From Bacteroidia bacterium (GTDB lineage: Bacteria; Bacteroidota; Bacteroidia; AKYH767-A; OLB10): DNA of 64,000 nucleotides. The stretch is taken from contig JBBQED010000004.1 in assembly GCA_038320345.1 (NCBI GenBank), positions 256,678-320,677 of the forward strand, written 5' to 3'. Position numbers and translations under genes: made by a program. The notes beneath the pieces were generated by a model. The model made no database searches and was not told where the DNA came from. It was given only the letters and a program-made list of their open reading frames with translations. This document shows, piece by piece, positions 1 through 64,000 of the stretch. How positions within the stretch are numbered: position 1 is the first letter of the stretch; the number at the start of each line of letters is the position of its first letter.

Positions 1-148
1 TGAATACATAGGTCGAGGTGCTGAATACCTCATCACTTCTGATCATCAAATTCCCATAAAGCCAGAACTCATTCCTTATCTACAAAAGTTAATCCTTCAG
101 GAAGGTGATTTCAGTATTTATCGACTGAAAACGCTCCCCCAAAAATAA
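1..148 (+). CDS. 3' end of a gene truncated by the window edge (C-terminus ...EYIGRGAEYLITSD...IYRLKTLPQK*), possibly a membrane glycosyltransferase (ArnT/GT39-like)
   Basis: Open frame from position 2 to TAA at 146-148, convergent with the next gene. The 'GAEYLI...IYRL' ending resembles Bacteroidota GT39-like C-termini (weak). Confidence 0.45.
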   Translation, partial: EYIGRGAEYLITSDHQIPIKPELIPYLQKLILQEGDFSIYRLKTLPQK

Positions 149-155
149 TTTTCGA

Positions 156-2828
156 TTAACGAATAAGGGTAACTGTACCGCGAATTGTTCTTTGCTGTTG
201 TCCGCCTACTTTTACTTTTATCAGATAAAAATAAACTCCAGCAGGAGCTTCGTCACCATTGGAATTTTTTCCAGTCCACCCATTAATTGGCGATGACCAT
301 GCAGCAATTTCCTGACCCCAGCGATTAAATACTCTCGCATTAAGATCTTCAATACTATTGCTCACCACATTAAAATTGTCATTCACACCATCGTCATTAG
401 GTGAAAATACATTTGGAACAAAAACTTCACCTGGAATTACATCTATCGTATCTTGAAAAGAAGCTTTGCAACCATTAATATCTTCAACTGTTAATACAAT
501 GATATAGAAGCCTGCAGTATTAAAGGTACTCACAGGATTAGTATCTGCTGAGGTACTTCCGTTCGCAAAATCCCATAGCCAAGAGATTGCATTCTGACTG
601 TTACTTGTAAAAGTAACTGTTAATGGAGCAATTCCACTTGAAGGATCTAAGGTATAAGCAGCAACGAGATTACTTGAAGTAAGTACTGCATTCGTTTGAT
701 CAGTACCACAATTATTAGTTACAGTAACCGTATAATTTCCTGAAGTATTTACGTAGATAGAAGAACCTGTATCGCCATTCGACCAGAGATAAGAATTCCC
801 TCCACTTGCGATAAGTAAAACAGAATCATCTGGACAAATAACGGTATTGCTTTGCGTAACATTCGCTACCGGAGGAAGTTCAACTACCACAGTATTTGAT
901 GTTGTACTTGTTCCACAATTATTAGTAGCAGTTACAGTATATATTCCCGGTAAAGTAGCAGTGATCGTAGCTGAAGCCGATCCATCCGACCACGAATAAG
1001 ATGTTCCTCCACTTGCCGTTAAATCAACAGAACCCCCTTGACAAAAAGTTAATGGACCAGAAGCAGCAATGACGGCTAACGGTAATGGATCTACGATAAC
1101 TGAAGTTGCACTTGTAGATGATCCGCAATTATTGGTAACGGTAACTGTATAATTTCCGGCACTTGTAATATTTACTGCCGGAGAAGTAGCTCCGTTCGAC
1201 CAGAGATAAGTCCCGTTTCCATTTGCAGTAAGTGTAACCGAACCACCTTGACAAAACTGTAGCGAACCAGAAGGTGTGATGGATGCCACCGGAGGAATAT
1301 TCACAACTACAGATTGCGCCGAAGTAGAAGTTCCGCAAGTAGACGTAACAGTTACAGTATAATTTCCTGCTGTAGTAACATTGATGTTAGCGGTAGTTGC
1401 TCCATTCGACCACAAGAAAGTATTTCCTCCTGATGCAGTAAGGTCAACGGATCCCCCTTGACAAAAAGTTAATGGTCCTGAAGCTGTAATGCTAGCAGTT
1501 GGTCCAGCAGTAACATTTACCGCAATATTTGCAGTACTCTGCCCACAACCATCTGTTAACGTTACCGAATAACTTCCACTATTCAATACTGTTATCGAAT
1601 CATTGATTGATCCTGTCGACCATAAATATGTACCAGTACCGCTGGACACTAAGATCACTGAATCACCCTGACAAAATGTAGTAGCTCCAGAAGGAGTAAT
1701 AGCAACTTGCTGTGGACTCGTTACACTAACGGTCTGGCTAGCCGAAGTTGTGCCACAAGCACTATTTTGTGTTACGGTATATGTCCCTGCGGTTAACACC
1801 GTAATTGTTGATGTTGTAGCACCTTGCGACCATGCATAAGGACCTCCACCTACAGCTGTTAAAATTACTGAGTCGCCGCTGCAGAAAGAAGTTGGACCGT
1901 TAGCAGTAATAGTAACTGGCAGCCCCGCATTAATTTGAATCGTCAAAGTATCATAAATAGTATCTCCACAATTTCCAACAATTCCAAAGTAGAGATTATC
2001 GGTTCCTGTAAAAATTGAATTCGTTTGATACGATGTACTCAATAAATTGGCATTGGCAAAAACACCTGCGCCTCCGCTCCAAAAATAACTCTGATAAGTA
2101 CCGGAAGTAATTGCAGCAGTCACCGTAACGGTAGCGCCTGCACAAACAACTGCACTGCTTACCGAAACGTTGTACGCTAAAGGAACAATAGGTGCTTGGC
2201 AGCCTGAGTTGGTGTATGAATCGTTACCCGCAAAATCAAAATTTACGGTTGCTCCATCTTCTGCACTATGTAATCCAGATTGGTCAATCAAAGAATCAAC
2301 GATGTACGTTACAATATCATTACAAGATCCGGCGAAGTCTAATTCTAATGTACGTGAACCAGCTCCTGATTGATAATTTTTAAAGTGCGCAGTAACATTT
2401 CCTGGGCATTGAAAAATCATATATATCGTATCATTCAAATTGTTGAATGAATTAAAAGTAGGATCCATATTGGTGCTAGTCACCAGAATCACAGTACTCC
2501 CTGCTGGCAAATTTCCGGCAGTAGGTTCAAGGATATATCCGCATCCAGTGATTGTACTATTCAAGGTAGCCACTTTTCCAGCAGTAGTAGCATTCTGACA
2601 AATTCCTTGGAAAGCAATATTGGGCCAGATGACTTGAAGATTTATTGTATTCAGATCAGAGCTTCCAACCAGAAACCTTACCATTTCATTTTCACCTTCA
2701 GGAGACCCGCAAGCATCTACGAGGATACTTTCTATTTCAAAACAATTTACGGCTTGTGCTCGCAATTGAGTAGTAAAGGAAAATAACAACAGTGCCATTA
2801 CAGGCAGAAATTTTCTGGCTTTCATCAT
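156..2828 (-). CDS. Secreted T9SS cargo: N-terminal Cys-containing domain, six ~70-aa Ig-like repeats, PKD domain, type-B (gliding motility-associated/CHU_C) C-terminal domain
   Basis: Signal peptide; repeats 'ITASGPLTFCQGGSVDLTASGG..YLWSNG..YTVTVT..CG'; PKD 'PLTVTF...WLWDFANG'; C-terminus 'VPNVFSPNDDGVND...FNRWG...W.G...GVYFY...GTVTLIR'. Confidence 0.85.
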   Translation of the reverse strand: MMKARKFLPVMALLLFSFTTQLRAQAVNCFEIESILVDACGSPEGENEMVRFLVGSSDLNTINLQVIWPNIAFQGICQNATTAGKVATLNSTITGCGYILEPTAGNLPAGSTVILVTSTNMDPTFNSFNNLNDTIYMIFQCPGNVTAHFKNYQSGAGSRTLELDFAGSCNDIVTYIVDSLIDQSGLHSAEDGATVNFDFAGNDSYTNSGCQAPIVPLAYNVSVSSAVVCAGATVTVTAAITSGTYQSYFWSGGAGVFANANLLSTSYQTNSIFTGTDNLYFGIVGNCGDTIYDTLTIQINAGLPVTITANGPTSFCSGDSVILTAVGGGPYAWSQGATTSTITVLTAGTYTVTQNSACGTTSASQTVSVTSPQQVAITPSGATTFCQGDSVILVSSGTGTYLWSTGSINDSITVLNSGSYSVTLTDGCGQSTANIAVNVTAGPTASITASGPLTFCQGGSVDLTASGGNTFLWSNGATTANINVTTAGNYTVTVTSTCGTSTSAQSVVVNIPPVASITPSGSLQFCQGGSVTLTANGNGTYLWSNGATSPAVNITSAGNYTVTVTNNCGSSTSATSVIVDPLPLAVIAASGPLTFCQGGSVDLTASGGTSYSWSDGSASATITATLPGIYTVTATNNCGTSTTSNTVVVELPPVANVTQSNTVICPDDSVLLIASGGNSYLWSNGDTGSSIYVNTSGNYTVTVTNNCGTDQTNAVLTSSNLVAAYTLDPSSGIAPLTVTFTSNSQNAISWLWDFANGSTSADTNPVSTFNTAGFYIIVLTVEDINGCKASFQDTIDVIPGEVFVPNVFSPNDDGVNDNFNVVSNSIEDLNARVFNRWGQEIAAWSSPINGWTGKNSNGDEAPAGVYFYLIKVKVGGQQQRTIRGTVTLIR
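780..1920 (-). repeat. Intragenic tandem repeat, ~210-nt period (6 units)
   Basis: CGACCA (minus-strand TGG TCG = Trp-Ser) recurs at 780, 987, 1197, 1407, 1617 and 1827. CCCCCTTGACAAAAAGTTAATGG is shared between ~1033 and ~1453. Confidence 0.85.
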
Positions 2829-3257
2829 TAGGGTCTCGTCGCCGTGATGTCATAATGCTTTGGCTCGCAACATCACAGAATAATTGTTCTGCGGCAAAGA
2901 TCGCAATTCCTTTCGGGATATACTTTACTAAACTGTTACGGAACAGAAAATCTGGGTAAAAACAGAAATCGAGGAGGTAAGGTGTAAATGCTCCTACCTA
3001 CTTTACAAAATCACCCCAAGAAAAGACGTGTTTATTAACAATGAATTCCGTTTTGCTGACGAAGAAAGTTCAATCCGCCCGCCTAATCAACCCCAAACAT
3101 TTCCTCATAAATTTGAAAACAATGTAGAAAGAGCAAGCTGATAAACGTAATTAAGTATCTAACTATCAATATATTAATCCTTAATTATTGATAAATTAAG
3201 TCGTCAGAAAGCTAGATCCTATTAAAATGATGGGGAGATAAATCCAGATCACTTACC

Positions 3258-3290
3258 TCTTTCACAGGTTATTCACATTTATTACCTTTG
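3258..3290 (+). promoter_or_regulatory. Bacteroidota -7 promoter element (TACCTTTG, 3283-3290) for the yceD-rpmF-plsX-fabH operon, preceded by DnaA-box-like 9-mers
   Basis: TAnnTTTG consensus match; TTATTCACA at 3269-3277 and TCTTTCACA at 3258-3266. Confidence 0.55.
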
Positions 3291-3334
3291 CCCCCCTTGC
3301 GCTCAATTCGGTGTTAGGTTGAAATCTGATCGTC

Positions 3335-3874
3335 GTGGCAGAACATCGCTCCAAATACATCATCAAGTTTTCCGGGATCCCTGCCGGAGATCATCAGTTT
3401 ACTTACGAAATCGGGGATGCGTTCTTTGAGGGTCGTGATGGATCCATTATATTGAAGTCGAAGGTGGAAATAGAAGCTATTCTACACAAGTCCAGCACTT
3501 TACAACTCACTCTAAAAATGGAAGGAGTAGTAGAAGCCGAATGTGTACGATGCTTGGATCCCTTTGAATTACCTGTATCAGTAGAAAAAACCCTACTCAT
3601 CAGGATGGTTGAAAATCCTTCATCAGAAGACGATGATGACGATGCCATATATGTTGCTAATAGCGCACATGAGCTTGATCTAGAGCGACATATCTACGAC
3701 TTTCTGACCCTGCAGGTGCCACTACATCCGGTACATCCGGAAGATGAAAATGGAATTCCCACTTGCAATCCTGAAGTATTAAAACTCTTAGGACTCAAGA
3801 CACCTGAGAAGGACGAGAGTAAAGAACAGCAAGAAGATCGCTGGGCAGTACTCCGGAAACTAAAAATGAATTAA
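3335..3874 (+). CDS. yceD: DUF177/YceD family protein (large ribosomal subunit accumulation factor)
   Basis: 'CVRCLDPF' motif, C-terminal 'DRWAVLRKL', canonical position directly upstream of rpmF. Confidence 0.9.
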   Translation: MAEHRSKYIIKFSGIPAGDHQFTYEIGDAFFEGRDGSIILKSKVEIEAILHKSSTLQLTLKMEGVVEAECVRCLDPFELPVSVEKTLLIRMVENPSSEDDDDDAIYVANSAHELDLERHIYDFLTLQVPLHPVHPEDENGIPTCNPEVLKLLGLKTPEKDESKEQQEDRWAVLRKLKMN

Positions 3875-3899
3875 TTAACAATTTCAATAATTATTACCC

Positions 3900-4079
3900 A
3901 TGCCAAATCCTAAACATAAGATCTCCAAATCTAGAAGAGATAAGCGCAGGACTCACGACAAAGCTGTCGTACCAACGATCTCTGTTGATCCAACAACAGG
4001 AGAAACCCATCTGTACCACCGTGCTCATTGGCATGAAGGTAAGCTCTATTACAAGGGCAAAGTTGTAATGGAGCGTTAA
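3900..4079 (+). CDS. rpmF: 50S ribosomal protein L32 (Zn-ribbon-less type), absent from the supplied ORF track
   Basis: Manual translation [59 protein letters not shown]; located between yceD and plsX. Confidence 0.95.
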
Positions 4080-4158
4080 GCTTTATTACTTTTAAATCAG
4101 GCACTAGTGGTTGATAGCTTTCAGCTATTTGTTGTAAGATAAACTCTAAACTTTGCTG

Positions 4159-5112
4159 ATGAAGATTGGGATTGATATAATGGGTGGTGATTTCGCCCCG
4201 CAGGAAATTACGCTCGGAGTCATCCAAGCGCTTCCTGAGTTAAGCAATGATGTACATCTGGTGCTCTTCGGAGATCAGGATGCCATTGCTGAACTGTTCC
4301 GTAAGGAAGGTGCTGATCTGAGCAAGGTGACTGTCGTTCCTACTACAGAAGTGATTGGTATGGATGAACATCCCGCCCGTTCTATTTCTCAGAAGCCAAA
4401 CTCTAGCATTTCAAAAGGTTTTGAATACCTTAAGAAAGGTGAGATCGATGCTTTTGCCAGTGCAGGAAACAGCGGAGCCATGATGGTTGGTGCTATGTTC
4501 AGTGTGAAAGCTGTGCCTGGCATCTTACGTCCTGCAATCTGTTCAGTAATTCCGAAAGAAGACGGCGGTTGGGGAGTATTCCTCGATGCAGGAGCTAACG
4601 CAGATTGTAAGCCTGAAATGTTGCAGCAGTTTGCAGTTTTAGGGAGTCTCTTTCTTGAGCATGTATATGGTATTCCACATCCGAAAATTGGGTTGATGAA
4701 TATCGGTGAAGAAGAGGAAAAAGGTAATTTACTATCGCAAGCAACTCATGCCCTATTGAAGAACACGAAAGAAGTGAACTTCATCGGAAATGTAGAAGGC
4801 CGCGATTTATTTAATAATAAAGCTGATGTGATTGTGTGTGATGGATTCACTGGAAATGTGATCCTGAAACTGGCGGAATCTTTTTATAGTCTGATCCGCA
4901 AACGTCGTATCAAAGATGAATACTTTGATCGTTTTAATTATGAAAATTATGGTGGCACTCCTGTTCTTGGAGTGAATGCACCGGTGATTATTGCTCATGG
5001 AATTTCTAATGCAAGAGCAATCAAAAACATGATTCATATAACACAAAGGGTTACTGCAGCCGGTCTGACGGAGAAAATTGCTCAGGCCATGCATGAAAGT
5101 ATCACCAATTAA
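4159..5112 (+). CDS. plsX: Phosphate:acyl-ACP acyltransferase PlsX
   Basis: 'IGIDIMGGDFAP', 'SAGNSGA', 'LDAGANAD', 'DVIVCDGFTGNVILK'; operon context. Confidence 0.95.
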   Translation: MKIGIDIMGGDFAPQEITLGVIQALPELSNDVHLVLFGDQDAIAELFRKEGADLSKVTVVPTTEVIGMDEHPARSISQKPNSSISKGFEYLKKGEIDAFASAGNSGAMMVGAMFSVKAVPGILRPAICSVIPKEDGGWGVFLDAGANADCKPEMLQQFAVLGSLFLEHVYGIPHPKIGLMNIGEEEEKGNLLSQATHALLKNTKEVNFIGNVEGRDLFNNKADVIVCDGFTGNVILKLAESFYSLIRKRRIKDEYFDRFNYENYGGTPVLGVNAPVIIAHGISNARAIKNMIHITQRVTAAGLTEKIAQAMHESITN

Positions 5113-5115
5113 AAT

Positions 5116-6123
5116 ATGACGAAATTAAGAGCAGCAATCACAGCTGTACAAGGCTGGGTTCCCGATTATATTCTCACGAATAAGGAACTGGAAAAACTGG
5201 TGGATACCAACGATGAATGGATCACTAGCAGAACAGGAATTAAAGAGCGACGAATCTTGAAAGAACCTGGACAAGGAACTTCTGATATCGCTGTGAATGC
5301 AATTCTTCCGCTTCTGAAAAAGAGAGGAATTAATGCTGATGAAATTGAACTCATCATTTGTGCAACCACCACTCCGGATATGCAATTTCCTGCAACCGCA
5401 AATATTATTGGTGATAAAATCGGTGCAAAAAATGCTTGGGGTTTTGATGTGAGTGCCGCTTGTTCAGGGTTTATCTATGCCTTGAATACAGGATCAAAAT
5501 TTATTGAAACAGGTCAGCATAAAAAAGTATTAATAGTAGGTGCCGATAAGATGTCATCCATCGTGGATTACACCGACCGCGCTACTTGTGTTATTTTTGG
5601 AGATGGCGGAGGTGCGGTATTGTTAGAGCCTACTACCGAAGACCTAGGAATTATGGATGCAATTCTGCGCTCTGATGGATCAGGAAGAGTTTATTTGCAT
5701 CAAAAAGCTGGAGGTAGTGTTAAACCAGCAACCCATGAAACCGTAGAAAACAGAGAACATTTTATTTTTCAAGATGGGCAACCGGTATTTAAATTTGCCG
5801 TAACCAATATGGCAGATGTGAGTGCCGAACTGATGGCAAAAAACAATCTTAGTGGTGATGATATTGCTTGGCTTGTTCCGCATCAGGCTAACAAAAGAAT
5901 TATCGATGCTACAGCTCGAAGAATGGGGCTTAGCGATGATAAAGTTACATTGAATATAGAAAGATACGGGAACACTACTAACGGTACTATTCCACTTTGT
6001 TTATGGGAATGGGAATCGAGGTTCCACAAAGGAGATAATATTATCCTCGCCGCCTTTGGTGGTGGGTTTACTTGGGGTGCCATCTGGATAAAATGGGCCT
6101 ATGAAACCCCAAAAGCTGGATAA
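5116..6123 (+). CDS. fabH: Beta-ketoacyl-ACP synthase III
   Basis: Catalytic 'AACSGF', 'PHQAN', 'YGNT'; 'FGGGFTWG'. Confidence 0.95.
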   Translation: MTKLRAAITAVQGWVPDYILTNKELEKLVDTNDEWITSRTGIKERRILKEPGQGTSDIAVNAILPLLKKRGINADEIELIICATTTPDMQFPATANIIGDKIGAKNAWGFDVSAACSGFIYALNTGSKFIETGQHKKVLIVGADKMSSIVDYTDRATCVIFGDGGGAVLLEPTTEDLGIMDAILRSDGSGRVYLHQKAGGSVKPATHETVENREHFIFQDGQPVFKFAVTNMADVSAELMAKNNLSGDDIAWLVPHQANKRIIDATARRMGLSDDKVTLNIERYGNTTNGTIPLCLWEWESRFHKGDNIILAAFGGGFTWGAIWIKWAYETPKAG

Positions 6124-6157
6124 ATCACCTGATTTATTATATTTAGCCATCTAAAAT

Positions 6158-6634
6158 ATGCCTGCAATGAATAAGAAAGAGATTGAAGAGCTCATCAAGT
6201 TTGTATCTAAGTCGGGTGTGAGCGAAGTGAGTCTTGAAACAACCGATATCAAGATCACCATCAAAAATGGTAACGGACGTATCGCTGAACAGGTATATCA
6301 AAATGCACCGGTTATGCAAATGGCTGCACCTGCAGCACTTGCTCCTGTTGCTTCAGCCCCTGCTGCTCCTGCTGTTGATGCTTCTGAAGCTAATTACATC
6401 ACCATAAAAAGTCCGATGATTGGTACATTCTACCGTTCATCGAATCCCGACAAACCGAATTTCGTGAATGTAGGTGATGAAATTAAACAAGGTAAAGTGC
6501 TTTGTATTATCGAAGCCATGAAATTATTTAACGAGATTGAATCCGAAGTTTCTGGACGCATTGTAAAAGTGCTGGTAGATAATTCTTCGCCCGTTGAATA
6601 TGATCAACCTTTATTCTTAGTTGACCCATCCTGA
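6158..6634 (+). CDS. accB: Acetyl-CoA carboxylase biotin carboxyl carrier protein
   Basis: 'EAMKLFNEI' biotinylation motif; Ala/Pro-rich linker. Confidence 0.95.
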   Translation: MPAMNKKEIEELIKFVSKSGVSEVSLETTDIKITIKNGNGRIAEQVYQNAPVMQMAAPAALAPVASAPAAPAVDASEANYITIKSPMIGTFYRSSNPDKPNFVNVGDEIKQGKVLCIIEAMKLFNEIESEVSGRIVKVLVDNSSPVEYDQPLFLVDPS

Positions 6635-6737
6635 AATCTGCATATATAATTTCCTTATCGCTTATACTGATACTTTGTAGGAAAAATTAGCAGATTGATT
6701 CATCACGATTTCCAAACAGGAAACAGTTCAGAAGATT

Positions 6738-8075
6738 ATGTTTAAAAAGATACTGATTGCCAACCGTGGAGAGATTGCTCTGCGTATCATTCGTACCTGC
6801 AAAGAGATGAACATCCGTACTGTGGCTGTTTATTCTACTGCTGACAAGGAAAGTTTGCATGTGCGATTTGCTGATGAAGCGGTGTGCATCGGGCCTCCTC
6901 CAAGTCGTGATTCTTATCTCAACATTTCTAGAATCATAGCTGCAGCAGAAATTACTAATGCAGATGCGATTCATCCGGGCTACGGATTTCTCTCTGAGAA
7001 TTCCCGTTTCTCAAAAATTTGTCGCGAGCATGGCATTAAATTCATTGGTGCTACTCCTGAGCAGATTGATGCTATGGGGGATAAAGCAAGTGCGAAATCA
7101 ACGATGAAAAAAGCCGGCGTTCCTACTATTCCAGGATCTGAAGGATTACTTGCAAATCTTGATGATGCGAAAAAATCAGCTAAAGAAATTGGATATCCTG
7201 TGATCCTTAAAGCTACTGCCGGTGGTGGTGGTAAAGGAATGCGCATAGTTTGGAAGGAAGAAGATTTAGAGAAGGCACTAGAAAACGCACAGACGGAAGC
7301 AGGTGCTTCATTTGGTAATGATGGAATGTACATGGAGAAGTTCATTGAAGAACCTCGTCATATCGAAATTCAAATTGCCGGTGATCAATATGGTAAAGCA
7401 TGTCACTTGAGTGAACGTGATTGCTCTATTCAACGTCGTCACCAGAAGCTTGCTGAAGAAACACCATCTCCATTCATGACAGAAAAACTGCGTGAAGAAA
7501 TGGGAGACGCTGCTATTAAAGCAACATTAGCAAGTAGCTATGAAGGTGTTGGGACCATTGAATTTTTAGTGGATAAACATGGGAAGTTTTTCTTTATGGA
7601 GATGAATACTCGAATTCAAGTAGAGCATCCCGTTACAGAAGAAGTTATCAATTACGATCTTATTAAAGAGCAAATAAAAATTGCAGCGGGCGTTCCGATT
7701 AGTGGTAAAAATCACTTCCCAACGATGCACGCTATCGAATGTCGTATCAATGCTGAAGATCCTTATAACGACTTCCGTCCTTCTCCAGGAAAGATTACAG
7801 TACTTCACCAACCTGGTGGTCATGGTGTTCGCGTAGATTCTCATATCTATGCTGGTTATACCATTCCTCCTTATTACGATTCCATGATTGCTAAACTAAT
7901 TACCGTAGCGCAAACAAGAGAAGAAGCTATTCAAACGATGGAAAGAGCATTGAGTGAATTTGTGATCGAAGGCGTAAAAACAACAATTCCTTTTCATCAG
8001 CAACTGATGCAAAACGAAGATTTCAGAAAAGGAAATTACACTACGAAATTTATGGAATCTTTCCAGCTAAAATAA
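6738..8075 (+). CDS. accC: Acetyl-CoA carboxylase biotin carboxylase subunit
   Basis: 'ANRGEIA', '[10 protein letters not shown]', 'GGGGKGMR', '[10 protein letters not shown]'. Confidence 0.95.
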
Positions 8076-8090
8076 ACAATACCACTTATG

Positions 8091-8123
8091 AAAAATCCCC
8101 CTGAATTCAGGGGGATTTTTTTT
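8091..8123. terminator. Bidirectional rho-independent terminator between accC and the convergent T9SS gene
   Basis: Perfect palindrome AAAAATCCCCCTGAATTCAGGGGGATTTTT followed by additional Ts. Confidence 0.85.
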
Positions 8124-8238
8124 GCTCCTATTTAATAGCAGCCTTTTGAGTAGTTTTATATTCACTAAAACAATAATATATAAAGGTATTTAAAAAAACC
8201 CAGTAATTTCCTGAGGCTGTATTAATTTAGAGCGGTAA

Positions 8239-10986
8239 TTATTGCTTTACCATTTTCTTAGAATCAATTACTTTTCCATCGCAAATAAGCGTATAGGTAT
8301 AAATTCCGGAACTTAAGTCAGAAGCATAAACCTCTAAAGTTCCTTCGCCAAAAGTTTCAATTTTCGCAGAACGAAGCACTCTTCCGTTGTTATCCGAAAA
8401 CATAATTTTCGCTTCTTTAATATTCTCCGTTATATAGTAAGTTATTTGAGTGCTTTCAGCAAATGGATTAGGGTCATTTTGATTTAAAATGATTCCTTGA
8501 TTATTACTGAGTTCGATTTTTTGATTTGGATTTCCAATTTTATTACCACTATTGTTGACTGGAGAAGCCAGTAAAGTTGAAAGAACCGCCATAACTGAAT
8601 CCATATTATGTTTTTGAGTTTTGATTTCAGCCAGTAAAATAGGGACCAGTTCTATATAATTTAACGCTTTATAATCTACACCCGGAGTTATAATAGCACC
8701 AGTAGAATCGTAAGCTTCAGGCTGGCGTGTTCTTTTAACTAAACCTGGCAAAATACTTTCTACATCTTGAGCAAATAAGCCATAATGCACACCAGAGGGC
8801 AAGTTAATTCCCGGATAATTTACTGAATCAAATGTATATGTTTTAGGTTGTAATGCATCAATAATTGCAGATACATTTTGAGCATCTGTAACATTCTGCT
8901 TGAACTTCATATCTGAAGTTATATATGTACCATTTGTTACATAAACATCACCATTGAAGTAACCTGCTGCATCAGTACAAACGGCCGAAACACACGATCC
9001 AGGAGGTGCTACTCCATAAATACCATAATTATTAGTTCCAGTTGCTGCGTATCCATACACACCAAAATTATTTTGTGCCGGAGAGTAAGCTACAGCTTTA
9101 ACACCATAAACATCCGTTCCATCATCACCGTAACCTAAGGCATCCACACCAATACTTTCAGTAGTGCCGCTATGTCCATATCCACGTACACCGATGGCAT
9201 TTTTTCCAAGATAACCAACTCCATGAACTCCATAATTATAAGTAGCAGGAGTTCCTGTAGCTTCTACCTCTACTCCATAATTGGTAGGTGATATACCTTT
9301 TTCTGCTCCTGTTACTCTGCCATAAAATCCATATGAGGAAAGAGAATTAGTTCCACCTGTAATATTTGCCAGATAGCCTGTATTATACTCGCTGTTACCG
9401 TTTACATCTACATAATGTCCATATTTATGTGAATTTGCAACTGTTGTTGGATTTGCTGTTGTCCTAAAATATGAACCGTAAGATATCACATCAAAAGCTC
9501 CTGTTGAAAGATTTATTCCTGTGTTTGTTCCATTGGCACTGTGAGTAACAATTGCAATCCCAGTAGAATTCCCTGTGGAAGCATTAGTATAAGCTAGTGA
9601 CATTGCTTGATTAGTAACCGGAGCAACACCAACACCAACACCTACAAATCCATTCGCATCTTCCTGCATTGTTGCCTGACAAGCAGATGTACCTGCTGAA
9701 TTAGTATATTTCATAATATGGTTGGTGTTGCCACTACCTGCACAAGCATTGATACTACCTGCTCCCTGGTCTGGAACTAAAATAACATCCCCGGAGGCAT
9801 CTACTGTAAGAACTTTCCCAGTTGAGGCCACAGTGGGTGTAAAGCTAGATGTTAAATTTGTAAACCTTAATCCACTATTACCAGTTGTACCGTTTGTAAT
9901 TTCTAAAGTATTTGCAGGTGTTGAACCCGTATTAATTCCTACATTTCTTGGTGTAGTCCCTGCACGTGGCGAAATGATTAAATCTCCATTGGAAGTAGAT
10001 TCAAAATCTGTAAAGCGTGGAGTACCACCATGCGCTTGTGCTAATCTAAATTGAGGCACAGAACCACCATTAAATACTTCTAAGCGTCTGCCGGGGGATT
10101 GTGTATTAATACCAACGTTAGCATTATTACCATTTAATTCCGCTTCTATCACTAAATCACCTGATACTGTACATTCAAAATCCACATGTGCACCTTGAGC
10201 AATAGCAACATTTTGTGTGTGAGTTAAACGAAATTGTGGCAAGTTTAAACCTCCATCTAATACCTCTAAACGACGTTGAGGTCGAATGGTATTAGTTAAT
10301 GGTGGCTGACCGGCAATATAGAAATTCCCTATGCCAACATTTCCATTCCAACTTAACCGCATAGTCTCTAAACCATCATTTGTACCAGAAGTACCATTAA
10401 TTCCAAGTGGAGTTGCAAAAATAAATCGAAGGTCATTGAAATTATCAGGAAGTGCTGCGTTATCTCCCCAGCTAATTATTGCATCCATATGGTCATCCCA
10501 CAAATCCTGACTGTGGCCCATTGGATCAAATTCATGTTTAAGACCAAAATACATGTTATCATTTCGTGCATTAGTGTAAGTACCGACATCCATCCATGTC
10601 CGATGTCCACCTGCTCCAGTAATCCACCGATGACCAAGATGTAATAAGGAAACTGGAATAGCCGGAAACGCTCCAAACGTAGCATCATCTTCGCTTATTT
10701 GCATCCGTCCCACGTTTTGGAGTGTAACTCCATCGGGTGCTGTTAAATTGTCCTCAAAAATTCTTGCCCGAAGATTATTGAATGCTCCTGCTCCTCCTGT
10801 TGTGTAAAAATTGATTGGATTTGTATTTTCGTTTTTAATTTGAACATCTGCTGGATTCACTGTATTCCAACCCAAAAATTCTCCTCCTCCCGGACTTGTA
10901 TTTCCAAAAATAGTTGTTTGACATTTGATTAATGTAAAGTGCATACAAAAAATTACACTTAAACAAAGAAATTTAGATTTTTTCAT
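8239..10986 (-). CDS. Tail-fibre-like T9SS cargo with peptidase S74 intramolecular chaperone and type-A sorting domain
   Basis: Signal peptide; three 'NVGI..P...LEV/I' repeats; Gly/Tyr-rich beta-solenoid-like stretch; S74 motifs 'TSDMKFKQNV', 'YGLFAQDVE', 'LNYIELVPILLAEIK'; CTD 'QNDPNPF...SGIYTYTL...KKMVKQ'. Confidence 0.8.
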   Translation of the reverse strand: MKKSKFLCLSVIFCMHFTLIKCQTTIFGNTSPGGGEFLGWNTVNPADVQIKNENTNPINFYTTGGAGAFNNLRARIFEDNLTAPDGVTLQNVGRMQISEDDATFGAFPAIPVSLLHLGHRWITGAGGHRTWMDVGTYTNARNDNMYFGLKHEFDPMGHSQDLWDDHMDAIISWGDNAALPDNFNDLRFIFATPLGINGTSGTNDGLETMRLSWNGNVGIGNFYIAGQPPLTNTIRPQRRLEVLDGGLNLPQFRLTHTQNVAIAQGAHVDFECTVSGDLVIEAELNGNNANVGINTQSPGRRLEVFNGGSVPQFRLAQAHGGTPRFTDFESTSNGDLIISPRAGTTPRNVGINTGSTPANTLEITNGTTGNSGLRFTNLTSSFTPTVASTGKVLTVDASGDVILVPDQGAGSINACAGSGNTNHIMKYTNSAGTSACQATMQEDANGFVGVGVGVAPVTNQAMSLAYTNASTGNSTGIAIVTHSANGTNTGINLSTGAFDVISYGSYFRTTANPTTVANSHKYGHYVDVNGNSEYNTGYLANITGGTNSLSSYGFYGRVTGAEKGISPTNYGVEVEATGTPATYNYGVHGVGYLGKNAIGVRGYGHSGTTESIGVDALGYGDDGTDVYGVKAVAYSPAQNNFGVYGYAATGTNNYGIYGVAPPGSCVSAVCTDAAGYFNGDVYVTNGTYITSDMKFKQNVTDAQNVSAIIDALQPKTYTFDSVNYPGINLPSGVHYGLFAQDVESILPGLVKRTRQPEAYDSTGAIITPGVDYKALNYIELVPILLAEIKTQKHNMDSVMAVLSTLLASPVNNSGNKIGNPNQKIELSNNQGIILNQNDPNPFAESTQITYYITENIKEAKIMFSDNNGRVLRSAKIETFGEGTLEVYASDLSSGIYTYTLICDGKVIDSKKMVKQ

Positions 10987-10998
10987 GTGGTCAGGTTT

Positions 10999-11949
10999 TT
11001 ATCTTGTTAAAATCAACTTATATTTAAAAAATAATTTATTTCTTCTAAACAAATGACAAAAGTAAAGTCCACTAGATATATCATCAAGTGAATAAGTTTC
11101 ATTTTTATTAGATAATTTTCTAGAAATAAGTAACCGTCCACTTTGGTCAAAAATTTTTATATAATCATCATTCGAACTATTGGAAAATTTGATAAATCCA
11201 GGTGACGGATTGGGAAACATCAAACAGGGCAAATAAGTTAAGTCAGGTAAAGCAGTCCAATTTTGAGCGAATACTGAATCAGTTGAGACGCAGATGTCAT
11301 CTACGTAATAATAAGAGTAGTCAAAAAAAAGTCCCAAATTATTAGTGTCGGTATTTATGTCGTCGAAGAAATTTCCGACCATTATATAGGTGTAATTTGA
11401 ATCGGCAAAGAAACTTCCAGAAATTTTAGTCCAACTTAAAGTATCATCTAAAATTACATCCATATAAATGTGCGCAAAATTATTAATGGCAGGTTCATCA
11501 AATTGCGAATGCTGATAAACAGAAAATCTAGCCCCTAATTTATTTGTCGCTAAAGAATAATTATTTGTGTTTGCACAATTTACAAACATTGTAAAATAGT
11601 ACTTTACTCCCACAGTTAAACTAATAATTAAAGGAGCAGCAAAAAATTCTCGATAATTCGGACCATTTGGTCCAGCTGGATTTCTATAACTCACGATTCC
11701 TGCCATCCCAACCCCACTTCTTGGATATTGATATCCAAAAGGCATATCTGGCATATTGAAAATTGGATTACAGACATTATAATAATCAGGCGTATTTCCA
11801 AAATTAAACCAAGAGTTAGCAGCTTCTATTTGATTTAAATACTGAGGGCAAAACAAAGTATCCTCAAAACTCGGATTAGGCACCAGATTTTGCTGAGCCT
11901 GTGCGGGGATATAAAGCAATAAAAGCAATATCAAAGTTAAATGCCTCAT
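10999..11949 (-). CDS. Secreted T9SS type-A cargo with an N-terminal 'QNLVPNPSFE' carbohydrate-binding-like domain
   Basis: Signal peptide; 'NLVPNPSFE', 'TPDY', 'YYYVDDICV'; CTD 'FPNP...SGLYF...KLIL'. Confidence 0.7.
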   Translation of the reverse strand: MRHLTLILLLLLYIPAQAQQNLVPNPSFEDTLFCPQYLNQIEAANSWFNFGNTPDYYNVCNPIFNMPDMPFGYQYPRSGVGMAGIVSYRNPAGPNGPNYREFFAAPLIISLTVGVKYYFTMFVNCANTNNYSLATNKLGARFSVYQHSQFDEPAINNFAHIYMDVILDDTLSWTKISGSFFADSNYTYIMVGNFFDDINTDTNNLGLFFDYSYYYVDDICVSTDSVFAQNWTALPDLTYLPCLMFPNPSPGFIKFSNSSNDDYIKIFDQSGRLLISRKLSNKNETYSLDDISSGLYFCHLFRRNKLFFKYKLILTR

Positions 11950-12249
11950 TGGTGAAAATTTAAATAGTGTTAAGTAAAAGTAATGGGAAATATTGGAAAT
12001 GCAAATATTTATGCATTTATTATTAAATTAATTCAATACAAAATATAGTGTAGCATAATTACAGTAAAAATCAATTAGCAATTTAACTTATTAATACTGC
12101 TCCGCACAACAAATCAAGAGCATGATCAGCGTTGTAGGAAGTTGATGTAGCATCTCCCGGATTCCAAATCCTAAAGCCATCTGTTGCATTGAGTAATTGA
12201 TTTTCCTGCATTGTCTAAACATATATCAGCAAATAATATTTAAATAATT

Positions 12250-12990
12250 TCACTTTTCAATGCGGGCAAGTCGTAAGAATATTGGAAAAACAACTTTATG
12301 ATGTTCTTTTCGACTCAAAACTTGCTTCAACTCAGTTCTGATAAGATCCAGAGGATTTTTTTGATGGGCTTTTTGATAATGCTTCACAGCCGACCATGTT
12401 TCCAAATATCCTAAAATTTGCTCCGCAGTCCAGTTCAGTTCCATTTTAAAATCCTCATGACTGATTTCATGAAAAGGGAATGGGATAGTTTGATAATTCT
12501 CATCTAGATATCGGCGTTCATAATCCCAATAAACGCCAATAACACTATCATAAAATTCAGTGATAATTGCATCTACTTCTGATGAAATCTGAAAAAATCC
12601 GTAACCAAACACAGCAAGAATCGCTTCTGGTTTCGCAGTACGTTTTACTTCCGCATAAAAAAGATCGAAATCAAACCAGTGAATAGCTTGAGCGACTGTA
12701 ATTAGATCAAAAGAATTATCTGGAAACGTTGTAAGCTCTGCTCTACTAACACTATAAACAATTTTGTTGTTCGGTGCTGCTTGCTGAATTTGCTGTGTAC
12801 TAATATCTGTAGCCTGTACAGTCGTAAAATATTCCGATAAAACTTGCGCTACTTGACCATTTCCAGTGCCACAATCCCAAGCTTGATTATTTTCCTTGAC
12901 TAACGAGACAATAAAACGAAGCATCTCTGCTGGATAAACGGGCCGATACTTTGCATAGAGATGACTGGCGTTAGAAAAATTATCTTTCAT
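12250..12990 (-). CDS. Class I SAM-dependent methyltransferase
   Basis: 'WDCGTGNGQ' motif I; 'FDLITVAQAIHWF'. Confidence 0.85.
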   Translation of the reverse strand: MKDNFSNASHLYAKYRPVYPAEMLRFIVSLVKENNQAWDCGTGNGQVAQVLSEYFTTVQATDISTQQIQQAAPNNKIVYSVSRAELTTFPDNSFDLITVAQAIHWFDFDLFYAEVKRTAKPEAILAVFGYGFFQISSEVDAIITEFYDSVIGVYWDYERRYLDENYQTIPFPFHEISHEDFKMELNWTAEQILGYLETWSAVKHYQKAHQKNPLDLIRTELKQVLSRKEHHKVVFPIFLRLARIEK

Positions 12991-13002
12991 GTTAATCGTG
13001 TT

Positions 13003-13410
13003 TTATTTTTGGAAGGACTGATCTAATTCAACAGCTTCATGCAGCAACAATGTTAATGCATGTTGATCGATTTCATAAATCGAATGGTAGATTTTATAAT
13101 ACACTTGTTTATTAGTACCCTGTGTAAGATAACTATTTACATCCTTTAGTTTGTTGCCCTGGCAAAAACCAAATAATACTCCATCGCGAATTCCACCCGA
13201 TGGTATAGCGCCTGGCCAGATCAAACATATTCTTTTCTTCCCGTAAAAAAATGGAACATTATAAGCAAGCTTTTCCCTACAAGTATCCGGTAAAACCGAC
13301 CAAACAATTTCTTTCAAGTAATCTACTATCATACGTTGATCGTCCGGCAAAAATTGTCGGAACTCCGTATACGATTGGAATTTTAAGCACTGTTGAAATG
13401 ACTTAGCCAT
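13003..13410 (-). CDS. DUF1801 (YdhG-like) domain protein
   Basis: 'EKLAYNVPFF', 'LFGFCQG..L', 'LLHEAVELD'. Start moved to the downstream ATG (MAKSF) after a TAAATTTG -7 element. Confidence 0.7.
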   Translation of the reverse strand: MAKSFQQCLKFQSYTEFRQFLPDDQRMIVDYLKEIVWSVLPDTCREKLAYNVPFFYGKKRICLIWPGAIPSGGIRDGVLFGFCQGNKLKDVNSYLTQGTNKQVYYKIYHSIYEIDQHALTLLLHEAVELDQSFQK

Positions 13411-13698
13411 AAGATGAATGTGCCAACTTCGGATCAAATTTAAGCACTAAAGTGCTCTTCGACCAATAACTGATGGGGGTGGTGGTCTAAAATTAGGAGA
13501 TAATTCAATAATTCCAAAATTTACTCCTATTCTACCTCCCAAAGGGAAGTAATTAAAATGCTCTCATATGTTAGTGGAATCAATTTAAGAGGTAATAAAA
13601 AAACTAGTATTAAATAAAATGCCGGTGAAGCATAAATATGCTATTTCTTAATTGCGCTTTTACTTGAAATAATCTGCATTAAAATATTTTTTCAAATT

Positions 13699-13727
13699 TG
13701 TAACATTCATGGAGAACTGGGCTCTTT
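13699..13727 (+). promoter_or_regulatory. Possible ECF-type promoter (TGTAAC -35) upstream of the hydrolase/ECF/anti-sigma operon
   Basis: TGTAAC at 13699-13704, about 45 nt upstream of the ATG; ECF operons are commonly autoregulated. Confidence 0.3.
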
Positions 13728-13748
13728 CCATTATAAAACTGATAAACT

Positions 13749-14597
13749 ATGAAGAAATTTCAGTTAGCACTTCTTTTTACAATGCTCTACGGAGCCTGTA
13801 GTGTAGGTCAGGCCCAGACATCCAAATACCCATTTGAGGTGAGCATAACTGGAAAAGGAAACCGTGCTATTGTATTTATCCCTGGGTTTTCATGTTCTGG
13901 AGATGTATGGAATGAAACGCGCAAAGATTATGAGAATGCATACACCTGTTATACATTAACGATGGCTGGCTTTGCTGGTGTGAATCCTGTAGGAGAAATA
14001 AAATTTTCTGCTTGGGAAAAAGGAATCGCAACATATATTATTGACAATAAAATTACTAAGCCCATTATTATTGGTCACAGTATGGGCGGAGGACTAGCAA
14101 TGGCCATCGCTGCAGATTATCCGGATCTACTCTCAGGAATCATTGTTGTAGATGCGCTACCGTGTTTGTCAGCCATGATGAATCCTACATTCAAATCCAA
14201 AGAAAATAATGATTGTAGTGCGATGACGCAACAGATTGTGAGTGCCAGCTCAGAGGATTTCTTGCACATGCAGAAAGCATCTATAGCATCATTAATGTCA
14301 GATACTACAATGCAAGATCTAGTAGTAGGATGGTCGGTGAAATCCGATAGAAAAACGTTCGGAGATATGTATTGTGACTTCAGCAATACTGATCTACGAG
14401 AAAAAATTATTGCTATTAAATGTCCGGCATTAATCTTACTCGAATCCTATTTTGCTAATTTTAAACCCGCGATGAAGGATCAATTCAAAAATCTCCAAAC
14501 AGCTAATCTACAATATGCAAATAAAGGTCTGCACTTTATCATGTATGACGATACTGAATGGTACAATGCACAGTTAAAGAAATTCTTGACGCAATAG
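13749..14597 (+). CDS. Secreted alpha/beta hydrolase
   Basis: Signal peptide; 'FIPG' oxyanion loop; nucleophile elbow 'GHSMG'; C-terminal 'GLHFIMYD'. Confidence 0.85.
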   Translation: MKKFQLALLFTMLYGACSVGQAQTSKYPFEVSITGKGNRAIVFIPGFSCSGDVWNETRKDYENAYTCYTLTMAGFAGVNPVGEIKFSAWEKGIATYIIDNKITKPIIIGHSMGGGLAMAIAADYPDLLSGIIVVDALPCLSAMMNPTFKSKENNDCSAMTQQIVSASSEDFLHMQKASIASLMSDTTMQDLVVGWSVKSDRKTFGDMYCDFSNTDLREKIIAIKCPALILLESYFANFKPAMKDQFKNLQTANLQYANKGLHFIMYDDTEWYNAQLKKFLTQ

Positions 14598-14603
14598 TAG
14601 GAT

Positions 14604-15071
14604 ATGGTTTTTGAAGACATTTATAAAACGCACTGGAAAAGAGTATTTCGTTTGTGCATGGGATATGTGAATGATGCTGATGTCGCCAAAGATATTGCAC
14701 AGGAAACATTTATTATCGTTTGGCAGCAGTTACCAAAGTTAAGAAGCGATGTTGCACTGGTCTCCTGGATATTAAAAATCGCATCCAACCAATGCTTGAG
14801 ACAAATTGGAAAAGAAAATAAATTTCCAAAAACAGATTTACTTCCTGAAATTCCAGAAGCACCTCCACCAGAAATCGAAGACAAGGTAAAATTTCTTTAT
14901 CAATGTATTGCTGAACTTAAAGAAACAGATCGTCTTATAATTTCTCTTGAATTGGAGGATGTTAATCAGTCAGAAATCGCTGAAATCATGGGGCTTACTC
15001 CCTCTAATGTGCGGGTAAGGATCCACAGAATAAAAGAATTATTAACAGAAAAATTTAGACGTTATGAGTAA
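14604..15071 (+). CDS. ECF RNA polymerase sigma factor
   Basis: Region 2 'AKDIAQETF..VW...SWI.KIA.N.C'; region 4 'EIAEIMGLTPSNVRVRIHRIK'. Confidence 0.9.
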   Translation: MVFEDIYKTHWKRVFRLCMGYVNDADVAKDIAQETFIIVWQQLPKLRSDVALVSWILKIASNQCLRQIGKENKFPKTDLLPEIPEAPPPEIEDKVKFLYQCIAELKETDRLIISLELEDVNQSEIAEIMGLTPSNVRVRIHRIKELLTEKFRRYE

Positions 15072-15657
15072 TCAACAAGACTTTAAAGCATTGTGGAATC
15101 AGCAGGATGCCAATGCTCCAGATATAAAAGCACTTTATAAAAAAGCAAATCAATACAAACGCAAAAGTATAGTAAAGTTAGTCCTTACGAATATTTTGTT
15201 GATTGCTACTTCACTATTTATTGGATCTATCTGGTACTATTTTCAACCGGAGATGACCAGCACAAAAATTGGAATTATCCTAATAATAGTGGCGATGGTA
15301 TTGTATTTAGCCGCTTTTAATTTAATGATCCCACTCTTAAATAAAATCGGTTCTGAGATGAATGCTAAAGAATATCTACAAAAATTTCAGGCTTTAAAAC
15401 AAAAGCAAATTTTTCTGCAGACGACGATGATGAATTTGTATTTCTTTTTATTGTCGTTAGGACTTGCATTATATATGTATGAATATGCAGTACGATCTTT
15501 ACCTTTTATGATCGTGGTATACGCCCTTACTTTTACATGGATCGGAATCAGCTGGTTCTATCTAAGACCTAAAAAGATAAAATCAGAAACGCTTAAGTTG
15601 GAAGAATTACTTCATAAGTTTGAAAGAATCAATGAGCAGTTCAAGGGGGGCGAGTAA
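15064..15657 (+). CDS. Putative membrane anti-sigma factor (4 TM)
   Basis: Overlaps the ECF stop codon; 'DFKALWNQQ' N-terminus followed by four hydrophobic segments. Confidence 0.65.
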   Translation: MSNQQDFKALWNQQDANAPDIKALYKKANQYKRKSIVKLVLTNILLIATSLFIGSIWYYFQPEMTSTKIGIILIIVAMVLYLAAFNLMIPLLNKIGSEMNAKEYLQKFQALKQKQIFLQTTMMNLYFFLLSLGLALYMYEYAVRSLPFMIVVYALTFTWIGISWFYLRPKKIKSETLKLEELLHKFERINEQFKGGE

Positions 15658-15759
15658 TCTTACTGAACTTTAGAAATGACTACAAAGGCGCAATTTTTAG
15701 GAATGTTAAATCAATAGTAACAATAACTTCAACTATATTGTCATTTTTCTGTTCTCCTT

Positions 15760-15786
15760 TGTCCAATCTAGGAAATTCATTCGTTA
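15760..15786 (+). promoter_or_regulatory. Putative ECF42-type promoter TGTCCA-N16-CGTT
   Basis: Resembles the TGTC(-35)/CG(-10) promoters of ECF42 sigma factors and lies about 40 nt upstream of the VOC-YciI-ECF42 operon. Confidence 0.5.
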
Positions 15787-15827
15787 TTGGGGTGTAATTG
15801 ATAAATAACCCTCTAAAACTAAAAAAA

Positions 15828-16211
15828 ATGACAGGTAAAGAAAATGCTCTCAATTGGTTTGAAATCCCTGCTGACGATATTAGTCGCGCTAAAAAATTCT
15901 ACGAAACCATCTTTGGCTTTAAGATGCCGGATCAGGAAATGATGGGTATGAAGATGGCGATGTTCCCCTCTGAAGATATGAATGGCAAGGTATCAGGATG
16001 TGTGGTACAAAGTACGGCTCACAAGCCGAGCAAAGATGGCTCTAAAATCTACCTCAATGGAAATCCAGATCTGTCTGCTGCCTTATCTAAAATAGATGGA
16101 GCGGGAGGTAAAGTGGTGATGCCCAAAACAAAAATTAGTGATGAGATTGGATTTATGGCTTTTTTCTTAGATTCGGAAGGGAATAATGTAGCGCTACACT
16201 CCAATCAATAA
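15828..16211 (+). CDS. VOC/glyoxalase family protein
   Basis: 'NWFEIPADDISRAKKFY', 'GGKVVMPKT', 'FLDSEGN.VALHS'. Confidence 0.85.
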   Translation: MTGKENALNWFEIPADDISRAKKFYETIFGFKMPDQEMMGMKMAMFPSEDMNGKVSGCVVQSTAHKPSKDGSKIYLNGNPDLSAALSKIDGAGGKVVMPKTKISDEIGFMAFFLDSEGNNVALHSNQ

Positions 16212-16222
16212 CCTTAAAATCT

Positions 16223-16570
16223 ATGAAAGAATTTCTTTTAATCTTCAGAAGTGAATCTCCTAGTACCGAACCTCCAATGTCGCCCGATCAAATTCAGGCG
16301 ATGATGAAACCTTGGCAAGACTGGATTGGAAGTTTGGCGGCTCAAAATAAATTGGTAAGTACTGGCAACAGGCTTGAACAAGATGGAAAAGTGATAAAGC
16401 CAGGCAATATCGTTACCAATGGTCCATTTGTTGAAATTAAAGAAAGCATTGGCGGTTATACCATCATCCGTGCAGAAAACTTGGAAGAAGCAACTGAACT
16501 TTCTAAAGGTTGTCCAATCCTCTTTGTTGGAGGCACCGTGGAGATTCGTGCTATCATTCCCATGGATTAA
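16223..16570 (+). CDS. YciI/DGPF family protein
   Basis: 'VTNGPFVEIKESIGGY', 'CP...GGTVEIR'; the usual partner of ECF42. Confidence 0.85.
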   Translation: MKEFLLIFRSESPSTEPPMSPDQIQAMMKPWQDWIGSLAAQNKLVSTGNRLEQDGKVIKPGNIVTNGPFVEIKESIGGYTIIRAENLEEATELSKGCPILFVGGTVEIRAIIPMD

Positions 16571-16580
16571 ATTCCAAATT

Positions 16581-16620
16581 CAAAAATAATCTCCTGATCT
16601 TTATCGGGAGATTATTTTTG
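16581..16620 (+). terminator. Long intergenic hairpin (terminator/attenuator) between yciI-like and ECF42 genes
   Basis: CAAAAATAATCTCCTGAT-CTTT-ATCGGGAGATTATTTTTG. Confidence 0.7.
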
Positions 16621-16630
16621 ATTCGCCTTC

Positions 16631-17860
16631 ATGCAAGAACAGGAACTACTTCCACATTTATTCAGGACTGAATACAGAAAAATCATAGCTGTATTAGTTA
16701 AGGTTTTTGGGATTGAGTATATTGAAATAGCCGAGGACATTGTAAGTGATACTTTTTTACAAGCCGCTGAAACATGGGGGTTAAAAGGTACTCCCACAAA
16801 TCCAACGGCATGGTTATATGCAGTGTCAAAAAATAAAGCGCTTGATTTTTTAAGGAGGCAGAAACTATTTGCAGATAAAATAAGTGTTGACCTTAAGCAA
16901 ACAGAAACTATCATCTCTGAAGATGAAATTGATCTGAGCAATAAAAATATGAATGATAGTCAGCTACAAATGATGTTTACTATTTGTCAGCCTTGTATCT
17001 CCATCGAATCTCAAATTGGATTATCGCTCAGCATACTATGTGGATTTGGAGTCGATGAAATTGCTGATGCTTTTCTTACCAGCAAAGAAACGATTTATAA
17101 ACGGCTTAACAGAGCGAAAGAAAAGCTAAGATCTGAAAAGATCAAGATCGAAATCCCAGCAAAATCCGAGATCAACATTCGGCTAGATACAGTTCTCGCA
17201 ACATTGTATCTCCTTTTTAGCGAAGGCTATTATTCTACGTCTCAGAAAATAACCTTACGCAAAGAATTATGTGTAGAGGCGATGCGTCTCAACTTAATGT
17301 TAATTGAAAATACGGAAACCAATTCTCCTGAAGCCAATGCACTTTTATCGCTGATGTGTTTTCATGCTTCACGCTTTGAAGCCCGCACGAATTCACAAGG
17401 CGAAATCATTTTGTACGAAGATCAAGATGAAAAACTATGGAACCATGAATTAATTACGAGGGGAGAATTGTATTTGAATAAAGCTTCCAAGGGAACACGG
17501 CTTTCCAAATATCATCTGGAAGCAGCCATCGCCTATTGGCATACACAAAAGGCTGATGTGAAACAAAAGTGGGAAAATATTTTGCAACTATACAATCGGC
17601 TATTGCAATTGGAATATTCACCTATCGCTGCTTTAAATAGAACGTATGCATTATCTAAAGCAAACAGTAAAGAAGAGGCAATTGTAGAGGCTGAAAAATT
17701 AAAATTAATTGATAATCATTTGTATCATTCGCTGCTTGGTCATTTGTACACATCCATTAATAATCAGAAAGCGGTGGCCCATTATAAAAAAGCCATGGAT
17801 CTATGCAAAAATACCGGCGAAAAATTAATCATTGCTAATAATATTAAAAGGATTCTCTAA
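16631..17860 (+). CDS. ECF42-type sigma factor with C-terminal TPR-like (DUF6596) extension
   Basis: Sigma region 2 'AEDIVSDTF..A.ETW...NPTAWLY'; region 4 'EIADAFL...TIYKRL.RAK'; 'LYLLFSEGY', 'YHLEAAIA', 'ALNR'. Confidence 0.85.
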   Translation: MQEQELLPHLFRTEYRKIIAVLVKVFGIEYIEIAEDIVSDTFLQAAETWGLKGTPTNPTAWLYAVSKNKALDFLRRQKLFADKISVDLKQTETIISEDEIDLSNKNMNDSQLQMMFTICQPCISIESQIGLSLSILCGFGVDEIADAFLTSKETIYKRLNRAKEKLRSEKIKIEIPAKSEINIRLDTVLATLYLLFSEGYYSTSQKITLRKELCVEAMRLNLMLIENTETNSPEANALLSLMCFHASRFEARTNSQGEIILYEDQDEKLWNHELITRGELYLNKASKGTRLSKYHLEAAIAYWHTQKADVKQKWENILQLYNRLLQLEYSPIAALNRTYALSKANSKEEAIVEAEKLKLIDNHLYHSLLGHLYTSINNQKAVAHYKKAMDLCKNTGEKLIIANNIKRIL

Positions 17861-17988
17861 CAAAATCAACGAACTATTTTAGTTCATTGATTTAGTTGGG
17901 AAAGTAGTCTGTTACAACTTTCGGGCAGTTTATAATTTTCTGCTTTCAGAAAAAACACCTACTTTCATCAGCATAAATAAATGTTCAG

Positions 17989-18555
17989 ATGAAAAGAAAT
18001 ATTTTTATTCGCAGCTTATTAGGAGTTATATTCCTACCTACCTCTTTACTCTCGGCTTCTTTTAAAAATTCTTCACTAACAGATAAAGGATTTAAGATAA
18101 ATGCCGGAGAAGGACGCTATCATGGTCATATCCAACTTAAAGGCGTTAACTCCAACATTCTCGATGTAAAAATTTCTGGAAAAGATACGAATGGAGAATT
18201 AGCCATATTTGAGCAAACTAGCCTATCTCAAGGAAGAGGTACTCCTGAACATATTCATCTTAATCAAGATGAAATTTTTTTTGTGATAGACGGCGAATAC
18301 TTGTTTATGGTAGGAGGCGTTAAATACAAGTTACAAATCGGCGACAGCATTTTTCTTCCTCGAAATATTCCACATGCATGGACTCAACTCAGTGAGAAAG
18401 GTAAGATGACTGTAACGGTACAGCCAGCAGGTAAATTAGAAGAATTCTTTATGACCATGTCGGCGCTAGAAAAAGAACCTACAGCTCAAGAAGTAGCTAC
18501 CATCTTCGGCGAGCATGAAATGAAAGTAACTGGACCTCCATTAAAATTGGAATAA
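17989..18555 (+). CDS. Cupin domain protein (quercetin dioxygenase-like)
   Basis: 'PEHIHLNQDEIF', 'GDSIFLPRNIPHAW', 'LEEFF'. Confidence 0.8.
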   Translation: MKRNIFIRSLLGVIFLPTSLLSASFKNSSLTDKGFKINAGEGRYHGHIQLKGVNSNILDVKISGKDTNGELAIFEQTSLSQGRGTPEHIHLNQDEIFFVIDGEYLFMVGGVKYKLQIGDSIFLPRNIPHAWTQLSEKGKMTVTVQPAGKLEEFFMTMSALEKEPTAQEVATIFGEHEMKVTGPPLKLE

Positions 18556-18562
18556 CACTTAT

Positions 18563-18955
18563 TTATTCAACCGGTTGAATCAAATCCCAGAGGTTGCCAT
18601 AGAGATCTGCAAATACACATACTCTTCCCCACTTTTCAGTGACGGGCTCTCTTATAATTACAATTTTTTCATGCAGTAATTGCAGGTAATCTCTATCCAG
18701 ATTATCGGTATACAAAAATAAAAACACTCGTCCTCCAGTTTGATTTCCAACTCTAGTCTCTTGCAATTCATTGGAAGCTTTCGCCAAGAGAAGATTACAT
18801 CCGGACGATCCCGGTGGTGCTACCATCACCCATCTTTTATCAGGACTTAGTTGAGTGTCCTCCACCAAGAAAAATTTTAATTTTTGGGTGTAAAACGCAA
18901 TGGCTTCATCATAGTCACGAACGACTAATGCAATATGTGCAATGCTTTGTTTCAT
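18563..18955 (-). CDS. VOC/glyoxalase family protein
   Basis: 'IALVVRDYDEAIAFY', 'GNQTGGRVFLFL', 'FADLYGNLWDL'. Confidence 0.85.
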   Translation of the reverse strand: MKQSIAHIALVVRDYDEAIAFYTQKLKFFLVEDTQLSPDKRWVMVAPPGSSGCNLLLAKASNELQETRVGNQTGGRVFLFLYTDNLDRDYLQLLHEKIVIIREPVTEKWGRVCVFADLYGNLWDLIQPVE

Positions 18956-18972
18956 ACAATCAATAACCGTAT

Positions 18973-19479
18973 TTATTTACGCTTAGCAAAAACAAGTTCA
19001 TCAATATATTCACCATTCTTGAAAATGGATTGCTCAAATCTTCCTTCAAGCACAAAACCTGCTTTTTCTAATGCTCTTTGTGAACCCATATTTCCACCAA
19101 ATGGTCGTGCGAAGATTCGATTCAATTCCCAGGTTTTAAATCCATACTCCACCATTTGCTGTATTGCAAGCGTCATGATTCCTTTGCCCCAGAATGGCTC
19201 AGCAAGCCAGTAGCCAAGCTCTGCATTTCTGCAATAAATATCCGACTGTGGATGAATCCCAATCGCCCCTATCGCTTGTCCGGCTATATCAATAGCAAAA
19301 ATTCGTTGCGGAATTGTATTTATTGCAAAGTCTAGAAATCGCTTGCCCTGGTCTTTGGTATAGGGATTAATAAATTTATCCGACATATACTTTGCGATAT
19401 CTGGATTATCCGCAAAGCGAATTAAGTCCGGCAAATCGTCAAACGTCCAAGGACGAAGAATAAATTCTTTCATAGTCAT
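18973..19479 (-). CDS. GNAT N-acetyltransferase (RimJ/RimL type)
   Basis: 'AELGYWLAEPFWGKGIMT', 'N.GSQRALEKAGF'. Confidence 0.85.
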   Translation of the reverse strand: MTMKEFILRPWTFDDLPDLIRFADNPDIAKYMSDKFINPYTKDQGKRFLDFAINTIPQRIFAIDIAGQAIGAIGIHPQSDIYCRNAELGYWLAEPFWGKGIMTLAIQQMVEYGFKTWELNRIFARPFGGNMGSQRALEKAGFVLEGRFEQSIFKNGEYIDELVFAKRK

Positions 19480-19574
19480 AAAAAATTTGTGATCCCCCGA
19501 TGAATAGGAAGACCACAAATTTAAAAATCAGACACAGATATTACGTTATTTGAACGATTAATTTTCAATAACAA

Positions 19575-20273
19575 TTATCGAGGTTGAGAGTCATGAATTT
19601 TCGAACTGTTACTTTTCAAAGATTTTTTGGTGATGCTTTTAATTTTACTGATATAATTCAAATCCTCCGCATAAACTTCTCCGAGAAAATTCAAATAACG
19701 ATCGGTCATTTTAAAATTATATTCTTGCCATAGTTGGTAGTCTTTCACAGCATCCTGCCAAGAATCATAAACAGCATAATGATTTCGTTCTGCATACTTC
19801 AATACTTCCTTCTGATTATCGGTATAAATGATCGTATCCTGATCTGGCAAATAGATTCCAGAAGCTTTAGTTGGTCGGCGGAAAGAATAACGCATTCCCA
19901 TTAAGTTCTTTGTTTTCTTATACAGTGGAGAAGAAAACGAAGCTGATTCTAGTTTCATTTGCGCAAATACTTCATCAGGACAAATCACCTTTTCCAGAAT
20001 CAATTGCTTCTTTAACTCGTCCTCACTGAAGGCAACAGAAAGGTTAAGATGCACAGGAGGATTAATCGTTATCAAACTTCCTGCTTTGATTACTTCATCA
20101 TTCGGCCAAAGCATTTGAAATGCAAATAGTGAAACCGCCAATTGAGTACGTACTCTTCTGAAATCTCTTCGCATGCTTACTGGAGCCAGATAGTTGTTAC
20201 ATGTAGCATTCATACATACATGCGTACTACCGATCAGTAAACTGCTCTTTGAATTACAACAAGTTGTTTTCAT
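19575..20273 (-). CDS. Glucosaminidase (GH73/lysozyme-like) domain protein with Cys-rich N-terminus
   Basis: 'VFAQMKLES', 'NLMGM', 'YAVYDSWQDAVKDY', 'YAEDLNYISKIK'. Confidence 0.6.
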   Translation of the reverse strand: MKTTCCNSKSSLLIGSTHVCMNATCNNYLAPVSMRRDFRRVRTQLAVSLFAFQMLWPNDEVIKAGSLITINPPVHLNLSVAFSEDELKKQLILEKVICPDEVFAQMKLESASFSSPLYKKTKNLMGMRYSFRRPTKASGIYLPDQDTIIYTDNQKEVLKYAERNHYAVYDSWQDAVKDYQLWQEYNFKMTDRYLNFLGEVYAEDLNYISKIKSITKKSLKSNSSKIHDSQPR

Positions 20274-20645
20274 GTGAATTTAGATGCTACAGCACTATAC
20301 AACAACACTTTTCTAAAAATAGAACTACTGTTTAGTTCTTGATCTACGTGACAAAGGTGCGGCATCGATTGGCGATAAAGCCTTAATTTTGGCGAACATC
20401 AGATATTTTCCTGCCAAATTCAAGAGATTTTAAGGTAAAACCTAAGCTCAAGCAGGCTCATAAATCCTGAAATGCAAGAAAAAAGTAAGAATTCTGATAA
20501 CATTGTTTCCTTTTATTAGCTCGTCGATTTATCTTTCCATCAAAAGATTTAGTTCAGTTAAATCGGAATGCTCTTCTTGTAAATAAAGTTGGAAGACAGG
20601 TTTTTCAAATGCATCATAAAAGAAAAAATCTGGGAATATTGAATT

Positions 20646-21827
20646 ATGAAGGAAATAAGATTTAGTTTAATTATTGTACAATTACTGATCTCGTTTGCTG
20701 GATTCACACAAGTGGTTAGTACTTTCAGTTGGAGCTCAGGATCACCAGGAACGGCAGATTCAGGGCCTAATGCAACTTCCATTAGCAGCTCTGCTACTAT
20801 TTCTACGGGAGGAGCAACAGGGAATGGATTAAATCCAGGATTGCCAAAAACAGATATCAATCTTACCCTAGCTGGAAGTCCTACTTTTGATGCAGGAGGC
20901 ATTGATGTTCAGTTTAAATACCAGCGAGAAGAATCAGTAGCAGGCTTTTTCAAACGTGGCAGTAGTATAGATTTCGGGTTTACGGGTGGCAATTTATACT
21001 GTAACTTCAGAATTGATAACGGTGCCGGAAGTTATATTTCGGTAAACTCAGGTTCTGTATTTGCAGTTCCCGATGATGATATATACCGCACTTATCGATT
21101 TTACTATCTTCCTTCAACAGGAGTAGCTAAAATAATTGTTGATGGTGTCGAATACTATTCTTATGATGGAACTGATAACCGCAATCTGTACATTATCACT
21201 TCTGATAATATCGTAATCGGATCACTGATGGATGGAAGCGGCACTAATAAAACTTGTTTGGATGCTATGGTAACTGGAAAGGTAACCTCCGCTCCTTTGC
21301 CTGTTGAATTGATTTCATTTGATGGCTTCGTAGAAAAAAGAGGGATCAATCTGAAATGGATTACTGCGAGTGAAAAAGATAATGATTATTTCAACATCGA
21401 ACATTCGGAAGATGGAAGTAACTGGGAGACGCGTGCTAAAATAAATGGTGCTGGAAATAGTAATGTTCCATTAACGTATGAATACTTGGATGAACAACAA
21501 TCACATTCCAGAAGGTATTATCGATTGAAGCAATTTGATTACGATGGGAAATTTACGTACTCCAAAATAATTACTATTAATTCTTCCTCCGAATCTGAAA
21601 TTATCATTTATCCAAATCCAGTTAAAGAGCAATTGAATATTCGATGGCCGGGAAAAAGAAGATTCACCTGCACCATTTACAATAATCAAAGCAAGAAAAT
21701 CATCACTTTCGAATGTGATGAAAACTCAGCTAGTGCAGTTAATACATCCACCTTAACCCACGGGATATATCTTGTGCAAATTAGCGATGACAAAACTTCC
21801 AAAACATTTACCATCGCAAAAGAATAA
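20646..21827 (+). CDS. T9SS type-A sorting domain protein (beta-rich, possibly lectin/LamG-like N-domain)
   Basis: Signal peptide; 'PLPVELISF...W.TASE.DNDYF.IE.S' Ig linker; CTD 'IYPNP...GIYLV'. Confidence 0.8.
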   Translation: MKEIRFSLIIVQLLISFAGFTQVVSTFSWSSGSPGTADSGPNATSISSSATISTGGATGNGLNPGLPKTDINLTLAGSPTFDAGGIDVQFKYQREESVAGFFKRGSSIDFGFTGGNLYCNFRIDNGAGSYISVNSGSVFAVPDDDIYRTYRFYYLPSTGVAKIIVDGVEYYSYDGTDNRNLYIITSDNIVIGSLMDGSGTNKTCLDAMVTGKVTSAPLPVELISFDGFVEKRGINLKWITASEKDNDYFNIEHSEDGSNWETRAKINGAGNSNVPLTYEYLDEQQSHSRRYYRLKQFDYDGKFTYSKIITINSSSESEIIIYPNPVKEQLNIRWPGKRRFTCTIYNNQSKKIITFECDENSASAVNTSTLTHGIYLVQISDDKTSKTFTIAKE

Positions 21828-21961
21828 TACGCCCAGCAAGCATAGCGCTATCGTTTAAAGAATTTTCTTGTAAACGACCTTAAGAACTCTGAAATAAGCT
21901 CCTAAAAAAATTAGCTTGTTTCGAGGATTCTTATGACCTTTGCCGAATAAACGATGACGCT

Positions 21962-22534
21962 ATGAATTTTGCTATTAGCTTTAAAGAGGTGATCTCGGTT
22001 ACCATGATTCTATTTGCGGTGATCGATATTGTTGGTTCACTACCGGTAATTATTGAAACACGAAAGAGAGTTGGTTTTATACATGCAGAGAAAGCAACTA
22101 TTGCTTCTCTAATAATTATGGTGCTCTTTCTATTTTTGGGAGAAAGTATTCTTAAGCTAATCGGAATTGATGTTTCTTCTTTTGCCATTGCTGGTTCTCT
22201 AGTGATATTCTTTCTTGCCATTGAAATGATTCTCGGAATTCGTTTATACCGTGATGAAGTTCCGGCAACCGCTTCAATAGTACCCATCGCTTTTCCATTG
22301 ATAGCAGGAACTGGAACGATGACCACCTTACTTTCACTCAGAGCACAATACACCTCAGAAACTATTCTGATTGCTATTGCACTCAATATGGTGGTAGTAT
22401 ATTTTGTTTTACGGATGGTGGAACCGCTAGAAAAATTATTGGGAACCGCAGGAATTAGCATTATCCGTAAAGTTTTTGGAGTAGTACTCCTAGCAATCGC
22501 CGTAAAACTTTTCAGAAGTAATCTCGGGGTATAA
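21962..22534 (+). CDS. MarC family membrane protein
   Basis: 'LFAVIDIVGSLP', 'IVPIAFPLIAG.G', 'RKVFGVVLLAIAV'. Confidence 0.9.
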   Translation: MNFAISFKEVISVTMILFAVIDIVGSLPVIIETRKRVGFIHAEKATIASLIIMVLFLFLGESILKLIGIDVSSFAIAGSLVIFFLAIEMILGIRLYRDEVPATASIVPIAFPLIAGTGTMTTLLSLRAQYTSETILIAIALNMVVVYFVLRMVEPLEKLLGTAGISIIRKVFGVVLLAIAVKLFRSNLGV

Positions 22535-22540
22535 TACAGA

Positions 22541-22897
22541 TTAAAGTAAAGCCAGAATTTTAGGAACGAAAATGATGAATCCGATGATTGCCGCCATCAA
22601 GGATATAATTAAAACGGCTCCAGCTGCCAGATCTTTTACTTTTCCTGCCTGTTCATGATACTCTGGCGAAACAAGATTAGTTAGCTCCTCAATAGCTGTA
22701 TTGAGCGCTTCGGCACCTAAAACCATTCCTATACAAAGTATTAATACGATCCATTCTGCTGAACTTATCTTGAAAATATATCCCAGCAAAATTACTATTC
22801 CTCCTGCCACAAGATGGATGAATACATTACCACCCGATTGCAGATAGATCTTAATTCCTTTCAAAGCAAATGTGAAACTTTTTAAAAGGCGGCTCAT
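22541..22897 (-). CDS. dgkA: Diacylglycerol/undecaprenol kinase family (DgkA)
   Basis: 'SFTFALKGI', 'EALNTAIE', 'AGKVKDLAAGAVL'. Confidence 0.85.
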   Translation of the reverse strand: MSRLLKSFTFALKGIKIYLQSGGNVFIHLVAGGIVILLGYIFKISSAEWIVLILCIGMVLGAEALNTAIEELTNLVSPEYHEQAGKVKDLAAGAVLIISLMAAIIGFIIFVPKILALL

Positions 22898-23009
22898 CGT
22901 ATTATTTTTACTTGAATTAATAATGCTGCTCAAAGTTAACCGATTCTAGCACTCCGATTTTGGTTCCCCTCAATCTGTTATTGCCATCTTCTTAAATTGC
23001 CATCATGCA

Positions 23010-24695
23010 TCACTGCTCGCTAATCGCATTTATGACCAACTTGTTCCACAAATCACTTCCTATCCATGTTTCAATAAAGTCGCGTTCATGACTCATTCCT
23101 TTAGCCAATAAGAGTTTTCGAATCACCGATTTTTGCCGCGCTGTTGTTAATTCAAACTGAGTGATCGCCCCTAAAAATATACTAAGCTTTCGGAATCCAT
23201 TTCGAACTCCTTCATCAGCAATATCCTTCTTCGAAATTTTCAACAACATCATTAGCCGTTTTGAACACTGCTGTTCAGCTTTAGCATAATCTCCATTAAA
23301 CTTCTCTTTCACAAACGAAATCATTGTTAAAGAAATAGACGACGAATCCAGCAGAGAGTCTGTATTTTGATTGATCCGTAACACCATGATAGAATCTGCC
23401 AGTTGCTGTAAAGTTTTTGAAGAACTCCGATATCCTTTCTGCTTCGCCATCTTAAGTGTTTCGTCGGCGGCGATTTTTTTAAGTATGGGCTGTTCAGGAC
23501 GGAATCCCAGTTTATAATAAAACCAGAAAGCCCCACTTTTAATTCCATCGCTATTATTTTTTCCGATCTGATAAGGTTCCACGCTAAATGACAAAACACC
23601 AAATGATTGATGATACAAGCGGATTATCTGTAAAAAAGTGAGTGCAGACTCGCCTCCACGAAACCATGGAAAAATATTCACTCCGATGCGCGCATGATTT
23701 CCCGTAATCCACGCACCGCCATAAGTTATCGGTACACTATTTTTATAGGCAAGATAACCGATATAACTTTCAATACTTAATCTGGAGGCATGATCCAATG
23801 TAAATAATCCAGCATATAAACCACGACCAAGATCAAATAATTCCGTGGCTGGAATCCATGCTTTTGTAACTGGATCTGTTTCTCTAAGCAATGTAAAGAG
23901 TGTAGCCTTTGATCGTTCTACTAGCTCTTCTTTTGCAGTGATCGATAATTTAAACTCATTTAATTTTTTGTGACTTAGAATTTTTAATAGCTCTGGCTTC
24001 TTGAATAAGCCCTCCTCATGATAAAATATTTTTCCTTGACAAACAGACTCATCCAACATCATAAAAAAATCTTCTCCGATCCTGAAACGTATGTAAACTA
24101 TGAGTTCACTGAACAAGTATGTTTTAACTTCGGATGTTAGAACTGCATTTCGAAAAAGATTTATCAACCATGGCAAATGCTGCTGTTTATTTTTGCCTGC
24201 AAATTTGAGTAGTTGCTGTGACGTAGATAAAATCTTTCGATTATCTCTTTCATTACGGATTGCTTCTGGCAATAACATGCTAAAGATCTCATCACATTGC
24301 TCAGCAGAAGTATCAATCGACAATAAAGATATTTCCAAAGGAAATCTTTCCACCAGCCAGCATACCAAATCAAATCCAAAAGAAGCTTCTATCGTCGTAA
24401 AGGGTAATCCTGTATTTTTTAAATTCGTATTCTTTGCCGGTTCAGGTGATTCTCTCAGAAAAGCAGTTACTCTTTGCAATTCTTGTTGTGCCAGCAAATA
24501 AATTTCTTTCTCTTCAGGATACCCCATGAAAAATAATAAGAGGTCATAATAATTTCTAAGGCTCTTTTTTAGAGGCAATGGGCAGGAACTAATCTTGCGC
24601 AATACTTCCTTTTTCTCTTTTGAGCCCGCGTCGTCAAAAGCTTGCTGTACGATTTGTAATCTTTGAAAATATTCATTGAACTTAACAGCGCTCAT
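23010..24695 (-). CDS. Uncharacterised 561-aa protein with a probable C-terminal GNAT-like fold
   Basis: Long ORF; 'VNIFPWFRGGES' and 'AFWFYYKLGF' resemble GNAT motifs A and B. Confidence 0.6.
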   Translation of the reverse strand: MSAVKFNEYFQRLQIVQQAFDDAGSKEKKEVLRKISSCPLPLKKSLRNYYDLLLFFMGYPEEKEIYLLAQQELQRVTAFLRESPEPAKNTNLKNTGLPFTTIEASFGFDLVCWLVERFPLEISLLSIDTSAEQCDEIFSMLLPEAIRNERDNRKILSTSQQLLKFAGKNKQQHLPWLINLFRNAVLTSEVKTYLFSELIVYIRFRIGEDFFMMLDESVCQGKIFYHEEGLFKKPELLKILSHKKLNEFKLSITAKEELVERSKATLFTLLRETDPVTKAWIPATELFDLGRGLYAGLFTLDHASRLSIESYIGYLAYKNSVPITYGGAWITGNHARIGVNIFPWFRGGESALTFLQIIRLYHQSFGVLSFSVEPYQIGKNNSDGIKSGAFWFYYKLGFRPEQPILKKIAADETLKMAKQKGYRSSSKTLQQLADSIMVLRINQNTDSLLDSSSISLTMISFVKEKFNGDYAKAEQQCSKRLMMLLKISKKDIADEGVRNGFRKLSIFLGAITQFELTTARQKSVIRKLLLAKGMSHERDFIETWIGSDLWNKLVINAISEQ

Positions 24696-24829
24696 ACCCG
24701 AGAATTAGAAACCCGAATGTAATCGTTTCTTCGGATTACCGTTCACTTTCACATAAATTATACATGAGAAAAATCAGAAGTCTCGCTAAACCTAGCTCAA
24801 AAAATACCTTAGCTGCCATTCAAATTTAG

Positions 24830-25543
24830 CTAAGTAATCAGCACTTCTTCCTCACGCAATAATTCTTCCCCTTTCAGCCTTAATAATACTTGCATCACCG
24901 TAACCACATCCTTTTGGCAGTAGGTCACAATTCGATTGAGATCTTTTTCTATCCAGTAAACTGGTCCTACCAAACTCCCATCGATATCATCCTTAGGACT
25001 CGGAATCCCAAGAATATAAGCGAGTAAACTTAAAGGAGTAAAATTTTTATAGTCTCCGAATTTCCATAATTCCATCGTATCCAGATGCCGGATCTCCCAA
25101 GGCTTCTTACCTTGATTATCGAGCTGCACTGGAATCTTCATATGCTGAATGATCATTCTCCTAGAAATATAAGGAAAGTCAAATTCTTTTCCATTATGGC
25201 CGCATAATATTTTATCGGCAGGAAGTTTATTCAGCAGCGATGCAAATTCAGTGAGTAATTGCTGTTCGTCATCTCCATAAAAAGATTTCAGACGAAATTG
25301 GCGTTCACCATTTCTGTAATTCAGAAAGCCAGTTGAAATGCAGATAATTTTTCCAAACTCCGCATAGATTCCTGCTCTTTCATAAATTGCTGCAGGCGCG
25401 CCTTCTTCACCCTTTTGTAAGACGGCAGCCTTCCGAGCCCAGAGTTCCTGTAAAGCTTCTGGAGCATCATGATAAGAGGGATACTGAGGAACAGTCTCGA
25501 TGTCAAGACAAAGAATACTATCAAGTGGAATCGATTCAAGCAT
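24830..25543 (-). CDS. 3'-5' exonuclease, DnaQ/PolB-exonuclease-like (DEDDy)
   Basis: 'LDIETVP', 'GHNGKEFDFPY', 'YCQKDV'. Confidence 0.85.
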   Translation of the reverse strand: MLESIPLDSILCLDIETVPQYPSYHDAPEALQELWARKAAVLQKGEEGAPAAIYERAGIYAEFGKIICISTGFLNYRNGERQFRLKSFYGDDEQQLLTEFASLLNKLPADKILCGHNGKEFDFPYISRRMIIQHMKIPVQLDNQGKKPWEIRHLDTMELWKFGDYKNFTPLSLLAYILGIPSPKDDIDGSLVGPVYWIEKDLNRIVTYCQKDVVTVMQVLLRLKGEELLREEEVLIT

Positions 25544-25632
25544 ATCATTAATTTCTGCTGTAAAGGTAATCGCAGAAAAATAAGTGGCCACTTACAAACG
25601 GATACAATTGTTTGAAGTAAGAAAAGCGCTTT

Positions 25633-26046
25633 CTATCGGATCATTACTCCTTTGCGGTTTAACAAAGGAATACTAGTAAAGAAATCTTCGCGAATAGTTT
25701 CCGGCAAAAACACATATTTCTTATCGTAGATCACCTCATCAAGATAAAAACTGACCCAATACTCATTATTCAAACCAAAAACATCATGTTGAATGGGTTC
25801 AATCAGCATAAAGTCTAGCGCCTCAATAGTACCTAAGTAATGTCGCAATGTCGAAGTCTTCACTTGCTCGCCTTTAAATGATCCATATCCCTTACTGCTC
25901 ACAATCACGTTCTCGATAGGATCTCCTTTCAGATTCAAAATGTATACTTCCCAAAGTGAATCTCCTTCTTCTTCCATTGCACCCAGCTTAGGAATAACAG
26001 CTACGGCAACATCTTCTACTGCAATACGTGGAATATCTTTTAACAT
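25633..26046 (-). CDS. Conserved Bacteroidota hypothetical protein
   Basis: 'WEVYILN...SKGYG...KTSTLRH...LNNEYWVSF...DKKYVF'; co-oriented with neighbours. Confidence 0.7.
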   Translation of the reverse strand: MLKDIPRIAVEDVAVAVIPKLGAMEEEGDSLWEVYILNLKGDPIENVIVSSKGYGSFKGEQVKTSTLRHYLGTIEALDFMLIEPIQHDVFGLNNEYWVSFYLDEVIYDKKYVFLPETIREDFFTSIPLLNRKGVMIR

Positions 26047-26067
26047 AATTTAATCCTGCTTAATAAT

Positions 26068-27225
26068 TTAATTTTTACCTGCCGCATGTACCCAATCCAT
26101 TACACCCTTTACATATATGGGCATATCCGTCAATGAGCCATCATCCTGTTTCTCTCCTCGCTTATGTCCGAGGCGGACAAATACAATATTTTCATCCGGA
26201 ATAACTACAATATACTGTCCTAAAATTCCACGGCAATAAAAGATATTCTTACCCGAATAACTTCCAATCCACCAATGATAACCATACACTTCATTAGGTC
26301 CTGGTCCATCTGTTAATGGAGCTGGCGTTACACTTTCACGTACCCAATTTGTATCAACAAGTTGATTGCCTTTCCAGTTTCCATCATGCAAGTATAAGGA
26401 ACCAATTCTTGCAAAATCGCGGGCATTGGTATAGAAACAACAATAGGATTTCTCATGTCCATCGGCTTTATCGAGACTCCATTCGGCGCCGTGCACCGCT
26501 TGTAAAGGCTTCCATAATTTTTCTGAAGCATACGCACTGATGGATTTTCCTGTAGCTTTCTCGAGAACAAGTCCGAGTATTTCTGTACAAGCACTTTGAT
26601 AATTAAATTCTTTCCCTGGCATTTTAACAACTTCCAGATCCCTTACCAATTTATATAAATCAGTTCCATAATATGCTTCTGTAGTTTTACTCAGCGGATT
26701 TGCATAAGCTTCATCCCAACTCAGATCAGCCGACATCGTTATCAAATGCCGAAGTGTTAACTGTGCTCGCGTTCCGGTTTTGTACTCTGGAATGAAGTCT
26801 CCAACTTTCTGATCAAGGCTGTTAATCTTTCCTTCCTTAATCGCCATTCCGATCATCACTCCTACAATACTCTTCGCCATAGAAAATGAATTCGACAAAG
26901 ACGAATCACTATATCCTTCCCAGTATTTTTCAAATAAGAGAGAATCATTTTTGATCACTACAAAAGCAACTGATTTGTATTTTTCGAGTGCCGTATTTAG
27001 CGCTTCAGGAATTGCTGTTTTATTATAGGCCGCATCAAAAGGCCACTCCACTCCATTGCCAGCAGCAATTTCGCGCGAAGAAAATAAATCTTGATCATCG
27101 ATATCTACAAAATTATAAGCAATCGTTTTATAGAGATAAGTCTTGCCGGTGACCCAAATAAAAACATTGAAAACTAGAATGAGTCCTAAGATAATTACAC
27201 CGGTAACTTTGAGTCCTTTTTTCAT
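26068..27225 (-). CDS. Serine hydrolase, beta-lactamase/class C (NylB-like) family, N-terminally anchored
   Basis: SxxK 'SMAK', 'FNYQS', 'ARDFARIG', 'G..GQYI'. Confidence 0.85.
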   Translation of the reverse strand: MKKGLKVTGVIILGLILVFNVFIWVTGKTYLYKTIAYNFVDIDDQDLFSSREIAAGNGVEWPFDAAYNKTAIPEALNTALEKYKSVAFVVIKNDSLLFEKYWEGYSDSSLSNSFSMAKSIVGVMIGMAIKEGKINSLDQKVGDFIPEYKTGTRAQLTLRHLITMSADLSWDEAYANPLSKTTEAYYGTDLYKLVRDLEVVKMPGKEFNYQSACTEILGLVLEKATGKSISAYASEKLWKPLQAVHGAEWSLDKADGHEKSYCCFYTNARDFARIGSLYLHDGNWKGNQLVDTNWVRESVTPAPLTDGPGPNEVYGYHWWIGSYSGKNIFYCRGILGQYIVVIPDENIVFVRLGHKRGEKQDDGSLTDMPIYVKGVMDWVHAAGKN

Positions 27226-27234
27226 ATGGGGAAA

Positions 27235-27981
27235 TTAGTTTTTTATACGATCCGGCCAAGGTAATAGTTCATGATCTGGAGAAGCAATTCCAAACTGAAA
27301 TAACTCCTGCAGATGCAAGAGTACTTTAATCTTCACTTCCTCAAGGTCTAAAGAATGTCCAAGTTCTTTTTCCAGTGAAGTCACTCCTTTATCTTCAATT
27401 CCACAGGGCACAATATATCCAAAGTAATCGAGATCTGTATTTACATTAAATGCAAAGCCATGCATTGTTACCCAACGACTACATCGTACTCCGAATGCAC
27501 AAATTTTTCTGGCGTTCTCCGCATCATCCTTATCTACCCATACACCAGTAAGACCTGGGATTCGTCCTGTTTCCAATCCGTAATCTTTACACGTTAAAAT
27601 AATTGCTTCCTCCAGCAAGCGTAGGTATTTATGGATATCGTTAAAGAAAAAATCGAGATCGAAAATCGGATAACCTACTAATTGCCCGGGACCATGATAG
27701 GTAATATCTCCGCCACGGTTAATTTTATAATAGGTAGCTTGAATTCTTTGCAATACATTTTCATCCGCCAGCAAATGTTCCGGCAAACCGCTTTTTCCTA
27801 AAGTAAACACATGAGGATGCTCGCAGAAAATTAAAAAATGCCGAGATGGATGCTGTTCATTTTCAGGTAAGCTTCTATTCGCTAACTTCTGACGTAATGT
27901 TTCAGCAAGCAATGCTTCTTGTAAATCCCAGCATTGCTTGTAATCTATTAACTCAAGATCATGAAACGAAACATTCTGCAT
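27235..27981 (-). CDS. lipB: Lipoyl(octanoyl) transferase
   Basis: 'EHPHVFTLG', 'RGGDITYHGPGQLVGYP', 'HGFAFN', 'PCG'. Confidence 0.95.
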   Translation of the reverse strand: MQNVSFHDLELIDYKQCWDLQEALLAETLRQKLANRSLPENEQHPSRHFLIFCEHPHVFTLGKSGLPEHLLADENVLQRIQATYYKINRGGDITYHGPGQLVGYPIFDLDFFFNDIHKYLRLLEEAIILTCKDYGLETGRIPGLTGVWVDKDDAENARKICAFGVRCSRWVTMHGFAFNVNTDLDYFGYIVPCGIEDKGVTSLEKELGHSLDLEEVKIKVLLHLQELFQFGIASPDHELLPWPDRIKN

Positions 27982-28007
27982 CAGCAATTCTATTTTACTT
28001 GGTATTT

Positions 28008-29972
28008 TTAATTTCTATCCACCCAATCACCATGCTCACGAATTAAATCAATCAACGCATCTACCGCAAGACCAGCATCGATACTTTTCGTTACCACTTC
28101 GCGTCCTTTATAAAGTGTAATCTTACCCGGGCCACTTCCTACATATCCATAATCAGCATCCGCCATTTCCCCCGGACCATTCACAATACATCCCATGATT
28201 CCGATTTTAATTCCTTTTAAGTGATCAGTGCGGGAACGAATTTTTGCAGTAGTTTCTTGAAGATCGAAGAGTGTTCGTCCACAACTCGGACAACTAATAT
28301 ATTCTGTTTTAGAAATTCGTGTACGCGCTGCCTGCAGAATTCCAAAGGCCAAACTATTCAAAAATTGCGGAGATACCTTACCGTTAGCCTCGAGCCAGAT
28401 TCCATCACCGAAGCCATCAAGCAATAATCCGCCTAAATCAGTACTCGCATGCAACTGCAGATCTTCCGCTTTCAACGAATCGTAATTCTGTTTAAAAATA
28501 ATCGGCACTTTACACTCATTCATCATCAATGCTGAAGCCATACGACGCAAAGCAGGCATCGTATGTTGATTATTTGTCCAGAGCACCAACACACAGGTAG
28601 CATCCAGTTCCGCCAGCTTCAAATGATGCTTTCCCATCACATCATCCATCTCCACTAAAATAAAATTCAAGACGGAAGAAATCTGTGAGGAACCATGAAA
28701 TTCTTCAGCAGTAAATAATGGATAATGACGATCTTTCTCTGGTGCATCCTTCCACGCTTTCGCATTCATAATAACGCTTAGCGTTCCGGGAATATCGAAA
28801 GAAAGATGTTTGTTGCCCGTGAAAATATAATCGCAAGCTTGATCACCAATATTCCATTTATCAGTAGGCACAGAATACTGATAACCCACTGCGAATAAAT
28901 TTGCAGGAGTAATCGTTTCATACGTACTAAAATCAGCAACCACCCGCGGAACTTGATGAGCACCTAGATCCGAAACTTCGATGGAAGTTCGTCGCTTATA
29001 GGAATATGGATCGTAAGGTAATTCAAGAGCAGTTCCATTGCTTGTAAAATCTGGAATAGGTGCATGTGATAAACGATGCTGATAACGATCTACTAATGCG
29101 CGTGCTACTGGAATTTCAAATTCTGGATCTTCTGTGAGTGAAACACGCACGGTATCTCCAATTCCATCTTCGAGTAAAGTCCCAATTCCTGCTGCAGATT
29201 TAATCCTTCCATCTTCGCCTTCACCGGCTTCCGTAACGCCTAAATGCAAGGGATAATTCATGCCCTGCGCGGTCATTCTATTAATTAATAAACGATAAGC
29301 TTGCACCATCACCTGAGGATTCGAAGATTTCATACTCAGTACGATTTGATGATATCCTTCGTCTTCACATATTCTTAAAAACTCCAACGCAGATTCCACC
29401 ATTCCATGTGCAGTATCGCCATAACGACTCATGATACGATCACTCAATGAACCATGATTAGTACCTATCCGCATCGCAGTACCATACTCCTTGCAAATTC
29501 TTACCAATGGAATAAAACGCTCACGAATTCTTTCAAGTTCACTTTGATAAGCACTGTCGGTATATTCAATAAAATCAAATTTCTTTTTATCCGCAAAATT
29601 GCCGGGATTCACGCGCACTTTCTCCACAATTCGTGCTGCTACTTCTGCTGCATTAGGAGTGAAATGAATATCAGCAATCAACGGCGTTGCATAACCGCGC
29701 TTACGCAATTCTTTTTTTATCACTTCCAGATTTCTGGCTTCGTTAATACTCGGTGCTGTAATCCGAACGTACTCACATCCTGCATCAATCATCCTAATCG
29801 ATTGCTCCACCGTACCCATCGTATCCATGGTATCAGTAGTAGTCATGCTTTGCACGCGGATCGGATTATTACCTCCCAACGGCACGTCACCAATCATGAC
29901 TTCACGAGTTAAGAGTCGGCTGTAACGGGTCAAGCTATTACAATAGTTTCCGTTACTAAGATGATTTTCCAT
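28008..29972 (-). CDS. ispG: (E)-4-hydroxy-3-methylbut-2-enyl-diphosphate synthase, long (insert-domain) form
   Basis: 'VQSMT', 'ADIHF', 'NHGSL', 'HLGVTEAG', 'SCPSCGR', 'GCIVNGPGE'. Start at MENHL follows a TATCTTTG -7 element. Confidence 0.95.
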   Translation of the reverse strand: MENHLSNGNYCNSLTRYSRLLTREVMIGDVPLGGNNPIRVQSMTTTDTMDTMGTVEQSIRMIDAGCEYVRITAPSINEARNLEVIKKELRKRGYATPLIADIHFTPNAAEVAARIVEKVRVNPGNFADKKKFDFIEYTDSAYQSELERIRERFIPLVRICKEYGTAMRIGTNHGSLSDRIMSRYGDTAHGMVESALEFLRICEDEGYHQIVLSMKSSNPQVMVQAYRLLINRMTAQGMNYPLHLGVTEAGEGEDGRIKSAAGIGTLLEDGIGDTVRVSLTEDPEFEIPVARALVDRYQHRLSHAPIPDFTSNGTALELPYDPYSYKRRTSIEVSDLGAHQVPRVVADFSTYETITPANLFAVGYQYSVPTDKWNIGDQACDYIFTGNKHLSFDIPGTLSVIMNAKAWKDAPEKDRHYPLFTAEEFHGSSQISSVLNFILVEMDDVMGKHHLKLAELDATCVLVLWTNNQHTMPALRRMASALMMNECKVPIIFKQNYDSLKAEDLQLHASTDLGGLLLDGFGDGIWLEANGKVSPQFLNSLAFGILQAARTRISKTEYISCPSCGRTLFDLQETTAKIRSRTDHLKGIKIGIMGCIVNGPGEMADADYGYVGSGPGKITLYKGREVVTKSIDAGLAVDALIDLIREHGDWVDRN

Positions 29973-30254
29973 GCGGTGCAAAGATAAGGATACCCACCCT
30001 AACAGGCAGGTGCCGAAAAGGTTCAAACTGCATCAATCTGTGAATCTACGCCATCAATTTATTGTGCACTACTCAAAGAATATTGATCGGCCCATTTTCC
30101 CTCGGTAATCCACTTTCCTATTTTACCGATTACTTTACCCTTAAACTTCCTTTTTTCTAAAGTTTCCTTCGTTCAAAAGAGAATTTTTTAGATGCATTAA
30201 CATTCGCAAACCCCTGAATTACAATCCAAAACAAAAAACGGAGACACAAGTTTT

Positions 30255-30365
30255 ATTAATGCTCCAGGACCAACATCCTTGGGAGAATTTTTGATGAACA
30301 GGGCAACTTAGTTGGGGGTGATTACTTCAGGTGCGATAGTGGAACACAATAATGCGGTGTACTAA
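30255..30365 (+). pseudogene. Possible degenerate remnant of a trypsin-like serine protease C-terminal segment
   Basis: Frame-shifted pieces read INAPGPTSLG / FDEQGNLVG / VITSGAIVEHNNAVY*, resembling 'PGNSGGPLFD..GN.VGVIT'. Confidence 0.25.
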
Positions 30366-30380
30366 CCCAAGTATTCTTTT

Positions 30381-30570
30381 TTTGGGCGTGCCCGCTTCAA
30401 AAAGCTGCGCTTCTTGAAGCGGTCGTGCTATGCATGGCTTCACTTCGTTCCGGTGCCGTTTGCTCCACGTATTGTTACAACTGTACATTCCAATTTCATC
30501 ACCTTCTTATTTCAGTGATCATCTTATAAACGGCACTGCCTTAGGCACCACTCCTATCACTCACGCAAAA
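30381..30570 (+). ncRNA. Structured Flavo-1-like RNA/repeat element
   Basis: Ends TTTGGGCGTGCCC...GGTCGTGCTAT...CTATCACTCACGCAAAA. Stems: GCGTG/CACGC, CCGCTTCAA/TTGAAGCGG, GTGCCGTTT/AAACGGCAC, TGCC/GGCA. Confidence 0.55.
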
Positions 30571-30601
30571 TAAACTGTTTTAAAAATCCGTAACTTACAC
30601 C

Positions 30602-31084
30602 ATGCTCAAATCATTTCTAGAAACCGATTTTTATCTGCTTGAGAAATGGGTACAAACACCAGAAATACTTTTTGAATTTGCAGGAACTACTTTTACTTTT
30701 CCCCTTACTTATCTTCAAATTGTTAATTATCAACTTCAATTCCCTGATCGCTTATTATACTTAGGCTATACTCCCGAAGGTCGCGCTTTTGCTTTTGGCG
30801 AAATCATTCCTCAATGCACCAATATCCCTCGTTTAGGAAGAATATTGGTTGGGGAACAATCAGATCGTGGTAAAGGGTTAGGGAAATATTTTATCAAGCT
30901 CCTTATTTCAGAATGTACTCGACGCTTTCTCACAGCGAAAGTTGAACTATATGTTATGGAAGAAAATAAAATCGCACAGCAGACTTACAAAAGTTTAGGA
31001 TTTGAATTTAGTACCGACGATCCCATTCTACTTCATCATCAAGAAAAAGTGTACAAAATTTTCAAAATGAAACGCAGCACTTAA
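30602..31084 (+). CDS. GNAT N-acetyltransferase
   Basis: 'RLGRILV...RGKGLGK', 'N..AQQTYKSLGF'. Confidence 0.85.
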   Translation: MLKSFLETDFYLLEKWVQTPEILFEFAGTTFTFPLTYLQIVNYQLQFPDRLLYLGYTPEGRAFAFGEIIPQCTNIPRLGRILVGEQSDRGKGLGKYFIKLLISECTRRFLTAKVELYVMEENKIAQQTYKSLGFEFSTDDPILLHHQEKVYKIFKMKRST

Positions 31085-31108
31085 GAAAAGTACAATGAAA
31101 ATTATAAA

Positions 31109-31516
31109 TTATTTTTCCATCGTAAAATAATCATTCAAAGGATCTAGCACATAATCGATCCATCCATTTCCAGTTTTATCTGCTTCTTCCTGAGAGGGGA
31201 AATTAGTGTGAAACAATACCACATCAGTTCCGGCGGGATGCTTCTTAAACTGAAAATGCACCTCAGAAGCCGGAGATTTTTTATCCCATTCCTCCGGCTT
31301 CCAGGTGTATGCAAGTTCTTTCCCGGGAACAAAAGAAACTATTTCTCCAGTTACCCATCCATCGAACATTTCAAAGGGTCCTCCCGCTTCAGGTGAAACA
31401 ACTGACAATCCTCCACCCCACGCAGCAATAATTCCTGAGTCTGTGAGTGCTTCAAATACCTTTTCAGGAGTTGAATACACGATGAATGTAGTTTTGAAGG
31501 TGTACTTACTTGCCAT
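31109..31516 (-). CDS. SRPBCC/AHSA1 domain protein
   Basis: 'PEKVFEALTD', 'GGPF.MFDG...G', 'GT.V.L.H', 'GW..Y..PL..YF'. Confidence 0.85.
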   Translation of the reverse strand: MASKYTFKTTFIVYSTPEKVFEALTDSGIIAAWGGGLSVVSPEAGGPFEMFDGWVTGEIVSFVPGKELAYTWKPEEWDKKSPASEVHFQFKKHPAGTDVVLFHTNFPSQEEADKTGNGWIDYVLDPLNDYFTMEK

Positions 31517-31539
31517 TATAACTTCTTATTACTGATTGA

Positions 31540-33615
31540 TTAATTAAAAACGATTAATTGTTGGAACGTATCGCTACCTGCAGTAATGCGGAGCATATAC
31601 ATTCCGCTATAAGATTTATTCTGCAGTGTTTGTTCAAATATTCCAGAGGCCGCATCAGAAGGGGTAGTTTCTTCTACTTTACGTCCTGTCATATCAAACA
31701 ATTCCAATTTCACGCTTACACTTTTCGGGCGATCCATCTTTATATTCAATTGACTTGATGCTGGATTAGGCCATGCTAAGAAACTATATTGATCCGCTAA
31801 TATTTCATTGATCCCTACAATGCCTGTGATATTGATATCGTCGATATAAATATTATTTCCAAGATCATTAGTGAATTCAAATTTCAAACGGACGCTAGGC
31901 TTATTGCTAAATTGCGCACTCGTAAGACTCACAGTTTCTGATCTCCAATCTGCTGGTGCTGGAATATACGCTCCACTAGTAGTTGTTGTTGTAGTTCTGA
32001 GATTCGCATTGGCTTTCAAATAACGTTGAACCCAATTGAGTCCGCAATCAGTACTTACAAATACTTTCAGCGATGAACTATCTGTTGTTGATTTCACTGC
32101 AAATGCTAACTTGAATGTTACTTGCGCCGCCGACAAATTAGTTAAATCATAAGTAGGAGTGATGAAAGCATCAACAGCTCCTGCAGGATTTCCACTTTGA
32201 TTCACCAAGCGAATTGATTTTGTTCCAGTAACTGCGGCTAGTGCTGTAATATTCCAAGAAGTAGTAGGTGCAGTATTTTCTACCACCCAATCATTACCTG
32301 GAATCGTGATGGTTTCAAAACTCTCAACAGTTGGAACACTACCTGTCCCGGTATTCGGTAATACATTAATCATTGCAGTTCTGATCAAGGTATCCGCTCC
32401 TGATCCATTTGAAACAATTATAGAAACATCATAAGTTCCTATTGTATTATAAGTAATAGCAGTTGTTGCAGCAGTATCTGTTGATGGTAACCCTCCCGGA
32501 AAACTCCAGACCCTAGCAGTTACATCTCCATTCCAAGATTTATCAGAAAAATTAATTGTTGTTCCTGCACAAACACTGTAAACACGATTTGTAAAGTCTG
32601 CTATTGGAGCACAGGTTTGTAAAGTATGCCCTGTTTCAGTTCCTGTTAACACTAAATTTGCTTGGTCGTATAAATTAAATCTAGATCCTGCAGCACCATT
32701 TAATGCTGCATGCATCACTGACTTTTGCCCTTCGGTAAACATTTTATGACAAGCAGCATAATCCATGTAGTTCTGCACATTCGCAATCGTACCACATGAA
32801 TTTAGAGAAGTGTTGCACCCTCCAATGATTCCCTTAGTATTCGGAGTATCCTGAATTCCATCGTCGATATTACAATTGGAAGCTAATCCGGGAGTATTGC
32901 TATTTCCCCATGTATGCGGAAGGTTAAGCCAATGTCCTACTTCATGCGCAAGGGAACGCTCAGAGTAATTACTTCCATTGGATGTTCCAATTCCACCAAT
33001 ATAATCATGCAGGATAACTACACCATCAACACCGGCACTAATTCCAGGATAATAAGCATATCCTGCAGCTCCACTAGCGATAACTTTCACTACCCAAATA
33101 TTTAGATACTGATCGTTGGGCCAGTCCACTAATGCTTTAACATTATCACTTGCTGTTTCAGTAAGTTTAGAATACGTGCGTGTGATTCCGTCTGTACAAT
33201 TACCATCAGGATCTACATTCGCTAAAACAAATTCTATCTGACAATCCGCAAAGATGGGTTGAAACAAGGGAATCACATCAACAGTGTCTGGATTGAGTTT
33301 CTGATAACTTAAATTGAGAATCCTCACAGCATCTTCAATTTGTGCTTTACTAATATTTTCAATTCCATACGTGTGAATAACATGGAATACCACAGGGATG
33401 CGATAAAGAATTCCGCCTCCTGCTGTTACTACACGTTGTGCAGGACCTGTATAATCTTTGGTAAACTGCTGCAACTGCGCATGACGAATAGCAATAGATG
33501 GATCTGCTTTCACAGCTTCGTTCCACATACTATCGGTGATACAAGGTTTGTCCTGCGCTTTCACCAACATCACCGAAGTGATCATCAGAAAGAGACTCAA
33601 TATAATTTTTTTCAT
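31540..33615 (-). CDS. M43 (pappalysin/ulilysin-like) zinc metalloprotease with PKD domain and T9SS type-A CTD
   Basis: 'IPVVFHVIH', zinc motif 'HEVGHWLNLPHTW', Met-turn 'NYMDY', PKD 'WSFPGG', CTD 'WPNPA...GMYML'. Confidence 0.9.
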   Translation of the reverse strand: MKKIILSLFLMITSVMLVKAQDKPCITDSMWNEAVKADPSIAIRHAQLQQFTKDYTGPAQRVVTAGGGILYRIPVVFHVIHTYGIENISKAQIEDAVRILNLSYQKLNPDTVDVIPLFQPIFADCQIEFVLANVDPDGNCTDGITRTYSKLTETASDNVKALVDWPNDQYLNIWVVKVIASGAAGYAYYPGISAGVDGVVILHDYIGGIGTSNGSNYSERSLAHEVGHWLNLPHTWGNSNTPGLASNCNIDDGIQDTPNTKGIIGGCNTSLNSCGTIANVQNYMDYAACHKMFTEGQKSVMHAALNGAAGSRFNLYDQANLVLTGTETGHTLQTCAPIADFTNRVYSVCAGTTINFSDKSWNGDVTARVWSFPGGLPSTDTAATTAITYNTIGTYDVSIIVSNGSGADTLIRTAMINVLPNTGTGSVPTVESFETITIPGNDWVVENTAPTTSWNITALAAVTGTKSIRLVNQSGNPAGAVDAFITPTYDLTNLSAAQVTFKLAFAVKSTTDSSSLKVFVSTDCGLNWVQRYLKANANLRTTTTTTSGAYIPAPADWRSETVSLTSAQFSNKPSVRLKFEFTNDLGNNIYIDDINITGIVGINEILADQYSFLAWPNPASSQLNIKMDRPKSVSVKLELFDMTGRKVEETTPSDAASGIFEQTLQNKSYSGMYMLRITAGSDTFQQLIVFN

Positions 33616-33648
33616 GCTGCTAGTATAAATTATTCTGGTGATTTAATT

Positions 33649-33682
33649 GAATGCCCCGACTTGTGTCAAAGCCGGGGCATTC
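33649..33682. terminator. Intergenic hairpin between the two M43 genes
   Basis: GAATGCCCCG...CGGGGCATTC inverted repeat. Confidence 0.6.
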
Positions 33683-33704
33683 TTATTACTTTATAATATT
33701 CAAA

Positions 33705-35807
33705 TTATTGAATAACGATTTTTTTAGTAACTGTTTTCTCTCCGAAAATCAAGCGCACCAAGTACACTCCACTTTCCAGATTATTTTCCATTGTATATTG
33801 ATGGTCACCAGCAGGAAGGTCATCACTAAAAGTGCTAATCAATCTTCCTGAAACATCTTGTACTTCTATTTTCACATTTCCTGCAGCTGCAGTTGTGAAA
33901 TTCATATAACTTAACGAAGTACTTGGATTAGGATAGATATTCACGGAAGCATATTCAGCATTGATGTCATCTACTCCGGTAATTGTTCCGTTGATGTTTA
34001 TATTATCAATGTAAATATTATTACCCGAATCATGGGTGAATTCAAATTTGAAACGAACATTCGGTTGCGTAGATACAGTAACAGGAGCTAGATTCACGGG
34101 AATATTTACCCATTGAGATGCTGTTGGCACAAAATTAATCGTCACTGGATTAGCTGTTGTTGCAAGAGCAGTTCCTGTTTTAGTTAATCGTACAGTCCAT
34201 GTTTTACCGCAGTTCGTAGAATAATAAACGGTTAGTTTATCAGTATTGGTAGATGTTGCACTAGTGATTGCATAGGCTACATCAAAAGTCATTTGTGTTC
34301 CGGTAACATTACTAAGATTAAATGCTGGCATCAGGAATTCATCAGGACCTTTATCATTATTCGAAAAGTTATTGATGAATATAGAACGAGCTCCGGAGGC
34401 AGCAGCAACAGTTGTTAATCCCCATGTACTTCCTCCGTTAGCATTATAAACTGACCAATCAGCAAAAGGAAAATTTCCATTTTCAAAGCCTTCTGAAAAA
34501 GGTGAGAATGCCCCCACGGTAGTAGTAGTAACTGTTACCATTCCTGTAATCGTTTTCGTATCCGATCCGGAAGCATTCGTGACTGTTAATGAAACATCAT
34601 AAGTTCCGGCTGTTGCATACAAGATAGTAGGAATTGCAGAAGTATCGCTTGATGGTGTTCCACCAGGGAAACTCCAAACACGTGATGCACCAATTCCACC
34701 CCAAGAAAGATCTTTAAAAGTAAGACTTCCACCTTCGCAAACATTTAATGGACGAGGAATGAAATCTGCAATAGGACTACACAGGACCGCTGGTGTTCCA
34801 TCGGTTCCGGTAGCTAAAAGATTTGAAGCAGTATATAAATTATTTCTACCTGAAACGGGAGAACTCAAAGCTGCATCCATTCGTTGTGATTGACCCACTG
34901 TAAAAATATTTTGACAATCTCCATTGGTATAATCCATATAGTTCGGATACATAATACCGTTAGGAGGACCAGTACAACCATCCGTTAAAGGAAAAGTAGG
35001 ACAGATACTTAATGTCCAGTCCGCTTGATTAGGAGTATCATTTACAAAATCAGTTCCTGAACAAAGTCCTGCATCATCTCCCCAGATATGACGTAAGTTT
35101 AACCAGTGACCAATTTCATGCGTAGCTGTACGTCCTGCTCCACCAGAACTTGTTGCTGTTCCTATACTTCCAAAGAAATCATGTTTAATAACCACTCCAT
35201 CTGTTGCAGCAGCGCCACCAGGGAATTGAGCAAAGCCAATTACAGAACCAGGGCCACCATTTGTATTGGCAATAGAATTTACAATCCAGAGATTTAAATA
35301 TTTATTGCTCGGCCAGTAAATCAAACCTTTTACATTATTCCGTGCATTGTAAGTGAGTGGTGAATAAACGCGGTTAATTCCAGTGGTACAATTTCCATTC
35401 TCATCCAATTGCGCTAAACGAAATTCAATTTGACAATCTGCGCCAATGGCAGCAAATGCGGCAGGTGTATTTGCAGCATCCGCATTCAATCTACGAAAAT
35501 CTTTATTGAGTGAATCGATTTGATCCTGAACCTGTGCATCCGAAATATTTTCCGGTCCACCATAATGAATGATATGAACCACTACAGGAATAATCCGAAC
35601 AACGCTAGAGGAGCGGTTATTGGTATTCTGCACATTTTGCACATACTGCTCCGTAAATTTTTCGAGAGCTTCTCTGTTTTGCAAAACAGAAGCATCTTTT
35701 GCTACAGCTTCACGAAACATAATTTCCGTCAGGCATTTCTCTTGAGCTTGCGCTGACTGGATAAATCCCGTGAGGCATATAATGGCAACGATAAATAATT
35801 TTCTCAT
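33705..35807 (-). CDS. M43 zinc metalloprotease with PKD domain and T9SS type-A CTD (paralog of the adjacent gene)
   Basis: 'IPVVVHIIH', 'HEIGHWLNLRHIWGD', 'NYMDY', CTD 'IYPNP...SGVYLV...KKIVIQ'. Confidence 0.9.
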   Translation of the reverse strand: MRKLFIVAIICLTGFIQSAQAQEKCLTEIMFREAVAKDASVLQNREALEKFTEQYVQNVQNTNNRSSSVVRIIPVVVHIIHYGGPENISDAQVQDQIDSLNKDFRRLNADAANTPAAFAAIGADCQIEFRLAQLDENGNCTTGINRVYSPLTYNARNNVKGLIYWPSNKYLNLWIVNSIANTNGGPGSVIGFAQFPGGAAATDGVVIKHDFFGSIGTATSSGGAGRTATHEIGHWLNLRHIWGDDAGLCSGTDFVNDTPNQADWTLSICPTFPLTDGCTGPPNGIMYPNYMDYTNGDCQNIFTVGQSQRMDAALSSPVSGRNNLYTASNLLATGTDGTPAVLCSPIADFIPRPLNVCEGGSLTFKDLSWGGIGASRVWSFPGGTPSSDTSAIPTILYATAGTYDVSLTVTNASGSDTKTITGMVTVTTTTVGAFSPFSEGFENGNFPFADWSVYNANGGSTWGLTTVAAASGARSIFINNFSNNDKGPDEFLMPAFNLSNVTGTQMTFDVAYAITSATSTNTDKLTVYYSTNCGKTWTVRLTKTGTALATTANPVTINFVPTASQWVNIPVNLAPVTVSTQPNVRFKFEFTHDSGNNIYIDNININGTITGVDDINAEYASVNIYPNPSTSLSYMNFTTAAAGNVKIEVQDVSGRLISTFSDDLPAGDHQYTMENNLESGVYLVRLIFGEKTVTKKIVIQ

Positions 35808-35884
35808 AGTAGTGTTCAATGTATAGATTGGAGGGGATTGATTTGGGAGCACTAAATTAGTAATTAAGGTCTTACAAATAATAG

Positions 35885-35913
35885 AAAAAGCCTCCTGAAC
35901 TTTTTCAGGAGGC
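35885..35913 (-). terminator. Rho-independent terminator of the DUF349 gene
   Basis: AAAAA-GCCTCCTGAA...TTCAGGAGGC (U-tract on the minus strand). Confidence 0.75.
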
Positions 35914-35950
35914 CGTATTTTTACAAGTAATTTACATGATTATCCCAGAT

Positions 35951-37969
35951 CTACTGTGCATTCCTCAATTCTGTGAGTTTTAGCTTTAATTTATTGATCT
36001 CATCTTTAGCATCCTGAATTTTTTGCTCGTATTCCTGCTTCAATGCAGAGGCATTCTTCGATTTAGCAAAAAACCCTAGATTATTTTCCCACAATTGAAC
36101 TTCACTATTCAGCTTTGTTACAAGGTGTTGAAGATTTCTTTGCTCATCATTTCCTGCTGCGGGAGCATGATCATGGTGCGCACGCTGAGGACGATCTCCC
36201 GATCTTCTTTCACGATGATCATTGCGTTCCGGACGATCTTGACGATCACCACCAGAGCGGAATGCCTGACGGTATTCCGGCTTCGACTTTAAAGCATCGA
36301 AATGTACTTGAATTGCAGTACGGAACCGACCTTGAATATCATCCTTATTAGCAAGTGGCACTAGACCAATCTCAGTGAAATTTCGCTGGAAGGCTTTCAG
36401 TTGTTCTATAGCTTCACTAGGTTCTGTAGGCATAACAAACTGTTCTACAGTAGTGATCAGTTCATTTTTCTTAATCAGATTTGCATCCTGATGCTGATCT
36501 TGATCGGCGAAATGAGCGGTTTTACGATTGAAAAATGCATCACAAGCTTCTTTGAAACGCTGCCAGATTTTTTCATTACGATCACCTGCAGGTCCAATCT
36601 TTTTCCACTCTTGTTGTAAACGAATTAACTCATTCGCAGTAGCTTTCCAGTCACTACTTTCTTTGAGTGCTTCAGCCTGAATGCAAAGCTCAGTTTTCTG
36701 TTGGAGATTAGCAGCATATTCTTGCTTCTTCTTTTTATAGAAAAGATCTTTATTGCGGAAAAACTGATCACAAGTAGCTTTGAATCGCTGCCAGATCGTA
36801 TCATTATGTTCTTTTCCAGCAGGACCTATCTTACGCCATTCCGATTGTAATTCAAGAAGTTGCTTTAACCCTTCTTGCCATTGCGGATGCTTTTCATAAA
36901 CTTCTTTCAACAATGCATCTGCCTTTTCTGCTAGCGCTGATTTTGCGGTAAAATTGGCTTCAAACTGTTGTTTCATGGAATCTAAATAACCTCTTTTGTT
37001 ATCATAGATTTTATCTACTGCCGCTTTAAAACGAATCCAGATTTCGGTTCGTTTTTCTCGAGGGACAGCACCCATTTCTCTCCATTTATGCTGTAACGTC
37101 TGAATTTCCTGTAAGGCTTTATTTAAGGAAGGCTCCAGCATCAATTCTTCAGCACGCTCACAAAGCTGGATTTTCATCTCCAGATTCTTTTTCATCTCCA
37201 GATCTTGCAGTTCGCGGTTGATCTTGATGAACTCATAAAAACGATCGCTGTATAATTTATAAGTCATCCACAGATCATTCACATTCTGAGGAGGAACTGG
37301 ACCAATACTTCTCCATTTTGCTTGGAGTTCATGAAACTCATTAAATGCCTTCGACATGTCTTCTTCTTGTTGAAGAATTGCCTTCATGGCCTGAAGAATT
37401 TCATTTTTTGCCTTCAGATTCTCCTGTCGAAGTTTCTCTTGCCCGAGGACAAATTCAGAACGTCGCTTTTGAAATATTTTATGTGCATCGAAAAAGCTTT
37501 CTTCGAGTGCGTCTTTATAATCGAAATCTTCGCGCAAACCTCCTGTTTCCAAGTATGCTGCTAATGCTGTTTCTCGTTCAGCATTGATAATCAATTGAAA
37601 AGCTTCTTTAGCAGCGCCAGCACCGTTTTTCACAGTATTTACATCATTGGCCTTGCTAAAAGCTTCCATTTTCTCAAGCAGTTCTTCTTTTCCCATGTGA
37701 GCGAAATTCTCAATGGGTTCTGCTTCAATTTCTTCATGATGAACTTCCATCTCACTGAGAACTTTAATTTCTTCATCATGAGGAGCTTCAACCGCTTCAG
37801 AAGCAGCTGGTTCAGTCATGGTTGCTGCTGATTTTACTTCAGCTACCGGCGGATTTTCCGCCACAGGACTGGATGCATGAACCTCCTCAATTGAGGCTTC
37901 AGCATTTACGATTTCAGGTTGTTCAGCCTTGTTTTCAGGCTGCTCAGGGGTCACAGAATTGCTTTCCAT
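35951..37969 (-). CDS. DUF349 repeat protein
   Basis: Repeated 'LQ.EW..IGP......IW.RFK..CD.FF' / 'N...K..LC..AE.L' units; acidic low-complexity N-terminus; C-terminal 'ENNLGFF'. Confidence 0.85.
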   Translation of the reverse strand: MESNSVTPEQPENKAEQPEIVNAEASIEEVHASSPVAENPPVAEVKSAATMTEPAASEAVEAPHDEEIKVLSEMEVHHEEIEAEPIENFAHMGKEELLEKMEAFSKANDVNTVKNGAGAAKEAFQLIINAERETALAAYLETGGLREDFDYKDALEESFFDAHKIFQKRRSEFVLGQEKLRQENLKAKNEILQAMKAILQQEEDMSKAFNEFHELQAKWRSIGPVPPQNVNDLWMTYKLYSDRFYEFIKINRELQDLEMKKNLEMKIQLCERAEELMLEPSLNKALQEIQTLQHKWREMGAVPREKRTEIWIRFKAAVDKIYDNKRGYLDSMKQQFEANFTAKSALAEKADALLKEVYEKHPQWQEGLKQLLELQSEWRKIGPAGKEHNDTIWQRFKATCDQFFRNKDLFYKKKKQEYAANLQQKTELCIQAEALKESSDWKATANELIRLQQEWKKIGPAGDRNEKIWQRFKEACDAFFNRKTAHFADQDQHQDANLIKKNELITTVEQFVMPTEPSEAIEQLKAFQRNFTEIGLVPLANKDDIQGRFRTAIQVHFDALKSKPEYRQAFRSGGDRQDRPERNDHRERRSGDRPQRAHHDHAPAAGNDEQRNLQHLVTKLNSEVQLWENNLGFFAKSKNASALKQEYEQKIQDAKDEINKLKLKLTELRNAQ

Positions 37970-38831
37970 TTTTGACAGTGAAGGGTTAGAAAACCGGAGT
38001 ACCGGTTCCATATACATTTACAGATTATATCGTTTTGATTTTTAAATCTCAGCAGTGGATAAAAAAGGCTCCCCGCTAAATGATCGGACAGCCAAAGAAC
38101 AAATGTAAGGCAAAAAGAACCTGAACGCAAGTACATTTAAAACAAGGAATCGTTAATTTATTACCGTTCTAAATAAAATTTGTGCCCACCCCTGAACATT
38201 ATTCTTTATGCTTATCAGAAAATCGTAAAAACAAGTGTGCATTTCAATAAAAAATTAAATGCAAATAATGAACAATGACTACGTAAAAGAAAAATTAAAT
38301 TTTCGCTTAGTCCTTCCTTAAAACAGATAATCTATCTAAACTGTATAAAAATAATCATACATAATTGATTCCTAAAATCGGACTTCCTAAAAATAGTAGA
38401 TCCGATAAAACTTCTAATTTTTAATAAATTTCAGTGGTGATTATAGTTGATAAGAATTTTTGTCAAAAAATTTAACAGTTAAAATCCTATTGATTTATCC
38501 CAAATAAAACATTCATCGCTTCAATAAATTCACGGAAAGATTGCTAACACTTCCTTCCATTAAATTTAGCAATCATTACAAATAAGCATTAATAAAATTA
38601 TCGTCAATCCATTCCTTGTGCCCTTTTCAAATTAATTCTTCAAATATTGTAGAGGCAAATTTTTTTGAGGTGCTTAAACAGAATGATTGTAGTAATCGAA
38701 TCGTTGTTGTTCACACCAAAAACACATATTTCCCGTTAAATCCCTGTTAATCCAGCCATACTTCCTTCTTCCTACCTTGTTCTGACCTATTTTCGCTAAT
38801 AAATGATCCAACTCATTTGACTATCCAGTTT

Positions 38832-39578
38832 ATGATTTTCTACAAGAGCTTCCACCATCTAAAATCAGGACTTTTATTAAGTCTTTTGTTGAGTATAGTG
38901 ACTCAAGCGGGAATAGCTCAAGACCATGAAACCTTTATAATCAAAGGCAAAGTGTATGATAGTCAGGATCGATATGCACCGCTACAGAATCTGATGGTAG
39001 TCAATATGAGAACTCAACAAGGTGTTTTTGGTTTCGATGGAACTACTTTCGAAATTAATGCCCTACATACCGACAGCATTGTGATCATAGCAACCGGCTA
39101 TTCGATTACTAAAATTTGTTTTCGTGATTCGTTACCCAAAAATATTTACAACATAGAAATCCCTCTTCGTAAAATTTCTATTGCATTGAAAGGTACTACC
39201 ATCATGCAAAAACGTAGTCCTCAAACTATCGAAAACGAAATTAAAAAACTAGGCTATAATCCCGATGATTATAAATTACATGGAGTAGATGCGTGGCAAA
39301 GTCCAATCACTGCAATTTATCAAGAATTTAGTCGTCGGGAGAGGAGTAAACGCAAAGTTGCAGAGCTGGAAAATAATGATCGACGAAAAGCATTACTCCG
39401 TGAAATGCTTTATCAATATTCCCTCAGTAAACTTATAGAGATGGAGCCGGATGAGTATGATAATTTTATACAGTACATGAACCTAAATGATGTAATGCTT
39501 CAGTCGTTTTCTCAGTATGACCTAGCATTATATATCCGTGAACGATACTACAATTACAATGATCTAAGAAGAAGATAA
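38832..39578 (+). CDS. Exported hypothetical protein with a carboxypeptidase-regulatory-like N-terminal domain
   Basis: Signal peptide; 'IKGKVYD...PL.N..V.N...G...DG.F.I....DSI...GY'; 'SPITAIY..FSR'. Confidence 0.6.
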   Translation: MIFYKSFHHLKSGLLLSLLLSIVTQAGIAQDHETFIIKGKVYDSQDRYAPLQNLMVVNMRTQQGVFGFDGTTFEINALHTDSIVIIATGYSITKICFRDSLPKNIYNIEIPLRKISIALKGTTIMQKRSPQTIENEIKKLGYNPDDYKLHGVDAWQSPITAIYQEFSRRERSKRKVAELENNDRRKALLREMLYQYSLSKLIEMEPDEYDNFIQYMNLNDVMLQSFSQYDLALYIRERYYNYNDLRRR

Positions 39579-39920
39579 ATCTTACTCGGAGCTATTTTAG
39601 AGGCTTTCAATAGCTACAGAAATCTGGAATAGATTTACTCAGCATTTAGCAAACTTTTCGATAAATTTTTCTGTTTCGGTATTCTCAACTATCAAGGTGC
39701 TTTAGCTCTTCGTCACTTGCTTTTTTAATTGATCATCAGTTTCCATTTCAACAGCTCTGACCTGTCTACATTCTCTATTTTTTGATTTCTTGAGCACTTC
39801 TCCTTGAAGTATTTTTACATGGCAAACAAAAATCAGCTTGTAGTGCTTTAGACAACTAATTCACGTTACTCACCTTCCTACTTTTAACTTGAACACAAAA
39901 GGTCTGGTTTTTCCGGAATT

Positions 39921-39953
39921 CCCCACTACCACCCAGTAGTGGGGCTTTATTTT
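39921..39953 (+). terminator. GC-rich hairpin with a plus-strand U-rich tail
   Basis: CCCCACTAC-CACCCA-GTAGTGGGG followed by CTTTATTTT. Confidence 0.55.
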
Positions 39954-40046
39954 ATCCGAGAATCAATAAGCTAATAGTAATTGTGAAATTCCAAATTCAG
40001 CTCAGTAGGAAAATAATTTTTAAAGGGATTCCAGGAAGTTGCTGTT

Positions 40047-40916
40047 TTACACATTCTGATAAGTAACGAAAAACAACAAACCTCGGTACAACCATATTAA
40101 TCCATAAAAATTTAGTGAAATTAAAACTGCCAGTGCCAAACCATACCAATTAGCGGTTACATACACTCTCCGGAACATTCTGAATAAATACATTCCAACA
40201 ATGATTGTAATAATTATAGAAATAAAATTATCACTCATGATATATGCTCCTAGTTCTGGGAAAACTCTTTTTATGAGTGAAAATATAAGCACAAACAATG
40301 GAACTATCAACATCAATAGCAACATAAAAAAAGTCATAAAGTGAGTTGCGGTAATGATATGTTCAGTGAAATATCGTTTCTTATGAATAAAAAAAAACTG
40401 AAACAATAACGCATAAACAGGAATAAAAACAATAATCAACGACTTGGAAAGTAGATTTGTTTTATGATCAAATGCTTCTTCATACGCTTCATAGGTAATT
40501 TTTTTCACTGCTAGCTGATGATCCACTTTAGCCTTGGCCCAATCCCTATAAAAATGATGCTGGCCGAGATGAATCTTTAACGGCGTGGTGAAAGTATTGA
40601 ATCCAAACCCCGATGCAATCACCAGAAAATAAATTACGTTTACGATCAGGAAAAACTGTAGCGGCTTCATGTACGGCTGTCGTTTCCCGTGCAAAAAATC
40701 GACCGTCATTTCACCGGGCTTAACTAAAACTGTCTTGAAGCTTCTAAAAAAACGAGTATCGAAATGCGTAAAGAGATCTAAGGCCTCTTCCAGAAAATGT
40801 GCTAATGATAAATCATGATGGCTGAATTTTTTTTCTCCGCATACACTGCAGTATTTCCCGCTTAATACCGCGGAACAATTCGGACAACGATCTATATCGC
40901 CATTAACTTCACTCAT
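40047..40916 (-). CDS. DUF3667 domain membrane protein
   Basis: 'CPNC....GKYCSVCGEK', 'KPGEMT.DF..GKR.PYMKP', several TM helices, 'EH'. Confidence 0.85.
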   Translation of the reverse strand: MSEVNGDIDRCPNCSAVLSGKYCSVCGEKKFSHHDLSLAHFLEEALDLFTHFDTRFFRSFKTVLVKPGEMTVDFLHGKRQPYMKPLQFFLIVNVIYFLVIASGFGFNTFTTPLKIHLGQHHFYRDWAKAKVDHQLAVKKITYEAYEEAFDHKTNLLSKSLIIVFIPVYALLFQFFFIHKKRYFTEHIITATHFMTFFMLLLMLIVPLFVLIFSLIKRVFPELGAYIMSDNFISIIITIIVGMYLFRMFRRVYVTANWYGLALAVLISLNFYGLIWLYRGLLFFVTYQNV

Positions 40917-40917
40917 A

Positions 40918-42483
40918 CTACATAAGCTTAGCTAACTGTTTACTGATGCTTACTTTTTTATCCACCATATCCGTGAGTTGATCAATACCAATCCTTTCTT
41001 GCTGCATAGTATCTCTATCGCGAAGAGTTACAGTTTGATCTTCGAGTGTTTGATGATCAATAGTAATACACAATGGAGTTCCAATGGCATCCATCCTCCG
41101 GTAACGCTTTCCTATTGAATCTTTCTCTTCATAGATACATTGATGATCGGTGCGTAGGAGATTCATAATATCTCTAGCTTTCTCAGGTAAACCATCCTTC
41201 TTAGTAAGTGGAAGAATTGCAACCTTTGATGGTGCTAAAAATGGAGGAATCTGTAATACGACTCTGGAACTACCGTCTTCAAGTTGCTCTTCTTTATAGG
41301 ACTCAGATAAAATCGCCAAAAACAAACGATCTAATCCAATAGACGTTTCAACTACGTAAGGAATATAATTTTCATTATCCTCCGGATCAAAATACTGTAA
41401 TTTCTTTCCTGAAAATTTCTCATGACTAGATAAATCGAAATCAGTGCGCGAGTGAATTCCTTCTAGTTCTTTAAATCCAAATGGGAATTCAAATTCAATA
41501 TCACAAGCTGCATTCGCATAATGTGCCAGCTTAAGATGATCATGGAAACGATAATGGCTAGCCGAAAACCCAAGACTATTATGCCAAGCCATGCGTTTGT
41601 TTTTCCACTTAGTATACCATTCCATTTCTGTTCCCGGCTTCACAAAAAACTGCATCTCCATCTGTTCAAATTCACGCATACGAAAAATAAATTGTCGTGC
41701 AACGATTTCATTCCGAAATGCTTTTCCTGTTTGTGCAATCCCAAATGGGATTTTCATCCTTCCCGTCTTCTGAACATTCAGAAAATTTACAAAAATCCCC
41801 TGCGCAGTCTCCGGACGAAGATAAATTGTACTTGCTTCTTCACTCACCGATCCCAGCTGTGTACTAAACATCAAATTAAATTGCCGAACATCGGTCCAGT
41901 TGCGAGAACCACTCACTGGACAAACTATTTCAAGATCCAGAATAATCTGTTTCACATCAGCAAGGTCATTTTCTTCCAACGCAGTTTTAAAACGAGAATT
42001 TATCTCCTCTACTTTCTTCAAATTTTCAACTACACGTGGATTAGTTTGACGGAACATCGTTTCATCAAACGTCTCCCCAAAACGTTCACGCGCCTTAGCA
42101 ACTTCCTTATCTACTTTTGCTTCGATCTTCGACACAAACTCTTCAATCAAAACATCAGCACGATATCGTTTCTTAGAATCTTTATTATCAATAAGTGGAT
42201 CACTGAATGCATCTACGTGACCCGATGCTTTCCATGTTGTTGGATGCATAAAAATTGCTGAATCGATTCCTACAATATTTTCATTCAACTGCACCATCGA
42301 TTTCCACCAGTAATCGCGTAGATTCTTTTTTAACTCGGCACCCTGTTGACCGTAATCATAAACAGCGCTTAATCCATCATAGATTTCACTTGATTGAAAT
42401 ATAAATCCATATTCTTTTGAATGGGAGATGATTGCCTTAAACAGCTCTTCGCCGCTCAGCTTTTTTACTGTGGTTGTACTCAT
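40918..42483 (-). CDS. glyS: Glycine--tRNA ligase (homodimeric, eukaryote/archaea-like type)
   Basis: 'YLRPETAQG', 'GKAFRNE', 'FRMREFEQME', 'ELEGIHSRTDFDL', anticodon-binding 'IGKRYRR.D.IGTP'. Confidence 0.95.
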   Translation of the reverse strand: MSTTTVKKLSGEELFKAIISHSKEYGFIFQSSEIYDGLSAVYDYGQQGAELKKNLRDYWWKSMVQLNENIVGIDSAIFMHPTTWKASGHVDAFSDPLIDNKDSKKRYRADVLIEEFVSKIEAKVDKEVAKARERFGETFDETMFRQTNPRVVENLKKVEEINSRFKTALEENDLADVKQIILDLEIVCPVSGSRNWTDVRQFNLMFSTQLGSVSEEASTIYLRPETAQGIFVNFLNVQKTGRMKIPFGIAQTGKAFRNEIVARQFIFRMREFEQMEMQFFVKPGTEMEWYTKWKNKRMAWHNSLGFSASHYRFHDHLKLAHYANAACDIEFEFPFGFKELEGIHSRTDFDLSSHEKFSGKKLQYFDPEDNENYIPYVVETSIGLDRLFLAILSESYKEEQLEDGSSRVVLQIPPFLAPSKVAILPLTKKDGLPEKARDIMNLLRTDHQCIYEEKDSIGKRYRRMDAIGTPLCITIDHQTLEDQTVTLRDRDTMQQERIGIDQLTDMVDKKVSISKQLAKLM

Positions 42484-42487
42484 ATCG

Positions 42488-42613
42488 CAAAAATAACAAT
42501 TCAATTGGGGAATCTGTTCCCTATTTCTATCTGGATGAAGTAAATTCTGCCTCAATGATTAGAACGATCCTTCCCAGCACGGAATCGCTTAGCACTTAAA
42601 CATATTAACTTTG
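42488..42613. promoter_or_regulatory. Divergent -7 promoter elements for glyS (minus, TATTTTTG at 42488-42495) and iscS-like (plus, TAACTTTG at 42606-42613)
   Basis: Both match TAnnTTTG and lie 4 nt from their ATG. Confidence 0.65.
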
Positions 42614-42617
42614 TAAA

Positions 42618-43763
42618 ATGGAGCTTATTTACCTTGATTATAACAGTACTACTCCCGTCGATCCGGATGTTTTAGCGAAGATGTTACCATGGTTTTCACA
42701 GAAATTCGGGAATGCTTCTAGTAAAACTCATGTTTTTGGCTGGGAGGCAGAATCGGCGGTTGAACTAGCCCGAGAACAGATCGCTAACCTTATCGCTTGT
42801 GAACCAGCGGAATTAATCTTCTGTTCTGGCGCTACCGAAGGCATCAACCTCGGAATACGTGGAACTATGCAAGCCTATCAGCAAAAAGGTCGACACCTCA
42901 TCACTTGTGCTACTGAGCATAAAGCTGTACTCGACACCTGCGCTGATCTTGAAAAAAAAGGTGCTGAAATAACTATACTGGATGTTGATCGTGAAGGCAG
43001 GATTGATCACGAAGATTTAATAAAGCAAATTCGTCCCGATACGATCATGGTCTGTATCATGATGGCCAATAATGAAACGGGAACTTTACAAGATATCGCT
43101 GCTATATCTCAAATCTGTCGATCAAAGGGTGTTTTACTATTTTGTGATCTTTCTCAAGCAGTGGGAAAAATCAGAGTGGATGTCAATGAAATTGGGATAG
43201 ATCTAGCTTGTTTATCGGCACATAAATTTTACGGACCAAAAGGTACAGGTGCGCTTTTTATCAGAAGAAAAAATCCTCGCGTAAGTATGCTTCCGCAAAT
43301 TACAGGTGGTGGACATGAACGAGGTTTACGCAGTGGAACACTCAATGTACCGGGCATTGTGGGCATGGGTTGGGCAGCACAAAAAGCAGGAGAAAATTTA
43401 TGGGATTACGGAATTCAGACTTCTCGCCATCGAACATGGTTAGAACAAGTGCTAGAAATAAATCATCAAGCTACGATCAATGGATGCATCAAAAACCGTT
43501 TGCCCAATACAACTAACCTCTATTTCGAAGGAATAAAGAGTGAAGATCTAATCAAAGAATTAAGTCAGCTTGCTTTCAGCACTGGCTCTGCATGTACTTC
43601 AGCAATTCCGGAACCTTCTCATGTTTTGAAAGCTATGAGGATCAGCGATACGGATGCAAATAGTAGTATCCGGTTAAGTGTTGGTAGATTTACAACTGAT
43701 GAAGAAATCAGCATCGCTCTGCAAATGTTTGAAGCGGCTATTCAAAAAATTCGAAAGCAATAA
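42618..43763 (+). CDS. iscS: Cysteine desulfurase (IscS/NifS group I)
   Basis: 'YLDYNSTTP', 'SGATE', PLP lysine 'SAHKFYGPKG', catalytic 'STGSAC'. Confidence 0.85.
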   Translation: MELIYLDYNSTTPVDPDVLAKMLPWFSQKFGNASSKTHVFGWEAESAVELAREQIANLIACEPAELIFCSGATEGINLGIRGTMQAYQQKGRHLITCATEHKAVLDTCADLEKKGAEITILDVDREGRIDHEDLIKQIRPDTIMVCIMMANNETGTLQDIAAISQICRSKGVLLFCDLSQAVGKIRVDVNEIGIDLACLSAHKFYGPKGTGALFIRRKNPRVSMLPQITGGGHERGLRSGTLNVPGIVGMGWAAQKAGENLWDYGIQTSRHRTWLEQVLEINHQATINGCIKNRLPNTTNLYFEGIKSEDLIKELSQLAFSTGSACTSAIPEPSHVLKAMRISDTDANSSIRLSVGRFTTDEEISIALQMFEAAIQKIRKQ

Positions 43764-43831
43764 TTTCTATCGAATGCTAATGATTTAAATCAGGAACTGA
43801 TTACGATTTTTTATGTTGAAATTCGCCTTTC

Positions 43832-45391
43832 ATGGCATTAAAACGTAAGGCTCGATATTACCGACTTTTATGGTTAAAGCATGATCTCCCTGCAGGGCTT
43901 TCTGTTTTTCTAGTTGCACTTCCACTTTGTCTTGGGATCGCTTTGGCATCAGGCGCACCCCTTTATGCGGGAATCATATCTGGAGTGATTGGTGGTATGG
44001 TTGTTTCCTTCATCAGTGGTTCTGCGTTAGGTGTATCTGGTCCTGCTGCAGGACTTACAACAATTGTTGCTGCATCCATTATTGCGTTTGGTGATTATCA
44101 TTTATTCCTACTGACAGTAATTCTGGCTGGCATATTTCAGATCTTGTTAGGTATTTTAAAGATGGGAAGTATTGCAAATTATTTTCCTGCCGCAGTAATT
44201 CGAGGTATGCTTGCGGCGATAGGAATTATGCTTATCTCCAAACAGATTCCATTGGCGCTTGGATACAATCTTCCGAATTTTTGGAGTAGTGGATTTTTAC
44301 AACTCTTCACTATTCAAGATCTGAATGGTCATTTTGAGGATTTCAATCATAATACAACGAGAGTTTCAATATTAATCACTCTTGTTTCAATTACCATCCT
44401 AATTCTTTTCAAACAATCCTTTGCCAAAAAAGTGAAACTAATTCCGCCACAATTATGGGTCGTATTAGCAGGTGTCCTCCTCAATGAAATTTTCGGTAAA
44501 CTTGATGTAAGTGGAAAGTTGCGCGCAGCACCACTTGTAAATATTCCACAAAATATTTTTGCTGAAATACAGTTCCCAGATCTAACACAACTATTTACCC
44601 GAATGGATATTATACTTCCTGCGCTCACCATTTCATTATTGGCTAGTTTGGAAACATTACTCTGTGCGGAAGCTATTGACAAGCTCGACAAACAAAATCG
44701 TATTACTCCGGTAAATCGTGAACTTATTGCTCAAGGAGTTGGGAATATGTTATGCGGAATGTTAGGTGCAATTCCGATGACGGCTGTGATTGTTCGTGGA
44801 GCTGCAAATGTAGATGCAGGCGGAAGAACACGATTAGCTTCTTTCACGCATGGTATTTTACTGTTACTCACGGTGATTGCGCTTCCATTTTTGTTGAACA
44901 AAATTCCGTTTGCTGCACTTGCTGCTATTTTATTGATGACCGGATATAATCTTGCCAAACCAAAATTATTTAAGATGATGTGGAAGCAAGGCTGGACTCA
45001 GTTTCTTCCTTTCATTATTACAATCGTAAGTATTTTATTGTCTGATTTATTAATCGGAGTATGCATTGGTTTAACACTCAGTATCTATTTTATCATCCGT
45101 AATAATTTCCGCTCTGAATTTCAGGTGGAACATACTACACAGCATATCACGGAATACTATAATATCCGTTTAAGTACGCATGTAAATTTTCTGAATAAGG
45201 TAAAGCTACGGGAAGCCTTGGAAAAAGTTCCGGCTTATTCTGTTTTAACAATTGATGGTACCCGATGTAATTTTATTGATCAAGATGTAAGAGAGATGTT
45301 ACATGAATATTCAACACGTGCAAAATCACGTCATATGGAAGTACATCTGCAGGGAATCAACCTCGGTGAAATAACAAAGGCGGATCATTGA
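43832..45391 (+). CDS. SulP family inorganic anion (bicarbonate/sulfate) transporter
   Basis: 'DLPAGLSVFLVALPLCLGIALASG', 'VSGPAAGL', 'NRELIAQG.GN', STAS-like C-terminus. Confidence 0.9.
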   Translation: MALKRKARYYRLLWLKHDLPAGLSVFLVALPLCLGIALASGAPLYAGIISGVIGGMVVSFISGSALGVSGPAAGLTTIVAASIIAFGDYHLFLLTVILAGIFQILLGILKMGSIANYFPAAVIRGMLAAIGIMLISKQIPLALGYNLPNFWSSGFLQLFTIQDLNGHFEDFNHNTTRVSILITLVSITILILFKQSFAKKVKLIPPQLWVVLAGVLLNEIFGKLDVSGKLRAAPLVNIPQNIFAEIQFPDLTQLFTRMDIILPALTISLLASLETLLCAEAIDKLDKQNRITPVNRELIAQGVGNMLCGMLGAIPMTAVIVRGAANVDAGGRTRLASFTHGILLLLTVIALPFLLNKIPFAALAAILLMTGYNLAKPKLFKMMWKQGWTQFLPFIITIVSILLSDLLIGVCIGLTLSIYFIIRNNFRSEFQVEHTTQHITEYYNIRLSTHVNFLNKVKLREALEKVPAYSVLTIDGTRCNFIDQDVREMLHEYSTRAKSRHMEVHLQGINLGEITKADH

Positions 45392-45402
45392 CGATCCGCC
45401 TT
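45377..45402. terminator. Hairpin overlapping the sulP stop codon, between convergent sulP and nrdB
   Basis: AAGGCGGATC-ATTGAC-GATCCGCCTT with TGA in the loop. Confidence 0.6.
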
Positions 45403-45421
45403 GCACTCTTGGCTTTCTGTT

Positions 45422-46402
45422 TTAAAACTCTTCGTCGAACTTTAACTCTTGCTCTTCGCGCGTTCTTCCAACACCAGCTTTGGTGTATTCAGAAACACGT
45501 TTCTCGAAGAAATTTGTTTTGCCTTCAAGAGAGATGGTCTCCATGAAGTCGAAAGGATTGGAACTATTGTAAATTTTTGAATATCCTAGTGAGTTCATCA
45601 AACGGTCAGCAACAAACTCAATATACTGAGCCATCAATTTTGAATTCATGCCAATCAGATCCACCGGTAATGCATCAGTAACGAATTCTTGTTCGATCAC
45701 TACTGCACTTTTCATGAGATCACGAACAGCTTCTTCGCTTAATTTATTTTTCAGCATGCCATAAAGTAAACAAGCGAAATCGCAATGCATTCCTTCATCA
45801 CGACTGATGAATTCATTGGAAGTTGCAAGACCAGGCATCAGCCCGCGTTTCTTCAACCAGAAAATAGAACAAAACGATCCACTGAAGAAAATTCCTTCTA
45901 CTGCTGCAAACGCTACTAGACGTTCCGCAAATGAACCATTTTCAATCCAACGCAATGCCCAATCTGCTTTTCTTTTCACACAGGGCACAGTGTCGATAGC
46001 ATTCAGCAAACGGTGTTTCTCATTTGGATCTTTAACATAAGTATCAATCAGCAGAGAATACATTTCAGAATGGATATTTTCCATCATGATCTGGAACCCA
46101 TAAAAACAACGTGCTTCAGGTAACTGCACGGCATTCATCATGTTCACAGCAAGATTTTCATTTACGATTCCGTCACTGGCAGCAAAAAATGCCAATACGT
46201 TCGTGATGAAATGTTTTTCACCAGGATTTAAACGTTCCCAGTCTTTTTGATCCGCAGATAAATCTACTTCTTCAGCAGTCCAGAAACTGTTTTCCGACTT
46301 TTTATACATTTCCCAGATCTTATCATATTTAATCGGGAAGAGTACGAAACGGTCTTTATTCTCCTTCAGGAGTATTTCGTCATTGGTAAAATCTTCTGCC
46401 AT
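45422..46402 (-). CDS. nrdB: Class I ribonucleotide reductase beta (R2) subunit, eukaryote-like subclass
   Basis: 'FWTAEEVD', '[12 protein letters not shown]', 'ENIHSEMY' (radical Tyr), '[10 protein letters not shown]', 'SRDEGMH', '[12 protein letters not shown]'. Confidence 0.95.
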
Positions 46403-46691
46403 GAGCAATTATTATTATATTTTGAAACTGAATCGAACAACTATAGTTAACCCGCTGATAAACAAAACTATTTCACTGCACACACTCAGTAGAAAGGCGG
46501 ATTACAAATCAAACACAAGCAAGCCCTTTTTGCAAACTCCAGAGCTTCTTCTTTTGAACAACAATGAAAGTGTTATGAACATTTAAGACGTTTTGTCACC
46601 TTCGTAAATTCTGTCACTACTAATTTCGAGTATTCTCAAAAGAAAAACAGAATGCATTCATCTTCAAGAAATCCTACTGGGGTGAGTCCAG

Positions 46692-46726
46692 AAAAAAAGT
46701 CCTGACAATGCTGTCAGGACTTTTTT
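46692..46726 (-). terminator. Rho-independent terminator of the rpoD-like gene
   Basis: AAAAAAA-GTCCTGACA-ATGC-TGTCAGGAC-TTTTTT. Confidence 0.85.
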
Positions 46727-46749
46727 GGCTAATTCTGTAAAAGGGGTTA

Positions 46750-47613
46750 TTATCCTAAATACGCTTTTAACAGTTTATTACGTGAATTCTGACGTAACGT
46801 CTTAATTGCTTTTTCTTTAATCTGACGAACACGTTCGCTAGTGAGGTCAAATTTTTCTCCAATCTCTTCTAATGAAAGACCGTGCTGAATTCCGATTCCG
46901 TAGAACATTTTGATAACATCCTGTTCACGTTCAGAAAGAGTAGCTAAGGAACGATTGATTTCCTTCTGCAATGATTCGTTGATCAATGCAAAATCAGCAC
47001 CTGGACTATCTCCGTTTTCTAATACATCTAACAGCGTACTGTCTTCACCTTGAACCAATGGCGCATCCATAGATACGTGCTTCCCTGGCATTTTCATGGT
47101 GTTAGCAACCTTATCCATTGGAAGATCAAGCACTTCGCTCAACTCTTCAGGACTTGGTTCGCGTTCGTATTTCTGCTCCAATTCGGAGAATGCCTTTTTT
47201 ACTTTGTTTGCCGCACCTAATTGATTGAGGGGCAAACGAACAATACGAGCTTGCTCGGCTAATGCCTGCATGATCGATTGACGAATCCACCATACTGCAT
47301 AAGAGATGAATTTGAATCCACGTGTTTCATCAAATTTCTTTGCAGCTTTGATGAGCCCAAGATTTCCTTCATTGATCAAATCGGGAAGACTAAGTCCTTG
47401 AGTCTGATATTGTTTAGCTACTGAAACAACGAACCTTAGGTTTGCACGAACAAGTTTTTCTAGGGCTTTTTGGTCTCCGGTACGGATCCTTCTCGCCAGT
47501 TCTACTTCTTCCTGTGCGGTGATCAGCTCTTCTTTACCTATTTCCTGGAGATACTTTTCAAACGAGGCGCTTTCGCGGTTGGTAATCGATTTGGTGATCT
47601 TTAGTTGACGCAT
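46750..47613 (-). CDS. rpoD: RpoD/SigA family sigma factor (short Bacteroidota type lacking region 1.1)
   Basis: 'MRQLKIT', '[13 protein letters not shown]', '[10 protein letters not shown]', '[16 protein letters not shown]', region 4 '[18 protein letters not shown]'. May be a paralog rather than the primary sigma. Confidence 0.85.
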
Positions 47614-47976
47614 ATCTTATTGATTATTAATACTCTACACCAGAAAAGAGCCTGGCATTTACCAGTGCTTTATATGGGTGCAAGTTACACATAAAAACGG
47701 CCTTGTCAACACTTTTCTTTTGTAGAGTGAATCATTAACGAACCGATGATTGTTAAATTGTGCTGAATAGCAGCGGGTTTAAGCCCTCTTCATGATATCA
47801 TTCCAAATTAGTAAAGTACTAGTTAATATATATTTAGTACAAGCGTAAAGTGCACTTTTAAGCATTTGTTCAATTAGACCTGTTGAAAACCTTCTTACCG
47901 CTTCATAAAGTAATGGGGTGAGGTACATTATTTTTATCCTTTGTTATGAACTGATTTTTCTAAACACCTGAATACT

Positions 47977-48225
47977 ATGAAACTTACACAAGAACAATTA
48001 AATGATCTGAAAAAAATTGATTATTCCTTTAAGGAGATTCAATTCTATGCTGAACGTAACGGCATTCAGATCGAGGATTTATATACCCTCTTTAGTTTCC
48101 CGATTTTCGATTACGCTCAGGCAAAAAAAATGGAACTACTAAATCATACTACCAACCGGCAACGGGTTTTTGAACAAAGTCAGGCGGCTCGCGCATCACG
48201 AAGTTCTGATAATATTTCTTTGTGA
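47977..48225 (+). CDS. Small hypothetical protein (82 aa)
   Basis: ATG after an A-rich leader; plausible composition; no family recognised. Confidence 0.5.
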   Translation: MKLTQEQLNDLKKIDYSFKEIQFYAERNGIQIEDLYTLFSFPIFDYAQAKKMELLNHTTNRQRVFEQSQAARASRSSDNISL

Positions 48226-48286
48226 TAGACAAGGGACTTGTTCTGATAATTTTGAATAGTGCCCTCGGTTGATGTACTTTTAACCA

Positions 48287-50512
48287 ATGTGTTTCCGGCA
48301 GAATTACTCCCTACTAGTATTTCTTGCATTGATGTATCTCTTTTGTGGGATTCAACATGCAATTCGCAAATCCTTCAGGATTTTTGTGCTTGCAATATTT
48401 TCCATCTCGATTTTATTTTCGGTTGAAGTAATCGCTCAAGAGGATCCTGATTTTCTAAATCTACTCAACGACTCAGTAAGTTCAGGAAATTTTTTACAAC
48501 CCAAACATTCCGGTCGTAAGTTTCCATTTAGTGGTAACGAACTTATCAATCGTAAACGATTAGAAGCAGCTACGCGAAATGAAAACTTTCGTGGAATTGC
48601 CACAGCTGCTGCAAACTTGGGTTGGATTCAGATTAATAAAAGTAATCCTGCTGCCGCTATACCGTATTTTAAGAAATCACTGGAGGCAAATCAGCAAAAT
48701 AAAGACAATAAAGGAATCGGTGCTTCCTACATTGAACTTGGTATTGCAACTCAACAAATCAAGGATGAATTTCATGCAGTAGAATATTTTTCAGCAGCAT
48801 TGCCTTATATCGAAAAACAAAAATTAAATAAGGTAAGTGGCTTTTGTTATGCTATGATTGCACAATCCTATGCGCGACAAAAAGATCCTATTAAATCAGG
48901 AGAATATTACTCTCGTGCGTCGAAATCTTTTCTTGCTGCTGGAGATAAAATTCAGGCTGCAGCATGCTTGAATTTATTGGGTGAAACACAACTCCGATTT
49001 AATGATTACAAGAAAGCTTCTGGTAATCTAAATGCAGCTCTGGAGTTGGCCTCAAAGAGTTCAAAAGATAAAAAAATGCAGGCCGTCATCTTGCGAAATC
49101 TTGGTCTAGTGTATTTTAAGAAAGGTGAATTTGAAAATGCTATTTCCTATTTCAATAAAAGTCTTGCTGCAGATGAACAACTCCTCGTTTTAAAGTTGGT
49201 CAAAGATGCCTACATGCAATTATTTACCATGTTTAGTTTCAGAAATGATTTTGTAAAAGCCGATCAGTTCCACGATAAATATAGAGAGCTCAAAGATCAA
49301 CTGGATAAACGAGATGCTGGAAAAAAACCTGCTCTACTTACTGCCGCAGAAGCCGCAGATAAGCAAAGTGTGATTGAAATGTTGCAAAGGCAAATGGAAG
49401 AACAGTCCTTGCAAATGAATCAACATCAGCTGGAACTGAGTCAGATGATTACTAAAGCAGATATCGAGCTGCAAACAATGAATCAGGAGATTGAACAGAA
49501 AGATCAGAAAGTAAAAGAACTCGAAGAGCAAAAGGTAAAAAATGAACGTGATTTAGCAAGACAAGAATTAAGGATTAGTCGTCAGAATAGCTTCCGTAAT
49601 TTACTTATCGCCATCACCATTGCTGTACTGCTCTTAACACTCTTGCTTTACAACCGTTTTAAATTAAAGCAAAAAGCAAACATCCATCTCGAACACTCCA
49701 ATAAAGAAATTGCTATTGCGATGGATGAACTTAAAAAAGCTCAGGATCGCTTAATTCAGAGTGAAAAGATGGCTTCTCTCGGACAGCTAACAGCAGGCAT
49801 TGCACATGAAATTCAGAACCCGCTCAATTTTGTAAATAATTTTAGTGAGTCTTCTATGATGATGTTGGATGATTATATAGCAACAAAAGATGAAACAGAA
49901 CGAGATGAAATTGGGCAAGAATTAAAAGACAATTTAACGCGTATCCGTCATCATGGTGGCCGAGCTGATAAAATCGTGAAGCATATGCTCCAGCATTCCA
50001 GATCAGGGACTTCTGAAAAAGAAATCAGTGATATTAACCGGATCTGCGAAGAAACATCTGAACTAGCTTACCACGGAGCGCGAGCCAGCCTCAGCGAATT
50101 CCACTGTAATGTAGTAAAGCATTTCGATGATACGCTTCCTCCTGTGATGGTCAACCGTCAGGATCTCAGCAGGGTGCTCGTAAATCTCCTGAACAATAGC
50201 TTTTATGCTATGCATCGTAAAATAAAATCAGATCCAAGTGGTAATTACCAGCCGGAGCTTAATATCTTTACGACGCAGAAAGAGAATCTGGTGGTCATCA
50301 CGGTCCGAGATAACGGTACTGGGATACCGAAACAAGTACAGGAAAAGATCTTCAATCCTTTCTTTACTACCAAGCCTACCGGTGAAGGAACTGGACTAGG
50401 ACTAAGTATGAGTTATGATATTCTAACCAAAGGGCATAACGGCAAACTAGAAATGGAAAGCGAAGAAGGAGTATTCACGGAATTCCGGATTTCAATTCCG
50501 ATAACTATTTAA
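48287..50512 (+). CDS. Membrane sensor histidine kinase with periplasmic TPR repeats and coiled coil
   Basis: TPR-like repeats; TM; '[23 protein letters not shown]'; 'NLLNN', 'DNGTG', 'FFTTK', 'GTGLGL'. Exact start uncertain. Confidence 0.9.
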
Positions 50513-50528
50513 TATTTGTTGTACTGAT

Positions 50529-50906
50529 ATGAGCGTTAAAATTTTAGTGGTAGATGATGAGAGCGATGTAGAATTACTCTTTCGTCAGCGGTTTCGAAAA
50601 CTAATTAAAGACAAGGAAATAGATTTTTTCTTTGCCTTCTCAGGTGAACAAGCTTTAGATTATCTTAAAACACTGGATCCTCTTGATGTAGCCTTAATTT
50701 TATCAGATATCAATATGCCGGGCATGTCGGGATTTGAATTACTGAAGAAAGTAAAAGATAATTATCCAGAGATGCGCGTGATGATGGTTACGGCATATGG
50801 AGATCCGGAAAACCAAGAACGTGCTAAAGTACTGGGTGCCGATGATCTGCTTTCTAAACCTCTCGATTTTTCTCTCCTTGATGAAAAGCTGGCTAATCTG
50901 AAATAA
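50529..50906 (+). CDS. Single-domain response regulator
   Basis: 'ILVVDDE', 'SDINMPGMSG', 'VTAYG', 'KP'. Confidence 0.9.
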   Translation: MSVKILVVDDESDVELLFRQRFRKLIKDKEIDFFFAFSGEQALDYLKTLDPLDVALILSDINMPGMSGFELLKKVKDNYPEMRVMMVTAYGDPENQERAKVLGADDLLSKPLDFSLLDEKLANLK

Positions 50907-52493
50907 ATGAGCGATTACGTCCCACATATCTTAGTTGTTGACGATGAACCCGATTTGGAGTTACTTGTGAAGCAACGTTTCCGTAAGCAGATTAAAGATG
51001 GTGCATATACCTTCAGCTTTGCATTGAATGGAAAGCAGGCGATTGATATCTTGAAAGAAAAAATTGATATCAGAGTTATGATGACGGATATTAATATGCC
51101 GGTGATGGATGGACTAACGTTACTGAATGAACTAAAATCAATAGATCGTCCAGTAAAGGCTATCGTTGCTTCTGCATATTCTGATCTGGTAAATATTCGT
51201 ACTGCCATGAATCGCGGTGCTTTCGATTTTGTTACTAAACCTATTGATTTCGTTGATCTCGAAACTACTTTACAAAAAACTATTCGTGAGCAACAACTGA
51301 TCTATGCAGGACAAGAGGCCCAGCAAAATCTAACATCCGCCATTACTGCAAAAGAAGCTGCTGAAGAAAGTGCACAGTTTAAGCAACAGTTCCTTGCAAA
51401 TATGAGTCATGAGATTCGCACTCCATTAAATGCTGTGGTGGGAATGACGAATTTACTCCTTGATAAAGGGCCTAGAGATGATCAGATGCGTTATCTCACA
51501 GCGATGAAACAGGCCTCTCAGAATTTATTGGGAATCATTAACGATATTCTTGATATCTCAAAAATTGAAGCGGGAAAAGTTACACTCGAAAAAATAGATT
51601 TTAATTTAAAAGCGACTGTTGATGGTGTGTATCAAACTCTGCACCTGAAGGCCGAAGAAAATAAATTAAATTTCAACTACGAAATCGATCCATCACTTCC
51701 AGTATACATTAAAGGTGATCCAACGCGCTTGTCACAGATCATCACCAACCTAAGTGGGAATGCTATTAAATTTACTCCGGAAGGTGGTACTATTACCATT
51801 CGATGTTTTCCTGAGAGTCCGGTAAATGAAAATCCTATTCTCATCAAATTTGAAGTAGAAGATACTGGCATTGGCATTTCTCTGGATCAGTTGAGTAAAA
51901 TTTTTGAAAGCTTCACCCAGGAAAGTAGCGACACTACTCGCAAATATGGCGGTACTGGTTTAGGCTTAAGCATCAGTAAACAGCTGGTGGAATTACAAGA
52001 AGGAGAAATGTCGGTGAAGAGTACCAAAGGTAAAGGCACCACCTTCATATTTAAAATTCCTTATGATGCAGGCGAAGCTCCTATCGAAAATAATGAATCG
52101 AAAATTGCAGCGCAATCATTGAGTCGACCATTGTTAATTTTGCTAGCCGAAGATCAGCCGATGAATCAGATGGTGGCAGTAGATACTTTGGAAGGATTAT
52201 TTCCGGGAATCACCATTGATGTGGCGAATAACGGAAAAGAAGCCGTTGACCTTAGTGCAGCAAAAGAATATGATGTCATCCTGATGGATATACATATGCC
52301 GATAATGGACGGCTATGAAGCTTCGAAAACGATTCGTGCCAGTGGTTCGAAGGTGCCCATCGTAGCACTCACTGCTAATGTAATCCGTGAAGAAATTGAT
52401 AAATGCCTCGCCTCGGGGATGGATCGACATCTGGCAAAACCCTTTGATCCCCAACATTTACAGGAGCTGGTATTGAGTTTGGTGAAACCTTAA
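50907..52493 (+). CDS. Cytoplasmic hybrid kinase (REC-HisKA-HATPase-REC)
   Basis: N-terminal REC; '[14 protein letters not shown]'; 'NAIKFT', 'DTGIG', 'GGTGLGL'; C-terminal REC 'LAED...MDIHMP...KP'. Confidence 0.9.
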
Positions 52494-52584
52494 TTTTGAA
52501 GTCAATAAATTAATGATCGGGGATAGTTGTAAACGATCTAACCTAATGAACCTTTTGTATATTCGTGCCTGATTTATAGCCCTG

Positions 52585-52953
52585 ATGACCATGAGTGAAG
52601 ACAGAAAATTAACTGACCTGAGTTATCTCCGAAGCCTTACTAACGGAGCTAATGATAAGATGACAAAATATATCCGGATGTTTTTGACCGGAGCACCAAT
52701 CAGTATTCAGCAAATGGATTTATATTCATTAAGTAAAGACTGGATGGGCGTTAAACAAACGGCACATGCACTGAAACCTCAGCTTGGATATTTTGGCGCA
52801 AAAGGAAGTGAAGATTTATTAAAAGAAATTGAACGCATTGCAGGTGAACAATCTGATCTGGAAAGAATTCCCGCTCACCTAGAAAATTTTCGTAAGCAGT
52901 TTGATCAAATCAGCGCTGAACTAGAAGTGTCGCTGAAAGAACTAGAAAACTAA
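52585..52953 (+). CDS. Hpt (histidine phosphotransfer) protein
   Basis: 'DLSYL', 'AHALKP...G'; helical; within the phosphorelay cluster. Confidence 0.85.
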   Translation: MTMSEDRKLTDLSYLRSLTNGANDKMTKYIRMFLTGAPISIQQMDLYSLSKDWMGVKQTAHALKPQLGYFGAKGSEDLLKEIERIAGEQSDLERIPAHLENFRKQFDQISAELEVSLKELEN

Positions 52954-52961
52954 TTTACCGT

Positions 52962-53486
52962 ATGGCCGATTCTAAACCATCCATCTACATCGTTGACGAT
53001 GAACCTTTGCAAAGAGATATGCTTCAAGATCATCTGAGCAGTATGTCAGGGTATGATACACATTCATTTGCAACCGGAGAGGAATGTCTCGCAGCTATTG
53101 AGGTGCGGAAACCAGCGATTGTATTCTTGGATTATCATCTGAATTCTCAGGTGCGTGATGCGCTCGATGGAATTGATATCCTCAAAGAAATTAAAAAAGT
53201 TAGCCCAGAATCGGAAGTAGTAATGATTTCTGGCCAAGATAAAATTGAAGTTGCCGTAAATACTATGAAATACGGAGCATTCGATTATATTGTAAAGGGA
53301 GAAGGAGCATTTTACCGTGCAGAAAAAACTGTATTCAATATCTACCGCTATAACAAAATGGCAGGAGATGCCAGCCGCTATAAAAAGCTAACGATCGTTT
53401 TTGGGATCGGAATGCTGTTGATGATTATCCTTGTTATTATCCTGCAACAAAAAGGGTTGATTAAAAATAATCCGGGCTGGATGTAA
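52962..53486 (+). CDS. Response regulator with a C-terminal transmembrane helix
   Basis: 'IVDDE', 'LDYHL', 'ISGQ', 'DYIVK', then 'LTIVFGIGMLLMIILVIIL'. Confidence 0.85.
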   Translation: MADSKPSIYIVDDEPLQRDMLQDHLSSMSGYDTHSFATGEECLAAIEVRKPAIVFLDYHLNSQVRDALDGIDILKEIKKVSPESEVVMISGQDKIEVAVNTMKYGAFDYIVKGEGAFYRAEKTVFNIYRYNKMAGDASRYKKLTIVFGIGMLLMIILVIILQQKGLIKNNPGWM

Positions 53487-53625
53487 ATCAAATTACGAGT
53501 TGCTTTCCGATTTACAGATGGAGATAAAGGCTAGTTTGAAATAAGTTGAATTTATTTCTACTTTTTCTCCGTGTCTATGACTACTAGTTTGGTTTTGCTT
53601 GAATGAATATTTTCTTGATTTATTC

Positions 53626-54372
53626 TCAATTCAATTTCAGTTGTGCCGCGCCAATAATTTTGAAAGAATAAGTGTTTTGAAGATATGCGATAATTGCTCT
53701 ATTACCAATAGTAGGCAAGGGATTCGTTTCAAATTTAACTTCTCCTTTCTCTGTTGCCTTTATTGATATAAATTGCTTCACAATATTATGACCTGTTAAA
53801 TTCAATCCTGCGTTTTCTCCCCTTTTTATAGACGTCGTTTCGCTTAAGGATACTAAAGCAAAGTGTATTGTACATTTATCACAATTACCAACTAACTCAT
53901 AGGTCACTTTTAATTCTTTCTTATCGTTAAACAACGCATTTAAATTTTTAAATTTAACTTCAGATTCTAGCGCGAGACTTTCTTTAATAGCCTTTTCTAG
54001 CGCTTTTTCATCTGATCCAACAAACTCACGGGTACCATTAACAACAATTTGTGGTGTATAGCTAGAACGCAAATTAAAATGGTTAACGTATTCACCTTGA
54101 TATTGAGAAAACTGTTTACTGCTAAATGGATCTTTCCAACCTAAATAATTCCAATAATCGACATGAAAGGAGAGCGCAACTATTTTTTTCCCATTTGCTT
54201 CGGCGTTAGAAATAGTTTTAGACAATAAACGGTCAGCAGGTGGGCAACTGGAACAACCTTGTGAAGTAAACAGTTCAAGGACTACTACTGGTTCAAATGT
54301 TAATGCTTTCTTAAAACTTACTAACGGCGTTAAACATATAATCAAGAAAATTAAAATCTTTGTATTCTTCAT
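53626..54372 (-). CDS. DUF1223 family exported thioredoxin-like protein
   Basis: Signal peptide; 'ELFTSQGCSSCPPAD', 'FHVDYWNYLGWKDPFS', 'YTPQ.VVNG', 'RGEN.G'. Confidence 0.9.
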   Translation of the reverse strand: MKNTKILIFLIICLTPLVSFKKALTFEPVVVLELFTSQGCSSCPPADRLLSKTISNAEANGKKIVALSFHVDYWNYLGWKDPFSSKQFSQYQGEYVNHFNLRSSYTPQIVVNGTREFVGSDEKALEKAIKESLALESEVKFKNLNALFNDKKELKVTYELVGNCDKCTIHFALVSLSETTSIKRGENAGLNLTGHNIVKQFISIKATEKGEVKFETNPLPTIGNRAIIAYLQNTYSFKIIGAAQLKLN

Positions 54373-54641
54373 AGCGTTTTTAAATAATAGCACTAAACAT
54401 TCCAACTCCTTCATTCTTAGCAGAACCAGAAACACCTAAGATTACACCATTAACGTTTATCCAATTCTATATTCTGCAATTAGGCTATAAGCTCATTTTC
54501 AAATCTATTAGTTCAATCAGTTAAACCCGCTTTTAACTAGTTGCATTATGACATCGCCTTAACAGCAGTAAACGCTTCAATTATTTTTATAGTTAATGGA
54601 AATGCGGAGATGAAATTCTGCAATTGCTCGCATTGCTAGAG

Positions 54642-55277
54642 TTATTTGTAATTCGTTTTAAAATCTTTTTTGAATTCCATAAATTCAGGAATGGATACAT
54701 TACGCACATATCCTTCATTAGGATGATTGTGAATATATTCTTGATGATATTCTTCAGCAGGATAAAACATTTTAAACGGCATAACTTCAGTTACAATTTT
54801 CCCGGCGAATTTTTTTGAATCAGTGAGTCGTTTGATTTCCACAGTGATAATTTGTTTTTCATGCTCATTGCGATAAAAAGCAACAGATCTATATTGAGTA
54901 CCTTCATCATTTCCTTGACGGTTTAAGGTGGTGGGATCTTGGCTTGCAAAGAATGCTTTTACCAGCGTTTCATAAGAAATTTTTGAAGGGTCGTAATACA
55001 CCTGAACAGCCTCTGCATGTCCTGTTGAACCTGAACAAACTTTTTCATAGCTAGGTTGGGCTTCGTATCCACCGGAGTAGCCTGACACGGCATCACGAAC
55101 ACCTACCAAACTTTGAAACACAATTTCAGAGTGCCAGAAACAACCTTCCGCAAATGTTGCAACCTGCTCATTGCTGGTTTTTTGATTTGAACCTAATGGA
55201 AATTGTTCACTTTTACTTTGGGAGTTTACGCAAGAACTAAAACTTAGCATTGCGATAAATAGGGAAAGAATTTTCAT
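54642..55277 (-). CDS. msrA: Peptide methionine sulfoxide reductase A, lipoprotein
   Basis: 'GCFW', 'SGYSGG', 'GHAE', 'RQGND.GTQYRS', 'AEEYHQ'; lipobox-like 'SFSSC'. Confidence 0.92.
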   Translation of the reverse strand: MKILSLFIAMLSFSSCVNSQSKSEQFPLGSNQKTSNEQVATFAEGCFWHSEIVFQSLVGVRDAVSGYSGGYEAQPSYEKVCSGSTGHAEAVQVYYDPSKISYETLVKAFFASQDPTTLNRQGNDEGTQYRSVAFYRNEHEKQIITVEIKRLTDSKKFAGKIVTEVMPFKMFYPAEEYHQEYIHNHPNEGYVRNVSIPEFMEFKKDFKTNYK

Positions 55278-55284
55278 ATATTTT

Positions 55285-55821
55285 TTATTTTGATTTAACT
55301 GGGGGTGTACCACCTTCTGGAACGAATATTAGCGCAGCTGAATTCATACAATATCTTTTTCCTGTTGGCGCAGGTCCATCATCAAAAACATGTCCGAGGT
55401 GAGAACCACTTTTACTATCCACAACTTCTGTGCGTGTCATACCATCGCTTTGATCAACAATCAATCGCACTGCATCTGGATTGATTGCTGCAAAAAAACT
55501 TGGCCATCCCGTTCCAGAATCAAATTTTGCTTCAGAACTAAAAAGTGGTTGATAGGTGGCAGCAGAATAATATGTTCCTTTTTCATAGAAATGATCATAT
55601 TTTCCTGATCCAGCACGTTCCGTCCCTGCTTCTCGCAATATGTAGTATTGCTCATCAGTTAACTTCATTTTCCACTCTGCTTCTGATAGCTGTATTGGAT
55701 AAACTGTTTTATTAGTAGCAACTGAAGGATCTGGATACATTTTATTTTGAGATTGTACATTATCACATCCCATGCTTAGGAATGCAATTGTTATAATTAA
55801 AATTGCTTGAATTTTCACCAT
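55285..55821 (-). CDS. msrB: Peptide methionine (R)-sulfoxide reductase B, Zn-free, lipoprotein
   Basis: 'GTE', '[11 protein letters not shown]', '[19 protein letters not shown]'; lipobox-like 'LSMGC'. Confidence 0.92.
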
Positions 55822-56025
55822 GATTTATTTTTTTAGAATCAGTTTTTGATAATTTGAATATATTGTGCTTGAAGAATGAATTAAATGTGTTTGGAGTATT
55901 GTAATGAATAATTTGAGTTTGTATTATTTCAATTGAGATTGTCGTCAGTAAAAAGCAATTCGAGTATTAGCTTGCTTAGCACCTGAACATTTACATCAAT
56001 TTACGTTTAACTATGTTCCTATAGA

Positions 56026-56062
56026 TGCAAAACAACGTATAAAGTATCACAAAATGATCACG
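56026..56062 (-). promoter_or_regulatory. Direct-repeat operator plus TTTG promoter element upstream of msrB-msrA
   Basis: Minus strand CGTGATCATTTTGTGATAC-TTTATACGTTGT-TTTGCA; same layout as 60683-60719. Confidence 0.65.
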
Positions 56063-56214
56063 AAACAATTGAATTATAGAAAAACGCCTTTTTAATATTG
56101 AAATTTACATTATCCAAACAAACATTACGATGAGAACACTGCAATCTTCAAGCCTAGTGACTTAAATAAAAATAGGATTTCAAGTTTACAAATAAGGTCT
56201 AATTATTACTTCTC

Positions 56215-57027
56215 TTATAGTGAAGCATCATAAACATACCCGCGTTCAAACCAGTAATCACGGGGAGGGGTATCTGAAAAATAAATATACCCGATACGTT
56301 TTAAATTTTTGACACCGTACTTCACTGGAATTATTAGCCGTAATGGATAACCCTGATTCATTGGTAATGGTTTTTCGTTTAGCTCATAACACAAAATAGT
56401 TTGAGATTGCAACATGCTTTTCATATCAATCCCAACGTAGTATTGGCTATCTGGTGTCATTAATCCGACGTATTTGTATAAATCTTCGGGATGATTTGTG
56501 TCAATGGCCTTACCGCTATGCGTTCCTAATTTATATTTTCTTATAAAATCAGTAAAATTAATTCCGCCCCAATAAGTAATTTGATTCCAACCTTCAATAC
56601 ATTTAAAATCAAAAACCAAATCCCGTTTAGGCATGGAGGTAATATCTTTCATTGTTAATTCCAAGGTTGAATCAGGTGACGAGCTTTCGGGATGGCGATT
56701 GATGATAAGTTTCCAAGCGTCTGGATTAAAGTCATTACTCATGCCTATTTTTCCATTAACACGAGCTATTTTTGCTGCCATACTTTTAGGGTATTCACGT
56801 GCTAAATTCATCTTATTAAAAACAACATTATTCACCTTTTCATTTACCTTTAACACCGTGCGTAAAGGCTTCAAAGCTCCTTCCTCCCTAGGTTGGTTTC
56901 TTAACCATTTCCAACTAACTACTGAAAGAGTAAAAAATAGTATCAATACCGAAAACGACAAAATTGTTTTTCTCTGAATGTATTGATTTAATTTTTTTTC
57001 TTGTTGATGGTCTTGATTTGTTTCCAT
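56215..57027 (-). CDS. Molybdopterin-dependent oxidoreductase, sulfite oxidase family (MsrP/YedY-like)
   Basis: Mo-ligand 'FKCIEGW', 'GYPLRLIIPVKYGVKNLKRI', 'DYWFERGY'; N-terminal hydrophobic helix. Confidence 0.85.
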   Translation of the reverse strand: METNQDHQQEKKLNQYIQRKTILSFSVLILFFTLSVVSWKWLRNQPREEGALKPLRTVLKVNEKVNNVVFNKMNLAREYPKSMAAKIARVNGKIGMSNDFNPDAWKLIINRHPESSSPDSTLELTMKDITSMPKRDLVFDFKCIEGWNQITYWGGINFTDFIRKYKLGTHSGKAIDTNHPEDLYKYVGLMTPDSQYYVGIDMKSMLQSQTILCYELNEKPLPMNQGYPLRLIIPVKYGVKNLKRIGYIYFSDTPPRDYWFERGYVYDASL

Positions 57028-57032
57028 ACTAA

Positions 57033-57842
57033 TTAAGATTGATCGAGGTTAGGATTGTTTTCATCTAATCCAACAGCTTTATTTGCTTTGGGATCCTCTA
57101 TAATTATATCCTCATGAATGGTAGTATCAGTCCCACGGACTTTAATTGCAACGTATGATTTTTCCGGTACTAAAGAATTCTCAATTCCAGAAATATTTTC
57201 CACTTCAAAACCTGTAACCATGGCACTAAAGTTTTTCCATCCGGCTCGAACTACTTGAGCAATATGTATTACAAAAAATAAAACATACCCGATTGTAAGA
57301 ATGAAATGTTCTATACGAGCCCATTCGTATCCACCGAGTAAAAATGCAATCCCTCCAAATTGAATAGGTTTGTAAATTACTATTCCAGTCACCAGAGAAC
57401 CAAATCCCATGATGATGATTAATGAGTAGGCGATTTTTTGCGCACCATTATATCTTAATTGAGGAGGTTTGAATTTGCTTAAATGTAAATCATGCAATAA
57501 AACTTGTTTAGCTTCTTTAAATGATTTTTTGTTAGGTAATAAATATTTCCATTCACCTGAAAATGCAGTATATAAAACGTACAAAAGACCATTAATTGCA
57601 AAAATCCACATAAATACAAAGTGAAAAGCCATTCCATCCGCCAGGTGAAACGGAACATTTAAGGCTTTATAAAATGAATCAGGGAATAATATAAGAATTG
57701 TTTGATCTCCCCAACCTATGTCATATACATCATTAGCCCAATAAATCAATAGACCGCTCCAAATCATCACTCCAAGCACAGGAAAGTTAATCCAATGAAA
57801 CCATCTTACGGCAAGTGGATGTTTATTTTTAATTCGTTTCAT
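57033..57842 (-). CDS. Di-heme cytochrome b subunit (Ni/Fe-hydrogenase/thiosulfate reductase cytochrome b family)
   Basis: 'HPLAVRWFHWIN', 'SGL.IY', 'FHF', 'YNGAQKIAY', 'AR..HF', 'HI'; four TM helices. Confidence 0.85.
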   Translation of the reverse strand: MKRIKNKHPLAVRWFHWINFPVLGVMIWSGLLIYWANDVYDIGWGDQTILILFPDSFYKALNVPFHLADGMAFHFVFMWIFAINGLLYVLYTAFSGEWKYLLPNKKSFKEAKQVLLHDLHLSKFKPPQLRYNGAQKIAYSLIIIMGFGSLVTGIVIYKPIQFGGIAFLLGGYEWARIEHFILTIGYVLFFVIHIAQVVRAGWKNFSAMVTGFEVENISGIENSLVPEKSYVAIKVRGTDTTIHEDIIIEDPKANKAVGLDENNPNLDQS

Positions 57843-57880
57843 TAGTGTTTTAGGATTTTGCCTACTTCATATAAAATTAT

Positions 57881-59353
57881 CTAATTACTTTGATCAACCG
57901 GAAGGTGGAAGGTAAAGGTACTACCGATGTTTACTTGCGTTTGCAATTCGAGGGAAGAATGGTGAAGGTCGAGTATTTTTTTTACGATTGCTAATCCTAA
58001 TCCTGTAGTGTTCTTGGTATTGATAAAGTGATTTGCCTTGTAATAGCGTCCGAAAATTTGGTCCCGCTCGTTTTCAGGTATTCCAATTCCAGTATCTGTA
58101 ACTGAAACTTCCACTTCATGACCATTTTTGCAAGTCTTGATTATTATTTTCCCACCAGCGGGTGTAAATTTCAATGCATTGTCAATAAGGTTTTGCATAA
58201 CGCGCTCAATGAGTGCAACATCTGCAAATACAAAAGGTAATTCTTTGGATAGCACTGTGTGGATGGAGATGTTCTTAGCATTTGCAATCAATTGATATTT
58301 ACCGCTGATATCATTAATAAGCTCACTGATAAAAAATGGTTCTTTTTTAGGTTCCACTTGGTTAGCCTCTAATTTTGATAACTCAAAAAGTTCTGATACT
58401 AGTTTTTCTAATTTAACAGTGCTTTCTGAGATAGTTTGGAGAAAACGTTTACGTTCTTCAACCGTAAGCGTATCAGCTTTTATTTGTAAGGTTTCAATAT
58501 AACCCTGTATGATGGAAATAGGTGTTCTTAAATCATGTGAAACATTGGCTACTAATTCACGTCTTAAAATTTCCACTTGCTCCAATTTTTCCACATTGCT
58601 TGTTAAAATGTCAGCCATTTCGTTAAAAATAATCGCCATTTGTTCCAAATCACCTGTTGATTGTACTTTAACCCGTGCATTTAAATCACCTTCCCGAAAT
58701 TTTTGCATCACTTCAATAATCCTAGAAAAATTATTGGTGATCACACGAATAATAATAAGTCCAACTAAAAAAGTAGCCAGTAAAGTAAGAATCATAGTTT
58801 GCGAACCCACTTGCAATAAATAACTACGAGAAACCCTCTTAGATTCTACATCGAATTCTTCTCCAGCAAGCACCACATAAATATATCCCGATTGGATACC
58901 ATTACTTATGACAGGAGCTGCAGAAAATATTTTATCTACTCCAGGATGACGCGGGTCATTTCCAGTTACAAATTGCTCTCCTAAGGTGCTAATAAAGATT
59001 TTTACTGGAGTTAAATTTATTTTATCAAGAACAATTTTCTTTTCAGGTGCATAATAAGATAAAATTTTACCCTCATTATTTAAAAGGTAAACCTCCAAAC
59101 TTGGATTGATGGACATGATATGATCAAATGTTTCCTCCATCGCTTTTTCATTTATCTTACCATTCGTGAATGGAGTAGAATGTCTGGCAATATCCGCAGC
59201 AATACTTTTATTCAAATGTTGATTGACTTCTTTAAAATAGAGGCTTGAATAATGAAGTGTTATAAAAACATAAGCAAGACCGATGAATCCCAACAGTACA
59301 AAGAATACCGCTGAGATTCGCCAGAATAAATTATTGAATTTACTTTTTGACAT
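57881..59353 (-). CDS. HAMP-domain sensor histidine kinase
   Basis: Two TMs around a periplasmic domain; HAMP; 'ANVSHDLRTP'; 'NLIDNALKF', 'DTGIG', 'TGLGL'. Confidence 0.9.
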   Translation of the reverse strand: MSKSKFNNLFWRISAVFFVLLGFIGLAYVFITLHYSSLYFKEVNQHLNKSIAADIARHSTPFTNGKINEKAMEETFDHIMSINPSLEVYLLNNEGKILSYYAPEKKIVLDKINLTPVKIFISTLGEQFVTGNDPRHPGVDKIFSAAPVISNGIQSGYIYVVLAGEEFDVESKRVSRSYLLQVGSQTMILTLLATFLVGLIIIRVITNNFSRIIEVMQKFREGDLNARVKVQSTGDLEQMAIIFNEMADILTSNVEKLEQVEILRRELVANVSHDLRTPISIIQGYIETLQIKADTLTVEERKRFLQTISESTVKLEKLVSELFELSKLEANQVEPKKEPFFISELINDISGKYQLIANAKNISIHTVLSKELPFVFADVALIERVMQNLIDNALKFTPAGGKIIIKTCKNGHEVEVSVTDTGIGIPENERDQIFGRYYKANHFINTKNTTGLGLAIVKKILDLHHSSLELQTQVNIGSTFTFHLPVDQSN

Positions 59354-60056
59354 TTGATTTGAATTCATCAGTAAACCGATACCCAATTCCCCAAGTTGTT
59401 AAAATGTATATTGGTTTACTCAAATCCGATTCAATTTTAGCGCGTAAACGATTGATATGAGAGTTTACGGTGTGATCATATCCGGCAAATTCATAACCCC
59501 AAACAAGGTTCAGTAAATTTTCACGTGAATAGCTTTTGCCTGGATTGGTAATAAACAAATAAAGCAAATCAAATTCTTTAGGGGTGAGCTCGATTTTATT
59601 CTTGCCCAGTAATACTTTTCTTTTTTGAATATCTACAGTTAGCTCACCCGAATATACTATTTCATTCGAAATTTCTAGAACATTTTTATTTATTTCTGTT
59701 CGACGTAAAATTGCTTTAACCCGCGCAATAAATTCACGAATACTGAATGGTTTGGTGAGGTAATCGTCTGCCCCTGTTTCTAATCCAATCACTTTATCAA
59801 TTTCTTCGGCGCGGGCGGTTAACATCATGATCGGAGTTGCAATATTTTCAACACGTAGTTTTTTGCAAATTTCGATTCCACTAATGTCCGGTAAATTGAT
59901 GTCCAGAATAATTAAGTCAAAAGTTTTCGTAAGTGCATGTTTGATCCCGTCTATACCGTTATTCGCTTTAGTAGTTATACAATGAATGTCTTTTAAATGA
60001 ATTTCGACTAATTCTAGAATGTCTTGATCATCTTCAATCATTAAGATGTTTTTCAT
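59340..60056 (-). CDS. OmpR/PhoB family response regulator
   Basis: 'IEDD', 'LDINLP', 'GADDYLTKPF', winged helix 'LTPKEFDLL', 'TVNSHINRLR.KIE', 'T.WG.GY'. Confidence 0.92.
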   Translation of the reverse strand: MKNILMIEDDQDILELVEIHLKDIHCITTKANNGIDGIKHALTKTFDLIILDINLPDISGIEICKKLRVENIATPIMMLTARAEEIDKVIGLETGADDYLTKPFSIREFIARVKAILRRTEINKNVLEISNEIVYSGELTVDIQKRKVLLGKNKIELTPKEFDLLYLFITNPGKSYSRENLLNLVWGYEFAGYDHTVNSHINRLRAKIESDLSKPIYILTTWGIGYRFTDEFKSNVKK

Positions 60057-60215
60057 TTTTTGTGCGACTATTTATAAATCTATGCAAATCTGCTAAATGG
60101 AGCCGAAACATAAAACTAATGAATTCTTGGAAAATTTTATAAAATGTGATAAAAAGAACAACGATACTTTAATGCCACCTTTTTCGATGCACCTAAAGTA
60201 AGAAAATGCTTTCAC

Positions 60216-60644
60216 TTACATTTTACTGTGCATCGGACAACTTTCGTTGCACAGATGTCCTGTTACATCATGAGGAATCATAGATATTTTGCCATCTTTC
60301 CCAATCATGCTGCCATTCATCAATTTCATAGTGGAACCATCCGCTTTTGTAACGGTTCCGTTTGTAGAAACCTTGGCACCACTACTTGTTGTGTAAATTT
60401 TTGTAAGGGGTGTACAGGTATTATTACTGCATACCATTGTTTTATTGTTAACCATCATCACGCCATCTCCCATTTTCATCGTTTTGCCGTCCATCATTTT
60501 CCCATCCTGCATTTTGTTATCCATTTTGGAATCGTTCATTTTGGCGGGTTCGCTTGTTGAGCCACTCATTTTTGAGCCTGAAGATTGAGCAAAAACGTTC
60601 GCTAAAAATAGAATTGCAAATGCTGTCAAAAGTAATTTTTTCAT
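60216..60644 (-). CDS. Secreted methionine-rich protein (DUF6799-like)
   Basis: 19-aa signal peptide; 'KMNDSKMDNKMQDGKMMDGKTMKMGDGVMM'; 'G.KV.TNGTV...DG'; C-terminal 'CNESCPMH'. Confidence 0.75.
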   Translation of the reverse strand: MKKLLLTAFAILFLANVFAQSSGSKMSGSTSEPAKMNDSKMDNKMQDGKMMDGKTMKMGDGVMMVNNKTMVCSNNTCTPLTKIYTTSSGAKVSTNGTVTKADGSTMKLMNGSMIGKDGKISMIPHDVTGHLCNESCPMHSKM

Positions 60645-60682
60645 TTTTTTTAGATTTTAATTGTTTGTTCACTTAATTTGAT

Positions 60683-60719
60683 TGCAAACATCTACTTTAA
60701 GTATAACGAAAGTATCACG
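60683..60719 (-). promoter_or_regulatory. Direct-repeat operator plus TTTG promoter element upstream of the Met-rich gene
   Basis: Minus strand CGTGATACTTTCGTTATAC-TTAAAGTAGATG-TTTGCA; same layout as 56026-56062. Confidence 0.65.
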
Positions 60720-61168
60720 GAAGGATAAACTTTTAAAAACTATCAAACTGACAGCAACCACCATTATTTTTAAAAAAATGTAAAAAGTAAAGTATTAAGG
60801 TTACATAAAATTGCACAATATCCACTCTTACCCGTTTAAAATTTGTTTATCTGCATCTATATTATTCTACCAAATTACTAACCCGTTGGGAAGGAAAAAT
60901 TGGCATGAATTGTTTTTAAAAATTCAATCCTACAATAAAAACAATTGTACATTAATATGTTCCACGCACAAATTTACACCTCTACTAATTGAAATTCGTA
61001 CCACATACATTGAACATCGAACTTAAAGCCTTAACCAATGAAAAACAAAAAACATGGAAAGGAGTATTCGCCTCGATAATAAGAAAATTCGCATTTCGAA
61101 GGTAAGTTGTGGTCAATATTTGATTAGTACGTAAGAATAGATTAGGTTTGTTCAAACTAAACAGCACT

Positions 61169-62632
61169 ATGGCCAATAATATCTTTGCTACAAAGTCTAT
61201 TTCGCTCTTAATGAAGGAGTCATCCGGAGGGAAAGATGGTGAACATACGCTCAAACGCACTCTCAGCAAATCCAACCTTGTACTTTTAGGGATCGGGGCT
61301 ATTATAGGTGCGGGGATTTTTGTGCTTACTGGGGCTGCTGCCTCCCAGCATGCTGGTCCTGCTGTGGTAATTTCATTTGTTGTTGCAGGCATAGCATGTG
61401 CCTTCGCCGGACTTTGTTATTCTGAATTCGCCTCTATGATCCCAATTGCGGGATCTGCCTATACTTATGCTTATGCTACTTTAGGCGAGTTCATCGCGTG
61501 GATCATTGGTTGGGATCTGATTCTCGAATATCTTTTTGGTGCCAGTACAGTTGCTGTAGGATGGTCGGGTTATGTAGTTAGTTTTCTGAAAGATTTCGGC
61601 ATTGTGATTCCGGAAAGTTTATGTAATGCACCCATTGCTTACGATACTTCATTGCATACCTATTCCATGACCGGTGCTTTTTTAAATATTCCTGCCATGT
61701 TTGTGATTGCGCTCATGACGTGGTTATTGGTAGTAGGAATTCGTGAGTCGGCAAATTTTAATAACATCATTGTGTATGTAAAACTTACGGTAATCCTACT
61801 CTTCATTTTTCTAGGTTGGAAATATATTAATGCTGATAACTGGACTCCATTCATTCCTGAAAACACAGGTGTATTTGGTGAATTTGGATGGAGTGGCGTA
61901 GTGCGTGCAGCAGGAATTATCTTCTTTGCCTATATTGGTTTTGATGCAGTATCTACCGCCGCTCAAGAAGCAAAAGATCCTCAGAAAGATATGCCATGGG
62001 GCATACTTGGTTCACTCGTGGTCTGTACGATCATTTATATTTTAGTTGGATTAGTCATGACTGGAATCGTACCTTATCTTCAGTTAAATGATCCTGCTCC
62101 TATTGCAGTTGCCATTAATGCTACTGGTGAAGGTTTAGCATGGTTTCGTCCTTTCATTAAAGTAGGTGCGATAGCAGGATTAAGTTCTGTGATCTTAGTA
62201 ATGTTAATGGGTCAGCCTCGAATTTTTTATTCAATGTCGAAAGATGGTTTATTACCTCCATCATTTAGTAAAGTACATCCGAAATACAAAACACCTTATA
62301 TCACTACAATATTAACAGGAGTAGTAGCCATGTTTGTAGCTGGATTATTCCCTATTGGATTATTAGGTGAACTAGTTTCTATCGGAACACTACTAGCGTT
62401 TGTTATAGTATGTGGTGGAGTTTTAGTGCTTCGTTACAAACAACCAGAATTGAATCGTCCATTTAAGACCCCATTATTCCCAATCACTCCAATTCTCGGG
62501 ATGCTTTCCGCTCTTGCCTTGATGTATTTTTTACCACTAGACACCTGGATCAGATTAATTGTATGGATGGCTATTGGTGTTATTATTTACTTCGGATATA
62601 GTCGTCGTCATAGCAAGATCAGTAATTCTTGA
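61169..62632 (+). CDS. APC family amino acid permease (cationic amino acid transporter-like)
   Basis: 'LGIGAIIGAGIF', 'YSEFAS.IP.AGSAY.Y', 'FFAYIGFD', 'RPFKTP'. Confidence 0.92.
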   Translation: MANNIFATKSISLLMKESSGGKDGEHTLKRTLSKSNLVLLGIGAIIGAGIFVLTGAAASQHAGPAVVISFVVAGIACAFAGLCYSEFASMIPIAGSAYTYAYATLGEFIAWIIGWDLILEYLFGASTVAVGWSGYVVSFLKDFGIVIPESLCNAPIAYDTSLHTYSMTGAFLNIPAMFVIALMTWLLVVGIRESANFNNIIVYVKLTVILLFIFLGWKYINADNWTPFIPENTGVFGEFGWSGVVRAAGIIFFAYIGFDAVSTAAQEAKDPQKDMPWGILGSLVVCTIIYILVGLVMTGIVPYLQLNDPAPIAVAINATGEGLAWFRPFIKVGAIAGLSSVILVMLMGQPRIFYSMSKDGLLPPSFSKVHPKYKTPYITTILTGVVAMFVAGLFPIGLLGELVSIGTLLAFVIVCGGVLVLRYKQPELNRPFKTPLFPITPILGMLSALALMYFLPLDTWIRLIVWMAIGVIIYFGYSRRHSKISNS

Positions 62633-64000
62633 TGGAAATAGAAAGCACAGTAAAGGAAGAGGAACAGCATTTTAAACGGTCTCTAGGATTATGGGATGCA
62701 ACGATGTTAGTTGCAGGTTCCATGATCGGTTCCGGGATTTTTATTGTTGCTGCTGATATGAGCCGGAATGTTGGCAGTAGCGGATGGTTACTTTTTCTTT
62801 GGGTAGTAAGTGGATTAATTACGGTGATGGCGGCTCTCAGTTATGGAGAACTCGCAGGGATGATGCCTGAGGCAGGTGGCCAGTTTGTATATATCCGCAG
62901 AGCTTGGGGAAATTTAACATCCTTCCTTTACGGATGGACTGTTTTCACGGTAATCCAAACGGGTGTGATTGCTGCCGTTGCTGTAGCATTTGCAAAATAT
63001 ACTGGAGTATTCTTTCCGTTTATTAGTGTTGACAATATCGTTGTTGATTTAGGAAATTTTAAAATTTCTACTGCTCAACTTTATGCAATTGCGAGTATTG
63101 TTTTGTTAAGTTGGATCAACAGCAAAGGAGTTAAGAACGGCAAAATGATTCAGTCGATTTTTACTTCTGCCAAGTTGTTGGCGTTACTTATGTTGATAAC
63201 GGCAGGCATAGCCGTAGCGATCCATGAACCATGGTTTACTGAAAATTTTACTGCGCCATGGAAAGCTACTCAGTCAATTCAACAAACGGATGGGAGCTGG
63301 ATCACTACTCGAGTGCAGGGAATCGCATTAATGCTTGCTTTAGGAACTGCGATCATTGGTTCTTTATTCTCGAGTGATGCCTGGAACAATGTAACTTTTA
63401 TTGCTGGTGAGATCCGTGATCCCAAGAAAAATATCCCGCTCAGTTTATTAATGGGAACAGGAATCGTAACGGTTTTGTATTGTCTTGCTAACATTGCTTA
63501 TCTCGGTTTACTTCCATTGCATGGTGATCCTAATGCAGCCGATGTGATTGGACAAGGAATTCAGTTTGCAAGTAATGATCGCGTAGGTACTGCAGCAGCT
63601 TCAAGTATTTTAGGTGATCGCTCTGTTTATCTTATGGCGGTATTAATTATGATCTCCACTTTCGGATGTAATAATGGAATCATTCTCTCCGGTGCAAGAG
63701 TCTATTATGCAATGGCGAAAGAAGGTCTCTTCTTCAAAAAAGCAGCAACATTGAATAAAGCGGATGTCCCTGGATTTGCATTGGGAATCCAAGCTGTTTG
63801 GGCAAGTATTTTATGTCTCTCCGGAACTTATGGAGATCTGCTGGATTATGTAACGTTTGCCTCTTTATTTTTCTACATCATCACCATAGCAGGATTATTT
63901 ATCCTCCGCAAAAAAGAACCCAATACAGAAAGACCATACAAAGTAATAGCCTATCCATTTTTACCAATTCTATATATTTTATTAGCTGTAACTATTTGTG
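62632..64000 (+). CDS. APC family amino acid permease (LAT-like), truncated by the window end; absent from the ORF track
   Basis: ATG overlaps the upstream TGA; MEIESTVKEEEQHFKRSLGLWDATMLVAGSMIGSGIF..., 'SYGELAGMMP.AGGQFVY', 'FSSDAWNNVTF', 'RPYK'. Confidence 0.9.
   Translation, partial: MEIESTVKEEEQHFKRSLGLWDATMLVAGSMIGSGIFIVAADMSRNVGSSGWLLFLWVVSGLITVMAALSYGELAGMMPEAGGQFVYIRRAWGNLTSFLYGWTVFTVIQTGVIAAVAVAFAKYTGVFFPFISVDNIVVDLGNFKISTAQLYAIASIVLLSWINSKGVKNGKMIQSIFTSAKLLALLMLITAGIAVAIHEPWFTENFTAPWKATQSIQQTDGSWITTRVQGIALMLALGTAIIGSLFSSDAWNNVTFIAGEIRDPKKNIPLSLLMGTGIVTVLYCLANIAYLGLLPLHGDPNAADVIGQGIQFASNDRVGTAAASSILGDRSVYLMAVLIMISTFGCNNGIILSGARVYYAMAKEGLFFKKAATLNKADVPGFALGIQAVWASILCLSGTYGDLLDYVTFASLFFYIITIAGLFILRKKEPNTERPYKVIAYPFLPILYILLAVTIC

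Follow-up and report, generated by a model that had tools for sequence, protein, structure and literature searches.

A conserved eight-gene cluster from Bacteroidota as a candidate regulon for envelope defence against methionine oxidation

Envelope methionine-sulfoxide reductases of the MsrA/B type, such as PilB from Neisseria and MsrAB2 from Streptococcus, receive their electrons from a thioredoxin-like module and DsbD/CcdA. The regulon described in Azospira suillum, which associates SigF/NrsF with MrpX and YedY1/YedZ1, scavenges hypochlorite, and the same account remarks on the linkage of yedY to msrA and msrB (Melnyk et al., 2015, PMC4436054). In E. coli, the two-component system HprSR (YedVW) is described as controlling MsrPQ, a quinol-fed periplasmic molybdenum (Mo) methionine-sulfoxide reductase (10.1101/2021.09.09.459708), which is reported to protect CusF under copper stress (PMC9302797). 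Sco3746-type proteins are depicted as fused haem-b/Moco membrane proteins in which four haem-b helices, their His conserved, precede an arginine motif; a fifth helix, dependent on Tat, comes next and leads to a Moco domain that faces the outside. The taxa listed in that description are Actinobacteria, Firmicutes, Chloroflexi and Euryarchaeota, Bacteroidota not being among them, and no function is assigned there (Tooke et al., 2017, PMC5449189). DUF1223 is a thioredoxin-fold family of unknown function (PMC3091736).

In the window, i.e., the whole 64,000-nucleotide stretch of a Bacteroidia genome analysed here, eight genes may constitute a regulon with two promoters, conserved and mobile, for envelope defence and repair against methionine oxidation, a reading of sequence comparisons to which we give a probability of roughly 55%. 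Since a sensor is linked to a Met-rich protein, a split haem/molybdenum reductase and exported methionine-sulfoxide reductases, the locus probably shields the cell envelope against damage by oxidants or copper.

Organization, conservation and probable control of the cluster

As the original prediction had it, the ORF listing and a Pfam search give eight co-oriented minus-strand genes at 53626-60644, all of which are named by Pfam: in order, DUF6799, an OmpR-type regulator, a HAMP kinase, a cytochrome b, a SUOX-fold Mo protein, MsrB, MsrA and DUF1223. The claim that all products save the regulator are exported or membrane-bound agrees with a by-eye reading of the protein sequences, in which DUF6799 and DUF1223 display N-terminal signal peptides, the kinase two hydrophobic helices, and MsrB and MsrA the lipoboxes LSMGC and FSSC, respectively. 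The AT-richness noticed earlier is real and modest, the cluster having a GC of 0.342 vs a genome mean of 0.379 (sd 0.017; 6,875 genome windows of the same size, 3.1% of which are at or below the cluster value).

The same eight-gene order is shared by two further genera of this family (loci L117 and L118), a further locus, L119, being cut by contig ends; orthologues in these three loci share 55-87% amino-acid identity, and the flanking genes are different in each. The Mo protein occurs in 9 of 83 family genomes (6 of 23 genera) and in 7 of 251 class genomes. The expected co-occurrence of the genes elsewhere holds in full for L117 and L118, but in most other genomes the sub-modules are separate: among the 80 best loci, mostly from Chitinophagales, a strong two-component match is present in L002 alone, with weak kinase/regulator matches in L032 and L060, while DUF6799 is found in none, MsrA in five and DUF1223 in three. 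Within the cluster, gaps of 159 nt (DUF6799 to regulator), 393 nt (Mo protein to MsrB) and about 269 nt (MsrA to DUF1223) separate the blocks, and the eight genes are not one tight operon. Such gaps, together with the separate sub-modules, would suit envelope genes that are unrelated, share no control and have become neighbours by chance; this is scarcely credible in the face of the same order across four genera (one locus being cut by contig ends) with differing flanks, an operator unique in the genome, and a DUF1223 tree that tracks linkage rather than taxonomy.

This operator is a 21-nt direct repeat (CGTGATAnTTTCGTGATACTT) preceding both DUF6799 and MsrB. The first copy (CGTGATACTTTCGTTATACTT; 60699..60719, minus strand), a conserved block in the three-genome alignment, lies before the DUF6799 gene, some 10 nt ahead of a TTTGCA that is conserved and resembles a -7 box; the second (CGTGATCATTTTGTGATACTT; 56042..56062, minus strand), also a conserved alignment block, lies before MsrB-MsrA-DUF1223 and is followed by TTTTGCA. 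With a matrix built solely from four sites of other genomes, these copies rank first and second across the 3.69-Mb genome (28.1 and 22.8 bits), the third and fourth matches (20.0 and 19.3 bits) both falling within coding sequence, and the repeat pattern gives two matches in the window vs 0 expected. The operator is kept before DUF6799 and before MsrB wherever the intergenic region can be aligned (three loci each), and in L118 the second site precedes Kelch-MsrB. Because the two operators are the two best matches in the genome, a two-promoter regulon is likely. The single joint regulon first proposed is supported in part, by the common operator and by the gene order kept in L117 and L118, with several identities changed.

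DUF6799 is followed by a hairpin region (60140..60215, minus strand), recognized by fold energies and as a conserved alignment block. It is clearly of terminator type in the orthologues (-18.3, z -3.4, in L117; -20.4, z -3.1, in L118) and weaker in the window (-14.8, z -2.2), so that transcription may in part continue into the regulator operon. No operator is found directly before the regulator, cytochrome b or Mo genes, and their co-regulation consequently rests on read-through past this hairpin.

Regarding the two-component system itself, the OmpR/PhoB-family response regulator (59340..60056, minus strand; PF00072 + PF00486, Response_reg and Trans_reg_C) and the sensor histidine kinase (57881..59386, minus strand; PF00672, PF00512 and PF02518, i.e., HAMP, HisKA and HATPase_c), which combines two membrane helices and a HAMP domain with a periplasmic domain of some 150 aa, are neither HprSR nor CusSR. 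The regulator reaches no NCBIfam equivalog (150.6 vs a cut-off of 353 for the HprR model) and the kinase scores 146.5 vs 292.55 with the heavy-metal sensor (CusS-type) model; HprSR (YedVW), which the original prediction cites for E. coli, is not the system encoded here. Sensor-domain orthologues are present in 19 of 251 class genomes. Only two of 18 orthologous two-component systems have an Msr neighbour; the other 16, with no nearby Msr gene, adjoin DM13 lipoproteins, Crp-like regulators or other genes, which indicates that the regulator family is not specific to Msr. The repeat, at 18 bits or more, is found beside orthologous systems in 8 of 17 further loci, several times directly upstream of the regulator gene. 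An orthologous system in genome G007 (regulator 56%, kinase 48% identity) is accompanied by DUF6799 and a lipoprotein MsrB.

In the regulon reading, the kinase would sense an envelope stress, most likely an oxidant, with reactive chlorine or copper as leading candidates, and phosphorylate the regulator, which would bind the 11-nt-spaced direct repeat CGTGATAnTTT-CGTGATACTT, standing in for the -33 region. Two units would be switched on, namely (i) DUF6799 then regulator, kinase, cytochrome b and Mo protein, autoregulated and with a leaky hairpin after DUF6799, and (ii) MsrB-MsrA-DUF1223.

The Met-rich DUF6799 protein

The 142-aa secreted DUF6799 protein (60216..60644, minus strand; PF20606, E 2.1e-12, 47 bits vs a cut-off of 26.8) tops the 2,993 genome ORFs of at least 100 aa in Met content (12.1% vs a median of 2.1%), with 13.9% Met in its mature part and a conserved C-terminal motif, H..GH.C.ESCPMH.KM. 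Its orthologues share 70% identity with it, and both the Met repeats and the motif are retained in them. More widely, a high Met content (10-26%) is seen in 8 of the 20 DUF6799 proteins inspected, and in genome G227 the 26%-Met protein adjoins MsrB. The sacrificial Met sink proposed earlier is just one reading, as Met-rich paralogues bear the heavy-metal-binding domain PF19335.

This domain was demonstrated in four of the eight Met-rich proteins, one of which is the genome's own second copy, on contig C23. Its frequent presence in Met-rich relatives makes copper binding a rival of the HOCl-sink idea, and the whole locus might be first of all a copper/silver-stress module, in which DUF6799 would bind Cu(I)/Ag(I) in the periplasm, the kinase would sense the metal, and the Msr and Mo proteins would repair the methionines of metal-binding proteins that copper stress leaves oxidized. 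This is possible, if rather improbable. An HMA-domain gene lies near one PF19335-bearing DUF6799 gene, the His/Cys/Met tail of the window protein is kept in orthologues and aligns with the start of PF19335, and a parallel is offered by the protection of CusF under copper stress attributed to E. coli MsrPQ (PMC9302797). However, the Pfam search gives no PF19335 match in the window protein, the cluster has no copper pump, multicopper oxidase or CusS/CopS-type sensor, as the kinase score above reflects, and no metal genes are found in the flanks in three genomes. Copper stress overlaps with methionine-oxidation defence and does not exclude it; in the latter, preferred reading, the abundant Met-rich protein would serve as oxidant sink and/or copper buffer and, with other envelope proteins, would be repaired by two routes.

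Two putative routes of methionine-sulfoxide reduction

In the first route, electrons from quinol would pass through a di-haem cytochrome b to a YedY/MsrP-like Mo domain anchored in the membrane. Such a chain would do the work of MsrQ-MsrP, though with another kind of membrane partner. The four-helix cytochrome b (57033..57842, minus strand; PF01292, E 7.2e-19), of b561/Ni_hydr_CYTB type, has four invariant His (H16, H74, H179, H193) and is the predicted di-haem quinol-side partner. The Mo protein (56215..57027, minus strand; PF00174, Oxidored_molyb, E 1.9e-22), encoded by the genome's only PF00174 gene, has an invariant Cys143 within FKCIEGW; its best solved relative by sequence is 1xdq (YedY/MsrP; E 3.7e-17), with the Cys motif aligned and the Cys-x-Glu of YedY/MsrP kept. 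The Mo enzyme of the original prediction is YedY/MsrP-like, but membership of the MsrP equivalog is rejected (63.9 bits vs a cut-off of 207), and the protein, with one N-terminal helix in the structure model, is membrane-anchored rather than soluble. Similarly, the proposed haem-b partner does adjoin the Mo gene but belongs to PF01292, not to the MsrQ family. In 76 of the 80 best loci the cytochrome b gene immediately precedes the Mo gene, the other four being cut by contig starts. Of 24 longer homologues, 23 are fusions of the two, in which the cytochrome b comes first and is followed by a linker, an RR-type anchor and the Mo domain. The window pair, with QR in place of RR ahead of the helix, is by sequence a split form of these fused haem-b/Mo proteins.

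Cofactor supply bears on this route. MoaC, MoaE and MoeA are not found in this 99.96%-complete assembly, in which the cofactor genes found are a MoaA fragment and a MoaD-like gene at the contig end of a 1.8-kb contig. Eight of 15 carriers, including two rated 100% complete and all four genomes of genus g167, have neither MoaA nor MoeA, and MoeA shows no clear enrichment in the class sample (4 of 7 carriers vs 107 of 244 non-carriers). Foldseek, while assigning the SUOX fold, also matches pterin-binding PruR proteins (E 5e-7). That the protein works without molybdenum cofactor in this lineage (pterin-binding or non-catalytic), or is non-functional here, is nevertheless very unlikely: Mo proteins from genomes in which cofactor genes are not found retain every invariant motif, Cys included, moaA, moeA and moaC lie directly upstream of the pair in genome G179, and XdhC-type genes are near the pair in 7 of the 80 best loci. 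For the present genome, besides the moaA fragment and moaD at a contig end, MoeA is found in 5 of 6 sampled family members, which makes an assembly gap the simpler account.

In the second route, one-Cys lipoproteins MsrB and MsrA would be recycled by the CxxC thioredoxin-fold DUF1223, itself kept reduced by DsbD; DsbD and TatC are both encoded in the genome. MsrB (55285..55821, minus strand; PF01641, E 1.3e-44; TIGR00357, 168.6 bits vs 113) displays SGTGWPSF and no zinc CxxC pairs. MsrA (54642..55277, minus strand; PF01625, E 1.4e-58; TIGR00401, 184.4 bits vs 108) has a catalytic GCFWH, and no C-terminal resolving Cys is seen in it. The secreted DUF1223 protein (53626..54372, minus strand; PF06764, E 1e-54) shows a GCSSCP motif invariant in the orthologue alignment. 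Starts of the last two were corrected by alignment with orthologues, ATG 55277 and ATG 54372 being the likely true ones. With the lipoboxes, these assignments bear out the lipoprotein MsrB/MsrA and CxxC DUF1223 first read from the sequence. DUF1223 sits in a separate clade which is linked to cytochrome b/Mo (support 100/99) and keeps the CxxC, and 3 of the 6 other carriers at class level have it next to the pair.

Of 67 loci with room for such a gene, 34 have an exported one-Cys MsrB upstream of the pair, and 31 of 35 pair-linked MsrB proteins, most of them exported, lack the usual resolving Cys (GTGWPSF); the genome's second MsrA and MsrB copies keep resolving Cys and zinc sites, unlike the one-Cys window copies. 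Considering also that DUF1223 adjoins the pair even where no Msr gene does, that in 6 of the 80 best loci the place of MsrB ahead of cytochrome b is taken by DM13 "electron transfer" lipoproteins, and that the Mo protein misses the MsrP cut-off, the pair might not be a methionine-sulfoxide reductase and might instead feed respiratory electrons to the MsrB/MsrA sulfenate or the DUF1223 disulfide, or act on another small S- or N-oxide or on sulfite. We consider this unlikely: no SUOX-fold enzyme is known to reduce a sulfenate or disulfide in a protein, YedY/MsrP is the nearest solved relative by sequence, with Cys-x-Glu kept, and DsbD is already available for the thiol route.

Relation to described systems

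The regulon described in A. suillum is small and sits on a mobile island (PMC4436054), and the cluster would resemble it in both respects as well as in its components, namely a putative stress sensor, a Met-rich protein that is secreted, and a putative Mo reductase of the SUOX family with its haem-b partner. As compared with that description, the sensor is a two-component system instead of an ECF sigma/anti-sigma pair; DUF6799 has 12-14% Met and a His/Cys/Met tail whereas MrpX has 20% Met, with charged residues making up 44%; the Mo protein is anchored in the membrane, below the MsrP cut-off and paired with PF01292 instead of YedZ/MsrQ; the thiol route (MsrB, MsrA, DUF1223) would lie inside the regulon; and the phylum is Bacteroidota instead of Proteobacteria (PMC4436054). 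With HprSR-MsrPQ, as described, the cluster would share two-component control, a quinol-fed periplasmic Mo reductase and a Met-rich metal chaperone as client (10.1101/2021.09.09.459708, PMC9302797). It differs in its regulator and kinase, which stay below the HprR and CusS-type cut-offs, respectively, in its operator, in the absence of cus genes and in a membrane partner of a different family.

The fused homologues found here have the layout given for Sco3746-type proteins, to which the split window pair is likened by architecture, with QR vs RR before the helix in the arginine motif (PMC5449189). As in the PilB/MsrAB2 type, exported MsrA and MsrB are found together with a neighbouring CxxC thioredoxin-fold protein and with DsbD in the genome. 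Unlike in that type, the thioredoxin-fold partner, the putative reductant DUF1223, is a separate protein. On these comparisons, the cluster can be regarded as a probable variant on the MrpX/MsrPQ type of system.

Gene content and conservation of the cluster

The eight co-oriented minus-strand genes at 53626-60644 are best read, with a probability of about 0.55, as a two-component-controlled envelope defence against methionine oxidation, in which a quinol-fed Mo route would operate together with a thiol route. The ORF list, Pfam and NCBIfam bear out the gene set that had been predicted, with the transcription order DUF6799 protein, response regulator, histidine kinase, cytochrome b, Mo protein, MsrB, MsrA and DUF1223. 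The DUF6799 protein (142 aa) belongs to PF20606 (47 bits for a Pfam gathering score of 26.8), the regulator is of the OmpR/PhoB type with receiver and winged-helix domains (Pfam), and the kinase has a HAMP domain (Pfam) together with two membrane helices recognized by eye. Cytochrome b (PF01292) displays four invariant histidines, and the Mo protein (270 aa) harbors PF00174 as the sole domain found, for which a structure model predicts a SUOX fold (pLDDT 79.7). MsrB (TIGR00357, 168.6 bits for a cut-off of 113.05) and MsrA (TIGR00401, 184.4 for 108.1) each exhibit a lipobox by eye, and signal peptides were read by eye in DUF1223 (PF06764, 186.1 for 30.7) and in the DUF6799 protein. Orthologues suggest later start codons for MsrA (55277) and DUF1223 (54372). 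As originally predicted, all products but the regulator thus appear to be exported or membrane-bound, judging from signal peptides, lipoboxes and helices seen mostly by eye. The stretch is also AT-rich, as had been claimed, with a GC content of 0.342 against 0.379 ± 0.017 genome-wide (6,875 windows of the same size, only 3.1% of which are as low).

Intergenic gaps of 159, 393 and ~269 nt occur within the cluster, which is therefore not one tight operon. The ~269-nt gap between MsrA and DUF1223 (54373-54641), where orthologues have 10-18 nt, showed no operator and no recognizable feature. Directly beside the cluster, on the plus strand (48287-53486), the ORF list contains a compact phosphorelay set made up of a TPR-like sensor kinase, a single-domain receiver, a hybrid kinase, a possible Hpt and a receiver with a C-terminal membrane helix.

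Occurrence of the Mo protein is low and scattered: of the 251 genomes sampled in the class, 7 carry it, and within the window's own family it was found in 9 of 83 genomes and 6 of 23 genera. The same-family tallies of these surveys include the unpublished genome G136. The expectation that the genes co-occur elsewhere held in part: among the eight other family carriers, two loci from other genera (L117 and L118) have all eight genes in unchanged order with 55-87% identity, and a third (L119, sharing its contig with L002) shows seven up to the point where the contig ends, but in a further genus (g167) only MsrB, cytochrome b and the Mo protein are present in three of the four carriers, the sequence of the fourth (L121) stopping just beyond cytochrome b. 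For genome G280, the Mo gene is the only match to the cluster. The flanking genes are wholly different among the window, L117 and L118, and inserts separate the Mo gene from MsrB: L117 has a nitroreductase at this place, L118 a Kelch protein and one of unknown function; as the order is nevertheless kept, the cluster stays together while changing contexts. At L117 (genome G269), a DDE transposase gene (84-1625) lies ~5 kb upstream of the orthologous cluster and a PIN-domain gene downstream, both of which fit a mobile context. No empty insertion site could be defined, the DUF1223 loci of seven genomes of the family or order sharing no flanking genes with the window. The cluster is real and conserved, and probably co-regulated.

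The direct repeat and the two-component system

In aligned orthologous intergenic regions, a conserved block precedes both DUF6799 and MsrB, corresponding in the window to 60699..60719 and 56042..56062 (minus strand). It consists of the direct repeat CGTGATAnTTT-CGTGATACTT, ~10 nt ahead of a conserved TTTGCA, and its repeat spacing of about 11 nt near a promoter resembles that of operators of OmpR/PhoB-type regulators. When a scoring matrix made from four sites of other genomes only was scanned against the whole 3.69-Mb genome, the two sites of the window ranked first and second (28.1 and 22.8 bits), the next two matches (20.0 and 19.3 bits) being inside genes; the lower matches C13:57790 and C4:77519 were dropped as targets since they fall within coding sequence. 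A degenerate version of the repeat pattern matched twice in the window and never in 100 shuffles. Repeats of at least 18 bits were found beside two-component genes in 8 of 17 further loci around orthologues of the kinase's sensor domain, several of them immediately upstream of the regulator, and repeats beside orthologous two-component genes are the pattern expected of a regulator's own operator. The direct repeat is predicted to be such an operator, which the cluster's regulator would bind. Scanning with the sigma-70 consensus, which is uninformative for Bacteroidota promoters, returned 41 promoter-like sites for 33.7 expected and no useful terminator.

The proposal of one joint regulon is supported for DUF6799 and MsrB, each preceded by a putative operator, but in the window no such site immediately precedes the regulator, kinase, cytochrome b or Mo genes. 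A terminator-type hairpin also follows DUF6799, weaker in the window than in L117 and L118, where it is clear, and co-regulation of the Mo route would therefore depend on read-through. The layout resembles the 'X-regulator-kinase' arrangement of three compared loci (L126, L127 and L141), and in L118 the second site precedes the inserted Kelch gene located ahead of MsrB.

An HprSR identity of the two-component system, the precedent named initially, was not borne out by the curated models: the HprR model scored 150.6 bits for a cut-off of 353, and a CusSR identity was rejected with 146.5 bits for the heavy-metal kinase (cut-off 292.55) and 172.3 bits for the heavy-metal regulator (cut-off 279.2). 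Among the 251 genomes of the class, 19 encode an orthologue of the kinase's sensor domain. An Msr gene is near the orthologous two-component system in only 2 of 18 cases, and the neighbors of the others are DM13 'electron transfer' lipoproteins, Crp-like regulators and a lactonase-like gene. The theme common to the sensor's neighbors is extracytoplasmic redox proteins, not Msr alone. Small DM13 lipoproteins were seen beside the orthologous systems at L131, L134, L137 and L141. In 6 of 80 loci, the position upstream of cytochrome b is occupied by a DM13 gene instead of MsrB; an example directly upstream of the cytochrome b/Mo pair is L022:8613-9041. The two-component and the cytochrome b/Mo modules may have a further client or partner in common in the DM13 lipoproteins.

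The cytochrome b/Mo pair and its cofactor

Among the 80 best loci of a survey on contigs of one genome per species, the Mo gene is immediately preceded by cytochrome b in 76, and the remaining four begin too near a contig end. In the window the two genes are separate and 5 nt apart, whereas 23 of 24 longer homologues combine PF01292 and PF00174 in one chain of ~480-575 aa, ordered as cytochrome b, linker, arginine motif with helix, and Mo domain. Compared by layout alone, these fused homologues share the architecture given for Sco3746 in the accessible part of its description, where a single chain comprises four haem-b helices followed by an arginine motif, a fifth helix and a Moco domain; the pair in the window differs in being split. 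The same part reports that the fifth helix of Sco3746 is inserted by Tat (PMC5449189). TatC is encoded in the genome studied here. The structure model of the window Mo protein predicts one long N-terminal helix (residues 3-43) that matches the fifth helix of the fused forms, and the motif before it is QR in the window and RR in most relatives.

Part of the initial comparison with an MsrP and its heme-b partner is upheld: the closest solved structure by sequence is E. coli YedY/MsrP (1xdq, E 3.7e-17; 3e-8 for SorA), the Cys-x-Glu-x-Trp motif aligns (FKCIEGW with RCVEAWS of 1xdq), this Mo-ligand Cys motif of MsrP/YedY sits on a single SUOX domain without a dimerization domain, and the partner is of the b type. 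Membership of the MsrP family (NCBIfam equivalog NF003767) was rejected at 63.9 bits for a cut-off of 207, as were the soluble Tat-cleaved MsrP type, owing to the N-terminal anchor helix, and a membrane partner of the MsrQ/YedZ family (Pfam PF01794), the partner matching PF01292 and no other family. Judged by sequence, the window pair is MsrPQ-like on paper, yet outside the MsrP family.

The supply of the cofactor is a separate puzzle, and one worth solving, as carriers (genomes with the Mo protein) often have no genes for its synthesis. MoaC, MoaE and MoeA were not found in the window's own assembly, rated 99.96% complete. Outside the window, contig C39 (1,805 bp) carries a C-terminal fragment of MoaA that is truncated at the contig end, and after it a MoaD-like gene with a C-terminal GG; with this fragment at the end of C39 and MoaC, MoaE and MoeA nowhere, the moa locus seems unassembled. 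Since MoeA is present in 5 of 6 sampled family members, a tally that includes the unpublished genome G136, an assembly gap is the likelier account for this genome. Neither MoaA nor MoeA was found in 8 of the 15 carriers examined, the window's genome counted among the 15, and MoeA is present in 111 of 251 genomes of the class sample. Among the carriers without both (G087, G201, G269, G315 and G316-G319) are two with a completeness rating of 100% and all four members of a single genus, and the protein of these carriers is annotated 'molybdopterin-dependent oxidoreductase'. While this absence would suit a cofactor-free role of the Mo protein, moaA, moeA and moaC lie directly upstream of the pair in genome G179 and XdhC-type genes are near the pair in 7 of 80 loci, both of which speak against such a role. 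The Mo proteins from carriers without cofactor genes keep every invariant motif.

The methionine-rich protein, the proposed thiol route and known systems

The predicted methionine-rich secreted protein was confirmed in DUF6799, the Met-richest among the genome's 2,993 ORFs that are 100 aa or longer, with a putative operator upstream; its mature part has 13.9% Met, compared with ~20% in an MrpX-type sink, and no family model is common to it and MrpX. Eight of 20 DUF6799 proteins examined are Met-rich, and four Met-rich paralogues (L090, L092, L093 and L094) end in the heavy-metal-binding domain PF19335. Such proteins may accordingly be read as copper binders. One of the four is the second copy of the window's own genome. 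The window protein has no Pfam match to PF19335, but its conserved His/Cys/Met tail aligns with the first half of that domain, in the CPMH part only. No operator was found at the second copy (L094, C23:3717-4151, 10-11% Met), whose neighbor is an FMN-reductase-like gene. A protein of this kind could both bind copper and serve as a sacrificial sink: in E. coli, the Met-rich CusF is protected by MsrPQ during copper stress, according to the accessible part of the source (PMC9302797).

Regarding the repair enzymes, 67 loci extend 700 bp or more upstream of cytochrome b; 34 of them carry MsrB there, in 26 cases with its end no more than 400 bp from cytochrome b. This linkage is indirect evidence that the pair may reduce protein methionine sulfoxide with electrons from quinol. 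In 31 of 35 linked MsrB proteins, most with lipoprotein signals, GTGWPSF replaces the usual resolving-Cys motif; both MsrB and MsrA of the cluster belong to the one-Cys type. The only other copies of MsrA and MsrB in the genome (C5:271137-271808 and C15:55323-55943) likewise have lipoprotein signals, but their resolving Cys and zinc sites are kept. No cytoplasmic-type MsrA or MsrB was found in the genome (tblastn, 1e-5), and the whole set of four Msr enzymes may thus be exported. DUF6799 is also linked to MsrB at two independent loci: genome G007 combines the orthologous regulator and kinase with a functionally uncharacterized lipoprotein, a DUF6799 poor in Met and an MsrB lipoprotein, and in G227 a DUF6799 with 26% Met adjoins MsrB. 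Between the kinase and DUF6799-MsrB, the G007 locus encodes a lipoprotein of 437 aa that weakly matches Spondin_N (L103:6541-7854).

DUF1223, which has a thioredoxin fold (PMC3091736), is present in 6 of 6 same-family genomes sampled (G136 included) and adjoins the pair without any Msr gene in 3 of 6 other class-level carriers. In a tree of 14 rows (L086 left out, L055 35% filled), pair-linked DUF1223 proteins from several families form one clade (support 100/99), apart from those DUF1223 proteins of the window's own family and order that have no link to the pair. The CxxC is lost in several unlinked proteins and GCSSCP is invariant in the linked clade, a pattern suggestive of a redox form. 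DsbD is encoded elsewhere in the genome.

It is improbable, though conceivable, that the pair is a respiratory-chain-driven engine recycling the exported one-Cys MsrB and MsrA, via sulfenates or the CxxC DUF1223. If it were, electrons would reach envelope thiol repair by a path independent of DsbD, which one sensor would switch on together with a Met-rich sacrificial or copper-buffering protein, and the engine would have to run without Moco synthesis genes in some lineages, hence with cofactor scavenging or another cofactor.

To our knowledge, envelope methionine repair has been elucidated almost solely in Proteobacteria, with MsrPQ, MrpX and HprSR. On the preferred reading of an envelope methionine-oxidation defence, Bacteroidota would build the same logic from other parts: a different type of sensor whose operator can be defined, a different Met-rich family, a b561-type cytochrome either split from or fused to a YedY-like domain, and a thiol route including a thioredoxin-fold protein of unknown function put under the same control. 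This offers a concrete candidate regulator/operator pair and testable functional hypotheses for three functionally uncharacterized families, namely DUF6799, DUF1223 and the widespread pair of 'molybdopterin-dependent oxidoreductase' and cytochrome b. In agreement with the original prediction, no description of such a system in Bacteroidota was found among the freely accessible papers searched; searches for DUF6799 and for MsrP together with cytochrome b561 found none. The one accessible paper on MsrP and MsrQ that mentions Bacteroidetes does so for another protein, no such system is among the matches listed, as far as accessible, for MsrP with Bacteroid, and 'Bacteroid' does not occur in a 2026 review of sulfoxide reductases.

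Among described systems, the SigF/NrsF-MrpX-YedY1Z1 regulon of Azospira suillum comes closest, going by the accessible part of its description, where a link of yedY to msrA and msrB is also reported, mostly in Proteobacteria (PMC4436054). As described there, the logic is alike, but the sensor type, the Met-rich family, the membrane partner and the anchoring differ, and the window cluster adds a proposed thiol route with DUF1223.
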